From contig JAQXEU010000025.1 of assembly GCA_029250685.1 (NCBI GenBank), positions 23,536-87,535 of the forward strand: a stretch of 64,000 nucleotides of DNA. The letters are read 5' to 3'. This DNA comes from Polaribacter sp. Lineage in GTDB: Bacteria > Bacteroidota > Bacteroidia > Flavobacteriales > Flavobacteriaceae. The translations under genes and the position numbers were made by a program. Positions within the stretch are counted from its first letter, which is position 1. Each line of letters starts with the position of its first letter. Below the pieces are notes generated by a model, which saw only the letters and a program-made list of their open reading frames with translations, made no database searches and was not told the DNA's origin. Positions 1-64,000 of the stretch are shown here, one piece after another.

Positions 1-87
1 TCTAGAAAGAATCCAAGTGATAAAAAAAACAAGTAAACTAAACAATAGTATATTCCAAAAGCTGTCTAACTTTAAAAAATTATCCAC
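1..87 (-). CDS. 5' part of a membrane protein running off the window edge (MDNFLKLDSFWNILLFSLLVFFITWILSR...)
   Basis: GTG at 87 opens a stop-free frame to position 1, just downstream of parC, with a hydrophobic N-terminal segment; family not identifiable. Confidence 0.5.
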   Translation of the reverse strand, partial: MDNFLKLDSFWNILLFSLLVFFITWILSR

Positions 88-111
88 GTAATTATTCATA
101 ATTTTTAATTT

Positions 112-2841
112 CTAAAATAATGTAGTTTGACTTTCGTCATCTTTTGATTTTTGTTCTGCTTTTTTCTTTTCAATCGTTCTTTGCAAAGCTCTTTTGGCCT
201 TTTCTTCGCTACTAATTAATTCAGGTTTTTCTGGAGCGCTTTCTAAGTTTGTGATTTCTAAAGGCAATACTTCTTCAGAAATAACCTCTTCTTCTATTAC
301 TTCAATTTCTTCAGAAGTAATTTCTTTTGGCTCTTCAAAAGGTAAAGAGTCCAACAAACTCACTTGTTTCACTTTATCTTTAGTTAATTGGTTTCCTTGC
401 GCTTTAATTCCTTTTACAGCAATAAACTCTTCAAAATTAACTTCTACATTCTCTAAGTTGCGTTTAGAGAACTGCACATCAGCAACGGGTCTATAATCAG
501 TAGAAATAATTTCTAATTGAGATTTTGGATGTTCAGAAATAAACAATTCATCTTTATCAACCGTTTCAATAAGAAAACGTTTTACGAAATAGATTTCTTT
601 ATCTCCATCAAAATAAATAGCAGAAATAGGCTTTTTAGGTTTCCATTTTTCTAAGACAATCATATCGTCTTCAAATCTACTTGCTAAATTTGGAGTAACT
701 GCTTTTATCATTCCTGATTGCAAAGCAATTAGCAACTTATCTTCTGCTCTAAATTCACCTAATAACTCACCTCTTCCATCAACATTTAAACGCTGAACAG
801 TATCATCAAACCATATTTTTCGAGGTTTCAATGTTGAAACTCCCGCAGATTTAAATTCCACTTTTTTAATCGGGTATTTAGTAATAGTATTCCCACGGAC
901 ACCTCTTCCTTTTACTGCTAAGTCTGCAAAATCAATGTCCCATTTCAATTTTTTAACACTTCCAACAGCTCTTAAATTAATAGTAACAACTTCTGCTTCT
1001 CCATTTGGATTTGCAGTGAAGTACAATACTTTTGATGCTTTATTTCCGTTTGCTAAATCGTAATCTTTATCTCTTGTAACGCCAGTAACTGTAAAACGTT
1101 TCATATAACTTGGCCCGCTTTTTCCATCGCGATACATCATGTTATAAACTGTTCTTTTGTCTTTCTTTTTAAAGACAGAAATATGGATGATTCCTTTACC
1201 CACAAATGTTTTGTTTGCCACTTTCGTCACAATCATTTGCCCATCTTCTCTAAAGACAATAATATCATCAATGTCTGCACAATCGGTAACATATTCATCT
1301 TTACGCAATGAAGTTCCGATAAAACCTTCTTCTTTATTTACGTAGAGTTTTGTGTTACGCATCACTACTTTTGTAGCAACAATGTCATCAAAAATTCTGA
1401 TTTCAGTTTTCCTCTCTTTTCCTTTTCCGTAAGTCGATTTTAATCGCTTGAAAAAGTCGATTGCAAAGTCAATTAAATTCGCCAAGAAGTTTTTTACCTC
1501 TTTAATTTTATCTTCTAAACTTTCAATGTGTTGTTTTGCTTTATCAATATCGAACTTAGAAATTTTCTTAATTCTGATTTCTGTTAATCGAACGATATCT
1601 TCTTCGGTAATTGCTCTTTTTAAATGTTTGATGTGCGGTTGTAATCCTTTATCAATTGCAGCGATTACACCAGCCCAAGTTTCTTCTTCTTCAATATCAC
1701 GATAAATTCTATTTTCAATAAAAATACGTTCTAAAGAAGCAAAATGCCATTGTTCTTCTAATTCGTTTAACTGAATTTCAAGTTCTAATTTTAAAAGCTC
1801 AACTGTATTATCAGTTGATTTCCTTAATACTTCATGAACCCCAATAAAAACTGGTTTATTATCTTCAATAACACAACACAAAGGCGAGATTGAATTCTCG
1901 CAATTGGTAAATGCAAATAATGCATCAATGGTTTTGTCTGGAGAAATCCCCGCAGGTAAATGCACCAAAATTTCTACATTAGCTGCAGTATTATCTTCAA
2001 TTTTCTTGATTTTTATCTTGCCTTTTTCATTGGCTTTAATAATACTATCAATCAGAGAAGTTGTCGTTGTGCTAAACGGAATTTCCGTAATTACCAACGT
2101 CTTTTTATCTAATTGAGAAATCTTTGCACGAACTCTAACTTTTCCGCCACGCTTTCCTTCATTATAATTGGTGAAATCTGCAATTCCGCCCGTTAAAAAA
2201 TCAGGAACAATTTTAAAACTACGTCCTTTTAAATGTTTGATAGAAGCGTCAATCAATTCATTAAAGTTATGTGGTAAAATTTTGGTTGATAATCCAACGG
2301 CTATTCCTTCTCCTCCTTGCGCCAATAACATTGGGAATTTCACAGGGAGATTTACAGGTTCTTTTCTACGACCATCGTAAGACGATTGCCATTCTGTAGT
2401 TTTCGGGTTAAAAACAACATCTAACGCAAACTTAGAAAGTCGTGCTTCAATATATCTTGATGCTGCTGCACGATCACCAGTTAATGTATTCCCCCAATTT
2501 CCTTGCATATCAATCAGCAATTCTTTCTGACCAATTTGAACCATTGCATCACCAATAGAAGCATCTCCATGTGGATGATATTGCATCGTATGACCAACAA
2601 TATTCGCTACTTTATTGTAACGGCCATCATCTAAATCTTTCATAGAATGCATAATTCTACGTTGTACGGGCTTAAATCCGTCATCGATTGCAGGAACTGC
2701 TCTTTCTAAAATTACATACGAAGCATAATCTAAAAACCATTCCTTGTACATTCCTGTAACCTTAGTAATGGTTTCAACCGATTCTTCTGGTTGATTATTT
2801 ATTTCTTCTTCGTGTTCGAAGTCGTTCAATTCTTCACTCAT
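112..2841 (-). CDS. parC: DNA topoisomerase IV subunit A (GyrA/ParC family)
   Basis: 909 aa; DGFKPVQRR, YHPHGDASI and catalytic AAASRYIEARL motifs; 2 nt downstream of parE. Confidence 0.95.
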   Translation of the reverse strand: MSEELNDFEHEEEINNQPEESVETITKVTGMYKEWFLDYASYVILERAVPAIDDGFKPVQRRIMHSMKDLDDGRYNKVANIVGHTMQYHPHGDASIGDAMVQIGQKELLIDMQGNWGNTLTGDRAAASRYIEARLSKFALDVVFNPKTTEWQSSYDGRRKEPVNLPVKFPMLLAQGGEGIAVGLSTKILPHNFNELIDASIKHLKGRSFKIVPDFLTGGIADFTNYNEGKRGGKVRVRAKISQLDKKTLVITEIPFSTTTTSLIDSIIKANEKGKIKIKKIEDNTAANVEILVHLPAGISPDKTIDALFAFTNCENSISPLCCVIEDNKPVFIGVHEVLRKSTDNTVELLKLELEIQLNELEEQWHFASLERIFIENRIYRDIEEEETWAGVIAAIDKGLQPHIKHLKRAITEEDIVRLTEIRIKKISKFDIDKAKQHIESLEDKIKEVKNFLANLIDFAIDFFKRLKSTYGKGKERKTEIRIFDDIVATKVVMRNTKLYVNKEEGFIGTSLRKDEYVTDCADIDDIIVFREDGQMIVTKVANKTFVGKGIIHISVFKKKDKRTVYNMMYRDGKSGPSYMKRFTVTGVTRDKDYDLANGNKASKVLYFTANPNGEAEVVTINLRAVGSVKKLKWDIDFADLAVKGRGVRGNTITKYPIKKVEFKSAGVSTLKPRKIWFDDTVQRLNVDGRGELLGEFRAEDKLLIALQSGMIKAVTPNLASRFEDDMIVLEKWKPKKPISAIYFDGDKEIYFVKRFLIETVDKDELFISEHPKSQLEIISTDYRPVADVQFSKRNLENVEVNFEEFIAVKGIKAQGNQLTKDKVKQVSLLDSLPFEEPKEITSEEIEVIEEEVISEEVLPLEITNLESAPEKPELISSEEKAKRALQRTIEKKKAEQKSKDDESQTTLF

Positions 2842-2843
2842 TA

Positions 2844-4697
2844 TTATTCTTCAATTATATCCAATTCTACTTTCAAATTCTCAATGATAAATTTTTGTCT
2901 ATCAGGTGTGTTTTTTCCCATATAAAAAGAAAGCATTGCTTCTACAGGCATTTCTTTATCTAACATTACTGGATCTAAACGAATATCATTTCCAATAAAA
3001 TGCACAAACTCGTTTGGAGAAATCTCTCCCAACCCTTTAAATCGAGTTATCTCTGGTTTTCCACGCAATTTTCCTATTGCATCTCGTTTCTCTTCATCAG
3101 AATAACAGTAGTAGGTATCTTTTTTATTACGAACTCTAAACAATGGTGTTTCTAAAATATACAAGTGACCATTTTTTATCACTTCAGGGAAAAATTGCAA
3201 AAAGAAAGTAATTAATAACAAACGAATGTGCATTCCATCAACATCTGCATCCGTAGCAATTACAATATTATTGTAGCGCAACCCTTCTATTCCATCTTCA
3301 ATATTTAATGCTGATTGTAATAAATTAAATTCTTCATTTTCATATACAATTTTCTTAGACAAACCGTACGAATTCAAAGGTTTTCCTTTTAAACTAAAAA
3401 CCGCTTGTGTGTTTACATTTCTAGATTTTGTAATAGAACCAGAAGCAGAATCTCCCTCAGTAATAAACAAAGTTGTATCTAAATAACTTTCCTTTTTAAT
3501 ATCTCCAAAGTGCACGCGACAATCACGCAATTTTTTATTATGTAAACTCGCTTTCTTCGCTCTGTCTTTCGCTAATTTTCGAATTCCTGATAATTCTTTA
3601 CGCTCACGTTCTGCTTGCAATATTTTACGCTGAATTGCTTCTGCAGCATCAGTGTTCTTATGTAAGTAATTATCTAATTGTGTTTTTACAAAATCGTTTA
3701 TAAATGTTCTTACGGTTGGCAAACCTCCTCCCATTTCTGTTGAACCTAACTTCGTTTTTGTTTGACTTTCAAAAACAGGTTCCATAACTTTAATTGCAAT
3801 TGCAGAAATAATAGATTTACGAATATCTGAAGACTCATAATTCTTTCCAAAATACTCTCGTATTGTTTTTACAATTGCTTCTCTATAAGCTGCTTGATGC
3901 GTTCCTCCTTGCGTTGTATGTTGTCCATTAACAAACGAATGGTATTCTTCAGAATATTGCGTTTTACTATGTGTAATTGCAATTTCAATATCTTCTTCTT
4001 TTAAATGAATTATTGGATATAATAAATCTGAAGCAGAAGTATTTTCTTGCAATAAATCTTTTAAACCATTTTCAGAAAAGAATTTCTCTCCATTAAAAAC
4101 AATTGTTAAACCAGTGTTTAAGTACACATAATTTTTCAACATTTTTGCTACATACTCGTTTCTGTATTTATATTTTCCAAAAATACTTTCATCAGGAACA
4201 AACTGAACTTTAGTTCCTTTTCTTAAAGATGATTCATGTGCTTCTTCAACCTCAATTAAATTCCCTTGATTAAATTCTGCCCAAGAAGTTTTATTATCTC
4301 TAATAGATTGTACTTTAAAATAATCTGATAATGCGTTTACCGCTTTTGTTCCAACTCCGTTTAATCCAACCGATTTTTTAAATGCTTTCGAATCGTATTT
4401 TCCACCCGTATTCATTTTAGAAACCACATCCACAACTTTTCCTAGCGGTATTCCACGACCATAATCACGAACCGTTACTTGTTTGTCTCTAATAGAAATT
4501 TCGATAGTCTTTCCAGCGCCCATAACATATTCGTCAATCGAATTGTCTAAAACTTCTTTTAATAAAATATAGATTCCGTCATCAGGTGAAGACCCATCAC
4601 CTAATTTACCAATATACATTCCTGGACGCATACGAATATGTTCCTTCCAATCGAGAGATCGTATATTATCTTCGGTATATTTTGTTTCTTGTGCCAT
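2844..4697 (-). CDS. parE: DNA topoisomerase IV subunit B (GyrB/ParE family)
   Basis: 617 aa; [22 protein letters not shown] (GHKL ATPase); [14 protein letters not shown] (TOPRIM); RFKGLGE. Confidence 0.95.
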
Positions 4698-4813
4698 AAA
4701 ATTTGCGGGTTGAATGCCTTGCTAAAATAAGAATAAGCGTAAAAAACAAAAAACTCTGATGAATTAGTTATCAACAGAGTTTTAAAATATTTTTTAATGA
4801 TTTTCTTCTATGA

Positions 4814-5905
4814 TTAGACGTTGAATCTAAAGTTCATCATATCACCATCTTGTACGATATATTCTTTTCCTTCAACAGATAATTTTCCAGCTTCTTTTAC
4901 TTTTGCTTCAGTTCCTAAAGTAACGTAATCGCTGTATTTAATTACTTCTGCTCTAATAAACCCTTTTTCAAAATCAGTATGAATAACTCCAGCTGCTTGT
5001 GGTGCTGTATCACCAACATTAATTGTCCATGCTCTTACTTCTTTTACACCAGCTGTAAAATACGTTTGCAAGTTTAGTAATTTGTATGCTGCTCTAATTA
5101 ATTTTGATGCTCCAGGCTCTGTTAAACCGATATCTTCTAAAAATATTTGACGCTCTTCATAATCGTCTAATTCGTTAATATCAGCTTCTGTACCAACGGC
5201 TAAAATAATAATTTCTGCATCTTCATTTGCAATAGCTTCTTTTACTTTATCAACATATGAATTTCCAGAAACAGCAGAATTTTCATCTACATTACAAACA
5301 TATAAAACTGGCTTAGATGTTATTAATTGTAGTGTCTTTACAAATTCTTCTTCTTTTTCTGAAAAATCTATAGTTCTTACTGATGTTCCTTGCAATAAGG
5401 TTTCTTGAATTTTTAATAAAACTGCCAATTCGGTTTGCGCATCTTTATTACCAGTTTTTGCTAATTTTTTAACTCTTTCTAAACGTTTTTCTACAGTTTC
5501 TAAATCTTTTAACTGCAATTCAATATCGATTGTTTCTTTATCTCTAATTGGATCAATCGTTGTATCAACATGAATAATATTGTCATTATCAAAACAACGC
5601 AATACATGAATAATCGCATCCGTTTCTCTAATGTTCGCTAAAAATTGATTTCCCAATCCTTCACCTTTGCTAGCTCCACGAACTAATCCTGCTATATCAA
5701 CAATTTCTACAGTTGCTGGTTGCACTCTCTCTGGTTTTACCAATTCTTCTAACTTCTGTAATCTATCATCAGGCACATTTACAACGCCAATATTTGGCTC
5801 GATTGTACAAAAAGGAAAGTTTGCACTTTGGGCTTTTGCGTTAGATAAACAGTTAAATAAAGTTGATTTTCCTACGTTTGGTAATCCTACAATTCCAGCT
5901 TTCAT
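4814..5905 (-). CDS. ychF: Redox-regulated ribosome-binding ATPase YchF
   Basis: [37 protein letters not shown]-terminal TGS domain. Confidence 0.97.
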
Positions 5906-5925
5906 TTTATTAAATTTTTGCGATG

Positions 5926-5933
5926 CAAATATA
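5926..5933 (-). promoter_or_regulatory. Bacteroidota -7 promoter element (TATATTTG) for ychF
   Basis: Exact TAnnTTTG match about 20 nt upstream of the start codon. Confidence 0.7.
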
Positions 5934-5948
5934 TGTGTTTTATAAATA

Positions 5949-5977
5949 AAAAATTCCGAATTAAATTCGGAATTTTT
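5949..5977. terminator. Intrinsic terminator after the ferredoxin gene
   Basis: AAAAATTCCGAAT-TAA-ATTCGGAATTTTT inverted repeat. Confidence 0.75.
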
Positions 5978-6008
5978 AGTCTTTTTCTTGTTTCTAAAAG
6001 TCTTACCT

Positions 6009-6359
6009 CTATTCGTTATGCATAAATTTTTGCTTTCCTAAAAGTTCTTCTTCAGTTTCTACATTATCTTCATCAGGAACACAACAATCTACAGGGCAAA
6101 CTGCAGCACATTGTGGCTCTTCATGAAATCCTTTACATTCTGTACACTTATCAGCTACAATAAAGTAGATTTCATCCGAAACTGGTTCTTGATCTTCATC
6201 AGCATTTGCAGATTTACCATTTGGCAAAACAACATTTCCTGTTAAATCTGTTCCGTCTGCATATTTCCAATCATCTGCACCTTCATAAATTGCTGTATTT
6301 GGACATTCTGGCTCGCATGCACCACAATTTATACATTCATCAGTAATTATAATTGCCAT
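6009..6359 (-). CDS. 2[4Fe-4S] ferredoxin (YfhL/Alvin-like)
   Basis: CxxCxxCxxxCP plus CxxC-x8-CxxxCP ([18 protein letters not shown]). Confidence 0.9.
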
Positions 6360-6381
6360 AGTTTTTCTGTTTCAGTTTATG

Positions 6382-6402
6382 TACCTTTGCGATGCAAAAA
6401 TA
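6382..6402. promoter_or_regulatory. Interlocked divergent -7 elements: TACCTTTG (+, 6382-6389) and TATTTTTG (-, 6402-6395)
   Basis: Two exact TAnnTTTG matches in opposite orientation within 21 bp of the 80-bp intergenic region. Confidence 0.7.
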
Positions 6403-6439
6403 AGTCCAAAATAATTCACAACCAAAAGAAATAGATAGA

Positions 6440-7489
6440 ATGCAACAACGAATTGACGCTTTTGTAAAATTAGGAAATTTTTTAAGTCAGTTTTCTCAAT
6501 CATGTATTGAAAAAAAAGAAAATATTGAATTCAATGATTTGTTTTTTGATGGGTTTAAACACCAACTAAAAGTTGCGCAAGAAAACAATTCTTGGTTTAC
6601 AAGAGATAATATTTTATTCTCTTTAGAGAGTTGGTCTAAAGCATTAACTCAAGAAAATATTTCTACATGGGTTTCTGATAAAACAACTCAAAGTTCTAGC
6701 AATAAAATTGCCATTATTATGGCAGGAAATATTCCTTTAGTTGGATTTCATGATTTTTTATCTGTGTTGATTTCAGGACATTCAGTTTTGGTAAAACAAT
6801 CATCTAGCGATAAAAGCTTATTGCCTTTTTTAGCAAAATATTTAGAATATGTTGAGCCTGTTTTTAAAGATAAAATTGAATTTACTGAAGAAAAATTGAC
6901 AGATTATGATGCAGTAATTGCGACAGGGAGTAACAATACAGCTCGTTATTTTGAACATTACTTTAAAGGGAAGCCAAACATCATTAGAAAGAATAGAAAT
7001 TCTGTTGCTGTTTTAACAGGAAATGAGACGGATGAAGAATTAGCCAATTTAAGTAATGATGTTTTTCAATATTTTGGTTTAGGTTGTAGAAGTGTTTCTA
7101 AATTATTTGTTCCTGAAGGGTATAATTTTGATGCTTTTTTTAACGGAATGTATCATAAAAAAGAAATCATCAACAACGCCAAATACGCTAATAATTACGA
7201 TTATAACAAAGCGGTGTATTTAATGAGCTTATTTGATTTGTTAGAAAATGGTTTTTTAATGATTAAAGAAGATGAAAGTTACGCATCGCCAATTGCAACC
7301 ATTTTTTATGAATATTATTCTGACATTAACGAGTTGAAAGAAAAATTAAAAATGGATGCTGACAAGATTCAATGTATTGTTTCTAATAATGTAATAAAAA
7401 ATGAAATTAAATTTGGCGAAACTCAAAATCCACAATTATGGGATTATGCAGATGGTATAAACACGTTAGAATTTTTAGCAAAAATTTAA
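6440..7489 (+). CDS. Acyl-CoA reductase (LuxC-like)
   Basis: AGNIPLVG, IATGSNNTA, putative catalytic Cys in FGLGCRSVSK. Confidence 0.85.
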   Translation: MQQRIDAFVKLGNFLSQFSQSCIEKKENIEFNDLFFDGFKHQLKVAQENNSWFTRDNILFSLESWSKALTQENISTWVSDKTTQSSSNKIAIIMAGNIPLVGFHDFLSVLISGHSVLVKQSSSDKSLLPFLAKYLEYVEPVFKDKIEFTEEKLTDYDAVIATGSNNTARYFEHYFKGKPNIIRKNRNSVAVLTGNETDEELANLSNDVFQYFGLGCRSVSKLFVPEGYNFDAFFNGMYHKKEIINNAKYANNYDYNKAVYLMSLFDLLENGFLMIKEDESYASPIATIFYEYYSDINELKEKLKMDADKIQCIVSNNVIKNEIKFGETQNPQLWDYADGINTLEFLAKI

Positions 7490-7552
7490 AATAAAAATAT
7501 TGTAAAAAGAAGCATCTTTGTTAACACAACATTATTGCAAAAAATAAATTAA

Positions 7553-8620
7553 ATGAAAAAACATAACTTTAGCGCAGGTCCTTGTATTTTACCAGAAGAA
7601 GTTCTAAAAAAAGCTTCAGAAGCTGTTCTTAACTTTAATGATGACAATCTTTCTTTAATTGAAATATCGCACAGAAGTAAACCTTTTGTTGCAGTTATGG
7701 AAAAAGCAAAAAGTTTGGTGCTAGAATTATTACAACTAGAAAACAAAGGCTATAAAGTATTATTTCTTCAAGGCGGTGCAAGCACACAGTTTTTAATGAC
7801 TGCTTATAACTTATTAAACAAAAAAGCAGCTTATTTAAATACTGGAACTTGGGCAGATAAAGCAATAAAAGAAGCCAAATTGTTTGGGGAATTAGTAGAA
7901 GTTGATTCCTCTAAAAGTGATAGTTTTAAGTACATTCCTAAAGGATATCAGATTCCTGTGGATGCAGATTATTTTCATTGCACAAGTAACAATACCATTT
8001 TCGGAACGCAAATGAAAGAGTTTCCAGAATTTGATGGCGTAAATGTTTGCGATATGAGTTCTGATATTTTTTCGCGTCAATTAGATTTTTCTAAATTCGA
8101 TTTAATTTATGCTGGCGCACAAAAAAACATGGGCCCTGCTGGCACAACATTGATAGTTATTAAAGAAGAAATCTTAGGAAAAGTAGAGCGTGTAATTCCA
8201 TCTATGTTAGATTACCAAAATCATATTGATAAAGAGAGTATGTTTAATACACCTTCTGTTTTTGCAATTTATGTTTCTATGTTAAACTTAGAATGGTTAA
8301 AAGATTTAGGCGGAATTCCTTTTATTGAGAAAGTAAATAATAAAAAAGCTGCATTAATTTATAATGAGATTGATAGAAATCCATTATTTGAAGGATTTGC
8401 AGCAAAAGAAGATAGAAGCACAATGAATGCTACTTTCACATTGACAGATGAAAATTTAAAAGAAACTTTTGACAGCCTCTGTAAAGAAGCAGGAATTAAC
8501 GGAATTAACGGACATAGAAGTGTTGGTGGTTATCGTGCAAGTATGTACAATGCACTTCCGTTATATAGTGTACAAGCATTAGTAGATGTAATGCAAGATT
8601 TAGAAAAAAATAATAAATAG
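7553..8620 (+). CDS. serC: Phosphoserine aminotransferase
   Basis: NFSAGP, GGAS, DMSSD, AGAQKNMGPAG (PLP Lys), GHRSVGGYRASMYNA. Confidence 0.97.
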   Translation: MKKHNFSAGPCILPEEVLKKASEAVLNFNDDNLSLIEISHRSKPFVAVMEKAKSLVLELLQLENKGYKVLFLQGGASTQFLMTAYNLLNKKAAYLNTGTWADKAIKEAKLFGELVEVDSSKSDSFKYIPKGYQIPVDADYFHCTSNNTIFGTQMKEFPEFDGVNVCDMSSDIFSRQLDFSKFDLIYAGAQKNMGPAGTTLIVIKEEILGKVERVIPSMLDYQNHIDKESMFNTPSVFAIYVSMLNLEWLKDLGGIPFIEKVNNKKAALIYNEIDRNPLFEGFAAKEDRSTMNATFTLTDENLKETFDSLCKEAGINGINGHRSVGGYRASMYNALPLYSVQALVDVMQDLEKNNK

Positions 8621-8634
8621 TTCAAAATATAAGC

Positions 8635-9585
8635 ATGAAAGTATTAGCAAACGACGGAATTTCACAAAGTGGTATTGAAGCACTTGAAAAAGGAGGATTT
8701 GAAGTTATCACAACAAAAGTTGCTCAAAATCAACTAGAAAATTATATCAACGAAAATAATATTGATGTAATTTTAGTAAGAAGTGCAACACAGGTTCGTC
8801 AAGAATTAATTGATGCTTGTCCATCAATAAAACTAATTGGTCGTGGTGGTGTTGGAATGGATAATATTGATGTTGATTATGCAATTGATCATGGTTTGCA
8901 TGTAATAAATACACCAAATGCTTCTTCTAGTTCTGTTGCAGAATTAGTTTTTGCACATTTATTCGGAATGGTTCGTTTTCTACATCAAGCAAATAGAGAA
9001 ATGCCTTTAGAGGGTGATACTCGTTTTAAAGATTTAAAGAAAGGATTTGCTGGCGGAACTGAACTTAGAGGAAAAACATTAGGAATTATCGGATTCGGAA
9101 GAATCGGTAAAGAAGTCGCAAAAATAGCCTTAGGAATTGGAATGAAAGTGGTTGCAAATGATGGTTATGTTGGAGAAGCAATAATCAATGTTCCTTTTTA
9201 TAACGGGCAGTCAATTGATGTAAAAATAGAAACAGAAGCCTTTGAAGAAGTAATCAAGCTAGCAGATTTTATTACGTTACATGTTCCAAATCAAGAAGAA
9301 TATATTATTGGAGATGCCCAATTTAAAATAATGAAAGATGGTGTTGGAATTATAAACGCAGCTCGTGGTGGTGTAATTGACGAAGTTGGATTGGTAAAAG
9401 CAATAGATTCTGGAAAAGTAAAATATGCTGGTTTAGATGTTTTTGAAAAAGAACCAACTCCAGAAATTCAACTATTAATGAATCCAGATATTTCTTTAAC
9501 GCCTCATATTGGTGCTGCAACAGTTGAAGCACAAGATAGGATTGGAAAAGAGTTAGCAGAACAAATTATTAAATTACTTTCTTAA
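8635..9585 (+). CDS. serA: D-3-phosphoglycerate dehydrogenase (short form, no ACT domain)
   Basis: GRGGVGMDNID, GIIGFGRIG, NAARGG, LDVFEKEP, TPHIGAAT; follows serC. Confidence 0.9.
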   Translation: MKVLANDGISQSGIEALEKGGFEVITTKVAQNQLENYINENNIDVILVRSATQVRQELIDACPSIKLIGRGGVGMDNIDVDYAIDHGLHVINTPNASSSSVAELVFAHLFGMVRFLHQANREMPLEGDTRFKDLKKGFAGGTELRGKTLGIIGFGRIGKEVAKIALGIGMKVVANDGYVGEAIINVPFYNGQSIDVKIETEAFEEVIKLADFITLHVPNQEEYIIGDAQFKIMKDGVGIINAARGGVIDEVGLVKAIDSGKVKYAGLDVFEKEPTPEIQLLMNPDISLTPHIGAATVEAQDRIGKELAEQIIKLLS

Positions 9586-9593
9586 AAGTAAAA

Positions 9594-10832
9594 ATGGCAA
9601 ACATAAAACCTTTTAAAGCTGTTAGAGCTTCTAGAGATAAAGTAGCATTGGTTTCTACAAAATCTCGTGAAATTTATACTCCAGAAATGCTAACTGCTAA
9701 ATTGGATTTTAACCCATATACATTTTTGCATGTAATAAACCCAGGTTACAAATACCACAAACAAGATGTAAGTGGTGATTTACGTTTTAAATTAGTACAT
9801 AATAGATATTTAGAGTTTAAAGAAGATGGTGTTTTTACTCAAGATGAAACTCCCGCTTTTTATATTTATCAGAAAACAACACCAATCAATTCATTTTGTG
9901 GAATTATTTCTGCCACTTCGGTTGAAGATTATGAAAATAACGTTATCAAAAAGCATGAAGGGACTATCCAGCAACGTGAGTTATTATTTGAAAATTACTT
10001 GAAGAATACTGGTTTTAATGCTGAACCTGTACTTCTAACTTATCCTGATAATGATACTATTACAAGTATCATAAAAAAGTATCAAACAACAAGAGCTGAG
10101 TTTGAATTTTCTACAACCGATAAAGATTCTCACTTACTTTGGGTTGTAAATAATAAAAATGACATAAAATTGATTGTAGATACTTTTAAAGAGGTTAATA
10201 CATTATATATTGCTGATGGTCATCATCGTTCTACTTCATCTTGTTTGCTTGCGCAAAATTTAGCAAAAGAGAATCCAAACCATACTGGAAAAGAGGATTA
10301 CAACTTTTTTATGAGTTATTTATTACCAGAAAGTCAATTGTCAATTTATGAGTTTAATCGGTTCATTAAAGATTTAAATGGCTTTACTCCAGATGAATTT
10401 TTAATTGAATTAGACACCTATTTCAGAATTGAAAATCGTGGTCAAGATTTATACAAACCAAGTAAGAAGCACCATTTTTGCATGTACTTAAACGGAGAGT
10501 TTTATTCGCTATATTTAAGAAAAACTAGTTATGAATTTACAAATTCACTTAGCCAATTAGATGCAGAAATTTTATATCAAACAGTACTAAAACCTATCTT
10601 AGGAATTAATGACATTAGAAATGATTCAAAAATTATTTATTCTCAAAATAAATCTGACAACTTAGAATTAAAAACTAAGGTTGATTCAGGAGATTTTAAA
10701 GTTTCTTTCGGAATGCTACCAACATCTATTCAAGAATTAAAAAGTATTGTGGATGACGGTTTTTTAATGCCTCCAAAAACAACCTACATCGAACCAAAAT
10801 TAAGAAGTGCATTAACTATTTATGAATTTTAA
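9594..10832 (+). CDS. DUF1015 family protein
   Basis: IKKHEGT, YIADGHHR, MPPKTTYIEPKLRS motifs; serC-serA context. Confidence 0.85.
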   Translation: MANIKPFKAVRASRDKVALVSTKSREIYTPEMLTAKLDFNPYTFLHVINPGYKYHKQDVSGDLRFKLVHNRYLEFKEDGVFTQDETPAFYIYQKTTPINSFCGIISATSVEDYENNVIKKHEGTIQQRELLFENYLKNTGFNAEPVLLTYPDNDTITSIIKKYQTTRAEFEFSTTDKDSHLLWVVNNKNDIKLIVDTFKEVNTLYIADGHHRSTSSCLLAQNLAKENPNHTGKEDYNFFMSYLLPESQLSIYEFNRFIKDLNGFTPDEFLIELDTYFRIENRGQDLYKPSKKHHFCMYLNGEFYSLYLRKTSYEFTNSLSQLDAEILYQTVLKPILGINDIRNDSKIIYSQNKSDNLELKTKVDSGDFKVSFGMLPTSIQELKSIVDDGFLMPPKTTYIEPKLRSALTIYEF

Positions 10833-10833
10833 T

Positions 10834-11499
10834 ATGACTGGAATTAAAGAACGTTTACATACTATTATTAAAAGTATTCCAAGTAAAGTAACTTTGGTTG
10901 CCGTTTCTAAGACAAAACCAAATTCAGCTATTTTAGAAGCATATAATGCTGGTCAGCGTATTTTTGGGGAAAATAAAATTCAAGAAATGGCTACAAAATA
11001 TGATGAGTTGCCAAAAGATATTCAATGGCACATGATTGGTCATTTACAAAGTAATAAAGTGAAATACATGGCTCATTTTGTTGATTTAATTCACGGTGTA
11101 GATAGTTTCAAAACCTTAAAGGAAATCAATAAACAAGCAAAAAAACACAATAGAGTAATCAAATGTTTATTACAGGCAAAAATTGCCAAGGAAGCAACAA
11201 AATTTGGTTTAGCATTTTCTGATATTAGTGATATTATTTCATCAAATATGCTATCAGAATTAGAAAACATACAAATTGTTGGTTTAATGGGAATGGCAAC
11301 TTTTACTGAAGATAAAGAACAATTATCTGAAGAATTTTCATCTTTAAAAATAGCGTTTGATCAACTTAAAGAACAACATTCAAAACTTGAAATTTTATCA
11401 ATGGGAATGAGTGGAGATTATCAGTTAGCAATAAAAAACGGTAGTAATATGGTTAGAGTTGGCAGCGCTATTTTTGGTGCGCGAAATTATATTGCTTAG
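10834..11499 (+). CDS. yggS: YggS family PLP homeostasis protein (start re-called at ATG 10834)
   Basis: LVAVSKT, FGENKIQE, WHMIGHLQSNK, LSMGMSGD, VRVGSAIFG. Confidence 0.95.
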   Translation: MTGIKERLHTIIKSIPSKVTLVAVSKTKPNSAILEAYNAGQRIFGENKIQEMATKYDELPKDIQWHMIGHLQSNKVKYMAHFVDLIHGVDSFKTLKEINKQAKKHNRVIKCLLQAKIAKEATKFGLAFSDISDIISSNMLSELENIQIVGLMGMATFTEDKEQLSEEFSSLKIAFDQLKEQHSKLEILSMGMSGDYQLAIKNGSNMVRVGSAIFGARNYIA

Positions 11500-11522
11500 T
11501 TTTACCTAAAAGAAAAAGAGAT

Positions 11523-12602
11523 TTGTACGCAATTTTAGATATTGAAACTACCGGAGGAAAATTTAATGAAGAAGGGATTACTGAAATTGCTATCTACAAG
11601 TTTGATGGACATGAAGTTGTTGATCAATTAATCACGCTTGTAAATCCTGAAAAGGACATTCAGCCTTTTGTGGTTCAACTTACAGGAATCAATAATAAGA
11701 TGTTGAAAAATGCTCCAAAATTTCATGAAGTTGCAAAACGAATTTTAGAAATCACTAAAGGTTGTATTGTTGTTGCACATAATTCTAGTTTTGATTATCG
11801 AATTTTAAAAACAGAATATAATCGTTTAGGGTATCAGTTTAAAAGAGACACCTTGTGTACGGTAGAATTGAGTAGAGAATTAATTCCAGATAAACCTTCT
11901 TACAGTTTAGGTAAATTATGTAAATCGCTCGGAATACCAATGAGTGATAGACATAGAGCTTCTGGAGACGCATTGGCTACCATTCAACTTTTTAAGTTAT
12001 TGCTAGATAAAGATGTAGATAAAACAATTATTGAAAGTACGATTAAACATTTTGATTGTAAGAAAGTTACAGAAAAATTAACTGGTTTACTAGATGATAT
12101 CCCAACTGTAATGGGCGTTTATTATTTACATAAAGATGATGGACAAATCATTTTTATGGGAAAAGGAAATAATATCAAAAACGAATTGACAAATCAGTTT
12201 ATAAAAACGACCAAAAGAGGAATTAAGGTTCAAGAGAAAACAACTTCAATAAGCTATGAACTCACTGGAAACCTATTACTTACAAATTTAAAGTACTTCT
12301 TAGAATTAGACATCAATAAGCCTAAATACAATTTAAGAAGTAAGAAAAGAATTCTTTTAGATAATTTTAATAGCGATAATATGTTGTTAATTGACAAAGG
12401 AAGAACCATTGATGAACATTCTGTAATTGTAATTGAAAACAATATTGTTTTGGGATATTGTTTTACTAACCTAGCATTTCAAGAAAATCAATTGGATATT
12501 CTAAAAGAAATGATAACGCCAATTAAAAATAAAGAATTGGCTAAAACACTTATTAAAAACTATTTAAAAAATAAATCTCGTTTAAAAATTGTACGATTTT
12601 AA
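11523..12602 (+). CDS. DEDDh 3'-5' exonuclease (Pol III epsilon-like) fused to a degenerate GIY-YIG-like domain
   Basis: LDIETTG, AHNSSFD, HRASGDA intact; GVYYLH...IFMGKG follows. Confidence 0.85.
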   Translation: MYAILDIETTGGKFNEEGITEIAIYKFDGHEVVDQLITLVNPEKDIQPFVVQLTGINNKMLKNAPKFHEVAKRILEITKGCIVVAHNSSFDYRILKTEYNRLGYQFKRDTLCTVELSRELIPDKPSYSLGKLCKSLGIPMSDRHRASGDALATIQLFKLLLDKDVDKTIIESTIKHFDCKKVTEKLTGLLDDIPTVMGVYYLHKDDGQIIFMGKGNNIKNELTNQFIKTTKRGIKVQEKTTSISYELTGNLLLTNLKYFLELDINKPKYNLRSKKRILLDNFNSDNMLLIDKGRTIDEHSVIVIENNIVLGYCFTNLAFQENQLDILKEMITPIKNKELAKTLIKNYLKNKSRLKIVRF

Positions 12603-13143
12603 TTGAGAAAATTAATTAAACTTTCTTCACCTCTTTTTTAAATTAATTCTTTTTTCATCATTTAAGATTTAAAGGTTTGTAAAAATAATAAAACCTATCT
12701 CTTATATTAAAGTGATAATTAGTTCACTTTTTGCTGACGTTATACATTCTTATTAAAAAAGATGTTATTCCTGTAAGTCGTTCTAACAGACCTGAATTAA
12801 TGAAACGATTAAATTTACTTTAAAAGTTAAATAATAGCACTTATTAGTTAATCCATTACTTATTAATAATTCAATCCTTAGTTTCTTTAAAAATTCAAAT
12901 GAATTAGAGAAAAATAAGTTTTTTTACAATAGGTGTAAAAAAGCTATAAAGTCATTTTCAAAAAGTAAATTTTAATTTTTCCTTCTAAAATTTTGATGCT
13001 TTACTCTTTAAAGGTATAGTTTATTTAATTCATCCATATATATCTACCTTCTATCTTTGATTTTTTACATCATTGGATTGAGAAAAAGCAGTAATTGTGA
13101 AAAATGCGATAATAATATATACTTGTTGTTTTAAGAATTTCAT
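12603..13143 (-). pseudogene. Probable decayed gene for a secreted protein
   Basis: ATG 13143 gives signal-peptide-like MKFLKQQVYIIIAFFTITAFSQ then TAG at codon 31; many stops in all frames over the next ~450 nt. Confidence 0.4.
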
Positions 13144-13176
13144 GTCTGTTTGGTTTGATTTAAGTAATAAAGATAT

Positions 13177-13608
13177 TTAAATGTTTTTAAAGAGCATATA
13201 ATGCACTCCTATTTTGTTAATTTCAAATGATTTTCCTTTTTTTTGAAAATTTTGTTTTAGATAGAATTGTAAAGCAATTGCTCTTGCATTACACCAAAGA
13301 ACATTCGCTTTTCTTTCTTTTAATATTAATACCGCTTTATCAAGCATTAATTTACCAATACCTTTTCCTCTTGCAATAGAAAGTGTAGCCATTCCTCTTA
13401 GCTGATATTGTTCAGAATTAAACTCTGAATTATCTGTTTTCATAAAACTAGAAATTCCGACTAACTTTTCATTCTCAAAAACACCAAGATGAAAAGTATC
13501 TGTATCAAAATCTCCAGAAAACTGAGTTGGTAAGTCAATTCCCTTCCTTAAAACTTCAAAACGAATTTCATACGTTTCTTCTGCAGAAACTTCTTTAATT
13601 GTAATCAT
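13177..13608 (-). CDS. GNAT family N-acetyltransferase (start re-called at ATG 13608)
   Basis: QLRGMAT, acetyl-CoA motif RGKGIG, LWCNAR, FYLKQNF. Confidence 0.88.
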   Translation of the reverse strand: MITIKEVSAEETYEIRFEVLRKGIDLPTQFSGDFDTDTFHLGVFENEKLVGISSFMKTDNSEFNSEQYQLRGMATLSIARGKGIGKLMLDKAVLILKERKANVLWCNARAIALQFYLKQNFQKKGKSFEINKIGVHYMLFKNI

Positions 13609-13651
13609 TAAAATTCTATACTTATTTATATTTGTTAAAAATACAATTTTA

Positions 13652-14098
13652 ATGAACATCAATATACTGTCAATTGCAAAAGAAGATATCTTAGATATCA
13701 TTCCTTTATTACAGACTATCAATACAAAAACACCTTCAGATATTTTAAAACAACGTGTAGTAGAAATGTCTAAACTTCCAAATTACGAATGTATTGGTTT
13801 ATATATTGATGAAAATTTAATCGGAATATCTGGTTTGTGGTATTCAACGAGGCATTATATTGGTAAGACCGTTGAAGTGGATCACGTGGTAATTGATGCT
13901 GCTCTTAGAGGTAAAAACCTTGGCAAACAGTTTTTTAAATGGATTTATGAATACACCAATAATAAAGGTTATGAAGCGGTAGAATTAAACACCTACACAG
14001 GCAACACAAAATCGCATAAATTTTACCATAATGAAGGCTTTGATATCTATGGCTTTCATTTTCTGAAAGTTACCCGAAAAGACAAAAATTTTTATTAA
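13652..14098 (+). CDS. GNAT family N-acetyltransferase
   Basis: DHVVIDAALRGKNLG, SHKFYHNEGF; TATATTTG promoter at 13627-13634. Confidence 0.88.
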   Translation: MNINILSIAKEDILDIIPLLQTINTKTPSDILKQRVVEMSKLPNYECIGLYIDENLIGISGLWYSTRHYIGKTVEVDHVVIDAALRGKNLGKQFFKWIYEYTNNKGYEAVELNTYTGNTKSHKFYHNEGFDIYGFHFLKVTRKDKNFY

Positions 14099-14159
14099 TT
14101 TTTTATAAATAATCATTGCAGAATCCAAGAATGCTCTTATATTTGCAGCTCTTTACCAT

Positions 14160-14232
14160 GCGAAAGTAGCTCAGTTGGTAGAGCGTCAGCCTTCCAAGCT
14201 GAATGTCGCCAGTTCGAACCTGGTCTTTCGCT
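14160..14232 (+). tRNA. tRNA-Gly (TCC), CCA not encoded
   Basis: Acceptor GCGAAAG/CTTTCGC, D arm GCTC/GAGC, anticodon stem TCAGC/GCTGA with CT-TCC-AA loop, TTCGAAC T loop; TATATTTG promoter just upstream. Confidence 0.97.
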
Positions 14233-14233
14233 C

Positions 14234-14265
14234 AAAAAAACCGAAACATTTGTTTCGGTTTTTTT
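14234..14265. terminator. Bidirectional terminator (tRNA-Gly / rhomboid)
   Basis: A7-CCGAAACA-TT-TGTTTCGG-T7. Confidence 0.85.
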
Positions 14266-14273
14266 ATGCTTTA

Positions 14274-14915
14274 TCAATTCTTTAATTTACTTCCGAAGAG
14301 TAGTAACAATATTATTGGAACGGCTAATAAACCAACCATTAATGTATGCTGTACAATTAAATTTGGCATTAAGATTAATGCAATTACAAATCCGCCAATT
14401 GCACCACCTAAATGAGCAGAATGTCCAATATTTCCTAATTGTTTTTTCATTCCGTAAATAGAATACAATAAGTATCCAACTCCAAAAATATAAGCTGGAA
14501 TCGGAATTGGTAACGGAAATAACATCAATGTCATATCTGGATACAGTAAAATTGCTGCATATAAAATTCCAGAAACGGCTCCTGAAGCGCCAACTGCACT
14601 ATAATAAGGTTCACTTTTATGGTAAAAGATAGAATACATATTTCCTGCTAATAAGCTTCCTAAATAAATTATTAAAAAATTAATGTTTCCCATTAACCCG
14701 GCAACAATTCCGCCAAATAAATACAAGGCGTACATATTAAATCCAAGATGCATCCAATCAACATGTAAAAAACCAGAGGTAAACATTCGCAGCTTTTCTC
14801 CCCCAAGAATTTTACCAACTTGAAATTTATATTTATCTAAAAAAGTATATTCATTAAAACCTTTCATCGATATTAAAACATTGGCAATAATAATTCCTAA
14901 TACAAATTGATTCAT
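14274..14915 (-). CDS. Rhomboid family intramembrane serine protease
   Basis: FLHVDWMHLGFNM, GASG, HSAHLGG; TAAGTTTG promoter at 14943-14936. Confidence 0.93.
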   Translation of the reverse strand: MNQFVLGIIIANVLISMKGFNEYTFLDKYKFQVGKILGGEKLRMFTSGFLHVDWMHLGFNMYALYLFGGIVAGLMGNINFLIIYLGSLLAGNMYSIFYHKSEPYYSAVGASGAVSGILYAAILLYPDMTLMLFPLPIPIPAYIFGVGYLLYSIYGMKKQLGNIGHSAHLGGAIGGFVIALILMPNLIVQHTLMVGLLAVPIILLLLFGSKLKN

Positions 14916-15015
14916 TTTTTACACGTATTTGTTTACAAACTTAACGTAAAACTAACTAAAAGATTGGTTTCTTTATAAGAAAATTATATCCGATATTTGC
15001 AATTCAAAAATACGC

Positions 15016-15897
15016 ATGCACAAACTCATTTTTTATTTATCATACCCAATAATTTGGTTGTTTTCTAAACTTCCTTTTAGAGTATTGTATATTATTTCTG
15101 ACGGATTGTATTACTTACTTTTCTACATTATTGGTTATCGTAAAGCAGTAGTTTTAAATAATTTAAAATTGTCTTTCCCAGAGAAACCAGAAAAGGAGTT
15201 AAAACTAATTAGAAAACGTTTCTTTAAACACTTTACGGATGTTTTTATTGAAAGTATCAAAAGCTTTTCAATCACTAAAGAAGAATTACAAAAAAGGTAT
15301 CATTATAAAAACCCTGAAGTTGTAAACGAAGTTGCTAAAAACGGAAAAAGTATTATTTTACTTGGTTCTCATTATGCAAATTGGGAATGGATTACTTCTA
15401 CTCCGTTAGTTCTAGATATTGAAGTATTTGCAGCTTATACAAGACTTGAAAATAAATACTTTGAAAAAGCGGTAAAACGAAATAGAACAAAGTTTGGAAT
15501 GACTGGTTTTAAAACACCAGAGTTTATTAAATATATGATGTCTAATATTAAAAACAAAAGACAAGGTTTGTATATTTTATTAAGTGATCAATCTCCTCAA
15601 GTTGAAAAAACATATTACTGGAAAGAGTTCTTAGGTGTTAAAGTTCCGATTCATACTGGAGCAGAAATGCTTTCTAAAAAGTTTGATTGCGCTGTAATTA
15701 ATTACAGTTGCAGAAAAGTAAAAAGAGGTTATTACGAAATCGATTTTGAAGCGATAACAACAACTCCAAATGAGTTTGAGAATTATCAAATAATGGACAA
15801 ATATTTAAGTATTACTGAAAAGTTAATCAGAGAAGAGCCAGCTTATTATTTATGGTCTCATAAACGATTTAAACATAAAGATAAAGCACCAAAATAA
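15016..15897 (+). CDS. Lipid A acyltransferase / lysophospholipid acyltransferase (LpxL/HtrB-like)
   Basis: GSHYANWE (HxxxxE), LSDQSP, FLGVKVP, YLWSHKRFK. Confidence 0.88.
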   Translation: MHKLIFYLSYPIIWLFSKLPFRVLYIISDGLYYLLFYIIGYRKAVVLNNLKLSFPEKPEKELKLIRKRFFKHFTDVFIESIKSFSITKEELQKRYHYKNPEVVNEVAKNGKSIILLGSHYANWEWITSTPLVLDIEVFAAYTRLENKYFEKAVKRNRTKFGMTGFKTPEFIKYMMSNIKNKRQGLYILLSDQSPQVEKTYYWKEFLGVKVPIHTGAEMLSKKFDCAVINYSCRKVKRGYYEIDFEAITTTPNEFENYQIMDKYLSITEKLIREEPAYYLWSHKRFKHKDKAPK

Positions 15898-15930
15898 AAA
15901 AGCTTTGAGTTAATTCTCAAAGCTTTTTTT
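15896..15930. terminator. Bidirectional terminator
   Basis: A6-GCTTTGAG-TTAATT-CTCAAAGC-T7 between convergent genes. Confidence 0.85.
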
Positions 15931-15932
15931 AT

Positions 15933-17402
15933 TTAGTTAGCAAACCATTTTTTAACCAATTCTTTTTCTATTGATTGATGTGATTTGTGTTTGTAATCAT
16001 TATTTATAGCGTCGTAATCGTAATCATTTTTCCATTCTTCAACGTTTTCGCAAACTGCTTTTAAGCTTTCACAAATAAAATCTACTTCTGCATCTTTTAT
16101 TGTTGGGTGAATAGACAAACGAACCCAACCTGGTTTTTCAACCGAACAACCTTCAATGATTTGTTTTTCTATTGCTTTAGATGTTTGTTGATCTACATTT
16201 AATAAGAAATGCCCATACGTTCCTGCACAAGAACAACCTCCACGAGTTTGGATTCCGAAACGATCATTTAACAACTTTACAATTAAATTAAAATGTACAT
16301 TATCAACATAAAAAGAAAAAATTCCTAATCTGCTTTTATGATTCGGCGCTAAAATATTTACATTCGGAATTGCTTCTAAACACGTAAATAATTTTGCATT
16401 GATTTCTTCTTCTCTATCATGAATTTTATCAGTTCCCATTTTATCTTTCAACTGAACACATAATGCAATTTTTATAGTTTGCATAAAAGCTGGTGTTCCA
16501 CCATCTTCTCTAGTTTCAACATCATCAAAATAATCACGATCTCCCCAAGGATTCGTATAACTTACAGTTCCTCCTCCAGGATTATCTGGAACCGTATTTT
16601 TATATAATTTCTTATTGAAAATCAACACACCTGAAGTTACTGGTCCACCCAAGAATTTGTGTGGAGAAAAGAAAATTGCATCTAAATATGCGTCTTCATC
16701 TTCTGGATGCATATCTATATCTACATAAGGAGCAGAACAGGCAAAATCAACAAAACACAAACCATTACTAGCATGGATCATTTTTGCAATTTCGTGGTAT
16801 TTTGTTTTAATTCCGGTTACATTAGATCCAGCAGTTATAGAAGCAATTTTTAACATTCTATCATCATATTTCTCTAACAACTTCCCAAAACTTTTTAAAC
16901 AAATCAATCCAACTTCATCACAAGGAATGACTTCTACATCAGCAATAGTTTCTAACCAAGACGTTTGATTTGAATGATGCTCCATATGAGAAACAAAAAC
17001 AATCGGTTTCATTTCATCCGGAACGTTTGTATGCTCTTTTAAAGCATCACAAATTTTTAATCCTAAAATTCGTTGAAATTTATTTACAACACCCGTCATT
17101 CCAGAGCCTTCAGTAATTAAAACATCATCTGAACTTGCGTTTACATGACGTTTAATAATGTTTCTAGCCTCATGATACGCCAATGTCATTGCAGCACCGC
17201 TTGTAGACGTTTCGGTATGCGTATTGGCTACAAAAGGGCCAAAGTCATTGATTAATGTTTCTTCAATTGGTCTGTACAATCTTCCGCTAGCGGTCCAATC
17301 TGTATAAATTAAGTTTTGAGTTCCATAGGGCGATTCAAAAGTTTGATCTATACCTACAATGTGTTCTCTAAATTGACTGAAATATTGTTCTAATGATTCC
17401 AT
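15933..17402 (-). CDS. Aminotransferase class V / cysteine desulfurase-like PLP enzyme
   Basis: YTDWTASGR, EHHSN, FSPHKFLGG (PLP Lys), EDGGTP, RGGCSCAG. Confidence 0.85.
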   Translation of the reverse strand: MESLEQYFSQFREHIVGIDQTFESPYGTQNLIYTDWTASGRLYRPIEETLINDFGPFVANTHTETSTSGAAMTLAYHEARNIIKRHVNASSDDVLITEGSGMTGVVNKFQRILGLKICDALKEHTNVPDEMKPIVFVSHMEHHSNQTSWLETIADVEVIPCDEVGLICLKSFGKLLEKYDDRMLKIASITAGSNVTGIKTKYHEIAKMIHASNGLCFVDFACSAPYVDIDMHPEDEDAYLDAIFFSPHKFLGGPVTSGVLIFNKKLYKNTVPDNPGGGTVSYTNPWGDRDYFDDVETREDGGTPAFMQTIKIALCVQLKDKMGTDKIHDREEEINAKLFTCLEAIPNVNILAPNHKSRLGIFSFYVDNVHFNLIVKLLNDRFGIQTRGGCSCAGTYGHFLLNVDQQTSKAIEKQIIEGCSVEKPGWVRLSIHPTIKDAEVDFICESLKAVCENVEEWKNDYDYDAINNDYKHKSHQSIEKELVKKWFAN

Positions 17403-17413
17403 TTTATTCTGAA

Positions 17414-18265
17414 TTAAAATAATCTAAATCTACCCCCAAACACAATCGTATTTTCTAGAAAAGAAAAACTTTGAGATGCAGAATCTTTAGTGCTTTTTGT
17501 TGTTCTAATATCTGACATATTTATATAACCTACTTTTACATCAGATTGTATAAAAAAATGTTTTAAGAAAGTAATGTTTACTCCTACACTTGCTGAGATT
17601 CCCCAACCAGCAATATGAAAATCATCATATCTTTCTTTATTTAATAATTTTGTGTTTGATTTTGGAAATAAAAATCCTGCTCCTAATCCTTCTGTTAAAT
17701 TTATCTGTAAATTTTTAGAATTCAACCCAATTAAATGACTAAAATCATCAAACCGTTTTACCTCAACATTGATATAGTTCAAACCATCTGTGTGCTCAAA
17801 AGTTAAAAAATTTTCAGTTAATTTAATAATCTCATTCGCATATACTTTGTCAAATGAAGATCCTGTATTAATAGCTCCGTTAATCATTACATTTTGATCT
17901 GCATTCATCACATATTTCATGTGATCTACTCCTATTGAAACGGTGTAGTTTTCTTTAAAAAAATAGCCAATACGATAATTTGTTTGCGGAATTGTAATTC
18001 TGTCTAGCTTAAAATATGGATCTAAACCAAATTTTGTTGGACGGTCATTCGCGGTTACACCAGATAAGGTGAAATCATAGTTTGTTCCTTTAAAACGGAT
18101 ATCTGAATTAGAATACGTTCCCCTATTCCATCCCCAATATGCATAGAATTTTCCTTTGTTGTTTTGTTGATATTGATCTTTTTGTTGAGCATACGATGAA
18201 AATATGCTTAACAGCATAAAAATCGATACAAACTGTATTTTGATACTTTTATTAGGCGATAACAT
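17414..18265 (-). CDS. Uncharacterised outer-membrane beta-barrel-like protein
   Basis: Signal peptide, amphipathic aromatic-rich strands, C-terminal Phe; overlaps the glmM stop by 14 nt. Confidence 0.6.
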   Translation of the reverse strand: MLSPNKSIKIQFVSIFMLLSIFSSYAQQKDQYQQNNKGKFYAYWGWNRGTYSNSDIRFKGTNYDFTLSGVTANDRPTKFGLDPYFKLDRITIPQTNYRIGYFFKENYTVSIGVDHMKYVMNADQNVMINGAINTGSSFDKVYANEIIKLTENFLTFEHTDGLNYINVEVKRFDDFSHLIGLNSKNLQINLTEGLGAGFLFPKSNTKLLNKERYDDFHIAGWGISASVGVNITFLKHFFIQSDVKVGYINMSDIRTTKSTKDSASQSFSFLENTIVFGGRFRLF

Positions 18266-19667
18266 CTTCTATTTCTTTTATAAATCGTTTTGCTAAATTA
18301 TCTGCATTCTCTTGCGAATTACTCTCTGTGTAAATTCTAATAATTGGTTCTGTATTCGATTTACGTAGATGAACCCATTCATCAGCAAAATCAATTTTTA
18401 CACCATCAATGATATTTACATTTTCATTTTTGTACTTAGAAGCCATAGTTTCTAATACTTCATCAACATTAATTTGTGGCGTTAATTGAATTTTATTTTT
18501 ACTCATAAAGTAACTTGGATACGAATCTCTAAGCTCTTTACAAGACATTTTTTGATTAGCTAAATGCGATAAGAACAACGCAACGCCCACCAATGAATCT
18601 CTTCCGTAATGAGAAGCTGGATAAATAATTCCACCATTTCCTTCTCCACCAATAACCGTATTGGTTTCTTTCATTTTTATCACCACATTTACTTCTCCAA
18701 CTGCAGAAGCAGTATAGGTTCCGCCATGTTTTTCTGTAACATCACGTAATGCTCTAGAAGATGACAAGTTAGAAACGGTATTTCCGCCACCTAAACGTCC
18801 TAAAACATAATCTGCACACGCAACCAATGTATATTCTTCTCCAAACATAGAACCGTCTTCAGAAATCAATGCCAATCTATCTACATCTGGATCAACCACA
18901 ATTCCTAAGTCTGCTTTTTCTTTTACTACCAATTCAGAAATATCTGTTAAGTGTTCTTTTAAAGGTTCTGGATTGTGTGGAAATTCTCCGTTTGGTTCAC
19001 AGTATAGTTCAACACATTCCACATGTAGTTCTTTTAACAACGCAGGAATAAAGATTCCGCCAGTAGAATTTACACCATCAACAACCACTTTAAAATTGGC
19101 GTTCTTGATGGCTTCAACATCTACCAATTCTAAGTTCAACACTTCTTGAATGTGTTTTTGTAAGTAACTTTTATCTTTTGAATAACTTCCTAAATCATCA
19201 ACCTCAGCAAAATTAAAATCATCTGCTTCCGCTTTCGCTAAAATGATTTCTCCTTCTGCTCCATTTAAGAATTCTCCTTTTTCGTTTAATAACTTTAAGG
19301 CGTTCCATTGTTTTGGATTGTGAGAAGCTGTTAAGATAATTCCACCTTGTGCTTTTTCTAACGGAACAGCAACCTCAACAGTTGGCGTGGTAGACAATCC
19401 TAAATCGATTACATCAATTCCTAAACCAACCAACGTATTAGCAACCAAACTAGAAATCATTTTACCAGAAATACGAGCATCTCTACCAATTACAACTTTT
19501 ACTTTTTTCTCTTGTGCTGAACTTGATTCAGCATCTAAATTATTTCTTTCTAAAATAAAAGTACCATAGGCTGCAGCAAATTTTACTGCATCAATGGGTG
19601 TTAAATTATCGGCTGTTTTTCCTCCAATAGTTCCTCGTATTCCTGAAATAGATTTTATTAATGTCAT
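18252..19667 (-). CDS. glmM: Phosphoglucosamine mutase
   Basis: SISGIRG, GRDAR, TASHNP (phospho-Ser), DPDVDR, GEGNGG, RKSNTEP; TATCTTTG promoter at 19718-19711. Confidence 0.9.
   Translation of the reverse strand: MTLIKSISGIRGTIGGKTADNLTPIDAVKFAAAYGTFILERNNLDAESSSAQEKKVKVVIGRDARISGKMISSLVANTLVGLGIDVIDLGLSTTPTVEVAVPLEKAQGGIILTASHNPKQWNALKLLNEKGEFLNGAEGEIILAKAEADDFNFAEVDDLGSYSKDKSYLQKHIQEVLNLELVDVEAIKNANFKVVVDGVNSTGGIFIPALLKELHVECVELYCEPNGEFPHNPEPLKEHLTDISELVVKEKADLGIVVDPDVDRLALISEDGSMFGEEYTLVACADYVLGRLGGGNTVSNLSSSRALRDVTEKHGGTYTASAVGEVNVVIKMKETNTVIGGEGNGGIIYPASHYGRDSLVGVALFLSHLANQKMSCKELRDSYPSYFMSKNKIQLTPQINVDEVLETMASKYKNENVNIIDGVKIDFADEWVHLRKSNTEPIIRIYTESNSQENADNLAKRFIKEIEDVIA
19511..19536. 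repeat. REP-like palindrome family A, inside the glmM CDS
   Basis: CTTG-TGCTGAA-CTTGA-TTCAGCA-TCT; matches intergenic copies at 19680, 21138 and 21244. Confidence 0.85.
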
Positions 19668-19679
19668 TGTCTTTTTCTT

Positions 19680-19704
19680 TTGTACTGAACTTGTTTCAGT
19701 ATCT
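19680..19704. repeat. REP-like palindrome family A, glmM 5' UTR
   Basis: TTG-TACTGAA-CTTGT-TTCAGTA-TCT. Confidence 0.85.
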
Positions 19705-19834
19705 GCTGAACAAAGATAAATTATTTGCTGAAATGTTGATACAACTTTAGCCTAAATAAAATTTAGTGTTTTTATAAAAATCAATTTGTAGTATTAACAA
19801 AAATACTACACATTTGAAACAACCAACCAAACCT

Positions 19835-21022
19835 ATGATGATTAAAAAAGCACTATTATATTGCTTGTTGTTTACAAGCGTTTTCTGTTTTTCTCAAGAA
19901 ACCAAATTCAAAGAATATTCATATACAGAAGTATTTGATATGATTGCAGCAGAAAAAGACACCCTTTTTAAACTCAGCAATGCTTTTGTTAGATACAATA
20001 CAAAAACCGATAGCTTATTTACTGCTGAGGTTAATGATAACGATGATATTCTTACTGGAGGAAGAAAAAAACAATTAGTTATTGAAAAAGAATTAGCATT
20101 TAACAATGTTCATTTTTTCTCTAAGTCAAATTTTGAGTTACCAACTAGAGGTGGTGTTATGAACAACATCCTTTTTAAAAAGAAAGTGAGTTTTACAACA
20201 GTACTTTCTGCCACTTTTTTGAATTGTGTTTTCGAAGAAGAGTTGAGAAATAACACACAAGAAGAAATTGAAGATGCATTAAAAGAAGCTGTATATAGAT
20301 TTAAAAGATTTTGAAACCAAAAGATTAGAATATCTCTACGATGCTAATCCTTCTTTTGACACCTTTTTTCAATGGAAAGTAAACCAGTTTTTAAAACTGT
20401 TTTCTAACTACGGTACCAAACCTTCTAAAGCAATAACCTTTTCTGTGTATGTTATTTTATTATTCGCCTTGTTTTATCTGTTCTTTCCTAATTCTTGGGA
20501 CAGGCATGGTAGAAACAGAATTTTAGACCGATACAGTTTCTTTTTAAAATACATGAACAAACAAGCTGGAATTCATGAAGAGTATTTAGCAGGTCAACAA
20601 GAAGAATTAATGGATTATGATGAATACAGAAAACTCATAGAAACTTCCCATAAAAAAGTTCCCAAGTTTTTTACTTCTACTGCCATGCCAATTTATAAAT
20701 GGGCTATTTCTGGAACCAAATTATCCGCAGGGTTTTTAAAGCGAATTGATATTATGAAAGGTACGTGGAGCGATTTACCTCAGCACAAACGCCTTTGGAA
20801 ATCTACGTTGCTAATTAGTGCATTCTTAATCGCTATTTTGTATGATGTCTTTATCAAAGTTTTGAATGCTATTATGTTATCCATCAACACTTTTACCTCC
20901 TTAGGTTTTGGGAAATCCCTATAAAAGGATTGCCTAGATATCTAGCAATTATACAAGGTTTTATTGGTTGGTTTATGCTGACTATTTTCTCTGTTTCTTT
21001 AATCTCTCAATTATTGAATTAG
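19835..21022 (+). pseudogene. Frameshifted ion-channel (potassium-channel pore, Ion_trans_2-like) domain gene
   Basis: Signal peptide; frame change near 20281 (DALK|KLYIDLKDFETKRL) and near 20911 (SINTFTSLGFG|EIPIKGLPRYLAIIQGFIGWF); T-x-L-G-F-G pore-like motif followed by a TM helix. Confidence 0.75.
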
Positions 21023-21117
21023 TTGCAAAGGCTCAAAGCGGTAAAGAGAAAAGGCTAAAGTTTAATTCCTGTAAGACAACCTGCCCTCTTTTAATTTTTG
21101 TAAGAATACAAATGATA

Positions 21118-21554
21118 TATAACGGCTAAGTGTCCAAAGCCTGTCCTCAACTTGATTGGGGAACTAAATAATAAAGTCTGGACACGATAGTGGAATATTA
21201 TGTAGTATTCAAAAAAATTAAAAGCAGGCTAGAATTTTGTTGAAGCCTGTGCTGAACTTGATTCAGTATTCTTCGATGGAAAAGAAAAAAGAATTAAATA
21301 TTACAGCTTACAATCTTGATTTAGCCCCGTTTATAAAAAAAAGACTAACAAAGGAAGAACAATATGGATTCCCATTTCCATGTGAATGACAGAAAGGAAT
21401 TTGATTATGAGTTTTCTTGTCATTTCGAGAACTACTGAAATCAAAATGTATTTTGATAGAAATTATATAGCGAAGTAATGGAAACGAAACCGAGAAATCT
21501 TTACTTTTATAATGAGAGGTTTTTATTTAGGTCTCGACTGCGCTCGACCGGACA
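21118..21554. repeat. Cluster of several REP-like palindromes / nested hairpins, possibly a MITE
   Basis: Family A at 21138-21162 and 21244-21270; family B at 21363-21392; GTCATTTCGAG...CGAGAAATCT at 21419-21500; GGTCTCGACTGCGCTCGACCGGACA at 21530-21554. Confidence 0.75.
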
Positions 21555-21560
21555 AAAAAC

Positions 21561-22457
21561 TTACTTCATATACTCATAAACCGATTTAGAAATTTGTGCT
21601 AATTGATCTGTTCCCTTATCAAAGTCTTTTAGGTTTTTAGAAAGCAATACCAACACATATTTTTTTCCGTTTGGATGAAATACAATTGCTGCATCATGAT
21701 GCACACCAGTTATTGAACCTGTTTTATGTGCAACCTCGACTCCTTTTGGTAAATACTTCGGAATCATATCATTCCATTTTTGATCTTTTAAAATGTCAAT
21801 CATTTTATCAGAATCTTCTTTGGTTCCAGCTTTACCAGTTGCAATGGCTTTCATAATCATTAATAAATCATTTGCTGTTGTAGAATTGCTCAATCCTTTT
21901 CTAAAGGCTTTAATATCTTCTACGCCACGCAACACTTCTATTTTATCAGCTCCTAACGTTCGCATAGTTGCTGTAGTTTTCTTAGCATCAACAACTTCAA
22001 TTAAAACATTTGTTGCCAAATTGCTACTTAGAATAATCATGCTGTACATTAAATCGTACATTTTTTGTTGCGTTCCGATTTTACTATAAATAACATCATC
22101 ACTATCTACGCCAATATCCATTTTATAACTACTTCCGTCTACAATACTTTTAAACTCGTTTTTAAGCAGTATAGAATCGTTTAAATTTAGTTTTCCTTCA
22201 GATTGTTGTTTGTACAATTCAATCATCACAGGAACCTTCATGGTACTTGCAGCATGAAACTGTTCATCTGTATTAATCAAAACCTGATTACTACTATCAG
22301 ACAAATCAAAAAAAGCAACTGCAACATCTCCTTCAATCTTTGAAATCTGATTTTCTATCGAAGTTTTTAATGTGTCAATTGATTTTGAATTGTCATCACA
22401 AGAAATTGCAGCAAAAAAAAGTATACTTAAAAATATAGGTTTAATAAATTTAGCCAT
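21561..22457 (-). CDS. Serine hydrolase, class A beta-lactamase-like lipoprotein
   Basis: Lipobox AISC, SxxK (ASTMK), SSN, HKTG. Confidence 0.85.
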   Translation of the reverse strand: MAKFIKPIFLSILFFAAISCDDNSKSIDTLKTSIENQISKIEGDVAVAFFDLSDSSNQVLINTDEQFHAASTMKVPVMIELYKQQSEGKLNLNDSILLKNEFKSIVDGSSYKMDIGVDSDDVIYSKIGTQQKMYDLMYSMIILSSNLATNVLIEVVDAKKTTATMRTLGADKIEVLRGVEDIKAFRKGLSNSTTANDLLMIMKAIATGKAGTKEDSDKMIDILKDQKWNDMIPKYLPKGVEVAHKTGSITGVHHDAAIVFHPNGKKYVLVLLSKNLKDFDKGTDQLAQISKSVYEYMK

Positions 22458-22489
22458 GATTGTTGTTTTTAAAAGAAAGCTAATTTAAT

Positions 22490-22523
22490 AAAAAAACGCC
22501 GCTGAAAAAATCAACGGCGTTTT
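22490..22523 (-). terminator. rpsA terminator
   Basis: A7-CGCCGCTGA...TCAACGGCG-T4. Confidence 0.7.
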
Positions 22524-22529
22524 ATATAG

Positions 22530-22559
22530 TATGGATTCCCGTTTTCACGGGAATGACAA
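22530..22559. repeat. REP-like palindrome family B (ATTCCC-N8-GGGAAT)
   Basis: TATGG-ATTCCC-GTTTTCAC-GGGAAT-GACAA; a degenerate copy lies at 21363. Confidence 0.85.
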
Positions 22560-22566
22560 GTAAGTT

Positions 22567-24399
22567 TTATTTACCTTCCATTTTTTTCTTTAAGTCTGCT
22601 AAACCACTAATGTCTCCAAGAGTTGTTTTTTCAGCTTCTGCAGATTTCTTAGCAGCAGCTTTTACATTCTTCTTCTCTTCTGCTTTAAAGATAGATGTAT
22701 GAGAAACTACCACTCTTCTGTATTCTTTAGAAAATTCTAAAACTTTGAATTGTGCAGTATCTCCTTTTTCTAACTTTCCACCATCTTCTTTATCTAAGAA
22801 ACGTGTTGGTGCAAAACCTTCAACTCCATCAGCAAATGTTACAGTAGCTCCTTTATCATTTTTGTCAGAAATTGTTCCTTCATGTAAAGAGTCTATTGCG
22901 TAAGTTGCTTCGTGAGCATCCCAAGGATTGTCTTGAGTTTGTTTGTGTCCTAAGTTTAATTTACGACCTTCAACATCTAATTCTAATACTTGAACTTCTA
23001 ATTTATCACCTACAGATGTAAAATCTGATGGATGCTTAATTTTCTTAGTCCAAGATAAATCAGAAATATAAACCAATCCATCAATTCCTTCTTCTAACTC
23101 TACAAACACACCAAAATTAGTGTAGTTTCTTACTGTACCAGTATGTGTTGAACCAACAGGATATTTTTTAGTAATATCTGTCCAAGGATCTGGATGTAAT
23201 TGTTTCATCCCTAAAGACATTTTACGGTCTTCTCTATCTAACGTTAAGATTTGTGCTTCTACTTGATCACCAATTTTTACGAAATCTTGTGCAGAACGTA
23301 AATGTGTAGACCAAGACATTTCAGAAACGTGAATTAATCCTTCAACACCTTCAGAAACTTCGATGAATGCACCGTAATCAGCTAATACAACAACTTTACC
23401 AGTTATTTTATCGCCAATTTTAAGGTCTTCACTTAACGCTTCCCAAGGATGCGCAGATAATTGCTTCAATCCTAATTGAATTCTAGATTTGTTATCATCA
23501 AAGTCTAAAATTACAACGTTTAATTTTTGATCTAATTCAACAACCTCATTTGGATGATTGATTCTAGACCAAGATAAATCTGTAATATGTACTAAACCAT
23601 CAACGCCACCTAAATCAACAAATACACCATAAGAAGTAATGTTTTTAACAACACCTTCTAATACTTGTCCTTTTTCTAATTGACCAATGATTTCTTTTTT
23701 CTGTATTTCTAAATCAGCTTCGATTAATGCTTTATGAGAAACTACAACGTTTTTAAATTCGTGGTTGATTTTTACAACTTTGAATTCCATTGTTTTTTCT
23801 ACAAACTGATCGTAATCTCTAATTGGCTTCACGTCAATTTGAGAACCTGGTAAAAATGCTTCGATTCCGAATACATCAACGATCATTCCTCCTCTTGTTC
23901 TACATTTTACAAAACCATTAACGATTTCTCCTGTTTCGTGTGCATTATTAACTCTATCCCAAGCTTTAATTACTCTTGCTTTTTTGTGAGATAAAACTAA
24001 TTGACCAGAAGAATCTTCTCTTTTGTCAACTAATACTTCAACAGTATCACCAACTGCTAATGCTGGGTTGTAACGGAATTCATTTAAAGAAATAACTCCT
24101 TCAGATTTAGAATTGATATCGATAATTGCATCTCTATCAGTTAATCTTGTTACGATTCCTTCGATTACATCACGCTCGTTTACGAAACCTACAGTTCCTT
24201 CTAACGCTTTTTCGAATTCTGCCAATTTTTTTTCATCAACTGCCTCAATACCTTCTTCGTATTTGTACCAGTTAAAGTTTTCTAAAAATTCTTGTGGATT
24301 TACAGTTTCTGCAACTGTTTCTGCAACAGCTTCAGTTGCTGTTTCTTGTACTTCAGTAGCAACAACTTGCTCTTCAGTGTTTTTTGTTTCTTCAGACAT
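22567..24399 (-). CDS. rpsA: 30S ribosomal protein S1 (start re-called at ATG 24399, 610 aa)
   Basis: Six S1 repeats (GVFVDLGGVDGLVHITDLSW, YGAFIEV, FGVFVEL); TACATTTG promoter at 24527-24520 lies inside the longer ORF-track extension. Confidence 0.97.
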   Translation of the reverse strand: MSEETKNTEEQVVATEVQETATEAVAETVAETVNPQEFLENFNWYKYEEGIEAVDEKKLAEFEKALEGTVGFVNERDVIEGIVTRLTDRDAIIDINSKSEGVISLNEFRYNPALAVGDTVEVLVDKREDSSGQLVLSHKKARVIKAWDRVNNAHETGEIVNGFVKCRTRGGMIVDVFGIEAFLPGSQIDVKPIRDYDQFVEKTMEFKVVKINHEFKNVVVSHKALIEADLEIQKKEIIGQLEKGQVLEGVVKNITSYGVFVDLGGVDGLVHITDLSWSRINHPNEVVELDQKLNVVILDFDDNKSRIQLGLKQLSAHPWEALSEDLKIGDKITGKVVVLADYGAFIEVSEGVEGLIHVSEMSWSTHLRSAQDFVKIGDQVEAQILTLDREDRKMSLGMKQLHPDPWTDITKKYPVGSTHTGTVRNYTNFGVFVELEEGIDGLVYISDLSWTKKIKHPSDFTSVGDKLEVQVLELDVEGRKLNLGHKQTQDNPWDAHEATYAIDSLHEGTISDKNDKGATVTFADGVEGFAPTRFLDKEDGGKLEKGDTAQFKVLEFSKEYRRVVVSHTSIFKAEEKKNVKAAAKKSAEAEKTTLGDISGLADLKKKMEGK

Positions 24400-24599
24400 T
24401 CTGAATTTACTTTGTATCTTGTTGTTTTTCAGATTTTTAACGATAAAAACTTCAAGAGTTGTTTTTATAAATTGCTTTTTACATTTCCTTTTATAAATCT
24501 GTTCTCGTAAAAAGGAGTGCAAATGTACAAAATATTTGTAATTAAACAATTCAAACTTAAAAGATTATTTACAGAGTAACTCTCTAAAAATCAACAGTA

Positions 24600-25355
24600 T
24601 TAATCTATCCAATTTTTAAATTCTTTTACACGTTCTCTACTCACAATAATTTCAGTTTCATTATAAGAATTTAAGATAATTTTTAAACGGCTATTGGTGT
24701 ATGCAATAATATCTTTTATGGCTGAAATCTGAACAATAAATGTTCTGTTTACACGAAAGAATTTTTCGGGATCTAATTCAGTTTGAATTTGCTCTAAAGC
24801 ACCATCAACGATATAACTTCTGTTAGAATCTGCATGTAAATAAGTTGCTTTATTTTCACTAAAAAAACATTCTACATTTTCTGTAGAAATAATTTTTAAA
24901 TGTTGACCAACTTTTATCGTAAAGCGTTTTTTGAATTTTCTATCAATCGGGTTTACCAATAACTTCTTTATATCATCAAAGTTTAATTGAACTTCTTTTC
25001 TCTCTACATGTTGACTTTTATATTTATCAACCGCTGTTTTTAATTCGTCTTCATCTATCGGTTTTAATAAATAATCGATGCTATTTAATTTAAATGCTTT
25101 TAAAGCATATTCATCATAAGCGGTTGTAAAAATTATGGCACTTGTAATTGTTACGTGTTCAAAAATCTCAAAAGACAATCCGTCTGATAATTGAATGTCT
25201 AAAAAAATTAAATCTGGATGTTCGTTGTTCTGAAACCATTCAATAGATTCTTCTACAGAATGCAACATTATATTTGCTTTTACCTCTAAATCTTCTAACA
25301 TTCTGCTTAATCTTCTAGCAGCTGGTTTTTCGTCTTCAATTATTATTACATTCAT
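24600..25355 (-). CDS. LytTR family response regulator
   Basis: REC domain (IIIEDE, FLDIQL, TTAY, YLLKP) plus LytTR domain (FFRVNRTFIV). Confidence 0.95.
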   Translation of the reverse strand: MNVIIIEDEKPAARRLSRMLEDLEVKANIMLHSVEESIEWFQNNEHPDLIFLDIQLSDGLSFEIFEHVTITSAIIFTTAYDEYALKAFKLNSIDYLLKPIDEDELKTAVDKYKSQHVERKEVQLNFDDIKKLLVNPIDRKFKKRFTIKVGQHLKIISTENVECFFSENKATYLHADSNRSYIVDGALEQIQTELDPEKFFRVNRTFIVQISAIKDIIAYTNSRLKIILNSYNETEIIVSRERVKEFKNWID

Positions 25356-25361
25356 AAGTAC

Positions 25362-25682
25362 CTACAGATTATTTTGTTTATTCATTTCCTCTTTAATCTT
25401 ACGTTGTTCCCAGTTTTTACCAAATAAAAGGTTTACAAGTTGAAAAGTACTAATTCCATGAAAAATTAATATCAAACTCCACCAAAAAAACAAACGATAA
25501 TTACTGATTTCTGTAAAAGCTTCAAAGACAGAATCTCCGTATTCTATATCTTTATAAATTCTTCTTCCAATAAAAAAAAGATTAATTACAATGTAAAATG
25601 CAGCGTGTTTATAAAATCCTTTTATATTTTCTACTTGCTTTTTTGCTTTTATGTATTTATCAGTTCTATCTTTAGTTTCCAT
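25362..25682 (-). CDS. 2TM domain protein (copy 4)
   Basis: YxKAKKQV..IKGFY.H...W...IFH...FGKNWEQRKIKE pattern. Confidence 0.85.
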   Translation of the reverse strand: METKDRTDKYIKAKKQVENIKGFYKHAAFYIVINLFFIGRRIYKDIEYGDSVFEAFTEISNYRLFFWWSLILIFHGISTFQLVNLLFGKNWEQRKIKEEMNKQNNL

Positions 25683-25688
25683 AATTTA

Positions 25689-26021
25689 TTAAAATTTATA
25701 TTTACGCTCTTCTTCTTCCATGATTTGTTTCAATTTTTTCTCTTCCCAGTTTTTACCTAAAGCATTAAATCCAAATACTCCTAACCAGTGAAAAAACACT
25801 CCAATTCCCCAAAACACCCAAGTAGAATATATTCCAAAATTATTAATTACATCTTCAAAAGAATCACCTTCATCACTCATTAAACCATAAATAATAATTC
25901 CGCTTAAAAATAAATTGACAACTATATAAACAATTAAATGAATGTAAAAACCTTTTATTTTTTCTACTCTTTTTTTTGCTTTTAGGTATTTAATACCTTC
26001 AAAATTTTCTTCGTTTCTCAT
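25689..26021 (-). CDS. 2TM domain protein (copy 3)
   Basis: YLKAKKRVEKIKGFYIH...WGIGVFFHW...GKNWEEKKLK. Confidence 0.85.
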   Translation of the reverse strand: MRNEENFEGIKYLKAKKRVEKIKGFYIHLIVYIVVNLFLSGIIIYGLMSDEGDSFEDVINNFGIYSTWVFWGIGVFFHWLGVFGFNALGKNWEEKKLKQIMEEEERKYKF

Positions 26022-26027
26022 GATTTC

Positions 26028-26327
26028 TTATCTATAGTTTTCATGTTTTTCTTCTTCTTTCATAAATTCCTTAATCTTGTTTTCTTCCCAATTACTTCCT
26101 AAAAAAGGATTGTAATTATAAGTATCCATCGCGTGAAAAGCCAATCCCATTCCCCAACCAAACATAGGAAACCAAAACCAATAAAACTCAGGCACAAATT
26201 TTAGGTTTATGAATATTAAAATCGGAATCACAATACAATAAGTAATTGCATTTGCATAAAATCCTTTTAGCTTATCTACTTGTTTTTTTGCTTGTAAATA
26301 TTTTTGTTCTTTGGTAAACTCTTTCAT
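26028..26327 (-). CDS. 2TM domain protein (copy 2)
   Basis: YLQAKKQVDKLKGFY...WFWFPMFGWGMGLAFH...GSNWEENKIKE. Confidence 0.85.
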   Translation of the reverse strand: MKEFTKEQKYLQAKKQVDKLKGFYANAITYCIVIPILIFINLKFVPEFYWFWFPMFGWGMGLAFHAMDTYNYNPFLGSNWEENKIKEFMKEEEKHENYR

Positions 26328-26335
26328 GATTTCTA

Positions 26336-26638
26336 TTATTTATTTGATGAATTTTTATCTTCATCAATTAATTCTTGAATTTTTTTCTCTTCCCATTCTT
26401 TTCCGAATCCAATTTTAGAAGATCCAAAAACTAAAAACCAATGCAGTATGACAACAAATACAATTCCTGGTGCAGCAAACCAAAACCAATGATAGCCTGG
26501 TGAAAAAATTAAATTAACTGATACAATTATTGCAAGAGAAAAAACTTCTATTACAAAATGAATATAAAACCCTTTAACATCCTTTACTCTCTTTTTCGCT
26601 TTTAAATAACGTTGCTCTTCTATATATTTTTCTTCCAT
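26336..26638 (-). CDS. 2TM domain protein (copy 1)
   Basis: YLKAKKRVKDVKGFYIH...WFWF...LHW...GKEWEEKKIQE. Confidence 0.85.
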   Translation of the reverse strand: MEEKYIEEQRYLKAKKRVKDVKGFYIHFVIEVFSLAIIVSVNLIFSPGYHWFWFAAPGIVFVVILHWFLVFGSSKIGFGKEWEEKKIQELIDEDKNSSNK

Positions 26639-26645
26639 AACTTTA

Positions 26646-28010
26646 TTATTCCCAATTTGATGTTTCGTCGTTTTCTTCCATTAATTCTTTGATCTTTTTA
26701 CTTTCCCAGTTTCTTCCTAAAAACGGATTGTAATTATACACATCCAATCCATGAAATAATACTCCAATTCCCCATCCTGCCATCGGAAACCAAAACCAAT
26801 GAAACTGAGGTGATGTATATAAATTTACAAATACTAAAAACGGAATTACAATACAGTAAGACGTTATGTTTTGATAAAATTCTTTTAATTTTTCTACTTT
26901 CTCTACGGCTCTAACATAGCTAGAGTTTTCTATTTCTTCTGTATACATAATATTGTTGTTTTTCGTTAATAGTGGTAAGCTTACCCTAAAGACCGCATTA
27001 TCATTTGTGATTTCTACATTTCTCTTTGTGAGTAAATTATACCTGTCTGTAATATTTCTTAATCCAATTTTTGTGCTTTTGCCAATTGCTTCTTTAGGAC
27101 TTACATTGTTCTCAATAATCAATGAACCATTTTCTTCAAAAATTCTAAGCTTTAAAGGTTTGTTAGATGAAACCACATTGTGTTTTACTGCATTCTCTAA
27201 TAATAGTTGTAACGATAAAGGCACAATTTTTAAATTTTCATTGCTGATTTCTGACGGAATGTCAAATTGAATCGCGTCTTCAAATCGCATTTGTAATAAC
27301 TCCATATATGCTCTCGCAAAATTTAATTCTTCTGAAAGCGGAATTAACTCTTTATTTCTTTGCTCTAAAACATAACGATATACTTTAGACAACTTTGTTG
27401 TAAAGCGTTCTGCCTGCTTTGGATTTTCACCAATTAATGATGTTAACACATTTAAACTATTAAATAAAAAATGTGGATCAATCTGATTTTTTAAGGATTC
27501 AAATTTTGCTGTTTCAGTTTTTGCAACAAATTCAATTTTATTACTTTTCTGAGTTTGTGATACTTTCCATTTCAACATAAAACCTTTTGCATGGAAAAAT
27601 ATTGAAATTCCGATTGCTCCAATTACAGTGAAAATATGTACCCAAAACAATGTACCCGAAAAGAAGTTAGAGAAATCGTATCCTAACAATAATATATACT
27701 GAATATAATGTATTAGTAAAACTATAAAAACGGTATAAAAAATTGTAGAAATTGCTCCAGCTGTAATACGTTGATTCGTTTGTTCTATCCAACTCCATTT
27801 AGAATCTAAATAACTATTCAAATAACCATTTCCCAAGCCTAGTCCAAAAGAATACATTGCAGAAAATAAAAATGTTATTCCAATTCCCTTAATTGAAAAC
27901 TGTTGATTGATCAGAATAAAAACAATCCCAAATCCGATGGTTAATTTCAAACAAATTATAACATCTTTCTTAAACTTATCTAGTGTTGAATTATTATTGT
28001 TTTGGCTCAT
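26646..28010 (-). CDS. LytS/YehU-type sensor histidine kinase with C-terminal 2TM domain
   Basis: N-terminal TM helices; H-box QIDPHFLFNSLN; N-box LQLLLENAVKHN; IGLRNI; last ~100 aa are a 2TM domain. Confidence 0.92.
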   Translation of the reverse strand: MSQNNNNSTLDKFKKDVIICLKLTIGFGIVFILINQQFSIKGIGITFLFSAMYSFGLGLGNGYLNSYLDSKWSWIEQTNQRITAGAISTIFYTVFIVLLIHYIQYILLLGYDFSNFFSGTLFWVHIFTVIGAIGISIFFHAKGFMLKWKVSQTQKSNKIEFVAKTETAKFESLKNQIDPHFLFNSLNVLTSLIGENPKQAERFTTKLSKVYRYVLEQRNKELIPLSEELNFARAYMELLQMRFEDAIQFDIPSEISNENLKIVPLSLQLLLENAVKHNVVSSNKPLKLRIFEENGSLIIENNVSPKEAIGKSTKIGLRNITDRYNLLTKRNVEITNDNAVFRVSLPLLTKNNNIMYTEEIENSSYVRAVEKVEKLKEFYQNITSYCIVIPFLVFVNLYTSPQFHWFWFPMAGWGIGVLFHGLDVYNYNPFLGRNWESKKIKELMEENDETSNWE

Positions 28011-28050
28011 GGTTTTTATGTATTGTTAGAGTTTTACTTTTAAAATGCTC

Positions 28051-28479
28051 TTAAAATCTAATTTCTAAAGTTACATTTTTATCTGAAACTTCAAACTTTG
28101 AATCTTCAAAGTTTGGTGGACCAAAACTCATTGAATTATTTGAAGCGCCATAATCTTCAATCGGCATCCCGTTAGATTGAAAATCCATTTGATCATTACT
28201 ATTTGCATCGTGAAAACAAACAACTGCATAATTTCCTGGAGTTATATTTGTAAAAGTAACCGTGCTTTTGTTTCCTTTTGGAGAATCAGATTGTGTTTGG
28301 ATTGGTTTTTTCATAAAGCTATTTTTATCATATAAAGCATAACTCACTTTCCCTTTATTACTTGAAACATTTACTACAGTTACTGTAATGTTTCTTTTTT
28401 CTGTATTCGTTTTTTTAGTGGTATTTATTGATGTTTGAAGTACAACTACGAATGCTAAAATTGCTGTGATTACTTTCAT
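28051..28479 (-). CDS. DUF2141 family secreted protein
   Basis: Signal peptide; GKVSYALY, PGNYAV..FHDANSN, PIEDYGASNN, FGPPNFEDSKF. Confidence 0.85.
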   Translation of the reverse strand: MKVITAILAFVVVLQTSINTTKKTNTEKRNITVTVVNVSSNKGKVSYALYDKNSFMKKPIQTQSDSPKGNKSTVTFTNITPGNYAVVCFHDANSNDQMDFQSNGMPIEDYGASNNSMSFGPPNFEDSKFEVSDKNVTLEIRF

Positions 28480-28550
28480 GATTTCTTGTTTTAATTGTTA
28501 ATTACACTACAAAGATGTAACAACAATCTATTTTTGAAAACTAAAAGAAA

Positions 28551-28580
28551 CCGAATTGTGTTTTTTTAAGGATGAATTGT
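28551..28580 (-). promoter_or_regulatory. Candidate LytTR binding site (ACAATTCAT-N12-ACAATTCGG)
   Basis: Imperfect 9-bp direct repeat with a 12-bp spacer, about 33 nt upstream of a non-consensus -7 box (CATCTTTG, 28517-28510). Confidence 0.7.
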
Positions 28581-28585
28581 AGAAT

Positions 28586-29857
28586 TTAATTATTCAATCC
28601 TGTTTTATAAGCAGATAAAGCTCTTTCTCTGGCAAATTTATGTTCTACTATTGGTAGCGGATAAGTAAGTTCGTTTAAATCTTTCACCCAAGTATTGATG
28701 TATTTTAATTCTTTATCAAACTTTTTTATTTGCTCTGAAGGATTAAAAATTCTAAAATAAGGAGCAGAATCACAACCCGTTCCAGATGCCCATTGCCAAT
28801 TACCATTGTTTGCAGACAAATCATAATCTAATAACTTTTCAGCAAAATAAGCTTCTCCCCAACGCCAATCAATTAATAAATGCTTGCATAAAAAACCTGC
28901 TGTTATCATTCTTACTCGATTGTGCATATAACCCGTTTCATTTAACTGTCGCATCCCGGCATCAACAATCGGGTAACCCGTTTCTCCTTTACACCATTTT
29001 TGAAACTCAGCTTCGTTATTTCTCCATTCAACTTGATTGTACTTACTTTTAAAGTTTTCGGTAACAACTTTCGGAAAATGAAATAAAATCTGCATAAAAA
29101 ACTCTCTCCAAATAAGCTCACTTAAATAGGTTGCATTCGTTTTTAAAGCAATCTTTATTAGTTTTCGAGAGCTAATTAAACCAAATCGTAAATAAGGTGA
29201 AACATAAGAAGTTTGATCAATAAAAGGGAAATCTCTAATTGAATCGTATTGTTCTAAATGGTTTAAATTATATGGCTTTACTTTAATTATACTTTCTACA
29301 AATCCTATAGATTCTAAAGAAGGAAACTCCCTTTTAAATTGATAGAAGTTTGGTGAATACTTGTTTTCTGGCAATAAAATATCTTTAAACTGCAACAGCC
29401 ATTTGTTTTTATAAGGAGTAAAAACTGTGTATGGCAATCCATCATTTTTAACAATTTCAGATTCTTCAAAAACAACTTGATCTTTAAAAGAACAAACTTC
29501 AGTATTTATCGAATTTAAAAATTGTGTTATTTCTAAGTCTCTTGTTATTGCGTAAGGTTCATAGTCTTTATTGAAGAAAACTTTATCAACATTATAATCA
29601 GAAGTTAATTCTTTCCAAACCTCAATAGGTTTACCAATTTTTACAAGTAAAGATGAATTCAACTTTTTAAGTTCTGTATCAATATCTTTTAATGTCTCGT
29701 AAATAAAAGAGATTCTTGCGTCGTCTTTTTGTAAAGATTCTATAATATCAACATCAAATATAAAAAGCGGAATTACGGTTTCATTCTCTAGACTAGCCTT
29801 GAATAAAGCAACATTATCTTCTAAACGTAAATCTCTACGAAACCAAAATATGTTCAT
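28586..29857 (-). CDS. phrB: Class I CPD photolyase
   Basis: WFRRDLRLEDN, ELIWREF, TGYPIVDAGMRQL, GYMHNRVRM, ANNGNWQW, RIFNP. Confidence 0.93.
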   Translation of the reverse strand: MNIFWFRRDLRLEDNVALFKASLENETVIPLFIFDVDIIESLQKDDARISFIYETLKDIDTELKKLNSSLLVKIGKPIEVWKELTSDYNVDKVFFNKDYEPYAITRDLEITQFLNSINTEVCSFKDQVVFEESEIVKNDGLPYTVFTPYKNKWLLQFKDILLPENKYSPNFYQFKREFPSLESIGFVESIIKVKPYNLNHLEQYDSIRDFPFIDQTSYVSPYLRFGLISSRKLIKIALKTNATYLSELIWREFFMQILFHFPKVVTENFKSKYNQVEWRNNEAEFQKWCKGETGYPIVDAGMRQLNETGYMHNRVRMITAGFLCKHLLIDWRWGEAYFAEKLLDYDLSANNGNWQWASGTGCDSAPYFRIFNPSEQIKKFDKELKYINTWVKDLNELTYPLPIVEHKFARERALSAYKTGLNN

Positions 29858-30337
29858 TTATTTAAAAATAGTATCTAAAACTTCTTCTCTGTATTCAAAA
29901 ATAGATTGTAGTTGCTTTTTGATAAATAATGTTTGTGCAATTGCACCAAGAAATCCAAAAGGAATTTTATATGAAATCTTATCTTTCATTAAGGTTTTTC
30001 CGTTTGACAACTCTTCAAAAAAATGTTCGTGATGCCACATAGAATAAGGTCCAAAACGTTGTTCATCAATAAAAAATTCACGCTCTTTTACTGCCGTAAT
30101 TTCTGTAACCCAATTAGTTTTCACAAAAGGCACAGGAGAAACTTTATAAGTAATAATCTGGCCTTGATATGCTTTTTTATCAACCTTAGATGTAATATTA
30201 AAACCCATTTTTGGTGGAGTAATACTTGATAAATTTTCAGGAGACGAAAAATAATCCCACGCTGCTGCTAACGGAATGTTTAATTCTTGAGAGGCTTCTA
30301 ACGTATAAATTCCTGAATGTTTAGAGAACTTTATCAT
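29858..30337 (-). CDS. SRPBCC family protein
   Basis: W.FFSSPENL..ITP, WVTEIT, FIDEQRFGPY..W.HEH.F. Confidence 0.85.
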   Translation of the reverse strand: MIKFSKHSGIYTLEASQELNIPLAAAWDYFSSPENLSSITPPKMGFNITSKVDKKAYQGQIITYKVSPVPFVKTNWVTEITAVKEREFFIDEQRFGPYSMWHHEHFFEELSNGKTLMKDKISYKIPFGFLGAIAQTLFIKKQLQSIFEYREEVLDTIFK

Positions 30338-30882
30338 TACTTTAAATGCTTTGTTATTTTTCTACTCATTGGTTTTGTTAGAGAGAAGTAATAATCTATA
30401 AAACCTCCATTTTCATCAACCAAATACTTTTGAAAATTCCATTTTACAGAAGAATTTTTAACACCATTATTTTCTTTTTTTGTCAACCAAGAATATAATG
30501 GATGTTGGTTTTCACCTTTTACGTCAACTTTTTCGGTGATTAAAAAAGTCACACCATAATTTAATTTACAAAAGGATTGTATTTCTGTTGCAGTTCCAGG
30601 TTCTTGTCCGCCAAACTGATTTGATGGTACTCCAATTATCATTAATTTATCTTTATACAATTCGTATAACTCTTGCAAACCTTCATACTGTGGAGTAAAT
30701 CCGCATTCTGAGGCAACATTTACAAACAATATTTTTTTTCCTTTAAAATTAGCTAAATTGATTTTCTCACCAGAAATACTATTGATTTCTAACTTGTAGA
30801 ATGATTGATTCATTTCCATTTTATTCGTATTACTTATTAGATTTAGTCCTATTATTAAGAAAATTACCTGAAAGTACTTCAT
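30337..30882 (-). CDS. Glutathione peroxidase (Cys type), with signal-like N-terminus
   Basis: NVASECGFTPQY, PSNQFGGQEPG, KWNFQKYL. Confidence 0.93.
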   Translation of the reverse strand: MKYFQVIFLIIGLNLISNTNKMEMNQSFYKLEINSISGEKINLANFKGKKILFVNVASECGFTPQYEGLQELYELYKDKLMIIGVPSNQFGGQEPGTATEIQSFCKLNYGVTFLITEKVDVKGENQHPLYSWLTKKENNGVKNSSVKWNFQKYLVDENGGFIDYYFSLTKPMSRKITKHLK

Positions 30883-30886
30883 CTTA

Positions 30887-31360
30887 TTAATTGTATAAAA
30901 TTATATATCCGTTTAAACTTGATGCTATTGTTAACCAAATTAAATATGGCGCAATTAATAGTGTAAACCACTTTAATTGTTTTAGATAGTTGAATGTAAA
31001 AAAACCAACTAATAACCATAAGCTCATAATTACTACAAACCCTGTAATTGTTAAATGTTGATTAAAGAAAACGTAATTCCAACTTACATTAAGCAACCAT
31101 TGAACAACAAATACTTTTACCAAAAAATTATTTCTTTCTTCAAATTGTAAAGCAAGCTTTGTCATATAAAAAGAAAAGAAAACCATAATAGAGAACCAAG
31201 CCGCTCCAAAAACCCAACCTTCGGGTGTCCAAGGTGCTTTGTTTAAGTTATAATACCATTCTGAAGTTGATCCATCATCCATTAAAAGAAGTCCAATTCC
31301 TAATGCTCCAAAATTCGTAGCAAGAAAAAGTAGAAATAATAGGTATTTATTTTTCATCAT
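30887..31360 (-). CDS. tspO: TspO/MBR family tryptophan-rich sensory protein
   Basis: WY..LNKAPWTPEGWVFG.AW, LN..W..VFF, PYL.WL..A..LN. Confidence 0.9.
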   Translation of the reverse strand: MMKNKYLLFLLFLATNFGALGIGLLLMDDGSTSEWYYNLNKAPWTPEGWVFGAAWFSIMVFFSFYMTKLALQFEERNNFLVKVFVVQWLLNVSWNYVFFNQHLTITGFVVIMSLWLLVGFFTFNYLKQLKWFTLLIAPYLIWLTIASSLNGYIILYN

Positions 31361-32052
31361 TTTTGAAAAAGTTTAGTTGCTTTGAATTTTTCATTTAAAA
31401 ACACAACCCAAAACAACATGTTAAAAGCATAACCAATATCTTCAATAGGAATTGTAAAAAATCGAATTCCTAAATTTTCTGAATTATTATACCAAACAAC
31501 TGGTTCAGCAATAAAGCTTCCGGTTAAGATTCCGTTTACAATAAAAAACGGAATTAAAATGAGAACAAATGCTATATAAAATCTTTTGAGTATTTCTTTT
31601 CCTGATAAATACCCAACTAATAAAGTGATCATCAATAATGAATAATTAATACTCGTATACCACTTATCAAGATTAAAAAACAATGTAGTTCCAACAATAA
31701 CTAAAAAAAATATTGTGATGAAATTTACAACTTTTGTTGAAAGTAACAAATCAGGTTTAAAGTATTCAAAAGAGTAATGAATAAATATACTTGCATATGG
31801 AATACAGATGAAAAAAAGCATTTCATCTATTGGTAATCCTGCAATTTTAAAAGGCAAATGATAATCTGGATTGAAACCCCAAACTCCATTTTTAGTAAAA
31901 ATTATATCCCAAATTATAAAAAAAAATGCCACTAAAAATATTGATAAGAAAACTGTTTTCCATTGTTTAATAAACTGCATTTTTTTATTAAATGAATAGA
32001 AAAAAGGAATACTTAAAGAACCTAAGTTTAATAGTAAATATAAATACATCAA
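31357..32052 (-). CDS. crtY: Membrane-type lycopene beta-cyclase (two-repeat form)
   Basis: Hydrophobic; GLPIDEMLFF and IPIED motifs; directly follows crtZ. Confidence 0.85.
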   Translation of the reverse strand: MMYLYLLLNLGSLSIPFFYSFNKKMQFIKQWKTVFLSIFLVAFFFIIWDIIFTKNGVWGFNPDYHLPFKIAGLPIDEMLFFICIPYASIFIHYSFEYFKPDLLLSTKVVNFITIFFLVIVGTTLFFNLDKWYTSINYSLLMITLLVGYLSGKEILKRFYIAFVLILIPFFIVNGILTGSFIAEPVVWYNNSENLGIRFFTIPIEDIGYAFNMLFWVVFLNEKFKATKLFQK

Positions 32053-32498
32053 GTATTTGGCTTTTTAAAATACTTTATAGGAACAAATAACATCCCAAAA
32101 CACTCTCCATCTGGCTTACCTAAATGCTTATGATGAATTTTATGTGCTTTTCTTAGTCCCTTTAAATATCTACTATTCGTATTTCTAAACCATTTAAATC
32201 GTCTGTGAATTAACACATCATGTACTAAAAAATAAGCAATTCCATAACATAAAATTCCAAGTCCAATAAAAAACAAACTGTTTAATTCTGGTCTAATTCC
32301 GAAATAGAACAATAAAATACTTGGAAGTGCGAATACTACAAAAAAAGCATCATTTTTTTCAAACACGTTTGGGTATCCTGGTTGATGGTGGTCTTCATGC
32401 AAAAACCAACCAAAACCGTGCATAATATATTTATGCGTACACCAAGTTACACCTTCCATTATTAAAAACGTCACTAATGTTATTAAAGGAAACATCAT
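32049..32498 (-). CDS. crtZ: Beta-carotene hydroxylase
   Basis: His boxes HKYIMHG, HEDHH, HDVLIHRR, HKIHH; FEKND. Confidence 0.93.
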   Translation of the reverse strand: MMFPLITLVTFLIMEGVTWCTHKYIMHGFGWFLHEDHHQPGYPNVFEKNDAFFVVFALPSILLFYFGIRPELNSLFFIGLGILCYGIAYFLVHDVLIHRRFKWFRNTNSRYLKGLRKAHKIHHKHLGKPDGECFGMLFVPIKYFKKPNT

Positions 32499-33340
32499 TA
32501 TATTATATTTAGTTTATACTTTACAAAACTTCTAGCTAACAGGTTTATTTTCATAGGGTTAGATATTCTAATTCTAGTTTCCATAATTCTATCTGAAGGT
32601 GTGTTTTTTAATTTTTTTAGTAATTTTCTATAATATCTATAGGCAATATAAACACCAAATTTTGCTTCTGCTGGTAACTTTAAAATACCTTCTTTAAACG
32701 CAACTTCAAAATCTTCTTCAATCTCATTTATAATTTGATTTTTAGATTCATTATTTAAAGCACGTAAATCTACATTAGGAAAATAAGATCTATCTAAACC
32801 TTCAATATCATCTTTTAAATCTCTTAAAAAATTTACTTTCTGAAAAGCAGAACCTAAACGCATTGCGGCTGTTTTCAATTCTTCATATTTTTCTGAATCT
32901 CCGTTCACAAAAATCTTTAGACACATTAATCCAACAACATCAGCAGAACCATAAATATAGAAATCATATTCTTCTTTTGTTTTGTATTCTGTTTTATACA
33001 AATCAGCTTTCATGCTTTTTAAAAAAGCTTGCACTAAATCATCTGAAATTTGATATTTACGAACAGTTTGTTGAAAAGCATTTAAAATTGGATTCAAACT
33101 AATACCATCTTCTAGTGCCTCGTAGTAATCAGCTTCAAATTTATTGATTAACTTTTCTTTATCATATTCATGAAAGCTATCTACAATTTCATCCGCAAAA
33201 CGAACAAAACCATAAACATTATAGATATCATTTCTTATTTTTGGCGACAACATTTTTACTGCCAAAGAAAATGAAGTACTGTATTTTTTTGTCACAAGCT
33301 TACTACAGCTGTTAGAAACGTCATCAAATAGTACTTTCAT
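32498..33340 (-). CDS. crtB: Phytoene synthase
   Basis: YSTSFS, FVRFADEIVD, YGSADVVGLMCL, NFLRDLKDD. Confidence 0.95.
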   Translation of the reverse strand: MKVLFDDVSNSCSKLVTKKYSTSFSLAVKMLSPKIRNDIYNVYGFVRFADEIVDSFHEYDKEKLINKFEADYYEALEDGISLNPILNAFQQTVRKYQISDDLVQAFLKSMKADLYKTEYKTKEEYDFYIYGSADVVGLMCLKIFVNGDSEKYEELKTAAMRLGSAFQKVNFLRDLKDDIEGLDRSYFPNVDLRALNNESKNQIINEIEEDFEVAFKEGILKLPAEAKFGVYIAYRYYRKLLKKLKNTPSDRIMETRIRISNPMKINLLARSFVKYKLNII

Positions 33341-33341
33341 A

Positions 33342-34805
33342 TTAATTCTCTTTTATAATTAAATCTGACACAATTTTTCCTGAAATTAATGATGGCGGAA
33401 CTCCAGGTCCAGGGACAGTTAATTGCCCTGTAAAAAATAAATTCTTTACTTTTTTACTTTTAATTTTTGGTCTTAAAAATGCCGTTTGAGTTAAAATATT
33501 TGCCAAACCATAGGCATTTCCTTTATATGAATTATAATCTTTTATAAAATCATTTACACAATAAGATTTTTTAAATATAATATTTTCTTTTTCATTTTGA
33601 TCTGTTAATTTTTCTAATCTATCTAAAATCTTAGTAAAATATTCTTCTCGTAACTCCTCTGTATCATCCAAACCAGGGGCTAAAGGAATTAAAAAAGTCG
33701 CTGCTTCTTTTCCTTCCGGGGCTAAGTTATCGTCTGTAATACTGGGAAAACTTGCATAAAAAAGAGGTTTTTCTGGCCAAGATGGATTGTCATATATTGT
33801 TCTTGCATGCTCATCAAAATCAGTGTCAAAAAATAATGTATGATGAGATACATTTTTTAATTTTTTATTTAAACCTACATAAAACAGCAATGAAGATGGT
33901 GCGAAAATTTTCTTGCTCCAATATTTTTCTGAATATTGTCTATACTTTTCAGGCAATAATGTTTCTGTATGATGATAATCAGCACCACTTACTACAATAT
34001 CAGATTCTATAAAGACATCGTTTACAATTAAACCTGTTGTTTTTCCATGTTCATCAACACATATTTCTTCTACATTAGCATCGGTTTTAAAAACCACCCC
34101 TAAACTAGAAGCTAAAGTTGTCATTGCTTCTACAACTTTATACATTCCTCCTTTTGGATGCCAAGTTCCCAAACCAAAATCTGCATAATTCATAAAATTA
34201 TAAAAAGCAGGTGTATTGTCTGGCTTTGCTCCTAAAAAAAGGACAGGGAATTCTAAAATCTGAATTAACTTTTGGTTTTTAATTTTTTTACGAACTTGAG
34301 TTCTAATTGTAGAGAAAAACTGATTAACTCTTTTAATTGTTACAGGAGTTATTAACTCTAAAGGAGAAACTCCTGGTCTATAAACCAAATCCTTAATTGC
34401 TGTATTATAATTGAATTTTGCAGCATCTAAAAAATCTTTAAGGTGCTTAGAGCTACCCTTCTCTTCTTTTTCAAAAGCTTCAAAAATTTCTTTTAATTTT
34501 CCAGATATCAAGATAGACTCTTGTTCAGAAAAGTACACTTGATATGCAGGATCTAAACGATCTAACTCGTAATAATTAGAAGGTTTTTTATTAAAATCAT
34601 TAAAGAATTTTTCAAAAACATCTGGCATCCAATACCAAGTTGGACCAATGTCAAAAGTGAAACCTTCTTTTTTATATTGCCTTGCTCTTCCTCCAGTGGT
34701 TTTGTTTTTCTCGTAAACAACAACATCAAAGCCAGCCTGTGCTAAATAACAAGAAGCTGCTAATGATGAAAAACCGGAACCTATTATATGTATCTTTTTT
34801 TTCAT
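33342..34805 (-). CDS. crtI: Phytoene desaturase (start re-called at ATG 34805)
   Basis: IIGSGFSSL FAD motif, GGRAR, FDIGPTWYWMPD, GQLTVPGPGVPP. Confidence 0.95.
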   Translation of the reverse strand: MKKKIHIIGSGFSSLAASCYLAQAGFDVVVYEKNKTTGGRARQYKKEGFTFDIGPTWYWMPDVFEKFFNDFNKKPSNYYELDRLDPAYQVYFSEQESILISGKLKEIFEAFEKEEKGSSKHLKDFLDAAKFNYNTAIKDLVYRPGVSPLELITPVTIKRVNQFFSTIRTQVRKKIKNQKLIQILEFPVLFLGAKPDNTPAFYNFMNYADFGLGTWHPKGGMYKVVEAMTTLASSLGVVFKTDANVEEICVDEHGKTTGLIVNDVFIESDIVVSGADYHHTETLLPEKYRQYSEKYWSKKIFAPSSLLFYVGLNKKLKNVSHHTLFFDTDFDEHARTIYDNPSWPEKPLFYASFPSITDDNLAPEGKEAATFLIPLAPGLDDTEELREEYFTKILDRLEKLTDQNEKENIIFKKSYCVNDFIKDYNSYKGNAYGLANILTQTAFLRPKIKSKKVKNLFFTGQLTVPGPGVPPSLISGKIVSDLIIKEN

Positions 34806-34807
34806 TT

Positions 34808-34824
34808 TGTTAAACAAATGTACA
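34808..34824 (-). promoter_or_regulatory. crtI promoter -7 box (TACATTTG) overlapped by a candidate CarH/LitR operator TGTACA-N5-TTAACA
   Basis: 16/17 identical to the box at 35771-35787. Confidence 0.7.
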
Positions 34825-34859
34825 AATTAATTAAACAAAATAAATTGTTTTGTTTAACT

Positions 34860-35756
34860 TTATAAAACTTTTAACAAATCAAACAGACCATTATAAAAGG
34901 AAAAAGAACTTTTATATTTTTTTGGATTTTGATCTGATATGCGATGGCTAAAAACCCAAAGCTCATGTTCAGAGTTCTTTAGCTTATCATCAATGGTGTT
35001 TAAGTAATCATCAACAGCAGAATCTACAGGAGAAACAGTGAATGAAGTTACAAAGTTAATTTTAGAAAACATTGCCATTAAAGAATTTAAATTATCTTCT
35101 GGGATGCTTTGTCCTAAATATATCGTTTTTTTACCTCTCAATGATAATTCATAATTTAAATACATTAAACCAAGTTCATGAATTTCATTTTCTGGCAAAT
35201 ACAAAACAAAAACCTGACTATCATCTAATAGCAAATTTTGTTGAATACTCTCTGTGTTGATTTGTATTTTTTGAGAGATTAAACTTGAGATAAAGCGCTC
35301 ATGAGCAGGTGTTAATGTATTCGTTTGCCACATTAAACCTATATGATTTAAAAAAGGTATAAAAACATCTTTAAAAACATCTCTAAAGGTTTTGTTTATT
35401 AGTAATTGATTGTATGTTTGATTAAACAATGCTTGATCAAAACTAAACATTGACATTTTAAAAGAATTGATAGAGTCATCTACCAAAGAATTTTTACTCG
35501 CTAATTCTCTTGCTATTAAAACAATAGAATCTTCAGATAATTTTGCGATTTTAGAAATCTTATAATTGTACTTATTTAATAAAGAAACATTTAATAATTT
35601 TTGAAGATTCTTAGTATCGTAATACCTGATATTTCCATTTGTTCTTTCCGGAGTTAAAATTTGGTACCTTTTTTCCCAAATTCTAATGGTATGAGCTTTG
35701 ATTCCTGTAAGATTTTCCAAATCTTTAATTGTGAAATCGGTTTTAATATTGTTCAA
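34860..35756 (-). CDS. MerR-family B12-binding repressor (CarH/LitR-like); start re-called at TTG 35756
   Basis: IKDLENLTGIKAHTIRIWEKRY HTH; W-x9-ER helix bundle; EIHELG cobalamin lower-ligand motif; directly upstream of crtI. Confidence 0.9.
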   Translation of the reverse strand: MNNIKTDFTIKDLENLTGIKAHTIRIWEKRYQILTPERTNGNIRYYDTKNLQKLLNVSLLNKYNYKISKIAKLSEDSIVLIARELASKNSLVDDSINSFKMSMFSFDQALFNQTYNQLLINKTFRDVFKDVFIPFLNHIGLMWQTNTLTPAHERFISSLISQKIQINTESIQQNLLLDDSQVFVLYLPENEIHELGLMYLNYELSLRGKKTIYLGQSIPEDNLNSLMAMFSKINFVTSFTVSPVDSAVDDYLNTIDDKLKNSEHELWVFSHRISDQNPKKYKSSFSFYNGLFDLLKVL

Positions 35757-35770
35757 CTTAAAGTATTTTA

Positions 35771-35787
35771 TGTTAAACAAATATACA
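35771..35787 (-). promoter_or_regulatory. merR promoter -7 box (TATATTTG) overlapped by a candidate operator TGTATA-N5-TTAACA
   Basis: Near-identical to the crtI box; an extra TGAACA lies 21 nt further on, over the start codon. Confidence 0.7.
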
Positions 35788-35875
35788 CTTTTAAATTTAA
35801 TGCAAAATAATTCAAGAAGAATTCTGTAACATTTTCTATTTTTGAGCTACCTATATGATGAACTAACAAATTATA

Positions 35876-36370
35876 ATGCAAAAAGATTTAGAGACTAAAT
35901 TTTTACTGGATTTTGAACAAAATCAAAATATTGTTCATAAAATATGTAGAATGTACACTACAAATCAAGACGCACATAATGATTTGTTTCAAGAAGTTGT
36001 AATTCAATTGTGGAAAAACTATAGCAAGTTTAGAGGGGATTCAAAATTTAGTACATGGATGTACAGAGTTGCGCTAAACACTGCAATTTCTTTATATCGA
36101 AAGTCAACAAGAAGCATCAAAACTCAAGATATTGATGATTTTACCTACAAAATAAAATCTAGTGAGTATGATGATACTGAAGAATTACAGTTAAAAGCAC
36201 TATATAAAGCTGTGCATCAATTAAATGATATTGATAAAGCTTTAATCTATTTGTACCTAGAAGATAAACCATACAAAGAGATTTCAGAAACTTTAGGTAT
36301 TACTCAAGTGAATGCTAGAGTTAAAATGAATAGAGCAAAAGATAAATTAAAAAACATATTAAACCCATAA
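35876..36370 (+). CDS. ECF sigma factor
   Basis: DLFQEVVIQLW, SKFSTWMYRVALNTA, region 4 YKEISETLGI..VNARVKMNRAK. Confidence 0.93.
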   Translation: MQKDLETKFLLDFEQNQNIVHKICRMYTTNQDAHNDLFQEVVIQLWKNYSKFRGDSKFSTWMYRVALNTAISLYRKSTRSIKTQDIDDFTYKIKSSEYDDTEELQLKALYKAVHQLNDIDKALIYLYLEDKPYKEISETLGITQVNARVKMNRAKDKLKNILNP

Positions 36371-36373
36371 AAA

Positions 36374-37015
36374 ATGGATTTAGATACTTATAAAAAATCT
36401 TGGAAAAATCAACCAAAAGAAACTAGTACAGTTTCTAGTGTTGATATTTACAAGATGTCGCACTCAAAATCGTCATCAGTTGTTAAATGGATTTTCATTA
36501 TTGGTCTTTTAGAAGTGGCTTTTTGGGGCGGTTTAAATTTGCTTGTACCCGATGATTACATGAAGGTTTATACTGATTTTAACCTTATTAACTTCTTGAA
36601 TTACTACTTTATACTTCACTATGTTGTAATTGCGTTATTCTTGGTGTTATTTTACAAAAACTACACAAGTGTTTCAGCTGTAGAAAACACAAAAACACTA
36701 ATGAATAAAATTTTACGAGTTCGAAAAACCGTAAAATATTATGTCTATTATAATTTAGGTGGGTTTGTATTAGTAACAATTATTGTCAATTCTGTTATGT
36801 TTTCAAATCCAGAAATACTTGCAAAAACAATGAATCCAGAAAAATTAAATGTAGATATCAACACATTATTATCAGTAACTTTAATCACTCAAATTGTTGC
36901 AATATTAATTATGTTATTAATTTTATGGTTATTCTATAAAGTAACCTATGGCACTCTCTTAAAGAAATTAAATAAAAACTATATTGAATTAGATAATTTA
37001 GAACATTTAAATTAA
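36374..37015 (+). CDS. Membrane protein, putative anti-sigma factor
   Basis: 3 nt after the ECF gene; MDLDTYKKSW N-terminus and about four TM helices. Confidence 0.6.
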   Translation: MDLDTYKKSWKNQPKETSTVSSVDIYKMSHSKSSSVVKWIFIIGLLEVAFWGGLNLLVPDDYMKVYTDFNLINFLNYYFILHYVVIALFLVLFYKNYTSVSAVENTKTLMNKILRVRKTVKYYVYYNLGGFVLVTIIVNSVMFSNPEILAKTMNPEKLNVDINTLLSVTLITQIVAILIMLLILWLFYKVTYGTLLKKLNKNYIELDNLEHLN

Positions 37016-37020
37016 AACAT

Positions 37021-37045
37021 AAACTCCAGCTATAAGCTGGAGTTT
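37021..37045. terminator. Bidirectional terminator
   Basis: AAACTCCAGC-TATAA-GCTGGAGTTT. Confidence 0.8.
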
Positions 37046-37050
37046 ATGTT

Positions 37051-38070
37051 TTAAAAAGATTGTAACTCAAAAATGAGTCTATCTAGCATTTCTTCGGTAA
37101 AATCTAAATGTGTTACCATTCTTAATTTTCCATCTCCCATAGAGATAAAGTGAATATCTTTTTGAGCCATTTTAGTTACAAAATCATTTTCATCAATAGT
37201 ATCATTTGTGTAAAAGATTACAATATTAGTCTCAATTGGTTCTACCGTTTTTATAAATGAACACGATTCTAAAACTGTTCCTATTTTTTTTGCTCTTTGA
37301 TGATCTTCTGCCAACCTTTCCAAATTATTATCTAAAGCATAAATTGCTGCAGCGGCTAGAAAACCAGCTTGTCGCATTGCACCACCAAATAATTTTCTAA
37401 TTCGTAGTGCTTTTGCAATGTGCTCTTTTGATCCTAACAGAATAGATCCAACTGGCGCACCTAATCCTTTTGATAAACAGATAGAAATTGTATCAAATAA
37501 CTCTCCATATTGTTTCGGTGATTCATTTTTTGCAACCAACGCATTAAATAACCTTGCACCATCTAAATGAAATGCCAAATCTCTATCTACACAAATTTGT
37601 TTGATTTTCTTTAATTCATTAATATTCCAACAAGCACCTCCGCCTTTATTAGTTGTATTTTCTATACAAACCAAACGAGAATATGGAACGTGAATATCTG
37701 CGCGTCCAGAAACAGCATACGCTAATTGTTCTGCAGTAAACATTCCGCGTTCTCCATCAATTAAATGACTTGAAACTCCAGCATTAAATGCTGCCCCTCC
37801 ACCTTCATAATTAAAAACGTGTGCCCATTTATCACAAAACATTTTATCGCCAGGTTGTGTATGTAATTTTATTGCTGTTTGATTCGCCATTGTTCCAGAA
37901 GGAAAAAATAAGGCATCTTCTACGCCAAACATTTTGGCTGCTTTTACCTGCAATTCGTTTACTGTTGGATCTGCTTTAAAAACATCGTCACCAACTTCGG
38001 CATTCATCATTGCAGTTAACATTGCTTTTGAAGGCTTTGTAACTGTATCGCTTATTAAATCTATTCTCAT
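37051..38070 (-). CDS. ltaE: Low-specificity L-threonine aldolase
   Basis: DLISDTVTKP, GDDVF..DPT, SGTMANQ, HLDGARLFNA, CLSKGLGAPVGS. Confidence 0.93.
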   Translation of the reverse strand: MRIDLISDTVTKPSKAMLTAMMNAEVGDDVFKADPTVNELQVKAAKMFGVEDALFFPSGTMANQTAIKLHTQPGDKMFCDKWAHVFNYEGGGAAFNAGVSSHLIDGERGMFTAEQLAYAVSGRADIHVPYSRLVCIENTTNKGGGACWNINELKKIKQICVDRDLAFHLDGARLFNALVAKNESPKQYGELFDTISICLSKGLGAPVGSILLGSKEHIAKALRIRKLFGGAMRQAGFLAAAAIYALDNNLERLAEDHQRAKKIGTVLESCSFIKTVEPIETNIVIFYTNDTIDENDFVTKMAQKDIHFISMGDGKLRMVTHLDFTEEMLDRLIFELQSF

Positions 38071-39254
38071 TATTTTACACTCTTATTTAAAATATGTTTA
38101 ATCAAAACTCTATAAATATCTCTAACTTCTAAGGCTCCTTTTTCTGTATCAGAAGTATTCACAAAAACCACAATTCCATCTCCACTCTCTTTTAAAAAAT
38201 ATGCATGAGTTAAGACCCCAATATCACTACCACTATGCCCAATTTTTTCATTATCAACACTCCAAAATATTCCTTTTCTAAATTTATCCGAACTTGGGTT
38301 TTTCATCATAACTTTATAATCATTTGATGATAAAATATTGGCTTCACCAAAATATCCTTTAATCATAGTTAAAAAATAAACACTAAAATCATCAATATTT
38401 GTCATTAAATTACCATCTGGATACGTTATTAAGTCAGATGTTGGCATTAAAAAACCATACCAATATATAGAAGAAAAGTTTTTTAAATTACTTTTTTTAG
38501 ATGGCCAACCAGAGTTTTTCATTCTTAAAGGCTCCAAAATTTCTCTCTTAACAAAATCTTTATACTTAACACCAGTTGCTCTTTCAATAATTAAAGCAGC
38601 AATGTTTGCTCCCATGTTACTATATTTATACTTTGTTCCTGGTTTTGCATTCAAAAAATTATCATTACTATAATATTCTTCACCAACCTTATATTGCATT
38701 CTAATAAAATCTTCAAGAGACATCTTTACATTTGAATTAAACAAATCTACATATTCTTTTATTTCACTTTTCAAATCACCTTTTAATTGATTGTAAAAAG
38801 GAGGGATTTTCTTATCAAACACATATGTTTTATCATAATGTTTTCCATCTTTTAAACTAGAAGTGTGATTCGCTAATTGTTTAATTGTAATGACATCGCT
38901 TTTAAAATTTGGATTATACACTTTAAATGGCAAATGTTTATTGATATCGTCATTTAAATTTAACTTCCCTAGCTCCTGCGCTTTCATTAAAACAACTGCT
39001 AAAAAAGTTTTTGAAATAGACGCAATTGGTTGTACGGTTTTTGTTGTAAATAATGTTTTATTCTCTCTACTAGAAAAGCCAAAGCCTTTAGAATACAAAA
39101 CCTTATCTTTATTTAAAATAGCAACCGCAAAACCAGCCAAACTACTTTTCTTAAATAAAGCAGTTAATTCATTAGTTATAATTTCTTTATTATTTTGAGA
39201 ATAACCAATTGTTGTACAAAATAATGTAACTAGTAATAATCTTCTTTTTATCAT
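38070..39254 (-). CDS. Serine hydrolase (class C beta-lactamase/peptidase-like), secreted
   Basis: Signal peptide; SxxK (SISK), YSN, GHSG. Confidence 0.85.
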   Translation of the reverse strand: MIKRRLLLVTLFCTTIGYSQNNKEIITNELTALFKKSSLAGFAVAILNKDKVLYSKGFGFSSRENKTLFTTKTVQPIASISKTFLAVVLMKAQELGKLNLNDDINKHLPFKVYNPNFKSDVITIKQLANHTSSLKDGKHYDKTYVFDKKIPPFYNQLKGDLKSEIKEYVDLFNSNVKMSLEDFIRMQYKVGEEYYSNDNFLNAKPGTKYKYSNMGANIAALIIERATGVKYKDFVKREILEPLRMKNSGWPSKKSNLKNFSSIYWYGFLMPTSDLITYPDGNLMTNIDDFSVYFLTMIKGYFGEANILSSNDYKVMMKNPSSDKFRKGIFWSVDNEKIGHSGSDIGVLTHAYFLKESGDGIVVFVNTSDTEKGALEVRDIYRVLIKHILNKSVK

Positions 39255-39324
39255 TTTTAAAAAGCTTTATTTTTTTAGCTAAGGACGATTACATTTTTTA
39301 ATCGTGACATTATTATTAAAAAAA

Positions 39325-41718
39325 TTAATCCATTCCAATTGGCGAACCATCAGGGATTTTTGGTGATGCTACTTTCTTAAATACTGACGGATTCTTTTTA
39401 AATGCAGCAATACTTTTATCTAACTCTTTATCATACATTAATTGAACTCCTTTAGATCTTCTTGATCGCAATATTGAAGAAACTTCATCTAATTTAGAAT
39501 TTACTATTGCAGCAACCTGTTTGTACGTGTTTTTATTTGCTGCTAAATAAAATAATTGATTCAACACTTGCATATTTACCACATTTTGCAATTCTTGATA
39601 ATACGCATTTTTGTGTGATTTCTTAAAAGTGTTTTTAATCACTTCATCAATCATTTCTACTAATCCTAATTGAGAATTATCTAAACTTTTATGCAATACT
39701 AAACGTGCTGTTCTTTGTGGATGAAACAACAACTCTAAAGACATTTCTGAAGCAGTTTCTACTGCACCATAAGGATCAAACTCAACTCCCACTTTACTTT
39801 TAAACGATTCTCTTGTTCTTCCGTAACCAAATGCTCTTGGTGGAAATAATTCTAATTTTGAAGTCGGAATTGCAATCGTTTCTACATCAACAGTTTTTAA
39901 TAAAGTTGCAAGTGCTTTGCGCTCTTCAGATCCAGGAACTCTTTTTACAATAGTTTGCTTCCCTCCTTTTACAGCGTAGTTATAATCTAAACCTCCAATT
40001 ACTTTAGAAACCGCTTCAACTTGAAATCTATGCATAAAATATAACGGTACAAAAACATCTTCTAAAACTGAATATGGTTCATTACTTTTAATATTATCCG
40101 TAGAAAACTTATCAATGGCATTTTTTCTAATTGTTAATAATGAATTTAATTCATCAGAAACACTTTTGCCGTTATCCCATAAATGTGCAAATGCGTGTGC
40201 ACTTCCTTTAGATCTTGCATCTTGATCTGTGATATAACGCAATCCTTTTGCAAAAGCTGAGTTTAAAATATTCTGCAGTCCTTGCGCTTCATTATTTGTA
40301 AATTGTTGATACGAATAGGCAACAGTTACTTTGTCCCACTCTCCAATTCCAACTGCATATGCATTTGAAAAATCAATTTTTCCATTTTTCATTGAAAACT
40401 GCGGATGCGGATAATCCATTACAGAAGCTCTACCGTTTGTACTTGCAGCAAAATTATGTGCGAAACCAATTGTATGACCAACTTCGTGTGCTGACAATTG
40501 TCTAATTCTTGCCAAAGCCATTTCTAATGCAAATTTATCTTTTGCAGTATTCGTTGCATAAGGCGCTTGTAATGCTTGCGCTATTAAAAAATCTTGACGA
40601 ATTCTTAACGAACCTAAACTTACATGTCCTTTTATAATTTCTCCTGTTCTTGGATCAGAAATACTTCCACCATAACTCCAACCTCTTGTAGACCTATGAA
40701 CCCACTGAATTACATTGTATCTTAAATCTAACGGATCAGCATCTTTTGGTAACATTTTTACTTGAAAAGCGTTTCTGAACCCAGCAGCTTCAAAAGCTTG
40801 ATTCCACCATCTTGCGCCATCTAATAATGCAGATCTGACTGGCTCTGGAGTTCCTGGATCTAAATAATAAACAATTGGCTCAACAGCTTCGCTTATTGCT
40901 GCATTCGGGTTTTTCTTTTCTAATCTGTGTCGATAAATAAAACGCTTTGTTATTGATTGATTTACGGGTGTAGAATAATCCATATAAGACATTTGATACG
41001 AACCAGAACGCGGATCATAAACTCTTGGTTTGTATTTATTATCTGGTAATTCCACAAAAGAATGATGCTGATAAACAGTAACTGCAGTTGAATTTGGAGT
41101 TACCGATCTTAAATTCCTTCCTCTCGGACTTCCTTTAAAAGTAAGTAAAACATCAAATTCTACATTTTTTTTAAACGCTTTGGTTCTTTTTAAATTAAAA
41201 GCACTTCTAGATTTATCTACGTTATAGTTTCCTTCTCCACTTCTACTTAAAGTATTTGAAACACCAAAAGTATCTTGCATAAAAAAGGAAGTTGCATCTA
41301 CTAAATACGTGTTGTTTTTTTCTTCTTTAATCACAAAACCATGTAAAACCGATTTTGCAAACGCTTCTTTTATTGATTTTTTCTCTTCAACATTATCAGT
41401 CAAAGCTCTAAAACTCTGATTTGGTTGCATCAACAAAATTTTGTTTCCTGCTTTTCTAAAAAACACTACAGCTCCGCCACCAAGTTTCCCTCTATCTAAC
41501 CCAATATCATTTGAACCAACTCCTTCAGAAAGCGCATTTACATATAAGAACTCACTTTCTAATTTTGAGATTTCTAAAAATATTTTGTCTTTACCACTAT
41601 CATAATAGAAATTAAAATAGCCTTCGTACTTTGTAATGTTTTTTTTGTCTTTGAAAAACTGTGAAAAACACGTTTGTTGTACAAATACAAAAAGTAATAA
41701 AATGGTTAGTTTTTTCAT
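39325..41718 (-). CDS. Secreted zinc metalloprotease (EcxA-like metzincin, DUF5117/5118 architecture)
   Basis: HEVGHTIGFAH (HExxHxxGxxH) and SVMDY Met-turn. Confidence 0.88.
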   Translation of the reverse strand: MKKLTILLLFVFVQQTCFSQFFKDKKNITKYEGYFNFYYDSGKDKIFLEISKLESEFLYVNALSEGVGSNDIGLDRGKLGGGAVVFFRKAGNKILLMQPNQSFRALTDNVEEKKSIKEAFAKSVLHGFVIKEEKNNTYLVDATSFFMQDTFGVSNTLSRSGEGNYNVDKSRSAFNLKRTKAFKKNVEFDVLLTFKGSPRGRNLRSVTPNSTAVTVYQHHSFVELPDNKYKPRVYDPRSGSYQMSYMDYSTPVNQSITKRFIYRHRLEKKNPNAAISEAVEPIVYYLDPGTPEPVRSALLDGARWWNQAFEAAGFRNAFQVKMLPKDADPLDLRYNVIQWVHRSTRGWSYGGSISDPRTGEIIKGHVSLGSLRIRQDFLIAQALQAPYATNTAKDKFALEMALARIRQLSAHEVGHTIGFAHNFAASTNGRASVMDYPHPQFSMKNGKIDFSNAYAVGIGEWDKVTVAYSYQQFTNNEAQGLQNILNSAFAKGLRYITDQDARSKGSAHAFAHLWDNGKSVSDELNSLLTIRKNAIDKFSTDNIKSNEPYSVLEDVFVPLYFMHRFQVEAVSKVIGGLDYNYAVKGGKQTIVKRVPGSEERKALATLLKTVDVETIAIPTSKLELFPPRAFGYGRTRESFKSKVGVEFDPYGAVETASEMSLELLFHPQRTARLVLHKSLDNSQLGLVEMIDEVIKNTFKKSHKNAYYQELQNVVNMQVLNQLFYLAANKNTYKQVAAIVNSKLDEVSSILRSRRSKGVQLMYDKELDKSIAAFKKNPSVFKKVASPKIPDGSPIGMD

Positions 41719-41814
41719 GATTAAAAGATTTTCTATAAAACTATAAAATATTGACGAGAAATAAGATTGATTAAAATATTAAATCATAATTTTTAACTTA
41801 TTTTTGCTTTATCT

Positions 41815-42927
41815 ATGATTACACAAGACCAAATTAAAAATATTGCTGATAGAATTTCCAAACTTAAAGACTATTTAAACATAGATCAGAAGTTGATAGA
41901 AATTACCAATGATGAAGAAAAAACCATCGCTCCTGACTTTTGGAATACCCCAAAGGAAGCGGAAGTTTTTATGAAAGAATTGAGATTGAAGAAAAAATGG
42001 GTGGATGATTACAATTCGGTTGTTAATTTACTAGAAGATGTTAATGTTTTAGTTGATTTTTATAAAGAAGATGAAGTTTCAGAAGAAGAAGTTGTAGCGC
42101 AATTTTCTAAAACCGAAGAGTTGCTAGAAACCATAGAATTTAGAAATATGCTTTCTGAAGAGGGTGATAATTTATCTGCTGTAATTCAAATTACTGCTGG
42201 CGCTGGCGGAACAGAAAGTTGTGATTGGGCAGAAATGTTGATGAGAATGTACATGATGTGGGCTGAGAAGAATGGATTAAAAATTAAAGAATTGAATTAT
42301 CAAAGTGGAGATGCTGCAGGAATTAAAACTGTAACCTTAGAGTTTGATGGAGATTATGCTTTTGGTTGGTTAAAAGGAGAAAACGGCGTACATCGATTAG
42401 TAAGAATTTCACCTTTTGATAGCAATGCAAAAAGGCATACTTCATTTGCATCTGTTTATGTATATCCTGTAGCTGATGATTCTATTGAAGTTGAAATAAA
42501 TCCTGCTGATATTGAAATAACTACTGCGAGATCTAGTGGAGCTGGAGGGCAAAATGTAAATAAAGTTGAAACCAAAGTTCAACTAACACACAAACCAACT
42601 GGAATTCAAATTCAATGTTCTAATTCAAGATCTCAACACGATAATAGAGCAACTGCTTTAAAAATGCTAAAATCGCAATTGTACGAAATAGAATTACAAA
42701 AAAGACAAGCAGCAAGAGCTGACATTGAAGCTGGAAAAATGAAAAACGAATGGGGAAGTCAAATCAGAAATTATGTAATGCATCCTTATAAGTTAGTGAA
42801 AGATGTTAGAACTGCTCACGAAACTGGAAATGTAGATGCAGTTATGAATGGCGATATTGATGCTTTTCTAAAAGCTTTTTTAATGAAAAACGGGCAAAAC
42901 GACAACGATTTAAATCAGTTTCTATAG
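41815..42927 (+). CDS. prfB: Peptide chain release factor 2, uninterrupted frame
   Basis: [21 protein letters not shown] (SPF), [10 protein letters not shown] (GGQ); TATTTTTG promoter at 41799-41806. Confidence 0.97.
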
Positions 42928-43032
42928 TAGGTTTTTATCTAACTATATAGAATATTTATATCATTTAACTGCTTCAATTAACTATAATAACTATTTTTGT
43001 TTAAACTTAAAAGTAAAACATTAAACATTATT

Positions 43033-43371
43033 ATGCTAATATATCATAACCCTCGTTGTAGTAAATCTAGACAAGCTCTTAATTTATTAGAGAAATCCGG
43101 GAAAGAATTTCAAATTATTAAATATTTAGAGAATCCACTTACAAAAGATCAACTTACCGAAATTATTACACTTTTAAACATCAAACCAATAGATTTGGTT
43201 AGGAAAAACGAATTGATCTGGAAAGAGAATTATAAAGGAAAACAATTATCAGATTCAGAAATAATTGAAGCTATGATTCAAAACCCAAAACTTATTGAAA
43301 GACCTATTGTCATTAACAATGATAAAGCTGCAATTGGAAGGCCATTAGAAAACATCACCAATATTATTTAA
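43033..43371 (+). CDS. arsC: ArsC/Spx family (glutaredoxin-type arsenate reductase-like); start ATG 43033
   Basis: YHNPRCSKSR and KLIERPI motifs. Confidence 0.88.
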   Translation: MLIYHNPRCSKSRQALNLLEKSGKEFQIIKYLENPLTKDQLTEIITLLNIKPIDLVRKNELIWKENYKGKQLSDSEIIEAMIQNPKLIERPIVINNDKAAIGRPLENITNII

Positions 43372-43484
43372 TATTTTAAAGACTTAAAAAGTAACTTTTT
43401 TTCTTTAACAGAAGTTTAACAACCCTCAATTTAAACCAATTTATAAACATAGAGCCTTATGTTTTCAAATTATTAATCAAACTA

Positions 43485-45911
43485 ATGAAAAAATCAATTT
43501 TAATTTTAATTTGCCTTTTTAGTATATCAGCAATTATTGCACAAAGGCCTGCACAAGCAAAAACTTTTTCTGTATCTGGAAAAGTAATCGACAAAGACAC
43601 TAAAGAGCCTTTAGAGTATGCAACTGTTGTTTTAAAAAACATAAAAGATAATAAATTAAGTGGTGGAATTACAGATGGAAAAGGTGAGTTTTTTATCAAA
43701 ATAGCAGGTGGAACTTACGACATTAGCGTTGAGTTTATTTCTTTTAAAACAGTAAACTTTAAAAACACAACTATAGATAAAGACATCAAACTTGGAACTG
43801 TAATTTTATCTGAAGATGGTCAAGTTTTAGATGAAGTCAATATCATTCCAGAGAAATCTACCGTAGATATTCGTTTAGATAAGAAAATTTACAATGTTGG
43901 TAAAGACATGACTGTGAAAGGTGGAAGTGTTTCTGACGTTTTAGACAATGTACCTTCTGTGAGTGTAGATGTTGAAGGAGCAGTTAGTTTAAGAGGAAAT
44001 GAAAATGTTAGAATTCTAATTGACGGAAAACCTTCTTCTTTAGTTGGATTAGACGGCGCAAGTGCTTTACGTCAATTACCAGCTGATGCAATAGAAAGAG
44101 TTGAAGTTATTACTTCTCCTTCTGCAAGATATGATGCTGAAGGAACTGCTGGTATTATAAATATTATTCTAAGAAAAGGAAAAGTAACTGGTTTTAACGG
44201 ATCTATTAATCCGTCTATTGGAAATCCAACTCAATACGGAATCTCAACAAACTTAAATTATAGAACTAAAAAATACAATCTGTTTACAAATTCAGGATAT
44301 AGTTATAGAGATGGACCTGGAAACAGCATCAACAACTCTACTTACTTTGATAATTCTGGTAATATAACTGGCTATTTAAATGAGTTAAGAAACAACAATA
44401 GATTACGTAAAGGCTTTAATACTAGCTTTGGAATGGAGTATTATATCAATGATAATAGTTCTATTTTAGGAAATGTAGTGATTAGAAAATCTGATGGAGA
44501 AAACACCTCTTCAAACAATGTGGAAGTTTTTGATGCATCAAATTCTCTAACAGACACTAGAACTAGAAACGAAAATGAATTATCATATTCTAAATCATTT
44601 CAATATTCTATCAATTACACAAATAAACTAAATGATACCGGTAAAAAACTAACAATAGATTTACAATACAGTAAAAGTGATCAAGACGAGACCGGAACAA
44701 TTTTTCAAAACAGTGCGTTTGTAGAAGATAATAATACTATTCAGAATTCTGAAAGGAAACTTTTTCAGATTGATTATGTTTTCCCTAAAGAAGATGGTTC
44801 ACAAATAGAACTTGGCTATAGAGCTAATTTAGAAAAATCAAATTCTGATTATAAAAATACACCTATTATACCATACACAAACCCTTTACTTGATCCATCT
44901 AATAATTTAGAATTTACACAAAATGTGTATGCTTTTTATGGTCAATATGGAAAAAAACATGATAAATTTTCTTATTTATTAGGATTAAGAGGAGAATTAA
45001 CAGACCAAAAAATTAATCTACTTACAACTAACGAAAACTATGATAAATCTTATATTGGTTTGTTTCCAACTGTGAATTTAGGTTATGAATTAAATGACAC
45101 AGAAAGTATAACTGTTGGATACAGTAAAAGATTAAGAAGACCAAGATCTTACTTTTTAAATCCGTTTGAATCTAGAAGTTCTGAAACAAACATTTTTAAA
45201 GGTAATGTAAGTTTAGATCCTACTTATACGAATTCATTTGATGTTGGTTATTTAAAAAGGTTTAAAAAAGTAACTTTAAACTCATCAATATATTACCGTC
45301 ATTCAACAGGGATCTATCAATTCATCAGTCAAGAAAGAGGAGATTTTGTAAATGGGATTCCGGTGATTGTTAGATCTCCAATTAATTTATCATCTGAAGA
45401 TAGATATGGATTTGAGTTTAACACAAACTATAACGTTTCTAAAAAAATGAGCTTTTCAGGAAGTTTTAATTTTTACGGATTCGAAACTGTTGGAACTTTA
45501 AACAATATAGATTTCGGAAATAAAGATTCTAACTGGTCTGCAAGATTAAACGCTAGAATTACATTACCAGGAAATGTTCAGTGGCAAACAAGAATGTCTT
45601 ATAGAGGCGGTCAAAATAATGCACAAAGCACACAAGATGGAATTTTTAGCGCAAACTTAGCTTTTAGTAAAGATTTATTTAAAGACAACGGAACAATGGT
45701 TTTAAATATCAGTGATGTTTTAAACTCAAGAAAACGTAAAGGATATTCTTACACACCGAACTCTTCTACTTACGGAGAAAATCAATGGAGACAAAGACAA
45801 GTTTCTTTAAGTTTTGTGTATCGATTCAATCAAAAGAAAAACCAAAGACAACAAAGAACTCCTCAACAAAACAATGATTTTGAAGAAGGCGGAGAAGGAT
45901 TTGGAAAATAA
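43485..45911 (+). CDS. TonB-dependent receptor / outer-membrane beta-barrel
   Basis: Signal peptide, N-terminal carboxypeptidase-regulatory-like domain, plug motifs (PSVSVDVEG, IERVEVITSPSARYDAEG), barrel. Confidence 0.9.
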   Translation: MKKSILILICLFSISAIIAQRPAQAKTFSVSGKVIDKDTKEPLEYATVVLKNIKDNKLSGGITDGKGEFFIKIAGGTYDISVEFISFKTVNFKNTTIDKDIKLGTVILSEDGQVLDEVNIIPEKSTVDIRLDKKIYNVGKDMTVKGGSVSDVLDNVPSVSVDVEGAVSLRGNENVRILIDGKPSSLVGLDGASALRQLPADAIERVEVITSPSARYDAEGTAGIINIILRKGKVTGFNGSINPSIGNPTQYGISTNLNYRTKKYNLFTNSGYSYRDGPGNSINNSTYFDNSGNITGYLNELRNNNRLRKGFNTSFGMEYYINDNSSILGNVVIRKSDGENTSSNNVEVFDASNSLTDTRTRNENELSYSKSFQYSINYTNKLNDTGKKLTIDLQYSKSDQDETGTIFQNSAFVEDNNTIQNSERKLFQIDYVFPKEDGSQIELGYRANLEKSNSDYKNTPIIPYTNPLLDPSNNLEFTQNVYAFYGQYGKKHDKFSYLLGLRGELTDQKINLLTTNENYDKSYIGLFPTVNLGYELNDTESITVGYSKRLRRPRSYFLNPFESRSSETNIFKGNVSLDPTYTNSFDVGYLKRFKKVTLNSSIYYRHSTGIYQFISQERGDFVNGIPVIVRSPINLSSEDRYGFEFNTNYNVSKKMSFSGSFNFYGFETVGTLNNIDFGNKDSNWSARLNARITLPGNVQWQTRMSYRGGQNNAQSTQDGIFSANLAFSKDLFKDNGTMVLNISDVLNSRKRKGYSYTPNSSTYGENQWRQRQVSLSFVYRFNQKKNQRQQRTPQQNNDFEEGGEGFGK

Positions 45912-45931
45912 TTTGACTAAATATTAAAACT

Positions 45932-45967
45932 AAAAAAGGGTTTGCAATAATTTGCAAACCCTTTTTT
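45932..45967. terminator. Bidirectional terminator
   Basis: A6-GGGTTTGCAA...TTGCAAACCC-T6. Confidence 0.85.
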
Positions 45968-45990
45968 CTTAAATATGTTTTTTAAAACTA

Positions 45991-46161
45991 CTATTTATCA
46001 GCAGCTTTTTTAGCTTCTCTCTTTAATTTCATATTTTCCCAAATTGTACCACCAATCCAGTAAGGAACAACAAATGTTAATAAGAAAATTAACAACCAAA
46101 ATCCAGCTGTAAAAATAAACATGAATAATAAAAAACCTGAAAATTCTGAAAAATCTAACAT
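45991..46161 (-). CDS. 56-aa small membrane protein missed by the ORF track
   Basis: MLDFSEFSGFLLFMFIFTAGFWLLIFLLTFVVPYWIGGTIWENMKLKREAKKAADK; own TATTTTTG promoter (46196-46189) and terminator. Confidence 0.75.
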   Translation of the reverse strand: MLDFSEFSGFLLFMFIFTAGFWLLIFLLTFVVPYWIGGTIWENMKLKREAKKAADK

Positions 46162-46317
46162 TTGTGTTTCTTTATATAATTAATGCTACAAAAATAATAC
46201 ATATTTTCAATGTAGACTAATATTTGAAAATAATTTTAAACAAGTATTTTATGTTTTTGTTGATAACTGATTGTGATACTTTTAGTAATTTTGTACTAGC
46301 AAAAAAACTACACAAAA

Positions 46318-47715
46318 ATGAAATACAGAATAGAAAAAGATACAATGGGGCAAGTAAAAGTTCCTGCGGATAAATATTGGGGAGCACAAACAGAAAGATC
46401 AAGAAACAATTTTAAAATTGGACCTTCTGCATCAATGCCTTTAGAAATTGTTTACGGATTTGCTTACTTAAAAAAGGCTGCTGCATATACAAATTGCGAT
46501 TTAGGTGTTTTAACTTCTGAAAAAAGAGATTTAATTGCCCTAGTTTGTGAAGAAATTTTAGCAGGTAAGCATGATGATCAATTTCCTTTAGTAATTTGGC
46601 AAACAGGCTCTGGAACACAATCTAACATGAACTGTAATGAAGTGATTGCAAATAGAGCTCACGAAATTGCAGGAAATATTATTGGGGAGGGCGAAAAAAC
46701 GATTCAACCTAATGATGATGTAAATAAATCGCAATCATCTAATGATACTTTTCCAACAGGAATGCATATTGCTGCATACAAGAAAATTGTAGAAGTTACA
46801 ATTCCTGGAGTTGAACAATTACGTGATACTTTACAAGAAAAATCAGAAGCATTTAAAGATGTCGTAAAAATTGGAAGAACGCATTTAATGGATGCTACTC
46901 CACTTACTCTTGGTCAAGAGTTTTCTGGTTATGTTGCACAGTTAAACTTCGGATTAAAAGCACTAAAGAATTCATTAGAACATCTTTCTCAATTAGCTTT
47001 AGGTGGAACTGCAGTTGGAACAGGATTAAATACTCCAGCTGGTTACGATGTTTTGGTTGCAAAATATATTGCTGAATTTACAGGTTTCCCTTTTGTAACT
47101 GCAGAAAATAAATTTGAAGCGTTAGCTGCACACGATGCATTTGTTGAAACTCACGGTTCTTTAAAACAATTAGCCGTTTCAATAAATAAAATTGCAAATG
47201 ATATTAGAATGATGGCTTCTGGACCACGTTCAGGGATTGGAGAATTGATAATTCCAGCAAACGAACCAGGAAGCTCAATTATGCCAGGAAAAGTAAATCC
47301 AACACAAGCAGAAGCAATCACAATGGTTTGTGCACAAGTTATGGGTAATGATGTTGCTGTAACTGTTGGTGGAACTCAAGGTCATTATGAATTAAATGTC
47401 TTTAAACCGATGATGGCTACAAATGTTTTACAATCTGCTCAATTAATTGGAGATGCTTGTATTTCTTTTGACATAAATTGTGCTAGTGGAATTGAACCAA
47501 ATCATAGAAGGATTACTGAATTAGTAAATAATTCTTTAATGTTAGTGACTGCTTTAAATACAAAGATTGGTTATTACAAAGCTGCTGAAATTGCAAACAC
47601 AGCACATACTAATGGAACAACTCTTAAAATAGAAGCTGTAAGATTAGGCTATGTTACAGCAGAAGAATATGATGAATGGGTGAAACCAGAAAAGATGACA
47701 GGAGGTTTAAAATAA
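46318..47715 (+). CDS. fumC: Fumarate hydratase class II
   Basis: [40 protein letters not shown]. Confidence 0.97.
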
Positions 47716-47730
47716 ATTAAATCTTAATAG

Positions 47731-47757
47731 AAAAAAGACCATTTAAAGGTCTTTTTT
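47731..47757. terminator. Bidirectional terminator
   Basis: A6-GACC-ATTTAAA-GGTC-T6. Confidence 0.75.
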
Positions 47758-47760
47758 CTA

Positions 47761-50209
47761 TTAAGATTTAGGCTTTAGTAAGTTTATTATTTTAGTTAAA
47801 AAAAATTCTTTTTCATCTTCCTGATGGTAACCGTTACCATATTTTCCATATCCATAACCGTATCCGTATTTTCCTTCTGAAGAGAAATCATTTAAAACAT
47901 AACTAATATTAGTGACTTCTTTATTTATGTATTTATCATCAATCATTTTCATCATTCCTTTTTCAGAATAGTTTTGACGAATTACATAAATAATTGCATC
48001 TGCATATTTAAACAACTCTAATGCGTCAGAAACTAAACCAATTGGAGGCGAATCAATAATTACATAATCGTATTTACTATGTAAATACTTTATCATTTCA
48101 ACAGTTTTATCACTAATTAAAAGCTCTGATGGATTTGGAGGAATCGGTCCTGATAAAATTAAATCTAAATTAGGTATATGTGTTTTATTAATAACTTCTT
48201 CTAAAGAACTCTGTCCAATCAGGAAGTTTACTACACCTCTGTCATTCTCTAATTCAAAATCTGAAAATATTTTTGGCTTTCTTAAATCTAATCCAACCAA
48301 AACAGTTTTCTTACCACTTAAAGCAAATACAGAAGCCATATTAATAGAAATCATTGTTTTTCCTTCACCACTTACAGATGACGTTAGTAACAATGTCTTA
48401 TTATTCGAATTGATGTTTTCATTTTTAAATAAAAACTGAATATTAGACCTTAAAGCTCTAAAAGATTCAGCTACTGATGATTTAGGTCTTTCAAAAACCG
48501 CTAAATTATTTCTCCAATTATTTCGTCCTACAACCCCTAAAACAGGAATTGAATAAGTGTTCTCTATCTCCTCAACTGTATGAATTTTGTTATCGATAAT
48601 TCCAGCAATTATAATATAAAAAAGCGGTAATATAATACTTAGAGATAAAGCTATCATATAATTAAAAGAAGAAATAGGATAAATTGGTGCATTTCCTAAA
48701 TCTTTTGCTGTATCAATTATTTTCACATCAGAAACATTTGCCGCAATTGCAGTACCCGCTTCATAACTTTTCTGTTTTAAATAATTGTAATTAGCTTCAG
48801 ACATTTTATAACTTCTTTCAAAAGCAATTAATGTTTGCTCTTTTTGAGGTAAAGTTTTTTGCTTGCCAGAAGTAACTAATAATCTTTTATTTATTTTTTG
48901 TAAATCACTAGTTAATTTTATTTGTAAATTTCTAATATTTTCTAAAAGAATTTTCTTTGTAGTTCTAATGTCATTTTCTAACGCAATAATATCTGGGTGA
49001 ACATCTGTTAATTCTCCTCTCAACTTTTCTCTTACTGTAGTTTTGCTAATTAATTCACCAACTTGAAGAGGAATCTTACCATCAGCGATTTGAATTATTG
49101 CAGGTACAGGAATACTATTAAATTTTTTATGAGTAATAACATATGATCTAAGACTATCTAATCCTTCAATATTATTTGTTAGAGTTCTTTCTTTCTCATC
49201 TAAATTTGTGATTTCTTCTAGTATTTTAGCCCCTTGGGTAGATAAATCATAAATGTTATTTTTTGACTTGAACTTACTTAGTTCTTTTTCTAGGATTTTT
49301 AAGCTATCTGATTCTTTATTAAATAAATTATTTATATAATTTTGTGTGTTTTCAGCATAAGCAATTTTAGCGAATTTTTTATCTTTTTCTAATACTTTCA
49401 CAGAAGCGTTAAGATAATCTGCAATTCTATTTTTATTAGAACCACTAAGCTTTAACTCAAGTATTGAAGCACCGTCTGTTAAATCTGCAACACCAATTCC
49501 TCTATATCTTTTTACTGTATTATCAAAATTATTAAAACTAATAAAATAAGATTCATCTTGTGCTATTCCATCTACAGAGTTGATGGTGAAGTTTAAAAAA
49601 GGAGTAATAATCTTTTCCACTGAATTATATTCTCCTGAAAAACTTAATTGGTCTGTCTTATAATTACTAAATAGGTTTCCAGTACCAGCTTTTAAAATAT
49701 CATTAGTGTAAGTAATTAACTTATTAGCTCCTTCTTCATTAAAATCAAAGGAAATTTTATATCGATCATTACTTAAAGGCTCAATTTTAATTAATTTACT
49801 ATACAATTGAGGGCTGTCAAAATCAATTTTAATATCAAAAGGTGTTTTACCATAAACATCTTCTAACCTATATTTACCATCCTTAAAGTAACCAATATAA
49901 AACTGTAATGAATCAACAACTTTTTCATTATGAGTTCTTGACCCTAAAATAACTTTCACTGTTCCAATTGCATCACTTTCCCCTCCCCAGTTAAAAGCAA
50001 TATTAGTTCCTGTAGAAAATAGCGGATTATTTTCTTCTTTAACACTAATAACAGTATTTAAACTATAAATTTTCTCATTGTAACCATTCAAAAATCTAGC
50101 AACAATAAGTCCTATAACAATAGTAACTACAAACAGTTGCCAATAAGATAAAATAGTAAATGCATAGAGGCTTTTGCTGATTATTATCTGAATTGTTATT
50201 TATACTCAT
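47761..50209 (-). pseudogene. wzc: Wzc-like polysaccharide co-polymerase / BY-kinase with a 5' frameshift
   Basis: Walker A SGEGKT, Walker B IIDSPP, Tyr-rich tail; ATG 50209 frame stops after 37 codons; TM1 (YWQLFVVTIVIGLIVARF) lies in the main frame upstream of TTG 50091. Confidence 0.8.
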
Positions 50210-50214
50210 AAATT

Positions 50215-51009
50215 CTATAAATTTCTAACTAATAAAATTGTAGAAGTAACCAAAGTAAAAATAGATACTAATGTTGTTAATGATTGTAAACCTGTTGTAC
50301 CTGTACCCCATGCTTTTTGTTTCAACGGTATTACATTGATGATGTCATTAGGTTGAATAAAATAGACTTCAGAATCAAAAAGTGTAGCCTTCGTTAGATC
50401 TAAAACATATTTTTTCCTTCCGTTAATAGTATTTCTCCATAAGACAACTTTCTTCTTATTTCCAGTAATTGTAATATCACCTGAATTTGATATAGCATCT
50501 AAAATACTTACCCTATTTTGATTGATTACTTTTGGACCAGGCTATTTAACTTCTCCAATTACTGTATATTTTATACCAGACAAACTAACGGTTACGAAGA
50601 AGTTTTCCTTCTCTCTGAAATATTTTAATAGTTTATCTTCTAATTTGATTCGAACCTCTTTTGTAGTATAACCTAAAACATTGATCTCACCGATAATAGG
50701 CAATCTAATGTTTCCATGTCTATCAACAAGATAACCTATTTGCTGATTAGTTCCGCTAGCAAAACCATTTCCTCCAGATTGTATACCACTATTTAAATTT
50801 GATTTTTTAAAGAGGTCGACAAATTTATCGTCTTTAGCTTTTAAATCAATAGTTAATACATCATCAACTTGTAATCTGTATGGTTGGTTATTTAGCTTAT
50901 AAACATCCTTCTTAGCAATTGTTTCTCCTTGTAAATAAATCAAGTCCTTGTTTGGAACACATGAAGCTAATAATATAATTAAGAAAAAGAGAAGAAATCT
51001 TTTAAACAT
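50215..51009 (-). pseudogene. wza: Wza-like polysaccharide export lipoprotein with an in-frame TAG at 50544-50542
   Basis: Lipobox LASC, YRLQVDD, LPIIGEI..LG, GEVK*PG; the same frame continues as SLBB-like sequence (ILDAISNSGDIT...IQPND) to a stop at 50215. Confidence 0.88.
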
Positions 51010-51091
51010 TCTGTAAAGTTAAAATTACTTATTCAAAATATAATTTTTATATCGCTAATCCTATAATTTTCTTTTAATTTTGACAATCTAT

Positions 51092-51865
51092 ATGTCAAAA
51101 ATCTATTCTTACATAAAATTTATAATAAAATCCACAAACCAACATGGAGTTCATTCTCCATTTGTTTATGATTTAACAACAACTTGTTTTTATAAAAAAA
51201 ACAACCCTTTAAATTATAGGTTAATTAAGAAATACCAAAACAACCTCTTAAAGAATAAAAGCAAAATTAAAGTAACTGATTTTGGGGCTGACTCTAAAGT
51301 TTTCAAAAGCAATTTAAGAGCAATAAATAGAGTTGCAAAATATGCTGGAATCAATTCTAAAAGGGCAAACTTATTAAGTGAAATTATCAATTATTTTGAA
51401 CCCAAATCAATTTTAGAAATTGGAACTTCTCTCGGTATTGGAACTACTGCTTTACATGTTGGAAATCCAAATGCAAAAATCACAACGTTAGAGGGTTGTT
51501 TAAACACAGCAGGAGTTGCAAAAAAACAATTCGAACATTTTTCTTTTCAAAATATAGATGTTGTTACTGGTGAATTTTCTAAAACACTATCAAATTTAAA
51601 ATTTGAAAAACCTTTAGATATGGTTTATTTTGATGGAAATCATCAAAAAACAGCTACTTTAGAATACTTTCAACATTGTTTACAATTCATAAATAATGAA
51701 TCTTTCTTTATTTTTGATGATATCCATTGGAGTAGAGAAATGGAATCTGCCTGGGAAGAAATAAAAAAACATCCGAAGGTAAAAGTTACAATTGACACGT
51801 TTCAATGGGGGATTGTTTTCTTTAGAAAAGAACAAGAAAAAGAACACTTTATAATTAGAGTTTAA
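51092..51865 (+). CDS. Class I SAM-dependent (O-)methyltransferase
   Basis: HGVHSPFVY, ILEIGTSLG, YFDGNH, FDDIHWS. Confidence 0.85.
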   Translation: MSKIYSYIKFIIKSTNQHGVHSPFVYDLTTTCFYKKNNPLNYRLIKKYQNNLLKNKSKIKVTDFGADSKVFKSNLRAINRVAKYAGINSKRANLLSEIINYFEPKSILEIGTSLGIGTTALHVGNPNAKITTLEGCLNTAGVAKKQFEHFSFQNIDVVTGEFSKTLSNLKFEKPLDMVYFDGNHQKTATLEYFQHCLQFINNESFFIFDDIHWSREMESAWEEIKKHPKVKVTIDTFQWGIVFFRKEQEKEHFIIRV

Positions 51866-51889
51866 TCAGATAATTTGTAATTTTACATT

Positions 51890-52465
51890 ATGAAAATTTA
51901 CACCAAAACCGGAGATAAAGGAACAACTGCTTTGTTTGGCGGGACTAGAGTTCCAAAACATCATTTAAGAATAGAATCTTACGGGACTGTTGATGAATTA
52001 AACTCATACATTGGTTTAATCAGAGATCAAGACATTGATAAAAAAGCCATCGAATCTTTGATTAGAATTCAGAATGAATTATTTACTCTTGGTGCCATGT
52101 TAGCTACTCCACCTGAAAAAGAGGTGTTAAAAAACGGAAAACAAAGATTAAATATTCCGAAAATAACAACTGTAAATATTGAATTATTAGAGAAAGAGAT
52201 TGACACAATGAATTTAGATTTACCACAGATGACGAATTTCATTTTACCAGGAGGAAATCAAACTGTGTCATTCTGTCACATTGCAAGATGTATTTGCAGA
52301 AGAAGCGAAAGGTTAGCAACAGAATTAAACGAAAACGAAAAGTTAACCCCAGCTATTTTAGAATACTTAAACAGACTTTCTGACTATCTATTTGTAATGG
52401 CACGAAAGTTGACTAAAGACTTATCAGTTAAGGAAACTCCTTGGATTCCTGAAAAAGAAAATTAA
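51890..52465 (+). CDS. pduO: Cob(I)alamin adenosyltransferase, PduO type
   Basis: KIYTKTGDKG, YGTVDELNS, FILPGG, RRSER, YLNRLSDYLF. Confidence 0.95.
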   Translation: MKIYTKTGDKGTTALFGGTRVPKHHLRIESYGTVDELNSYIGLIRDQDIDKKAIESLIRIQNELFTLGAMLATPPEKEVLKNGKQRLNIPKITTVNIELLEKEIDTMNLDLPQMTNFILPGGNQTVSFCHIARCICRRSERLATELNENEKLTPAILEYLNRLSDYLFVMARKLTKDLSVKETPWIPEKEN

Positions 52466-52554
52466 GTTCTTTCACTTTATTGACAGATTTATCAAAAAAA
52501 ACTTGATTTTCTGAATAAAAAAATTATTTTTGCAGAAAATTAAACTTTACTAAA

Positions 52555-52776
52555 ATGTATTGGACACTAGAATTAGCATCTTATTTAGCAGATGCACCTT
52601 GGCCAGCAACGAAGGACGAATTGGTAGATTACGCTATTAGAACAGGAGCGCCTTTGGAAGTTGCAGAAAACTTACAAGAAATTGAAGATGAAGGCGATGC
52701 TTATGATTCTATTATAGAAATATGGCCAGACTATCCGACCGAAGAAGATTATCTTTGGAACGAAGATGAATATTAA
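52555..52776 (+). CDS. DUF2795 family small acidic protein
   Basis: MYWTLELASYLADAPWPATKDEL; TTG-N19-TATTTTTG promoter at 52503-52532. Confidence 0.85.
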   Translation: MYWTLELASYLADAPWPATKDELVDYAIRTGAPLEVAENLQEIEDEGDAYDSIIEIWPDYPTEEDYLWNEDEY

Positions 52777-52790
52777 CAAAAATTTACATC

Positions 52791-52819
52791 AAAAAAGTCT
52801 CAATCGAGGCTTTTTTTTT
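52791..52819 (+). terminator. Intrinsic terminator
   Basis: A6-GTCTC-AATC-GAGGC-T9. Confidence 0.75.
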
Positions 52820-52936
52820 GTTTACATTTATAACTAAATTGTAATTACTGTCAATAAACAATAACTTATTTATTATCAATTAATTACAAATCAATATTCA
52901 GTTATTATAAACTGAATTTTAAATAGAAAATATACA

Positions 52937-55900
52937 ATGAGCTTATTAAATTCGGTCTTAAAAATATTTGTTGGAGACAAACAACAAAAAGATTTAAAAA
53001 TACTACAACCAATTGTTGAAAAAACTAACGCTTTTGCAAATGCAATTGACGCTTTATCTAACGATGAATTAAGAGCAAAATCAGAAGAGTTTAAAACAAA
53101 AATTAAAAAAGCAACCGACTCTTTTGAAACAAAAATTACTGAATTAGAAAAAGAAGCTTTATCAGCAGATATTGACAGACAAGAAGCTATTTATACAGAA
53201 ATTGATACTTTAAAAGATGATGCCTACGAAGCTTCTGAAGCTGTTTTATTAGACATTATGCCAGAAGCTTTTGCTGTAATAAAAGAAACGGCAAAACGTT
53301 TCACGAATAATACTGCAGTTGAAGTTAACGCTACTCCATTTGACAGAGAGCTTTCGGGAATTAGAGAAAATGTAACTTTAAATGGCGATAAATCTATTTG
53401 GTCAAATACTTGGAATGCTTCTGGACAAACAATTACTTGGGACATGATTCATTATGATGTTCAGTTAATTGGTGGTTCTGTTTTACATCAAGGAAAGATT
53501 GCAGAAATGATGACTGGAGAAGGAAAAACATTGGTTTCTACTTTACCCGTTTATCTAAATGCTCTTACCGGAAAAGGTGTTCACGTTGTTACCGTAAATG
53601 ATTATTTAGCAAAACGTGACGCTGCATGGATGGGACCAATTTTAGAATTTCATGGTTTAAGTATTGATTGTATTGATGTGCATCAACCAAATTCTGATGC
53701 GCGTAGAAAAGCATATAATGCAGATATTACATACGGAACAAATAACGAGTTTGGATTTGATTATTTGCGTGATAATATGGCGCACACAAAAGAAGAACTA
53801 GTACAAAGACCTCCAAATTATGCAATTATAGATGAAGTAGATTCTGTTTTAATTGATGATGCTCGTACACCTTTGATAATTTCTGGAGCTGTTCCTCAAG
53901 GTGACAGACACGAGTTTAACGAATTAAAACCTTTGGTATCTGATCTTGTTACTTTACAAAAACAATATTTAGTTGGTGTTTTAGCAGAAGCTAAAAAATT
54001 AATAGCAAGTGGAGATATTAAAGAAGGAGGGTTTTTACTACTAAGAGTTTTTCGTGGAATTCCTAAAAATAAAGCATTAATTAAGTTTTTATCGCAAGAA
54101 GGAATTAAAACAATTCTTCAAAAAACAGAAAATATTTACATGGCAGACAATAATAAACTGATGCCAGAAGTAGATGCAGAGTTATACTATGTAATTGAAG
54201 AAAAGAATAATTCTATCGATTTATCTGATAAAGGAATCATTCATTTATCAGGAAAAACTAGTGATGAAAATTTCTTTGTTTTACCAGATATTGGAGTGAA
54301 AATTGGTCAAATTGATGACAGTGAAGATTCTGTTGAAGAAAAAGCAAAAGTTAAAGAAGAGCTATACAAAGATTTCAGCATAAAAAGTGAGCGTATTCAC
54401 ACAATGAATCAATTATTAAAAGCCTATTCTTTATTCGAAAAAGACACAGAATATGTTGTAATTGATAATAAAGTAATGATTGTTGATGAGCAAACCGGTC
54501 GTATTATGGACGGTCGTCGTTATTCTGACGGATTACATCAAGCAATTGAAGCAAAAGAAGATGTAAAAATTGAAGACGCAACACAAACATTTGCAACAGT
54601 AACTTTACAGAATTACTTTAGAATGTATCGTAAGCTTTCTGGAATGACAGGAACGGCGGTTACTGAAGCAGGTGAACTATGGGAAATTTACAAATTGGAT
54701 GTTGTAGAAATTCCTACAAACAAACCAATTCAAAGAGACGACAAAGAAGATTTAGTTTATAAAACTACTAGAGAAAAATACAATGCAGTTATTGAAGATG
54801 TTGTTAAACTAGTTGATCAAAAAAGACCTGTTTTAGTTGGAACAACTTCGGTTGAAATTTCTGAATTATTAGGAAGAATGTTGAAAATGCGTGGAATTAA
54901 CCACAACATTTTAAATGCAAAACTACATAAGAAAGAAGCAGATATTGTTGCTGAAGCTGGTAAACCAGGAATTGTGACCATAGCTACAAACATGGCTGGT
55001 CGTGGAACAGATATTAAACTTTCTGAAGCTGTTAAAGAGGTTGGAGGTCTAGCAATTGTTGGTACAGAAAGACATGATTCTCGTAGAGTTGACAGACAGT
55101 TGCGTGGTAGAGCTGGTCGTCAAGGAGATGTTGGTTCAACACAATTTTATGTTGCTTTAGATGACAACCTGATGCGTATTTTTGGTTCTGACAGAATTGC
55201 AAAAATGATGGATAGAATGGGATTAAAAGAAGGCGAAGTAATTCAGCATTCTATGATTACCAAATCTATAGAAAGGGCGCAAAAGAAAGTAGAAGAAAAC
55301 AATTTTGGTATTCGTAAAAGATTATTAGAATATGATGATATTATGAACTCTCAACGTGAGTTTGTATATAAAAGAAGAAGACATGCTTTAGACGGAGATC
55401 GTTTAAAAATTGATATTGTAAATATGATTTTTGACACATGTCAAGTAATCGTAAATGCAAACAAGCTAACCAAAGATTTTCAGAATTTCGAATTTGAATT
55501 AATTCGTTTTTCATCAATGACTTCTCCTTTTTCTCAGGAAGAATTTGAAGCAATGGATGAACAAACTTTAATTGATAAATTATACGAAATAATTTACGCA
55601 CATTATCAAGACAAGATTGCTTCAAATGCAGTTGCTGCCTTCCCAGTTATTAAAGATGTATATGAAAATGAAGGCGATAAATACGAGCGAATTGTTGTTC
55701 CGTTTACAGATGGAATAAAAAGTTTACAAGTTGTCACAAATTTGCAGAAAGCTTATGAATCGGAAGGAAAGGAATTGGTGAAAGATTTTGAAAAAAATAT
55801 TACACTTGCCATTATTGACGAAAACTGGAAAATACATTTACGTAAAATGGATGAATTAAAAAGTTCGGTTCAGAATGCATCTTACGAACAAAAAGATCCT

Positions 55901-56269
55901 TTATTAGTTTATAAGTTTGAAGCATTTGAAATGTTCAAAGTAATGATCGATGATGTAAATAAAGAAGTTTTATCATTCTTGTTTAAAGCAGAAATCCCGA
56001 ATCAAGGAAATATTTCTGAAGCGCGTCAACAAAAAAGAGAAGCTTTAAACACAAGCAAAGCCGATGTTCAAAATAGTTCAGAACAAGCAATCAGTAATTC
56101 TAGACAGCAACAACAAGAACCTGTTGAAACTGTTGTTAGAGATCAACCAAAAATTGGCAGAAATGAACGCGTTACTATTAAAAATGTAATGAGCGGCGAA
56201 GAAAAAGAAGTAAAATACAAACAAGCAATTCCTTTAATTGATAAAGGTGAATGGGTTTTAATAAAATAA
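52937..56269 (+). CDS. secA: Preprotein translocase ATPase SecA
   Basis: MMTGEGKT, DEVDSVLIDDARTPLIISG, TNMAGRGTDI, RRVDRQLRGRAGRQGD. Confidence 0.98.
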   Translation: MSLLNSVLKIFVGDKQQKDLKILQPIVEKTNAFANAIDALSNDELRAKSEEFKTKIKKATDSFETKITELEKEALSADIDRQEAIYTEIDTLKDDAYEASEAVLLDIMPEAFAVIKETAKRFTNNTAVEVNATPFDRELSGIRENVTLNGDKSIWSNTWNASGQTITWDMIHYDVQLIGGSVLHQGKIAEMMTGEGKTLVSTLPVYLNALTGKGVHVVTVNDYLAKRDAAWMGPILEFHGLSIDCIDVHQPNSDARRKAYNADITYGTNNEFGFDYLRDNMAHTKEELVQRPPNYAIIDEVDSVLIDDARTPLIISGAVPQGDRHEFNELKPLVSDLVTLQKQYLVGVLAEAKKLIASGDIKEGGFLLLRVFRGIPKNKALIKFLSQEGIKTILQKTENIYMADNNKLMPEVDAELYYVIEEKNNSIDLSDKGIIHLSGKTSDENFFVLPDIGVKIGQIDDSEDSVEEKAKVKEELYKDFSIKSERIHTMNQLLKAYSLFEKDTEYVVIDNKVMIVDEQTGRIMDGRRYSDGLHQAIEAKEDVKIEDATQTFATVTLQNYFRMYRKLSGMTGTAVTEAGELWEIYKLDVVEIPTNKPIQRDDKEDLVYKTTREKYNAVIEDVVKLVDQKRPVLVGTTSVEISELLGRMLKMRGINHNILNAKLHKKEADIVAEAGKPGIVTIATNMAGRGTDIKLSEAVKEVGGLAIVGTERHDSRRVDRQLRGRAGRQGDVGSTQFYVALDDNLMRIFGSDRIAKMMDRMGLKEGEVIQHSMITKSIERAQKKVEENNFGIRKRLLEYDDIMNSQREFVYKRRRHALDGDRLKIDIVNMIFDTCQVIVNANKLTKDFQNFEFELIRFSSMTSPFSQEEFEAMDEQTLIDKLYEIIYAHYQDKIASNAVAAFPVIKDVYENEGDKYERIVVPFTDGIKSLQVVTNLQKAYESEGKELVKDFEKNITLAIIDENWKIHLRKMDELKSSVQNASYEQKDPLLVYKFEAFEMFKVMIDDVNKEVLSFLFKAEIPNQGNISEARQQKREALNTSKADVQNSSEQAISNSRQQQQEPVETVVRDQPKIGRNERVTIKNVMSGEEKEVKYKQAIPLIDKGEWVLIK

Positions 56270-56277
56270 TTCTTATC

Positions 56278-56487
56278 ATGAAAAAAGCAATTCCATATAT
56301 TTATTTAATTGTAGGTATTAGCTTTGTTGCTAAAGGCTTTTACGCGATTTTTAATGAGCTTGATATTTATTACTTAATATTTTCATTAGAAACGAAAAGT
56401 AAATCAATCTATGTATTATTCAATCTGTTTTTTGGTGGGTTGATTTTATTTACCGGAATTAGAAGATTACAAAGCTTTAATAAATAA
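56278..56487 (+). CDS. Small two-TM hypothetical protein
   Basis: ATG 8 nt after the secA stop; two hydrophobic segments. Confidence 0.65.
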   Translation: MKKAIPYIYLIVGISFVAKGFYAIFNELDIYYLIFSLETKSKSIYVLFNLFFGGLILFTGIRRLQSFNK

Positions 56488-56502
56488 AGTTTTCAATATT
56501 AT

Positions 56503-56536
56503 AAAAAAAGCCGAAGCAATTGCTTCGGCTTTTTTT
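56503..56536. terminator. Bidirectional terminator
   Basis: A7-GCCGAAGCA-AT-TGCTTCGGC-T7. Confidence 0.88.
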
Positions 56537-56551
56537 ATGCAATAAATTTAA

Positions 56552-57508
56552 TTACTTTTTCCTCAAATAAACGGTTCCAAAGCCAGCTTCTAATTTCATC
56601 TTTACTTTTCCTCTTCTAAGTTTCAACTTCATATGTTGCTGACCATCTAATTCTGTGTCTTGTAAAACCTTAAAATTAATATCACTATAAACTGCTGCTG
56701 CATTTGCTTCCACATTTACATCAGAACTTTGTGGCATTGTAATGTCAATAAATCCGTTGTTTGAATAAATTGAATACAGTTTTAAAGGTAGTTTCTTATC
56801 AAAAGCAACAGTAACATTCCCTCCAATAGAGTTGATAGAAACAGGGCCTGTTACATCAGTTAATTTAAAATTACTTAATGATGTGGTCAACTCAACTTCT
56901 CCGTTAAAATTAGACAATGAAGATGTTTTATTCGAGTAAAAAAAGTGCTTATTTTTATTTTCCTTTTTACAGTTGCTTGTATCCCAATTTAGTTTGATTG
57001 AATTCGGGATTTTAATCAAATAACTTTCATTACTCAACATTACAAACTGACCATTTGTTGCGTCTTTAAAAATCAATTCACCGTCTTTTTGCTCAATTGT
57101 AAAGTAAATTCCTAAATCTTTATTTTCTTGTTTTCTCCCTAATCTTTTTAAGCCTTTTTTTCTTGCTCCTTCTCTATTAGAAAAAAAAACATAACTCGTT
57201 GATATAGAATCAAGGTTTCTTGCTCTGGTAAAAGTTAGATTTTTCTTATTTGAAGAAGAGTAAACCCCTTTTACAGTTGTTTTGGGTGAACGTGAACTAT
57301 TTCTAATACCTGTAACAATTGGAAAACTGTTCTTTTTATCATGTAAACTCTTAATAATCACTTCAGCCCCATTATAACCTTCAATTTTAAATGTTTTTGA
57401 TGAACATATTTTTAAGGTTCCTTTATTGAATTTTATTTTCTTTTCTTGTGCATTTACGGCAAATACAACTGAAAAAGCGATTGCTAATATTGCTATTTTA
57501 TTCTTCAT
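56552..57508 (-). CDS. Secreted DUF4097/adhesin-like beta-strand repeat protein
   Basis: Signal peptide; repeated Gly/beta motifs (NFNGEVELTT, DVTGPVSINSIGGNV, SNNGFIDI). Confidence 0.65.
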   Translation of the reverse strand: MKNKIAILAIAFSVVFAVNAQEKKIKFNKGTLKICSSKTFKIEGYNGAEVIIKSLHDKKNSFPIVTGIRNSSRSPKTTVKGVYSSSNKKNLTFTRARNLDSISTSYVFFSNREGARKKGLKRLGRKQENKDLGIYFTIEQKDGELIFKDATNGQFVMLSNESYLIKIPNSIKLNWDTSNCKKENKNKHFFYSNKTSSLSNFNGEVELTTSLSNFKLTDVTGPVSINSIGGNVTVAFDKKLPLKLYSIYSNNGFIDITMPQSSDVNVEANAAAVYSDINFKVLQDTELDGQQHMKLKLRRGKVKMKLEAGFGTVYLRKK

Positions 57509-57510
57509 TA

Positions 57511-58119
57511 TTATTGTTTTAATTGGTTCATAGCTAAAGTTGCGTTGCTCTTAACTATCGGAAATGTCTCCTCATTATTGATGATTTCTTCAAGAGTATT
57601 CTGTGCACGATTTTCTCTTAAATAACTCAACGATTTAATTATTTTTATTTGTACTAATGGTGTTTTTTCGTTTTCTAAAGCGGTAATTAAATTGGTTCTA
57701 ACATTATCGTTTGAAGGGAATTTTAACAAGGCATCAACTGTTGCTATTTTTACATTTGCATTTTCATCTTTATGTAATATTTTAAGCAATGTTTCTATAA
57801 TTTTTGAATCTTCATTTTTAAATTCTTCGTCAAATTTATAAACACCTTCTAAACGTTTGCCTGCAGATGCGTCTTCTAAATAATTTAAAACCTCAGCTGT
57901 TTTTACCGAAACCTCTGAATCTTGATTCCATAAAATCACAGAAAACACCAATACTATACTTGCTGCTACAGCAATAAACCTTCGATAAACTACTTTCGTT
58001 TTTTTAACTGAATGCAATTCCTTTTGAAGTTTTTCTTTAAAAAGAACTTTTGATTTGGTCGACATTTCTTCCGAATCAAATTCGTTTTTATGTTGCTGTA
58101 TGTGTTCTTTTAAATTCAT
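57511..58119 (-). CDS. Single-TM HEAT-repeat protein, putative anti-sigma factor
   Basis: Short cytoplasmic N-terminus, TM IAVAASIVLVFSVIL, HEAT-like D.NANVKIATVDAL and E..PLVQIKII. Confidence 0.7.
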   Translation of the reverse strand: MNLKEHIQQHKNEFDSEEMSTKSKVLFKEKLQKELHSVKKTKVVYRRFIAVAASIVLVFSVILWNQDSEVSVKTAEVLNYLEDASAGKRLEGVYKFDEEFKNEDSKIIETLLKILHKDENANVKIATVDALLKFPSNDNVRTNLITALENEKTPLVQIKIIKSLSYLRENRAQNTLEEIINNEETFPIVKSNATLAMNQLKQ

Positions 58120-58672
58120 TATTTGTATGTTTTTGTAACAATTCTATCAATTGACCTTTCCCTCTTGCATACTGATTTCTAACAGTGCTTTCATTAATTT
58201 TTAAGATTTCAGAAATCTCTCTGTGATTATAATCTTCAATCAAATACAACACGAGAATTACTCGATACTTTTCTTTTAACTTGTTGATACATTCTTTAAT
58301 AATGTCAACTGAAAATTCTTCTGCTTTATCAAAATCTGTATCTATAAATCCTACTTCTATCTCAATCGAATCATCTAATAAAAAAATATTTTTATCTTTT
58401 CTGAGTTTATCAAAGCATAAATTGATTGCGATTCGTCGAAACCAAGCTGCTAAATTCACATCATCTTTCACTTGACCAACCTTCTGAAATCCTTTTATAA
58501 AAGCATCTTGCACCATATCTTCAGCATCTTCTCTTCGCTGTAATATTCTGAAACAACTATTGTAAAGCAAATTCTTATAACTATTATACACCTCAATTTG
58601 AGCTGAATAATCATTCTGTTTGCACTTTTGTATGACTTCTTTTTGATTCAAAAAAGATATTGTTTGGTTCAC
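58088..58672 (-). CDS. ECF sigma factor
   Basis: EDAEDMVQDAFIKGF, AWFRRIAIN, YLIEDYNHREIS..L.INESTVRNQYARGK. Confidence 0.93.
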   Translation of the reverse strand: MNQTISFLNQKEVIQKCKQNDYSAQIEVYNSYKNLLYNSCFRILQRREDAEDMVQDAFIKGFQKVGQVKDDVNLAAWFRRIAINLCFDKLRKDKNIFLLDDSIEIEVGFIDTDFDKAEEFSVDIIKECINKLKEKYRVILVLYLIEDYNHREISEILKINESTVRNQYARGKGQLIELLQKHTNNEFKRTHTAT

Positions 58673-58793
58673 CTTACATTTCTATAACGCAAGAATTTTA
58701 ATTGTGTCTCAAAAAATAGGAAAAGATTTTTATATAAAGCAAAAACGCCACTACTTTCGTAATGGCGTTGTATTATTTTTTAGAAGAAACTTC

Positions 58794-59489
58794 TTAAATA
58801 TTCTTAAAATCTGTATTCATTTTTAAGTATCCCAAAAATTCTTCTTTCGTTTCTTTATTTTTAAATTTCCCTCCAAATTCAGCAGTAACGGTAGAACTAT
58901 CAATGTCTTTAATTCCACGAGAATTTACACACAAATGTTTTGCATCAATTACACAAGCAACATCATCAGTTCCTAATGCTTCTTGCATTGCTTGCACAAC
59001 TTGCATTGTTAAACGCTCTTGAACTTGTGGTCTCTTTGCAAAATATTCTACAATTCTATTCATTTTAGAAAGTCCAATTACCTTTCCGTCAGAAATATAA
59101 GCAACATGCGCTCTACCAATAATTGGCAATAAATGATGCTCACAAGTAGAATATACAACGATATTCTTCTCAACTAACATTTCTCCGTAATTGTAATTAT
59201 TCTCAAAGGTTGATGCTGCGGGTTTATTTGCAGGATTCAATCCCATAAACAATTCGTTTACAAAAGCTTTTGCAACTCTTTTTGGAGTCCCTTGTATGCT
59301 ATCGTCTGTTAAATCCATACCCAACGTCTGTAAAATATCTTTTACGCTTTCTTGGATTCTTTCAATTTTTTCTTCGTTAGAAATATCAAACGCATCGTCT
59401 CTTAAAGGCGTCTTTGCCGATGTACCAACGTGGTTTTCTCCTATTTCTTCAACTCTATCGTCATTCATTTTGCTATTCACTTCAAACAT
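58794..59489 (-). CDS. folE: GTP cyclohydrolase I
   Basis: TPKRVAK, CEHHLLP, IGLSKMNR, RPQVQERL, HLCVNSRG. Confidence 0.97.
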   Translation of the reverse strand: MFEVNSKMNDDRVEEIGENHVGTSAKTPLRDDAFDISNEEKIERIQESVKDILQTLGMDLTDDSIQGTPKRVAKAFVNELFMGLNPANKPAASTFENNYNYGEMLVEKNIVVYSTCEHHLLPIIGRAHVAYISDGKVIGLSKMNRIVEYFAKRPQVQERLTMQVVQAMQEALGTDDVACVIDAKHLCVNSRGIKDIDSSTVTAEFGGKFKNKETKEEFLGYLKMNTDFKNI

Positions 59490-59579
59490 TTCTTTCTATA
59501 TTATTTTACAAATTTACGTGTTTGCAACGTATTTATATAAGTTTCACAATAAATTAAAACTATGATTCTATATTTATTT

Positions 59580-60947
59580 TTATTCGCTCAGTTTTGCAAT
59601 CAATTCTGATAATGAACAATCAGTTTGTTTGCCAGAATTCATGTTCTTTAATGTAAAAACATTGTTTTCAACATTGGAAACGACAAATTCAATTTCTCTA
59701 TTTGAAACGTATTTCCATTGTCGTTTTTCTGCCTTATTACTTTTACCTAAATCTGGATAAAACTCTGATTTAACATCATTTTCTCGCAAACTTTTTATCG
59801 CTTTCATTTTTACAACATCTGTTGTTGCATCAAAATTCAAGAAAATAACTTTAGGTTTTGGTAATGCTACAGCTTTAAACAAACCTAACTCCTCTAACAC
59901 CAAATAAATTCTGTCTAATCCAAATGAAATTCCAACTCCAGAAACATCTTTTAAACCAAAGATTCCAGTTAAATCATCATATCTTCCTCCGCCGCCAATC
60001 GACCCCATTTTTACACCTTCTGGCGCCCCAACTTCAAAAATTGCTCCAGTGTAATAATTCAATCCTCTTGCCAACGTAACATCAACTTCTAAACTAGCCG
60101 ATTCTAATTCTAATTCAGTAATTGAATCACAAACAAAACGTAATTCTTCAACTCCTTTTGTTCCTTCTTCGGATGATTGTAACATCGTTTCTAAAGAACT
60201 TAATTTATTGGCATTTGAACCTGTAAAATCAAATAACGGACTTACTTTTTCAATGGCTTCTTCAGTAATTCCTTTCGATAACATTTCTTTTACAACACCA
60301 TCTTTACCTATTTTATCTAACTTATCTAACGCAACTGTAAAATCGATTAATTTATCTTTTGCGCCAATAACTTCGGCAATTCCTGATAATATTTTTCTGT
60401 TATTGATTTTAATTGTGGTTCCAACTAAACCTAATTTGCTAAAAACCGAATCGTATAATTGAATAAATTCTACTTCTTGCCAAAGCGATTTACTTCCAAC
60501 AACGTCTGCATCACATTGAAAAAACTCTCTGAATCTTCCTTTTTGCGGACGATCTGCTCTCCAAACTGGTTGATTTTGATAGCGTTTAAACGGAAATGTA
60601 ATTTCGTTTTGGTGTTGTACAACGTACCGTGCAAATGGCACAGTTAAATCGTAACGGAGTGCTTTTTCAGAAATTTGACTTGTAAGTTTTGTACTATCTT
60701 TTTCTGACAATAACTTCTCATCAGCTTTTTTTAAATAATCACCAGAATTTAAAATTTTAAAAATCAAACGATCCCCTTCTTCACCATATTTCCCCATCAA
60801 CGTAGAAGAATTTTCAAAACTTGGTGTTTCAATTGGTTGAAATCCATAAGTTTCAAAAGCAGCTTTAATCGTATTCATAATATAAGTACGATTCGCTATT
60901 TCTGTTGGTGAAAAATCTCTTGTTCCTTTTGGGATGCTTGGTTTCAT
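59580..60947 (-). CDS. hisS: Histidine--tRNA ligase
   Basis: PKGTRDF, LRYDLTVPFARY, RGLNYYTG, GGGRYD. Confidence 0.97.
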   Translation of the reverse strand: MKPSIPKGTRDFSPTEIANRTYIMNTIKAAFETYGFQPIETPSFENSSTLMGKYGEEGDRLIFKILNSGDYLKKADEKLLSEKDSTKLTSQISEKALRYDLTVPFARYVVQHQNEITFPFKRYQNQPVWRADRPQKGRFREFFQCDADVVGSKSLWQEVEFIQLYDSVFSKLGLVGTTIKINNRKILSGIAEVIGAKDKLIDFTVALDKLDKIGKDGVVKEMLSKGITEEAIEKVSPLFDFTGSNANKLSSLETMLQSSEEGTKGVEELRFVCDSITELELESASLEVDVTLARGLNYYTGAIFEVGAPEGVKMGSIGGGGRYDDLTGIFGLKDVSGVGISFGLDRIYLVLEELGLFKAVALPKPKVIFLNFDATTDVVKMKAIKSLRENDVKSEFYPDLGKSNKAEKRQWKYVSNREIEFVVSNVENNVFTLKNMNSGKQTDCSLSELIAKLSE

Positions 60948-61042
60948 AATGAATTATGAGTGTTTAATTTTGAGTTTTTAGTTCTACTGATTTTCTAATT
61001 CAATCAGCAAGCGCAAATATCCGAAAAATATAAATAAATTAA

Positions 61043-61975
61043 TTACTCTTGAATGGCTTTATTTTTTCTTCTTAACGAATTCAGTGTTGCGTTTAATTCA
61101 AAACCCAACAGTAATATTATTGAGTTTAACCAAACAAATAACATTAAGATTAACAAAGTTCCTATAGAACCGTATAATTCATTATACTTAGAGAATTCTA
61201 CAACGTAAATACTAAATAAATAAAAAGTAAAAATTGATAAAATGGTTGTTAATATTGCTCCAGCAGAAAAGAACGAAGATTGTTTCCCTTCTTTAGTACC
61301 GTAATGATACAACATTGATACAATAGTGAATATCATGAAAATAAACAATATAACAGTACCAAATTGAATCCAGAAGAAATCGTTATCTAACCATCCTTCT
61401 GTTTTAAATCTATTAACAGCAATACCGTATAAAATGGTTAATGCTACAGTTACAACTAAAAAAAAAGTCATTACTAAAGATGTACCGAGTGAAATAAAAT
61501 ATGCTCTAAAAATATTTCTAACTTCTTTTACATGATATGAATATTCAAATCCACCAAAGATAGCATTTACACCATTTGTCATTAAAAAAATGGAAGCAAT
61601 AAATCCAAAAGACAATAATCCTTTATTTTGATTTTTTACAATGTCATCTAAAATTGGTTCAACAGCTCCATACGTTTTTGGAGGTAAAGTATCTTGCATT
61701 AAAGACATCAGTGCTTCTTGAAAACCATCAATTGGGATATAATAAATTAACGTTAAAAGAAATAAGAAAAAAGGAAAAATTGCCATAAAGAAACTAAAAG
61801 CAATTCCGCCAGCTCTTGTTGTTAAAGCACCTTCAACAATACCAATTATATACATTTCTAGCACATCGGACAAAGACATTCCTTGTAAACCTGGTATTTT
61901 TATCTTCTTACCAAAACGCACCAAAATATTTAGAACGGGAATTTTCTCAAGCTTATTTTCTATCTCTTTTGACAT
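61043..61975 (-). CDS. YihY/BrkB family membrane protein
   Basis: AGGIAFSFFMAIFP, YNELYGSIG, LLGFELNA. Confidence 0.9.
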   Translation of the reverse strand: MSKEIENKLEKIPVLNILVRFGKKIKIPGLQGMSLSDVLEMYIIGIVEGALTTRAGGIAFSFFMAIFPFFLFLLTLIYYIPIDGFQEALMSLMQDTLPPKTYGAVEPILDDIVKNQNKGLLSFGFIASIFLMTNGVNAIFGGFEYSYHVKEVRNIFRAYFISLGTSLVMTFFLVVTVALTILYGIAVNRFKTEGWLDNDFFWIQFGTVILFIFMIFTIVSMLYHYGTKEGKQSSFFSAGAILTTILSIFTFYLFSIYVVEFSKYNELYGSIGTLLILMLFVWLNSIILLLGFELNATLNSLRRKNKAIQE

Positions 61976-62548
61976 TTATTCAACAACTATTTGGTATTTC
62001 TGTAACAGTCCAACAACATTATCCCTACAAAACTTTGCTCCTTTTAACTTGTTGACTTCTGGATCTATTGAAAAATTTTTTGATGTGATAAAATTCGATT
62101 TTTCTAAATTTGTTCTATCAAAAATAGTGTTTTTTAAGTTGCAATTATCAAAATAACAGCTTGATAAATTTGTTTCAGTAAAATCTACTTCTTGCAAATT
62201 ACAATTTACAAATTGTGTTTTCTGGATTTTTAATTGATAAAAAGATGAGAAATTTAACTGACAATCTTTAAAAGTCATTTGCAATAAAAACGAATCGCAT
62301 TCATTAAATTTTACGCCAATCATTTTACAATTTACAAACTGAACATTTTTAAAAGCCGTGTCTTTTAAAATAGTGTTGCTAAAATTACAATCGATAAACT
62401 CACATTCTACAAACTGGATATTTGATGCGTGTACATTTTCAAAATTACAATTTGTAAATGTACAATTATCGTATTCTCCTTTTTTGATTTTTGTTTTGGT
62501 AAAATCAATTTTAGAATAGGTTTCGCTATCGAAATAATTATCAATCAT
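61976..62548 (-). CDS. Pentapeptide repeat protein
   Basis: Tandem (C/T)xFxx repeats (NCTFT, NCNFE, ECEFI, DCNFS...). Confidence 0.9.
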   Translation of the reverse strand: MIDNYFDSETYSKIDFTKTKIKKGEYDNCTFTNCNFENVHASNIQFVECEFIDCNFSNTILKDTAFKNVQFVNCKMIGVKFNECDSFLLQMTFKDCQLNFSSFYQLKIQKTQFVNCNLQEVDFTETNLSSCYFDNCNLKNTIFDRTNLEKSNFITSKNFSIDPEVNKLKGAKFCRDNVVGLLQKYQIVVE

Positions 62549-63408
62549 TAATCAACCGCTTTTAAACTTAAATCCATATTGTAAACCGAATGTGTTAAAG
62601 CACCTGAAGAAATAAAATCCACGCCACAATCAGCATATTTTCTAATAGTTTCTTCGTTGATTCCTCCAGAAGATTCTGTGAAACATTTGTCGCCAATTAA
62701 AGCAACTGCTTTGCATGTATCTTCGTAATTAAAATTATCAATTAAGATTCTATAAACGCCGCCACAATCTAAAATCTCTTGAATTTCTTCTAGATTCCTT
62801 GCTTCAACAATAATTTTTATATCAATATTTTTTGCTGCTAAATAGTTTTTTGTTTTGTTGATTGCAGCTGTAATTCCGCCAGCAAAATCTATGTGATTAT
62901 CTTTAATCATCACCATATCGTACAATGCAAATCGATGATTTTCTCCGCCGCCAATTTTAACCGCCCATTTTTCGATGGCTCTGATTCCTGGTGTCGTTTT
63001 TCTGGTATCTAAAACCTTTGTTTTTGTACCTTCTAACAAATCAGCAAAAAAGCGTGTTTTTGTTGCAATTGCGCTCATTCTTTGCATTGAGTTTAGTACA
63101 AAACGTTCTGCTTGTAAAATGGATTGAGAACTTCCTGAAACGTAAAAAACAATGTCACCAAGTTGTACTTTTTCTCCATCATTTATAAAGGTTTCAACTT
63201 CTAAATTTGCATCAATCGCTTTAAAAATCATTTTTGCAAATTCAACTCCAGCGATAATTCCCTTGTCTTTTACTAATAATTTTGCTTTTCCTTTTGCTTC
63301 CGAAGGAATACAAGAAAGTGATGTATGATCTCCTTCTCCAATATCTTCACGAATTGCATTGGTGATAATTATTTTTAATTCTGCGTCAAATTGTTCTTGT
63401 GATATCAT
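62548..63408 (-). CDS. nadC: Quinolinate phosphoribosyltransferase (start ATG 63408)
   Basis: EDIGEGDHTS, LDTRKTTPG, HRFALYD.VMIKDNH, ISSGALTH. Confidence 0.96.
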   Translation of the reverse strand: MISQEQFDAELKIIITNAIREDIGEGDHTSLSCIPSEAKGKAKLLVKDKGIIAGVEFAKMIFKAIDANLEVETFINDGEKVQLGDIVFYVSGSSQSILQAERFVLNSMQRMSAIATKTRFFADLLEGTKTKVLDTRKTTPGIRAIEKWAVKIGGGENHRFALYDMVMIKDNHIDFAGGITAAINKTKNYLAAKNIDIKIIVEARNLEEIQEILDCGGVYRILIDNFNYEDTCKAVALIGDKCFTESSGGINEETIRKYADCGVDFISSGALTHSVYNMDLSLKAVD

Positions 63409-63496
63409 TTTACTAAATTGGATTGCTAAAATAACAATTAGATTTTCGATATGAAACAAATTAGAATCCTAATCGTCATTTTATAAATGAAACTCT

Positions 63497-63937
63497 ATGC
63501 AGAAAACTGTTCTTTTTATTGAGCGAATAAAAACCAAAACCATTTTTAAACTTTTTACGTGGTTTACAAGAATTCTTTTATCGATTGCTTTTATTCCATC
63601 TGGATTAAAAAAATTATTAGGCGAACGTTTTACAAATATTTCAGTTGATGATCCTGTTGGCTTCTTTTTTGAAGGTTTATATCAAACTGGGATTTATTGG
63701 AATTTCTTAGGGTTTATGCAATTAACGTGTTCTTTGTTAATCTTGATTCCAAGAACAACCTATTTTGCTGCTATTTTATACCTACCAATCATTATAAACA
63801 TTAATATCATTGTAATTTCTATGGATTTTAGAGGAACTCCGATTATTACAATGTTGATGCTTTTAGCAAATATTTATTTATTGGTTTGGGATTATAAAAA
63901 AACGAATGCCATACTTTCTATTTTATTTAAAAAGTAA
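63497..63937 (+). CDS. DoxX family membrane protein
   Basis: RILL..AFIPSG.KK, YW.FLG..Q, four TM helices. Confidence 0.75.
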   Translation: MQKTVLFIERIKTKTIFKLFTWFTRILLSIAFIPSGLKKLLGERFTNISVDDPVGFFFEGLYQTGIYWNFLGFMQLTCSLLILIPRTTYFAAILYLPIIININIIVISMDFRGTPIITMLMLLANIYLLVWDYKKTNAILSILFKK

Positions 63938-63955
63938 AAAACTACTTTTGTAAGT

Positions 63956-64000
63956 ATGAAAATTAAACTTTTGGCAATCGGCAAAACCGATGATAAAAAC
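63956..64000 (+). CDS. rlmH: 23S rRNA pseudouridine-1915 N3-methyltransferase, 5' end only
   Basis: MKIKLLAIGKTDDKN N-terminus typical of Bacteroidota RlmH. Confidence 0.8.
   Translation, partial: MKIKLLAIGKTDDKN

Follow-up and report, generated by a model that had tools for sequence, protein, structure and literature searches.

A very short tagged REP-type hairpin repeat in the glmM coding sequence of Polaribacter

Our question was how a perfect palindrome came to lie among the codons of glmM, an essential cell-wall precursor gene, in a 64-kb stretch of Polaribacter DNA (the whole of this stretch is referred to as the window). The best explanation overall, which we hold with good confidence, is that a tagged REP-type hairpin was inserted in frame. 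The features of the gene are listed below.

18252..19667, minus strand: glmM, encoding an archaeal-type phosphoglucosamine mutase of 471 amino acids (matches to TIGR03990 and 1wqa)
19515..19533, within the glmM coding sequence: perfect 7-bp palindrome with a 5-nt loop, TGCTGAA-CTTGA-TTCAGCA (RNA fold of -8.6 kcal/mol)
19512..19535, minus strand: in-frame insertion of 24 nt, GATGCTGAATCAAGTTCAGCACAA, encoding D45-A-E-S-S-S-A-Q52 (from codon alignment)
19511..19537, plus strand: putative mobile unit, with the tag CTTGT (19511-19515) followed by the 22-nt GCTGAACTTGATTCAGCATCTA (19516-19537)
Tryptic peptide of GlmM: NNLDAESSSAQEK

The palindrome in glmM and the added peptide

The GlmM protein scores 526.9 bits against the TIGR03990 profile (NCBIfam Arch_GlmM), for which the curated cutoff is 439. 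The catalytic motifs TASHNP, DPDVDR, GEGNGG and RKSNTEP are intact and invariant across our alignment of GlmM sequences (A1). Hence, on both counts, the protein belongs to the archaeal-type phosphoglucosamine mutases. Its nearest homologues are Polaribacter proteins of 84-92% identity, and the closest solved structure is that of the P. horikoshii phospho-sugar mutase (PDB 1wqa, E = 3e-76). As a first-pass annotation of the window had it, the palindrome is read on the minus strand as L-D-A-E-S-S-S-A-Q-E, after YGTFILERNN and before KKVKVVIGRD.

The palindrome is not a chance arrangement. Allowing up to two mismatches, the pattern has three matches in the 64-kb window, compared with 0.41 expected, and three or more were found in none of 100 shuffles. 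Similarly, the core CTGAANNNGNTTCAG gives 10 strand-matches where 1.22 are expected. The exact glmM allele, together with both glmM-associated hairpins, was recovered from at least 18 metagenome runs, independent of each other, of seawater or marine origin and dated 2015-2025. It is therefore no assembly artefact. In metatranscriptome runs, a single 218-nt contig crosses the insert without a gap, which is weak evidence and possibly DNA carry-over; the runs searched did not reveal the transcription start of glmM. We conclude that the palindrome in glmM is one copy of a REP-type hairpin repeat that is tagged and very short. The repeat unit is about 22 nt (22-24 overall) and reads RCTGAA-CTTGW-TTCAGY-ATCTN, with YTTGT or CCTGT preceding it on the same strand.

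Orthologous proteins indicate how the glmM copy arose. The distance between the SGIRG and GRDAR motifs is 53 amino acids here, and 44-45 amino acids in 72 of 80 Flavobacteriia species genomes (Flavobacteriaceae and relatives). The other eight genomes have 46-50, with extra residues that are unrelated and non-palindromic, and none has 53. Among the best 120 Polaribacter homologues, 93 are 463 amino acids long and about 110 have a short loop, typically reading ...RN-x-NKEKITVV...; the additional length of the other long proteins comes from N-terminal extensions. Since most orthologues have the short loop, the glmM insert must be derived. Codon alignment with five empty orthologues (L001, L002, L003, L005 and L006) places the net gain at 24 nt. 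The short loops thus bear out the first-pass proposal that a REP-like palindrome entered a tolerant loop in frame, and the longer loop is not common to orthologues. That annotation put the loop of homologues at about 9-10 residues shorter; the loop is indeed shorter, but the difference is eight. Note that loop length also varies in other genera, where non-palindromic inserts occur (L016, L040, L032 and L025). We considered whether such inserts, at the same place in GlmM, are relatives of the hairpin. This was rejected because none (L016, L040, L032 and others) is palindromic.

Aligned with PDB 1wqa, the inserted segment falls in a gap that follows the first long helix and precedes the strand leading towards GRDAR. 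Mapping the loop on an AlphaFold model, of medium confidence (mean pLDDT 68.9), places the insert at a helix/coil/strand junction. The model has a helix at residues 24-46, a coil at 47-56 and a strand at 57-62; pLDDT is below 50 at residues 48-51. In domain 1, the insert thus appears to sit where helix alpha1 connects with strand beta2, a variable segment that gains eight hydrophilic residues (DAESSSAQ) with the frame kept. Within the predicted alpha/beta topology it would lie where beta2 begins, at a distance from the cleft of the catalytic Ser115. This topology, the model and the gap relative to 1wqa suggest that the enlarged loop may be solvent-exposed. Most likely, the enzyme is unaffected and the peptide is a passenger.

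Inserts at the same site in other lineages

The repeat was initially thought to have hopped into glmM of one strain. The insertion stands, but other strains have one too: among the best 120 Polaribacter homologues, nine further GlmMs are longer by 6-8 residues at this site, with an xE[ST][SG]S[AG]Q-like sequence. The hairpin is present in all eight inserts that were read as DNA, namely seven of those nine and the TARA contig L213. In L081, L082, L083, L085, L087, L088 and L213 it lies at the same codon; in L086, as in P0080, the unit is offset by about three codons. The hairpin is perfect in L082, has one mismatch in L081 and L088, and is degenerate in L083, L085 and L087. On a neighbour-joining tree made without the loop, the insert-bearing lineages are scattered. 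Fitch parsimony requires eight steps, and 8-10 across 30 bootstrap replicates.

The cleanest filled and empty pair is L082 and L001. The filled allele reads ...TTTTTTC(CC)TTTGT, then GCTGAACCTGTTTCAGCATCTC, then TGGGG..., and its empty partner reads ...TTTTTTCTTTGT, then TAGGG.... Hence, L082 gained the 22-nt unit plus 2 nt, which restores the frame. It is this pair, together with the nested and Flavo-1 contexts described below, that led us to propose the unit at 19511..19537. Note that insert boundaries are ambiguous, the surrounding DNA being A-rich and of low complexity, and that the empty sites of the nearest relative, L006, have no YTTGT.

Two histories could account for this distribution: one glmM hotspot may have taken up slightly different family members again and again, or a single ancient insertion may have been followed by loss. 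Third codon positions bear on the choice. Across the eight insert-bearing genes, they are 0.91 identical within the insert (204/224) and 0.59 gene-wide. None of 261 eight-codon windows elsewhere in glmM reaches 0.91, the maximum being 0.84. In the 10-30 codons flanking the insert on each side, third-position identity is 0.54-0.58, which is no higher than between insert-bearing and empty pairs. A transferred recombination patch carrying the insert was rejected on this basis, the flanks being equally similar among bearers and between bearers and empty alleles. Where inserts differ, they do so at positions that vary in the family as a whole, with G/A in the outer stem, both T/A and A/G within the loop, and C/T in the 3' arm, which makes neutral decay of a single old insert unlikely. 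Given that third positions are 91% identical within the insert and 59% gene-wide, with ordinary flanks, we favour repeated insertion over decay, and consider it, on balance, probable.

According to the second history, the hairpin entered glmM once in the ancestor of Polaribacter, was functional in the mRNA or DNA and so was kept at the nucleotide level, and was then precisely lost many times. All type-A inserts do share codon position and reading frame, the insert core is highly conserved, and palindromes are prone to deletion. However, 8-10 precise in-frame losses would be needed, each restoring the 463-amino-acid protein, and the units in L086 and P0080 are offset. Furthermore, the broken pairing in L083, L085 and L087 indicates that the stem is not maintained, and the variation among inserts corresponds to standing family variants, not to compensatory change. 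We regard a single ancient insertion as unlikely.

With repeated insertion, the hotspot would be an A-rich, Asn/Lys-coding spot of glmM at which insertion recurred in Polaribacter. On the antisense strand, this spot gives YTTGT, such as the TTTGT that arises from AAC-AAA. Survival would have been confined to insertions that restore the frame, as with the 22 + 2 nt of L082.

Further copies in the window and elsewhere

The first-pass annotation counted three non-coding copies of the hairpin within 2 kb. All three were found, at 19683-19701, 21250-21268 and 21145-21161, although the first is in the 5'UTR of glmM itself. Features of these copies are as follows.

19684..19705, plus strand: second copy, in the glmM 5'UTR, ACTGAACTTGTTTCAGTATCTG, reading ACTGAA-CTTGT-TTCAGT and then ATCTG, preceded by TTTGT (19679-19683)
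19711..19718, minus strand: TAtcTTTG, a putative promoter -7 box matching TAnnTTTG
21246..21271, plus strand: intergenic copy, CCTGT-GCTGAA-CTTGA-TTCAGT-ATTC (palindrome at 21250-21268)
21140..21164, plus strand: intergenic variant with a changed, covarying stem and the same loop and tag, CCTGT-CCTCAA-CTTGA-TTGGGG-AAC (palindrome at 21145-21161)

The 5'UTR copy ends 16 nt upstream of the glmM ATG. The 19683-19701 match is 88% identical to the coding sequence copy over 33 nt, flanks included. Both RNA folds are modest, the UTR hairpin being at -5.7 kcal/mol compared with -8.6 kcal/mol in the coding sequence. The 5'UTR site is filled in the window and in L213, a close relative with about 89% nucleotide identity and the same synteny, and is empty in L006, L081, L083, L001 and others. 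In L213, an additional unit of 21-22 nt is nested in the loop of the UTR copy. The sequence TTATCTTTGTTCAGC, upstream of glmM, is common to all Polaribacter loci and contains a match to TAnnTTTG, the consensus of the Bacteroidetes -7 promoter element. Hence, TAtcTTTG may act as a glmM promoter element. If this assignment is right, the UTR hairpin lies within a few nucleotides of the transcript 5' end. We speculate that the stem-loop could alter mRNA stability or translation, and the UTR copy offers a simple test bed for the effect of a hairpin on expression of an essential gene. A sigma-70 promoter and terminator scan was uninformative.

The two intergenic copies are in a REP-rich intergenic region. 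Against our explanation stands the small number of copies: the 64-kb window has four, all within 1.8 kb of each other (19.5-21.3 kb). A hairpin scan of 600 kb of glmM neighbourhoods, at 88 other loci (other genera), returned only the L082 glmM insert. No Rfam family covers the hairpins, either at the gathering threshold across the window or in E-value mode across 19400-21600.

Far more copies were evident in metagenomes. The matches listed in a scan for TGTRCTGAACTTGWTTCAGYAT place this 22-mer in more than 120 stretches, at 28-55% GC. The dominant context among the same matches is nested: the 22-mer is within a CGTC/TGTC-type hairpin, directly 3' of the CTTGT in the outer loop. One copy is in the apical loop of a Flavo-1 RNA (RF01705, 48.1 bits against a threshold of 42, with a 72-nt insertion). 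Others are in loops of terminator-like hairpins, abut a tRNA-Ser gene, are in the sense orientation 15-60 nt upstream of start codons or, in one polA-like ORF, are in frame and read TETSSAQ. All non-nested copies listed have YTTGT before them and an A-rich run after them, in the sense orientation. Viral contigs were scanned for exact matches to CTGAAWCAAGTTCAG. Here, about one third of the matches listed read (A/G)GAT-N-CTGAA-WCAAG-TTCAG-N'-ATGAC, with N and N' covarying. These hairpins span contigs of 31-71% GC, and those at high GC are often inverted doublets 45-60 nt apart.

This distribution bears on two further explanations for the glmM copies. The palindromes in the 5'UTR and at codons 45-52 could be operators for a dimeric, DNA-looping regulator of glmM. 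The two, 88% identical over 33 nt, are in helical phase, being 168 bp or about 16 helical turns apart, and dimeric helix-turn-helix proteins typically have 7-5-7 inverted repeats as their sites. However, the UTR copy is missing from most insert-bearing lineages. The hairpin also has quite different settings: it lies between convergent genes, it is nested within REPs of different phyla, and it occurs in Flavo-1 as well as in further genes. Covarying stems signal structure or transposition, not a fixed protein-binding sequence. We rejected the operator pair on its distribution, most bearers lacking the UTR copy and the contexts being many and unrelated, and consider it very improbable. Alternatively, the loop could be native variation, or a local duplication of 5'UTR sequence, with the palindrome a coincidence. 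Loop length is indeed variable in the other genera noted above (L016, L040, L032 and L025), and flanks are common to the UTR and coding sequence copies. Set against this, the palindrome is significantly non-random and the identical 22-mer recurs in the unrelated metagenome contexts, more than 120 among the matches listed. Furthermore, the coding sequence copy occurs in lineages without the UTR copy, and is therefore not derived from it. Chance or UTR duplication is largely refuted by these observations, and we give it almost no credence. Insertion of a mobile-looking repeat remains our preferred explanation for the glmM copy.

Relationship to known repeats and possible mobility

The closest known relatives are the CGTC-tagged REPs. 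Their head is CGTC, TGTC or CCTC, their stem has 8-9 bp and starts with AT, their loop measures 4-5 nt and their tail is CCA (PMC3733652). They occur in five phyla, including the flavobacterium Gramella forsetii (PMC3733652). The superfamily includes RPE-4 and RPE-6 of R. conorii as well as dRS3 of Neisseria (Di Nocera, De Gregorio and Rocco 2013, PMC3733652). A copy that lies singly within a gene encodes 7-9 amino acids, as in an R. conorii phosphomannomutase (PMC3733652). Two canonical TGTC-tagged REPs are in the window itself.

21368..21391, minus strand: TGTC-tagged REP of the CGTC-1 type, TGTC-ATTCACAT-GGAA-ATGGGAAT-CCA (architecture as in PMC3733652)
22535..22558, minus strand: TGTC-tagged REP with a perfect 8-bp stem, TGTC-ATTCCCGT-GAAA-ACGGGAAT-CCA (family D8)

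The glmM repeat has a loop of 5 nt, as do CGTC-tagged REPs, and its 8-bp stem (basal G.T included) and short tail (ATC-C/T) are comparable with theirs. Its CTGAA-CTTGW-TTCAG core is that of cross-phylum copies with CGTCAT...ATCC on either side. On their other strand, the viral-contig hairpins described above read (C/T)GTC-AT-stem-CTTGW-stem-AT-CC, which is the CGTC-tagged REP architecture. Copies flanked by CGTCAT, in contigs of 31-71% GC, have the same loops, CTTGA or CTTGT. Also shared are inverted dimers, nesting in other palindromes, intragenic copies that add 7-9 amino acids, and occurrence in Flavobacteriaceae (Gramella and, for canonical TGTC REPs, this window). The differences concern the head and the base of the stem. 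Where CGTC(AT) is expected, the window copies have YTTGT or CCTGT: CTTGT precedes the glmM copy, TTTGT the UTR copy and CCTGT the copy at 21250. Only the copy at 21145 reads TGTC, across the border between tag and stem; cross-phylum relatives with the same core carry (C/T)GTCAT. The stem of the glmM copy has seven perfect pairs and a basal G.T (GTGCTGAA/TTCAGCAT), so that the 3' arm ends in AT and the 5' arm starts with GT, rather than the first pair being A-T. Tails are CTA in glmM, CTG in the UTR and CTC in many metagenome copies; the canonical window REPs have the consensus CCA. Judged by this architecture, the glmM hairpin repeat is shown to belong to the cross-phylum superfamily of CGTC-tagged REPs, or to derive from it. 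Given YTTGT or CCTGT in place of the CGTC head, we class the copies in glmM, in the UTR and in the intergenic region as tag-variant relatives of CGTC-tagged REPs, not as members in the strict sense.

Comparison with Rickettsia palindromic elements, drawn in the first-pass annotation, proved apt, since the hairpin matches the architecture of the superfamily that includes RPE-4 and RPE-6 of R. conorii (PMC3733652). Palindromic repeats are in frame in housekeeping genes in both cases, and the added peptide is tolerated. The likeness does not extend to RPE-1, which Ogata et al. reportedly described as an element of about 100-150 bp that encodes 30-50 amino acids and is restricted to Rickettsia. 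The glmM unit differs in being 22-24 nt, encoding eight residues and occurring in a free-living marine flavobacterium; it is not an RPE-1-type element. In-frame insertions of REPs and RPEs are on record, and Flavobacteriaceae are known to harbour the superfamily. Such insertion is one of few routes to new peptide segments in conserved bacterial enzymes, and the glmM case extends it to abundant free-living marine Flavobacteriia. Added interest comes from recurrence at one codon across lineages, from the very small unit and from its self-nesting. The glmM site is a natural series of filled, decayed and empty alleles over many lineages, alongside two 5'UTR presence/absence sites. This series could help to find both the target rule and the mobilising enzyme of CGTC-type REPs, for which no dedicated transposase is known in the literature.

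How might the unit move? The signature of single-strand transposition by IS200/IS605 and REP/RAYT systems is a hairpin with a conserved tag on its 5' side, 3' of which insertion takes place. Like GTAG REPs, REPINs and their RAYTs, and like IS200/IS605, the repeat has a short conserved tag 5' of a hairpin, presence/absence polymorphisms, and insertion beside a tag of 4-5 nt. However, the glmM hairpins have no GTAG head, and a crude motif scan of the six-frame translation found no RAYT, HUH or Y-motif ORF in the 64 kb. As far as this stretch shows, the repeat is not of the GTAG REP/REPIN-RAYT type. Bacteroidetes encode TnpA_REP subclasses 2.4 and 2.6 (PMC6006769). By analogy, the ~22-nt unit may be moved in trans as single-stranded DNA, the enzyme being an HUH tyrosine transposase of the IS200/IS605 type (TnpA_REP/RAYT-like) that would insert it 3' of the short tag. 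Insertion 3' of a tag would, we propose, explain why units nest in the CTTGT loops of other copies. Mobilisation in trans by such an enzyme is a possibility that we raise with some reserve.

A broader proposal, also tentative, is that the YTTGT-tagged unit is a mobile element of marine Flavobacteriia that is active, site-specific and made of single-strand DNA; at about 22 nt, it would be among the smallest known. It would have struck the same codon of an essential gene independently in at least eight Polaribacter lineages, surviving only when the frame was restored, and would also target CTTGT loops of its relatives, the Flavo-1 apical loop, terminator loops and 5'UTRs. Across 19200-19900, no alleles lacking the 24 nt or the UTR unit were seen in metagenome contigs from four runs, which comprise short unitigs from mixed Polaribacter populations. 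These contigs thus hold no within-species presence/absence polymorphism that would speak for current mobility. A further parallel is with the SDR of heterocystous cyanobacteria, reportedly described by Elhai et al. in 2008 as repeats of 21-27 nt that lie in genes and RNA genes and nest. Both are mobile-looking units of about 22 nt with mutual nesting, and they differ in sequence and phylum.

Length change in the GlmM loop

The loop between helix alpha1 and strand beta2 of GlmM, which holds the hairpin-derived insert in the window protein, is a general hotspot of length change. In the glmM loci of other genera (L016, L040, L025, L032, L041, L062, and L071), different extras of 2-6 amino acids are found, and these are non-palindromic. 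Note that the L016 extra, NQEPRIKNQEQK, is made of short AATCAAGA-like repeats. A phosphomannomutase of R. conorii, RC0657, contains one CGTC-1 REP (VIPAKAGI) at residues 146-153 (PMC3733652, Additional file 3). This enzyme and the window GlmM share a superfamily; the REP site is not the one occupied in GlmM.

In the NJ tree, the 461-aa homologue P0016 forms a very long branch beside the window protein. It has a different N-terminal region (DIVKFTSAYGTWLKRKN...) and may represent a chimeric metagenome contig.

At its 3' end, glmM shares 14 nt (window 18252-18265) with the beginning of the next ORF downstream. The order of the following two genes is kept in several Polaribacter loci:

17414-18265, ORF overlapping glmM
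15933-17402, aminotransferase-class V gene, next after this ORF

Hairpins in other sequence contexts

Of its six possible reading frames, the 22-nt hairpin unit has four open, and it occurs in frame in two other long ORFs:

L324, residues about 288-295, polA-like ORF
L236, residues about 282-289, FecR-like ORF

Read in the sense frame, the 22-mer gives TETSSAQ; the other open frame gives ILNQVQH.

The same 22-nt hairpin, as in glmM, is also found within a structured RNA. In marine contigs, the apical loop of Flavo-1 RNA (RF01705) has an insertion of roughly 72 nt, the end of which is formed by the hairpin. Besides the example listed here, such insertions were seen in L228, L261, L283, L307, and L323:

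L316 6129-6283, (-), Flavo-1 RNA with apical-loop insertion

The 3' arm of the inserted hairpin overlaps the Flavo-1 stem strand AGCACAAGAAAGAU; stem and hairpin may be alternative foldings.

In very GC-rich viral contigs (60-71% GC; L106, L191, L207, L131, L090, and L200), AT-rich CTGAAACAAGTTCAG hairpins are conserved. They are arranged as inverted doublets, GTCATGCTGAACTTGTTTCAGCATCCAT..N40..ATGGACCCTGAAACAAGTTCAGGGTGAC, and each hairpin can be read in frame as a mini-ORF, M-D-[AP]-E-T-S-S-[AG]-stop.

Palindromic repeats of the window

A 637-nt gap separating convergent ORFs (window 20925-21560) is a small palindromic-repeat cluster. Its elements, and one REP located elsewhere, are as follows:

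21145-21161, CTTGA-loop hairpin
21250-21268, further CTTGA-loop hairpin
21368-21391, (-), canonical TGTC-AT...AT-CCA REP, CGTC-1 type
about 21418-21442, degenerate GTCATTTCGAG...GAAATC unit
about 21530-21549, ggtctcgactgcgctcgacc
22535-22558, (-), canonical TGTC-AT...AT-CCA REP, CGTC-1 type (outside the gap)

The two canonical REPs, with GAAA/GGAA loops, are identical in architecture to Rickettsia and Sphingomonas REPs encoding VIPAKAGI-type peptides. A spurious ORF (21237-21389), reading MLKPVLNLIQ..., runs through one hairpin copy of the gap.

Follow-up and report, generated by a model that had tools for sequence, protein, structure and literature searches.

A LytS-family/LytTR locus of Polaribacter sp. 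with one kinase-borne and four free 2TM modules: a candidate autoregulated signalling unit

The window, which is the whole 64-kb stretch of Polaribacter DNA analysed here, contained a two-component locus with five 2TM modules, one carried by the kinase and four encoded as separate small proteins. All the features were located on the reverse strand and are listed below in the direction of reading, with domain assignments from Pfam.

28551-28580, reverse strand: LytTR-type box, predicted regulator site (direct repeat read from the sequence)
28510-28517, reverse strand: -7-box-like element CATCTTTG, in a block conserved in related loci
28051-28479, reverse strand: DUF2141 protein, 142 aa (PF09912, E 5e-30)
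26646-28010, reverse strand: kinase, 454 aa (PF06580 and C-terminal PF13239)
27585-27995, reverse strand: N-terminal four-helix membrane domain of the kinase, residues about 6-142 (AlphaFold and hydropathy)
26961-27509, reverse strand: catalytic core of the kinase (PF06580 His-box region and ATP-binding domain)
26667-26933, reverse strand: kinase-borne 2TM module, residues 360-448 (PF13239, E 5e-30)
26336-26638, reverse strand: free 2TM protein 1, 100 aa (PF13239, E 1e-17), short loop
26028-26327, reverse strand: free 2TM protein 2, 99 aa (PF13239), short loop
25689-26021, reverse strand: free 2TM protein 3, 110 aa (PF13239), long acidic loop
25362-25682, reverse strand: free 2TM protein 4, 106 aa (PF13239), long acidic loop
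24600-25355, reverse strand: REC-LytTR response regulator, 251 aa (PF00072 and PF04397)

The gaps following the kinase gene were 7, 8, 6, 6 and 6 nt from gene to gene, and 40 nt separated the DUF2141 gene from the kinase gene. No terminator-like site was found on the coding strand within the predicted transcription unit, of which DUF2141 is the predicted first gene, and a look for RNA runs gave no usable one that contains the sequence. The gene content, order and tight spacing given by an earlier sequence-only reading of this DNA were correct throughout by ORFs and Pfam. The 64-kb window contained no 2TM ORFs beyond the copies of the locus.

All four free 2TM proteins passed the gathering score of PF13239, with E values from 1e-17 to 8e-29. 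The five-module alignment bore out the shared motif noticed earlier, with the invariant columns Y, A, V, K, F, Y ... H ... G, W, E, K, and the identity among the modules was 30-57%. Two free copies had been described with short WFWF loops and two with longer acidic ones; this is right for the free proteins (long loops DEGDSFEDVINNFG and EYGDSVFEAFTE, net-acidic), and the kinase copy also has the short WFWF loop, with Asn at the TM1 start and His in TM2. Free protein 1 is the fastest-evolving copy; its array position varies among relatives, and its nearest relatives, at other array positions, are only 56-60% identical. Free protein 2 is the closest copy to the kinase-borne module (57% identity), with orthologues at 79-81% identity and dN/dS 0.04-0.08. 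Free protein 3 belongs to a near-ubiquitous long-loop class (97 modules in 81 loci), has His at the TM1 start and at TM2, and its orthologues showed 75-77% identity and dN/dS 0.17-0.36. Free protein 4, whose gene adjoins the regulator gene, represents a Polaribacter/Tenacibaculum-specific class (orthologues 60-75% identical, dN/dS 0.14-0.29). With dN/dS below 0.4 for three of the four, the free paralogues in the window are, as judged from substitution patterns, individually retained. No structural relative of 2TM pointing to a signalling role was found, nor was any paper describing the module found in the literature.

About 85 related loci were compared, 74 of them complete, from about ten Flavobacteriaceae genera. 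The order kinase-2TM, free 2TM genes, regulator was present in 74/74 complete loci, and the copy-number survey, which the sequence-only reading had proposed, revealed 1-7 free 2TM genes per complete locus. The minimal locus contains one free long-loop module and the additional copies are mostly short-loop paralogues. The short-loop class A, the Flavobacterium-specific class C and the long-loop classes B and D keep a near-constant order across genera. The kinase-borne modules form one orthologous group, since in 80/80 cases the module was nearer to its counterparts on kinases from other genera than to any free module of its own locus. A mirror-tree comparison of kinase-borne and long-loop modules, with the kinase core removed, gave a partial correlation of 0.49, which is weak evidence. 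Taken as sequence patterns, these data indicate an ordered design, in which one long-loop partner, adjoining the regulator gene, is universal and the short-loop extras are lineage-specific.

The free 2TM proteins might instead be mostly redundant tandem duplicates, of which the long-loop copy alone is important, while the others, however many and of whatever class, mean nothing for signalling. The copy number indeed shifts between close relatives (five free copies against four in the window, at 93-94% kinase identity), a single free copy suffices in seven complete loci, and the first free module in the window is fast-evolving, with no fixed place in the array. Set against this, dN/dS to the orthologues is 0.04-0.36 for three of the four copies in the window, while the paralogues are only 30-57% identical, and the distinct classes are kept across genera in nearly the same order; we consider redundancy unlikely.

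In the kinase, PF06580 matched residues 168-246 (E 8e-26) and PF13239 residues 367-445. AlphaFold predicted four N-terminal helices (6-35, 40-71, 78-108 and 119-174, pLDDT 82-95), the last of which continues into the kinase helix, and Y53, N61, R81 and G85 are conserved residues of this membrane domain. The His box DPHFLFNSLN (H180) and the ATP-binding residues ENAVKHN and G316 were invariant columns among 104 homologues. The sequence-only reading had placed the 2TM after an ATPase domain; the C-terminal position was confirmed, and although Pfam made no call for an ATP-binding domain in this kinase, the domain is present because the N- and G-box residues are invariant and Foldseek matches the core best to the kinase domain of GanS (6swj, E 2e-9, 29% identity). 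The kinase-borne module was modelled as helices 360-399, 407-424 and 435-448. The regulator matched PF00072 (E 5e-14) and PF04397 (E 6e-21), and its top NCBIfam models, LytR (101 against a cut-off of 375 bits) and BtsR (95 against 246 bits), both scored below cut-off.

The monomer model of the kinase had a pTM of only 0.41, so the C-terminal 2TM might pack on the kinase's own N-terminal membrane domain instead of on free modules. The two would then form a six-helix sensor, and the free 2TM proteins would be purely inhibitory decoys displacing the kinase-borne copy. Membrane helices at both ends of the kinase, a short, disordered linker (residues 351-362) and a free copy with 57% identity as a plausible mimic fit such a scheme. 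However, the model contains no confident inter-domain arrangement, the universal long-loop partner resembles the kinase module least of all (30-40%) and is no mimic, and kinases with an N-terminal 2TM lack the four-helix domain yet have a free partner. We regard the decoy scheme as quite unlikely.

These N-terminal-2TM kinases, of about 310 aa, were found in GC-rich metagenomic sequences, and the 2TM is their sole membrane part. Its WEERK helix runs unbroken into the segment leading to the His box, and the 2TM therefore takes the position of an input domain, immediately before the His-box helix. A free 2TM gene lies directly upstream in three of the four loci, twice overlapping the kinase gene by 4 nt and once 13 nt apart. 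The fourth kinase (P0374) has no adjoining free 2TM gene, so the 2TM domain does not strictly need a free partner. No examined pair lacked a partner with His at both the TM1 start and TM2, the other partner being often degenerate, and the only solo kinase also has both. The top 150 of 3134 family representatives included 24 tandem 2TM-2TM fusions, one triple and four kinase-2TM-2TM fusions, and one tandem lineage is kept down to 42% identity. A natural tandem was modelled by AlphaFold with pLDDT 81 (membrane helices above 90) and pTM 0.59, i.e. with high local and moderate overall confidence. A complex of free and kinase-borne modules is supported because fusions are common and three of four N-terminal-2TM kinases have a free 2TM gene upstream; this pattern indicates that the free copies are partner subunits of the kinase. 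The earlier proposal of a hetero-oligomer thus keeps its complex, backed by the comparative data (74/74 loci, three of four N-terminal-2TM loci, tight or overlapping spacing, fusions and the tandem model), and its interchangeable subunits of a combinatorial input layer stay conjectural, the data indicating the ordered design instead.

The same fusions bear on a further alternative, that the system switches on the free 2TM proteins as small membrane effectors, as LytSR does with lrgAB, and that the kinase-borne copy is merely a second membrane anchor. The genes lie inside the autoregulated unit and would be induced along with DUF2141, and the structural relatives of 2TM give no hint of signalling. 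But they always stand between the kinase and regulator genes, apart from the box-controlled output genes, and 2TM has been fused repeatedly to the kinase itself and is the only membrane part of other kinases, so that an effector role is very unlikely.

The box is composed of DR1 ACAATTCAT (28580-28572), a 12-nt spacer and DR2 ACAATTCGG (28559-28551), a 9-12-9 direct repeat about 100 nt upstream of DUF2141 and unique within the window at up to three mismatches. Polaribacter, Tenacibaculum and Lutibacter keep it at about this distance in front of DUF2141. The Bacteroidetes -7 box has the consensus TAnnTTTG; CATCTTTG, situated between DR2 (33 nt away) and the DUF2141 ATG (30 nt away), is probably a promoter element of this kind, and the block nAnnTTTG(T/C)nGTGTAATTAA stands at the same place in related loci. 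The promoter box, the HusA/TonB-receptor link in other genera and the N-terminal-2TM kinases were all absent from the sequence-only reading.

In 1.26 Mb of loci selected solely for the kinase, the strict box pattern gave 122 matches against 1.35 expected in shuffles, and 103 of them lay before the three gene families flanking the system. The box was upstream of 33 of the 38 DUF2141 genes. In locus L068 the DUF2141 gene lies 4.5 kb off on the other strand and keeps its own box. By co-occurrence, the operon's own regulator is predicted to bind the repeat at 28551-28580. That another regulator binds it, with DUF2141 a mere neighbour and the two-component targets elsewhere, is very unlikely: the kinase gene does nearly always lack its own box (present in 1/79), but the 9-12-9 layout is typical of LytTR regulators (PMC4005675), the matches concentrate before the flanking families far beyond chance, and the LytTR regulator is the only DNA-binding protein common to the loci across the sampled genera.

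The DUF2141 protein, probably secreted, has an N-terminal hydrophobic, signal-like segment (residues 3-21), and no solved structure was found for it by sequence. DUF2141 had been proposed as ligand or output; because the conserved box precedes it, even when relocated, and also precedes receptor and HusA-like genes in other genera, it looks like an output of the autoregulated operon, and nothing favoured a ligand.

In Flavobacterium, Kordia and several other genera, the box stands before a TonB-dependent receptor gene and a HusA-like gene directly upstream of the kinase. In 54 related loci the immediate upstream neighbour of the kinase codes for a HusA homologue of full length (PDB 6bqs, profile E 7e-14), with a TonB-dependent receptor beside it in 45 of the 54. 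A HusA-like protein from Flavobacterium has been shown to bind in vitro to hemin and to protoporphyrin IX, both free and as the zinc complex (bioRxiv 10.64898/2026.04.07.716877). From this placement of the box, the physiological subject of the system is most likely the uptake of porphyrin, haem or a related compound. This is the weakest step for the window, in which no HusA or TonB-receptor homologue was found. In the GC-rich loci the neighbouring genes are unrelated (phospholipase A1, hydrolase), and the porphyrin link may therefore belong to certain lineages only and not to the 2TM module itself.

Our preferred reading, with a probability of about 50%, is a single autoregulated LytS-family/LytTR unit whose membrane signalling part would be a hetero-oligomer of 2TM hairpins and whose output would be driven by the box. 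In each hairpin, a cytoplasmic basic helix (Y..A..KRV...KGFY) would lead into TM1, a periplasmic loop would connect TM1 to TM2 (WGxG...H), and a WEE.K helix would follow in the cytoplasm; the kinase would add its N-terminal four-helix domain to the one 2TM after its ATP-binding domain. The free modules, above all the long-loop class, would be made in step with the kinase and pack in the membrane against its 2TM. Such packing would set the reach of the tethered catalytic domain to the phospho-accepting His180, and the free modules would therefore be co-sensor or modulator subunits, with the short-loop extra copies as lineage-specific additions that tune the complex. The phosphorylated regulator would bind the repeat just upstream of the DUF2141 promoter and activate DUF2141; read-through would extend the activation to the kinase, the array and the regulator's own gene and so create a positive feedback.

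LytS/LytR, BtsS/BtsR and YpdA/YpdB share with the window system the kinase catalytic family (PF06580 His box and ATP-binding domain) and the receiver-LytTR regulator. However, the window kinase contains neither a 5TM-Lyt/7TM sensor nor GAF, having the four-helix N-terminal domain and C-terminal 2TM instead, and in this system type the kinase and regulator genes have 1-7 free 2TM genes between them. BtsSR induces the transporter for its own signal (PMC10653868), and by analogy the window system type is predicted to induce uptake genes.

ComE boxes consist of two 9-bp direct repeats separated by 12 bp just upstream of the promoter (PMC4005675), and the AgrA repeat is located at about -60 (PMC4227749). 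The window box has the ComE layout, with the proximal repeat at about -50, roughly as in AgrA. As in ComD/ComE and AgrC/AgrA, the own operon is the predicted target and small genes lie beside the kinase gene. But in the window system the small genes encode membrane hairpins with conserved cytoplasmic helices and not precursors of exported peptides, neither a leader peptide nor genes for processing or export were present, and the kinase belongs to the PF06580 family instead of the HPK10 peptide-receptor family.

The P. gingivalis hus operon contains the MarR-type HusC and a membrane protein of unknown function, HusD, and no LytTR system was reported there (PMC12094164). A HusA homologue is common to Hus and the related loci, whereas the regulator differs, and DUF2141 is no part of the described Hus system. 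HdrRM and BrsRM consist of a LytTR regulator without receiver that is held directly by a membrane inhibitor, with no kinase (PMC6193735). They resemble the window in encoding a small membrane protein beside a LytTR regulator, but the window system encodes a full kinase-receiver phosphorelay.

The free 2TM proteins most likely work, by analogy, like the accessory membrane proteins of other two-component systems. In LiaF-LiaS, YycH/YycI-WalK and MgrB- or SafA-PhoQ, small membrane proteins, often from the same operon, act on the kinase through membrane or juxtamembrane contacts. To our knowledge, none of these has a self-similar accessory design; in contrast, the accessories of the window system type are paralogues of the kinase's own domain, form arrays with as many as seven members, and also occur as fusions, both with one another and with the kinase.

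The locus is composed of seven genes (24600-28479), all lying head to tail on the minus strand.

Genes of the locus, in window coordinates
28051-28479, minus strand, DUF2141 gene (142 aa; PF09912)
26646-28010, minus strand, kinase gene (454 aa; PF06580 and C-terminal PF13239)
26336-26638, minus strand, free 2TM gene 1 (100 aa; PF13239)
26028-26327, minus strand, free 2TM gene 2 (99 aa; PF13239)
25689-26021, minus strand, free 2TM gene 3 (110 aa; PF13239)
25362-25682, minus strand, free 2TM gene 4 (106 aa; PF13239)
24600-25355, minus strand, regulator gene (251 aa; receiver and LytTR)

The intergenic gaps 3' of the kinase gene were 7, 8, 6, 6 and 6 nt, and 40 nt separated the DUF2141 and kinase genes. 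All five 2TM modules passed the PF13239 gathering threshold (24.8 bits) over the full-length model (positions 2-78/79), scoring 103.8, 64.4, 99.9, 79.9 and 68.5 bits. The DUF2141 protein scored 104.2 bits against PF09912 (gathering threshold 24.4 bits; model positions 1-110 of 112), and the regulator matched PF00072 (E 5e-14) and PF04397 (E 6e-21). The tight operon described in the sequence-only reading, with gaps of 6-8 nt after the kinase, was confirmed together with every domain claimed for it in Pfam; no NCBIfam model was matched by the DUF2141, kinase or 2TM proteins. Alignment of the five modules also bore out the motif they were said to share (invariant Y, A, V, K, F, Y ... H ... G, W, E, K) and their division by loop. 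Short WFWF loops were found in the kinase copy and two free copies and longer acidic loops in the remaining two, in the order short, short, short, long, long from the kinase module on. No further 2TM ORF was found elsewhere in the 64 kb. The closest named relative of the kinase was from P. gochangensis (85% identity), and a sequencing-run search found the window sequence in marine metagenome DNA runs only. Downstream of the regulator, and unrelated to the locus, the minus strand contained a ribosomal protein S1-like gene (22567-24549), of which the longest ORF begins at TTG and is probably over-extended at the N-terminus, and a gene for a secreted serine beta-lactamase-like protein with an STMK motif (21561-22457).

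Through a kinase scan of one genome per species, 80 related loci were collected from Polaribacter, Tenacibaculum, Flavobacterium, Lutibacter, Kordia, Salinimicrobium, Gelidibacter, Planktosalinus and other genera. The gene order kinase-2TM, free 2TM, LytTR regulator was kept on one strand in 74 of the 74 complete loci. The copy-number survey proposed with the sequence-only reading gave an array of one to seven free 2TM genes in all of these (one in 7 loci, two in 23, three in 10, four in 16, five in 12, six in 5 and seven in 1). The 336 modules were clustered into four main classes: a short-loop class in which the 80 kinase-borne modules all fell, together with 114 free ones; a second short-loop class, with 30 modules from Flavobacterium only; and two long-loop classes, with 97 and 12 modules. 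Nearly all loci began with the kinase module, followed by short-loop copies, then one or more long-loop copies and lastly the regulator, and the minimal system was composed of the kinase and a single long-loop protein. Four Flavobacterium-type loci contained a gene of about 500 aa between array and regulator (L024:10134-11624, L027:10012-11547, L028:10790-12310 and L050:10056-11546, by our locus numbers), which by eye encodes a multi-helix, ArnT/PMT-type glycosyltransferase-like membrane protein; the insert at this position in L079 was a 397-aa secreted thioredoxin-like protein.

The His-box region of the kinase matched PF06580 (residues 168-246, E 8e-26). D178-P-H180-F-L-F-N, where H180 is the phospho-accepting His, was invariant across 104 kinase homologues, as were E272-N273...K276-H277-N278 and G316 of the ATP-binding domain; since the residues of the His, N and G boxes are all kept, the kinase is predicted to be active. 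Pfam HATPase_c made no call on the window kinase, and its relatives do carry PF02518. In an AlphaFold2 model from the 104-sequence alignment (mean pLDDT 76.5, pTM 0.41), the catalytic core had its best structural match in the kinase domain of GanS (6swj, E 2e-9). Four N-terminal membrane helices were modelled (6-35, 40-71, 78-108 and 119-174), the fourth continuing into the helix that bears His180. A disordered linker (351-362) separated the catalytic core from the 2TM module, which had a long helix (360-399), a short loop, a helix (407-424) and a last helix (435-448). Neither a 5TM-Lyt sensor nor a GAF domain was matched by Pfam in the window kinase, of which the N-terminal part (residues 6-142) consists of the four helices. 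Because the module follows the cytoplasmic domain, both of its ends should be cytoplasmic and its loop periplasmic; by the positive-inside rule, the basic N-terminal helix and the acidic long loops suggest the same topology for the free 2TM proteins.

We propose that the free modules assemble in the membrane with the kinase-borne module and thereby modulate a catalytic domain that has a membrane tether on either side. In this model the core partner would be the long-loop protein, with its periplasmic loop as the candidate sensing surface; the short-loop copies would be tuning additions; and the regulator would activate its own unit and DUF2141. The partners may either activate or inhibit the kinase, the mechanism being argued by comparative inference. 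The hetero-oligomer of free and kinase-borne modules, already suggested by the sequence-only reading, appears to be supported by fusions, a second architecture, a tandem model and a residue pattern.

Tandem 2TM-2TM ORFs were found in three of the 80 loci, with one tandem lineage kept down to 42% identity. A profile of the five window modules retrieved 3134 cluster representatives. Among the best 150 of these were 102 single modules, 24 tandems and one triple, besides kinases with C-terminal 2TM (13 with one module and four with two); the N-terminal arrangement was seen in two further kinases. The model of a natural tandem, built from an alignment of tandem proteins only, reached a mean pLDDT of 81 and a pTM of 0.59, with membrane helices above 90; no structural match to it was found in the PDB (best E 1.3). 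The TM2 His was present in 90-98% of kinase-borne, short-loop and long-loop modules (97% of the long-loop ones). At the TM1 start (FYxH), His was found in 100% of long-loop modules and Asn in 90% of kinase-borne ones, a pattern which fits an asymmetric module pair. Distances of kinase-borne and long-loop modules, with the kinase core removed, were correlated at a partial r of 0.49, giving weak support. Less probably, the free proteins are decoys that displace an intramolecular packing, a reading with which the disordered linker would agree; the long-loop class of the usual partner and the free partners of kinases with N-terminal 2TM speak against it.

The second architecture was found in metagenomic kinases of 305-398 aa on GC-rich contigs (55-62% GC), where an N-terminal 2TM is the sole membrane part. 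Its WEERK helix runs unbroken into the segment leading to the His box, and this placement is, judged from sequence, the position of an input domain. In three such loci a free 2TM gene lay directly upstream of the kinase gene (4-nt overlap in two, 13 nt apart in one) and a LytTR regulator after it; the other neighbour genes of the GC-rich loci were unrelated. A partner without the His pair was always matched in these systems by a partner having both. No free 2TM gene lay beside the N-terminal-2TM kinase P0374 (L083:5001-5945 and L084), whose own module contained both the TM1-start and TM2 His residues, elsewhere split between partners. That the free 2TM proteins are effectors rather than signalling parts would agree with their place in a unit predicted to be autoregulated; their being paralogues of a module in input position speaks for the partner reading. 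Upstream of the free 2TM gene in L082, one of the GC-rich loci (5566-5597), we also observed a direct repeat, CCGTTGGCG, with a 20-nt period, which recalls AlgR-type LytTR sites and suggests autoregulation there too.

All 80 kinase-borne modules were nearest to kinase-borne modules of other genera and not to the free modules of their own locus. The kinase-2TM fusion is therefore old and was not homogenised with the free copies, and gene conversion as the cause of the likeness between the two kinds of module was ruled out. Clear orthologues were found for three of the four window free copies, with dN/dS of 0.04-0.36 at dS near saturation, and amino-acid change in these copies was three to four times faster than in the kinase and regulator. 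In L013, a metagenomic relative, the kinase was 93-94% identical to that of the window and the free modules were only 75-82% identical to those at 25362-26638, so that turnover is far quicker in the array than in the kinase; L013 has five free 2TM genes against four, the extra one being long-loop. Redundant duplicates would agree with this turnover and rapid change, and the low dN/dS and the near-constant order of the classes across genera make them the less likely explanation of the array.

A 9-12-9 direct repeat, ACAATTCAT-N12-ACAATTCGG, was found upstream of DUF2141 (28580-28551) and was unique in the window. At 33 nt past this box lay CATCTTTG, which resembles the consensus of the Bacteroidetes -7 element; a sigma-70 promoter scan was uninformative for a Bacteroidetes genome (24 sites vs 24.4 in shuffles). 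The repeat recurs in Polaribacter, Tenacibaculum and Lutibacter, about 100 nt before DUF2141. Two further genes are also preceded by it in Flavobacterium, Kordia and other genera; both lie directly upstream of the kinase on its strand, and they encode a 719-aa TonB-dependent receptor (Pfam) and a 207-aa secreted protein without Pfam match. The strict box pattern gave 122 matches in 1.26 Mb vs 1.35 in shuffles, and 103 of the 122 were located 30-320 nt upstream of a DUF2141, receptor or 207-aa protein gene. Boxes were borne by 33 of 38 DUF2141 genes, 38 of 45 receptor genes, 31 of 54 genes for the 207-aa protein and one of 79 kinase genes. In Kordia jejudonensis (L068:3320-3435), DUF2141 and the kinase were found on opposite strands, 4.5 kb apart, and DUF2141 had its own box 115 nt upstream, the clearest sign that it may be a regulon member and more than an operon neighbour.

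The ComE boxes have the same layout as the window box, two 9-bp repeats with a 12-nt spacer (PMC4005675), and the position of the promoter-proximal repeat, near -50 to -60, is likewise that at which AgrA binds (PMC4227749). By this analogy the box is a predicted binding site of the operon's own regulator. The box could belong to another regulator, which its near absence before kinase genes might suggest, and its recurrence beside genes of this system makes that a weak candidate. If the regulator activates at the box, we infer that the rest of the unit is activated too, as no terminator-like site was found on the coding strand within it. The DUF2141 protein, which has a single N-terminal hydrophobic segment and for which no solved relatives were found by sequence, had been suggested as ligand or output; output is the best reading given the upstream box, that of L068 included, and no support was found for the ligand half.

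A third box variant, ACAATTCGGTTTTCAATAATAACGGTTC, also conserved, was observed about 700-970 nt upstream of DUF2141 or the HusA-like gene in many Flavobacterium loci (L030, L031, L033-L035, L038, L042, L045, L046, L049, L055, L059 and L060; e.g. L031:6087), which puts it close to the 3' end of the TonB-receptor gene or within that end. In the window, the DUF2141 promoter is directly preceded by a co-directional four-gene run (28586-31360, minus strand), which encodes, as named from reading the sequences and not from family search, a photolyase/cryptochrome-like protein (423 aa), an SRPBCC-like protein (159 aa), a glutathione-peroxidase-like protein (181 aa) and a TspO-like five-helix membrane protein (157 aa). 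The same run preceded DUF2141 in Polaribacter L001-L003 and not in Tenacibaculum. TspO proteins bind tetrapyrroles, and the TspO-like gene beside DUF2141 may or may not be related to the HusA link.

That link comes from the 207-aa protein (A6), a full-length homologue of Porphyromonas gingivalis HusA (PDB 6bqs, E 1.6e-7 with a single sequence and 6.9e-14 with a nine-sequence profile). Among the related loci, 54 contained the HusA-like gene and 45 the receptor gene. A HusA-like protein of about 21 kDa from Flavobacterium quisquiliarum, which may not be of the same family, binds protoporphyrin IX, its zinc complex and hemin (bioRxiv 10.64898/2026.04.07.716877). In most sampled genera, the 2TM kinase system thus stands beside a Hus-like uptake pair and DUF2141 and is predicted to control them by the box; no regulator for these HusA-like and receptor genes was reported in the literature found. 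The window contained no homologue of HusA or the receptor at E <= 1e-3, so the locus was not filed as a Hus locus, and since the neighbourhood of the GC-rich loci is also unrelated, the porphyrin link is for Polaribacter a lead and not a finding. We consider it unlikely that the 2TM hetero-oligomer is itself the sensor of an in-membrane tetrapyrrole, haem or metal, a combinatorial receptor over porphyrin uptake genes. Two histidines would make up the proposed site, one where TM1 (FYxH) and one where TM2 (WGxG...H) ends in the cytoplasmic leaflet, and the array would give one kinase alternative ligand-binding subunits.

Under the partner reading, PF13239, a family of more than 3,000 representative clusters at 50% identity, gains a testable proposed role as partner or input module of LytS-family kinases. 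The literature search revealed no paper describing PF13239 or this locus type ("2TM domain" with LytTR gave unrelated uses only), and DUF2141, which appears in three papers, none functional, is placed in a predicted regulon for the first time. Kinase, one long-loop protein and regulator make a minimal test system with the predicted promoter box as read-out, and the system is a candidate regulator of porphyrin/haem uptake in Flavobacterium, Kordia and related genera. As a design it is unusual and can now be tested directly, its mechanism being put forward from comparison.

The kinase and regulator are by sequence of the LytS-family/LytTR class and not LytS or BtsS orthologues, because 5TM-Lyt and GAF are absent and the regulator falls below equivalog cut-offs. 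The likeness to this class extends to the target site, a pair of 9-bp direct repeats with about 12 nt between them at 28551-28580, where binding is predicted (PMC4005675). ComDE and AgrCA are alike in box layout and predicted self-activation but use a peptide signal, which is missing here. The Agr, Com and Pln pheromone systems pair an exported peptide precursor with an HPK10-type kinase, whereas here PF13239 membrane proteins accompany a PF06580 kinase; the small genes were ruled out as pheromone precursors, their products being conserved two-helix membrane hairpins with conserved cytoplasmic helices. HdrRM and BrsRM have a LytTR regulator without receiver, a membrane inhibitor and no kinase, whereas both receiver and kinase are present here. 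A Hus-type locus has HusA and an adjacent TonB-dependent receptor, of which the window has neither, though both occur in related loci; the P. gingivalis hus operon contains a MarR-type regulator and a membrane protein of unknown function and no LytTR system (PMC12094164). To judge by analogy, the free 2TM proteins most likely work like the kinase accessory membrane proteins LiaF, YycHI and MgrB. We know of no described parallel in bacterial two-component systems to a kinase with one membrane module and one to seven free paralogues; unlike LiaF, YycHI and MgrB, the free 2TM proteins are paralogues of a domain of the kinase itself, arranged in an array and repeatedly fused.

Follow-up and report, generated by a model that had tools for sequence, protein, structure and literature searches.

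The closest described counterparts of the locus studied here, which lies in a 64,000-nt stretch of Polaribacter sp. DNA (the window), are the CarH proteins of Thermus thermophilus (LitR) and Bacillus megaterium (PDB 5C8D/5C8E/5C8F), whose operators consist of three and four tandem 11-bp direct repeats nAnnTnnACAn, respectively; binding to tandem direct repeats, as opposed to inverted ones, is the rule for every class I CarH protein characterised so far (PMC8156234, PMC9304148). Both share with the regulator of the window the domain order (MerR HTH, four-helix bundle, Rossmann B12 domain), the W, the E and the lower-ligand His, the TnnACA half-site core, an operator over the core promoters of carotenoid genes and of the gene encoding the regulator, and dark repression as the expected mode. 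They differ in that their repeats are in tandem, whereas here two inverted half-sites lie 24 bp apart around a largely non-specific centre, in that the site here lies over the start site and a -7 box of the Bacteroidota type, and at some promoters over the -33 region, and not over a sigma-70 -35 or -10 box, and in that this genome has Wx9ER for Wx9EH and Gln at the H132 equivalent. Of the canonical CarH operator layout, the promoter overlap was found in the window but not the three or four tandem nAnnTnnACAn repeats.

The class II LitR proteins of Pseudomonas (PplR1/PmlR2) have sites of the form TGTACA-N12-TGTACA and resemble the present case as LitR/CarH-family repressors acting on a bipartite symmetric pair of TGTnnA/TnnACA hexamers, with one site over the -35 and another between start site and start codon, both of which placements are seen here (PMC9758184). 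Their hexamers are, however, 18 bp apart instead of 24 and read TGTACA where TGTTTA is found here, and these proteins are without the Rossmann B12 domain and sense light via a partner LOV protein, whereas the regulator here has the full class I architecture. In Myxococcus xanthus inverted repeats were originally noted in the CarA/CarH operator at Pcrt (PMC9304148), which is likewise large (~55 bp) and placed over a carotenoid operon promoter, but later work led to direct repeats and cooperative dimers, its size and layout are other than those described below, and CarA is B12-independent with CarS as antirepressor, CarS being absent here. The inverted-arm binding geometry proposed below has no structural precedent, and a literature search gave no description of a Bacteroidota CarH operator or of this inverted layout.

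An earlier note on this DNA had taken two 17-mers, TGTACATTTGTTTAACA before crtI and TGTATATTTGTTTAACA before the regulator gene, for a shared operator of 11-bp TnnACA direct repeats lying over the -7 box and start site, through which a CarH-type regulator would also control its own gene. Both 17-mers are present (Table 1) and identical at 16 of 17 positions, and the degenerate form TGTAnATTTGTTTAACA has only these two matches, at crtI and the regulator gene, in the 2,221,857-bp assembly. Scanning the genome for the 17-mer with mismatches returned only AT-rich near-matches within genes and no regulon. One of these near-matches, on contig C5, is a perfect inverted repeat, and it gave the useful lead.

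The conserved element is a 32-bp inverted repeat, TTGTTTAA-N16-TTAAACAA, with TGTnnA and TnnACA cores 24 bp apart, the half-site core TnnACA (TTAACA/TAAACA) being as in CarH. Set against this element, each 17-mer is one arm of the putative repeat, the right arm at crtI and the left arm at the regulator gene, and the arms look alike in this genome because the crtI right arm has a T/A swap (TTTAACAA for TTAAACAA) and each arm abuts the TTTG of the -7 box. Bacteroidota sigma-A -7 boxes (TAnnTTTG) are present at both promoters, and the third copy in the window has the box TATTTTTG fused to its left arm; the register of box and site differs by promoter, the box being found within the spacer, joined to the left arm, or beyond the site on its downstream side. 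The left arm was also considered as a -33 element and rejected, there being only 13 nt from its G to the TA of the -7 box, where the usual spacing in Bacteroides and Flavobacterium promoter work is ~19 nt, and the arm being kept also where no -7 box follows. Two extra hexamers noted earlier are both real: TGAACA (35750-35755, minus) is part of the conserved right arm TTGAACAA of the regulator operator, and TAAACA (34851-34856, minus) belongs to a solitary TTAAACAA half-site without conservation among relatives, a search at <=3 mismatches giving no third full operator around it. Upstream of the divergent ECF sigma gene (35876..36370) lies a conserved promoter-like motif, ~TGTAACA-N14-15-CTACTTATA in the relatives examined, which is separate from the operator.

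Table 1. Coordinates of the predicted operators and neighbouring features in the window.
Feature	Coordinates	Strand	Remarks
crtI (phytoene desaturase)	33342..34805	-	first gene of putatively repressed minus-strand cluster
crtI operator	34807..34838	-	1 mismatch (C44:58342); 1 base between site and crtI ATG at 34805
crtI operator, left arm TTGTTTAA	34838..34831	-	upstream of -7 box
crtI operator, 16-bp spacer	34830..34815	-	holds -7 box TACATTTG (34822..34815)
crtI operator, right arm TTTAACAA	34814..34807	-	
crtI 17-mer TGTACATTTGTTTAACA	34808..34824	-	2 variable bases, -7 box and most of right arm; 3' end 2 nt short of crtI ATG (34805..34803)
Isolated half-site TTAAACAA	34850..34857	-	12 nt upstream of crtI left arm; not conserved in relatives
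CarH/LitR class I-type regulator, 298 aa	34860..35756	-	MerR HTH, four-helix bundle, Rossmann-type B12 domain
Regulator-gene operator (putative autoregulation)	35749..35780	-	1 mismatch (C44:59284)
Regulator operator, left arm TTGTTTAA	35780..35773	-	fused to -7 box TATATTTG (35785..35778)
Regulator operator, right arm TTGAACAA	35756..35749	-	after 16-bp spacer; contains TTG start and next codons
Regulator-gene 17-mer TGTATATTTGTTTAACA	35771..35787	-	2 variable bases, -7 box, left arm and 2 non-conserved bases (CA); 14 nt 5' of in-frame TTG (35756..35754), start of the MerR/B12 regulator
ECF-type promoter-like motif GTAACA-N15-CTACCTA	35826..35853	+	conserved; before divergent ECF sigma gene
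Third operator copy	42997..43028	+	TTGTTTAA-N16-TTAAACAT; ends 4 nt 5' of ArsC-family ATG (43033)

Conservation was followed in related loci, 96 of which were scanned at <=3 mismatches, with 90 used for the counts at <=2 mismatches, 93 unique ones for the distance to the start codon, and sequence logos made from 75 crtI and 69 regulator sites. At <=3 mismatches nearly all of the 96 loci, among them those of Polaribacter, Tenacibaculum, Maribacter, Aquimarina, Lacinutrix and Pontimicrobium, have the inverted repeat both at -24 of the regulator start and in the interval from the regulator stop to crtI, and at <=2 mismatches TTGTTTAA-N16-TTAAACAA was found at 58/90 regulator promoters and 68/90 crtI promoters. 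In 63 of the 93 unique loci the position of the operator relative to the regulator start codon is exactly -24. The logos show the distal arm to be as well conserved as the proximal one and the -7 box to be kept at both the crtI sites (T 96%, A 92%, TTTG 88-91%) and the regulator sites (T 96%, A 93%, TTTG 100%). Both arms are kept also where the spacer is without TAnnTTTG (loci L007, L010, L011, L013, L015, L017, L024 and L026), and the element is therefore more than promoter consensus. The codons TTG AAC AAT overlap the regulator-gene right arm, and so part of the conservation of this arm could be at the protein level.

When analysing the whole genome, sites with at most one mismatch were enriched at the 16-bp spacer only, where four perfect and five one-mismatch sites (nine in all) were found, the other spacers from 8 to 25 each giving no perfect and 0-4 one-mismatch sites. 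A phylogenetic profile of 20 regulator carriers and 20 non-carriers among the Flavobacteriaceae, with the reversed pattern as control, gave a mean of 5.05 sites in carriers (0.6 for the control) and 1.45 in non-carriers (1.0 for the control), the difference between carriers and non-carriers having a Mann-Whitney p of 1.8e-5. There are three apparent exceptions: in G169 the regulator is cut by the contig end, beside crtI and its operator; in G147 four of the six one-mismatch matches are two repeated sequences and none is perfect; and the non-carrier G146, with three one-mismatch AT-rich matches, is the one of the three without explanation. The regulator was found in 174 of 201 sampled genera. 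In loci with divergent regulators (30-34% identical, with a different recognition helix) the pattern TTGTATAA-N16-TTATACAA was found in 4 of 6, directly upstream of the regulator gene in two of the four, with the same 8-N16-8 geometry and another half-site; the predicted half-site is, on this comparison, one that changes together with the recognition helix of the regulator.

The regulator itself was confirmed as CarH-type, as had been proposed. Pfam searches identified a MerR HTH (PF13411, E = 7e-14; PF00376, E = 2e-9), with residues 8-57 aligning to 27-76 of T. thermophilus CarH (TtCarH), and a B12-binding_2 domain (PF02607, E = 4e-7), while PF02310 stayed below the Pfam cut-off (E = 0.001 not reached). 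TtCarH is the best PDB match by sequence, and the fold is predicted to be that of CarH: with the AF2 model (pLDDT 86) the top 12 Foldseek matches are all full-length TtCarH (5C8D/E/F at the top), and the B12 domain alone superposes on TtCarH with a TM of 0.83 and ~3 A rmsd. The lower-ligand motif E/DxHxxG reads EIHELG, aligned to H177 of TtCarH, and ExHxxG is present in 92/94 orthologues. The four-helix bundle motif is GLMW-x8-HER, that is Wx9ER, which is shared by this genome and four close relatives, while Wx9EH is found in 86/94 orthologues and EN in one other. The W and E are thus kept, but the AdoCbl-capping His is replaced by Arg and the residue after W is Gln, and therefore B12 binding or photochemistry may differ in the Arg variant.

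On the minus strand the putatively controlled cluster runs as crtI-crtB-crtZ-crtY-TspO-Gpx-SRPBCC-photolyase, down to 28586. Among relatives the box is also found at the rhodopsin/blh divergent promoter, before genes for GTP cyclohydrolase I, peroxiredoxin, DUF2867-SDR, CIA30 and flavin reductase, and before fasciclin genes (18 cases), so the content of the predicted regulon fits light and photo-oxidative stress. Box-bearing genes in this genome without an obvious link to light encode two GLPGLI/Porph_ging proteins, a TonB-dependent receptor and an ArsC-family protein. Short metatranscriptome contigs cover the gene bodies of crtI, the regulator and the ECF gene, which are thus expressed; none runs across either promoter region, and they are too sparse for placing start sites.

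The sites could be parsed otherwise, as in the earlier note, with an array of 11-bp direct repeats TnnACA-N5-TnnACA, flanked by pseudo-repeats, that has the -7 box at its centre, in which case the distal arm 24 bp off would be incidental. The crtI copy fits this pattern, only one or two good repeats, supplemented by pseudo-repeats, can suffice in published CarH operators (PMC9304148), and a one-strand parse with one good and two degenerate repeats at 11-bp steps is possible. The upstream hexamer at the regulator promoter is, however, TGTATA and no TnnACA, and the check in relatives that the note had proposed, run on the direct-repeat pattern, found it at only 1/90 regulator and 5/90 crtI promoters. 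In the logos the upstream hexamer is conserved as the -7 box only (at crtI its C in 13% and its G in 23% of sites), and for the 'CA' completing TTAACA in the regulator promoter the values are 43% and 36%. With the distal arm as conserved as the proximal one and the fixed 16-bp spacing uniquely enriched genome-wide, the direct-repeat parse appears quite improbable; what holds of the original operator proposal is a cis-element that crtI and the regulator gene share, placed in each over the -7 box and start region. Most improbable of all is that there is no operator, the 17-mers resembling each other only through strong Bacteroidota promoter consensus (TAnnTTTG in an AT-rich context) or the repeat serving in the 5' leader as an RNA hairpin. 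The -7 consensus does account for six specified bases of the 17, but TTTAACA directly follows only two of the 3700 TAnnTTTG boxes on both strands of the assembly, those of the crtI and regulator promoters, and is not, as the note had allowed it might be, widespread among unrelated -7 boxes (for TTTAA alone the count is 24 of 3700, about the base-composition expectation, five of the 24 being operator sites). The arms that persist without an adjacent -7 box and the enrichment specific to spacer 16 argue likewise. A hairpin or terminator was rejected on position: folds are weak, and although the regulator-gene copy folds better than shuffles (-8.6 kcal/mol, z = -2.1), the crtI copy does not (z = -1.35) and its left arm, upstream of the -7 box, would not be transcribed, while the placement relative to the -7 box that varies by promoter is in line with a DNA site, not with a structure in the leader.

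It is also unlikely that the inverted repeat, though real, is bound by another transcription factor co-inherited with the carotenoid/light locus. The co-occurrence is correlative and could also reflect a factor always inherited with the regulator, and both the regulon genes lacking an obvious relation to light and the sites of the non-carrier G146 are in keeping with such a factor. Against it stand the position of the box, which in most loci covers the promoter and start codon of the regulator gene itself, a layout typical of autoregulation, the CarH-family TnnACA core, and a half-site that in the divergent subfamily varies with the recognition helix. A TetR-like protein, the only other regulator of the regulon, fails the profile test, as 7 of 20 carriers that keep sites lack it and G113 has it with 0 sites, and the neighbouring ECF sigma has a conserved asymmetric promoter motif of its own.

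We consider it probable that the 32-bp inverted repeat is the operator of the adjacent CarH/LitR class I-type regulator, covering crtI, the regulator gene and about seven other promoters. As the regulator gene, like crtI, has the shared cis-element over its -7 box and start region, the autoregulation suggested earlier is likely. Binding, repression, dependence on B12 and light, oligomeric state and transcription start sites are what we infer for the predicted operator. In the dark a two-fold-symmetric, B12-bound oligomer would set two DNA-binding domains on the outer arms and thereby cover the core promoter. At crtI the site would extend from about -29 to +3, with the -7 box in the spacer and the right arm on the start site, and at the regulator gene from about -7 to +25, the -7 box being continuous with the left arm and the TTG start codon covered by the right arm. 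In the light the oligomer would be lost and the cluster from crtI to the photolyase gene, the regulator gene and the approximately seven other promoters released.

A broader proposal, which we advance tentatively and hold at slightly less than an even chance, is that Bacteroidota CarH uses a DNA-binding mode unlike that of any characterised B12 photoreceptor. A two-fold-symmetric oligomer would hold two inverted TnnACA half-sites 24 bp apart around a mostly non-specific centre, which would allow the 32-bp site at least three registers on the unusual -33/-7 promoter. Carotenoids, rhodopsin/blh, pterin synthesis, peroxiredoxins and fasciclin proteins would belong to one wide marine light regulon with this site as its cis-code, and in this Polaribacter subclade the sensor would operate with the adenosyl-capping His exchanged for Arg.

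In the sunlit ocean Flavobacteriaceae rank with the main degraders of algal carbon, and the putative operator bears on how they switch on pigments, rhodopsin and damage defence in light. Genome scans with the 11-bp direct-repeat model would miss the sites described here. The site points to a CarH-DNA geometry other than the tandem-repeat mode of the Thermus crystal structure, which matters for the understanding of B12 photoreceptors and for their use as optogenetic switches, and the putative 32-bp operator would provide a sequence rule from which the light regulon could be predicted for every genome of the family.

The regulator gene heads a minus-strand cluster of ten genes extending down to 28586 (see the table), and its TTG is the sole plausible start ahead of the helix-turn-helix. 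The two 17-mers to which the earlier note had drawn attention were recovered before crtI and the regulator gene and go beyond chance, as only these two of the 3700 TAnnTTTG boxes in the whole genome (2.22 Mb, 61 contigs, 30.8% G+C) are followed by the extension TTTAACA, which is hence not common at unrelated -7 boxes. No further copy of the 17-mer was found in the 2.22-Mb genome.

Features of the regulator and carotenoid locus and of the third operator copy (window positions)
Feature	Position	Strand	Remarks
TspO, glutathione peroxidase, SRPBCC-like protein, photolyase	end at 28586	minus	downstream of carotenoid genes
crtI	33342..34805	minus	followed by crtB, crtZ, lycopene cyclase
17-mer TGTACATTTGTTTAACA	34824..34808	minus	ends 2 nt before crtI ATG
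Isolated half-site TTAAACAA	34850-34857	minus	12 nt upstream of crtI operator, just past regulator stop
Regulator, 298 aa	34860..35756	minus	MerR HTH and B12-binding_2 domains
Wx9ER motif	35293-35330	minus	residues about 143-154
TTG AAC AAT (M-N-N)	35749-35756	minus	start and next two codons, within right arm of the regulator gene's operator
17-mer TGTATATTTGTTTAACA	35787..35771	minus	14 nt before in-frame TTG at 35756
TGTAACA-N14-15-CTACTTATA	35826-35853	plus	before ECF sigma/membrane protein pair
ECF sigma factor	35876..36370	plus	divergent from regulator
Membrane protein, 213 aa		plus	divergent, paired with ECF sigma factor
Operator TTGTTTAA-N16-TTAAACAT	42997-43028	plus	between prfB and ArsC-family (Spx/ArsC-like) gene

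When the orthologous loci of 40 relatives and 66 named genomes (mostly Polaribacter, also Tenacibaculum, Maribacter, Aquimarina, Lacinutrix and Pontimicrobium) were oriented on the regulator gene, the 17-mer had to be rejected as the conserved unit; relatives instead keep the inverted repeat TTGTTTAA-N16-TTAAACAA with a constant spacer of 16 bp. Its position is fixed in both places where it occurs: one copy precedes the regulator start codon by exactly 24 nt, and the other lies between the regulator stop and crtI. Logos gave the consensus TTGTTTAA-ttaaT..t-TAtaTTTG-TTAAACAAA for 75 crtI sites and TAnaTTTGTTtAA-N16-TTGAACAATAT for 69 regulator sites. The direct repeat TnnACA-N5-TnnACA, proposed by the earlier note, was counted in one of 90 regulator and five of 90 crtI promoters, whereas the inverted repeat (at most two mismatches of 16) occurs in 58 and 68 of them, and the direct-repeat architecture was therefore abandoned. 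In the logos its upstream hexamer consists of the T and A of the -7 box and variable bases, with C in 13% and G in 23% of the crtI sites, while at the regulator promoter the CA that TTAACA would require is found in 43% and 36% of the sites. The repeat also persists in eight relatives lacking TAnnTTTG in the spacer and is therefore no by-product of the promoter consensus. In the window's genome, as at one related locus (L006), the crtI right arm is TTTAACAA in place of TTAAACAA; this swap, together with the TTTG of each adjoining -7 box, makes right and left arm look 16/17 identical here. The isolated half-site past the regulator stop and the left arm are in everted orientation to each other, and relatives do not keep this half-site.

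With start-site positions inferred from the -7 box, three registers were distinguished. At crtI, DUF2867 and some fasciclin and GLPGLI genes the -7 box is part of the spacer and abuts the right arm (site ~-29 to +3), while at the regulator gene, the ArsC-family gene, the TonB receptor and one GLPGLI gene it is fused to the left arm and the site (~-7 to +25) reaches the start codon. At the TetR-like regulator, flavin reductase, 140-aa family and a fasciclin subgroup the box is found 3-22 nt downstream of the right arm, placing the site over the -33 region. As expected of a repressor, the site overlaps the core promoter in every register, and the proposed position over the crtI and regulator promoters is thus retained. 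The ArsC-family copy in the window has its ATG 4 nt past the right arm. The right arm at the regulator gene reads TTGAACAA (in Lacinutrix and Pontimicrobium ATGAACAA) with the start codon within, and the overlap of the arm with the first codons would account for the non-ATG start as well as for the MNNIK N-terminus, unusually conserved across genera. The evidence from metatranscriptome contigs is limited to expression of the gene bodies of crtI, the regulator and the ECF factor in seawater.

The motif before the ECF sigma factor is conserved, asymmetric and ECF-type promoter-like; it is found in most Polaribacter relatives and lies clear of the operator. Contig C7 of the same genome carries a close copy (minus, 9126) that precedes an M23 peptidase gene by ~180 nt, and one metatranscriptome contig starts at 35865, 11 nt ahead of the ECF sigma ATG.

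The assignment of the regulator to the CarH type stands, Thermus thermophilus CarH (TtCarH) being the best PDB match by sequence (E about 1e-11) and, for the modelled fold, accounting for all top Foldseek matches (B12 domain alone TM 0.83 at about 3 A). The W and Glu of Wx9EH, the lower ligand motif EIHELG and GxxxP are kept, while Wx9ER replaces Wx9EH (capping His to Arg) and W is followed by Gln at the position of TtCarH H132. ER is shared with four close relatives in a Polaribacter subclade (L031, L033, L034, L035; 75-80% identical to the window's protein); among 94 orthologues 86 have EH and one EN. The operators are intact in the ER genomes and the regulator is therefore presumably functional, though its B12 chemistry may differ.

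We consider it likely that the inverted repeat is the operator of this adjacent MerR/B12 regulator because of placement, phylogenetic profile, covariation, half-site core and the exclusion of a TetR-like protein. In most loci the site covers the promoter and start codon of the regulator gene itself, and the autoregulation suggested earlier is upheld at the level of sequence. The regulator is present in 174 of 201 Flavobacteriaceae genera, and 20 carriers had a mean of 5.05 sites (reversed control pattern 0.6) versus 1.45 in 20 non-carriers (control 1.0; Mann-Whitney p = 1.8e-5). Three genomes appear to deviate from this profile. In G169, crtI and its operator are on a contig of 1.9 kb, the first 194 bases of which look like the regulator C-terminus, the gene therefore having been cut by the assembly; G147 has six one-mismatch matches, four of them two repeated sequences, and none perfect; the three AT-rich one-mismatch matches of G146 are without explanation. 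In divergent regulators (30-34% identity) the recognition helix is G-I-x-K-L/I-V/N-L-R-T/S-W-E versus G-I-K-A-H-T-I-R-I-W-E, and four of six such loci (L030, L167, L168, L170) carry TTGTATAA-N16-TTATACAA, in two directly upstream of the regulator gene, so that the 8-N16-8 geometry is kept and the half-site changed. Tandem double copies occur in L030 and L167. The half-site core TAAACA/TTAACA corresponds to TnnACA, recognised by CarH-family domains (PMC8156234). The TetR-like protein, the only other regulator in the regulon, is absent from seven of 20 site-keeping carriers and present in a site-less genome.

Characterised class I CarH proteins use tandem arrays of three or four 11-bp direct repeats and tolerate pseudo-repeats (PMC8156234, PMC9304148), and Pseudomonas class II LitR uses TGTACA-N12-TGTACA at -35 and again between start site and start codon (PMC9758184). 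What the flavobacterial site has in common with these is the half-site core and the logic of occluding the promoter; it differs in that the outer half-sites are inverted and 24 bp apart, and no published description of such a site was found in a literature search. Of the earlier interpretation, regulator class, promoter overlap and autoregulation thus survive, while the direct-repeat architecture does not.

Scanning the window's own genome for both arms with every spacer of 8-25 bp gave four perfect and five one-mismatch sites at 16 bp, and no perfect and 0-4 one-mismatch sites at any other spacer. All nine sites at 16 bp are intergenic. Three of them are in the window, before crtI, the regulator gene and the ArsC-family gene; the others precede two GLPGLI/Porph_ging proteins, a TonB-dependent receptor, a fasciclin protein, a TetR_C_23 regulator with a divergently oriented SDR and an ECF sigma factor with a divergently oriented DUF2452 protein. 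Sixty further sites in twelve related genomes, whose adjacent genes were clustered and representatives of several clusters Pfam-annotated, precede fasciclin genes (18), GLPGLI proteins, the TetR-like regulator and an unannotated 140-aa family (6 each), DUF2867-SDR proteins and flavin reductases (3 each) and, in single cases, GTP cyclohydrolase I, a peroxiredoxin and a CIA30 protein. A subgroup, mostly before fasciclin genes (C60:9262 and C24:87188 in the own genome; L107, L120, L143, L146, L161 and L136 in relatives), has a third, central TTTAAC that precedes the right arm by ~12 bp (TTGTTTAA-ttattTTAACtttttaTTAAACAA) and a -7 box ~20 nt downstream of the site, and may represent an operator variant with three contacts.

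By homology, box-bearing promoters would be repressed in the dark and released by light. In two Polaribacter genomes (L118 in G010, L144 in G022) the operator is found at the divergent promoter of a microbial rhodopsin and the beta-carotene 15,15'-dioxygenase gene blh. Rhodopsin and blh, folE, photolyase-linked genes and peroxide defence should be the content expected of a light/photo-oxidative-stress regulon, and in Pseudomonas folE and photolyase are light-induced through LitR (PMC9758184). The operator at the rhodopsin/blh promoter implies control of retinal-based phototrophy by the same switch.
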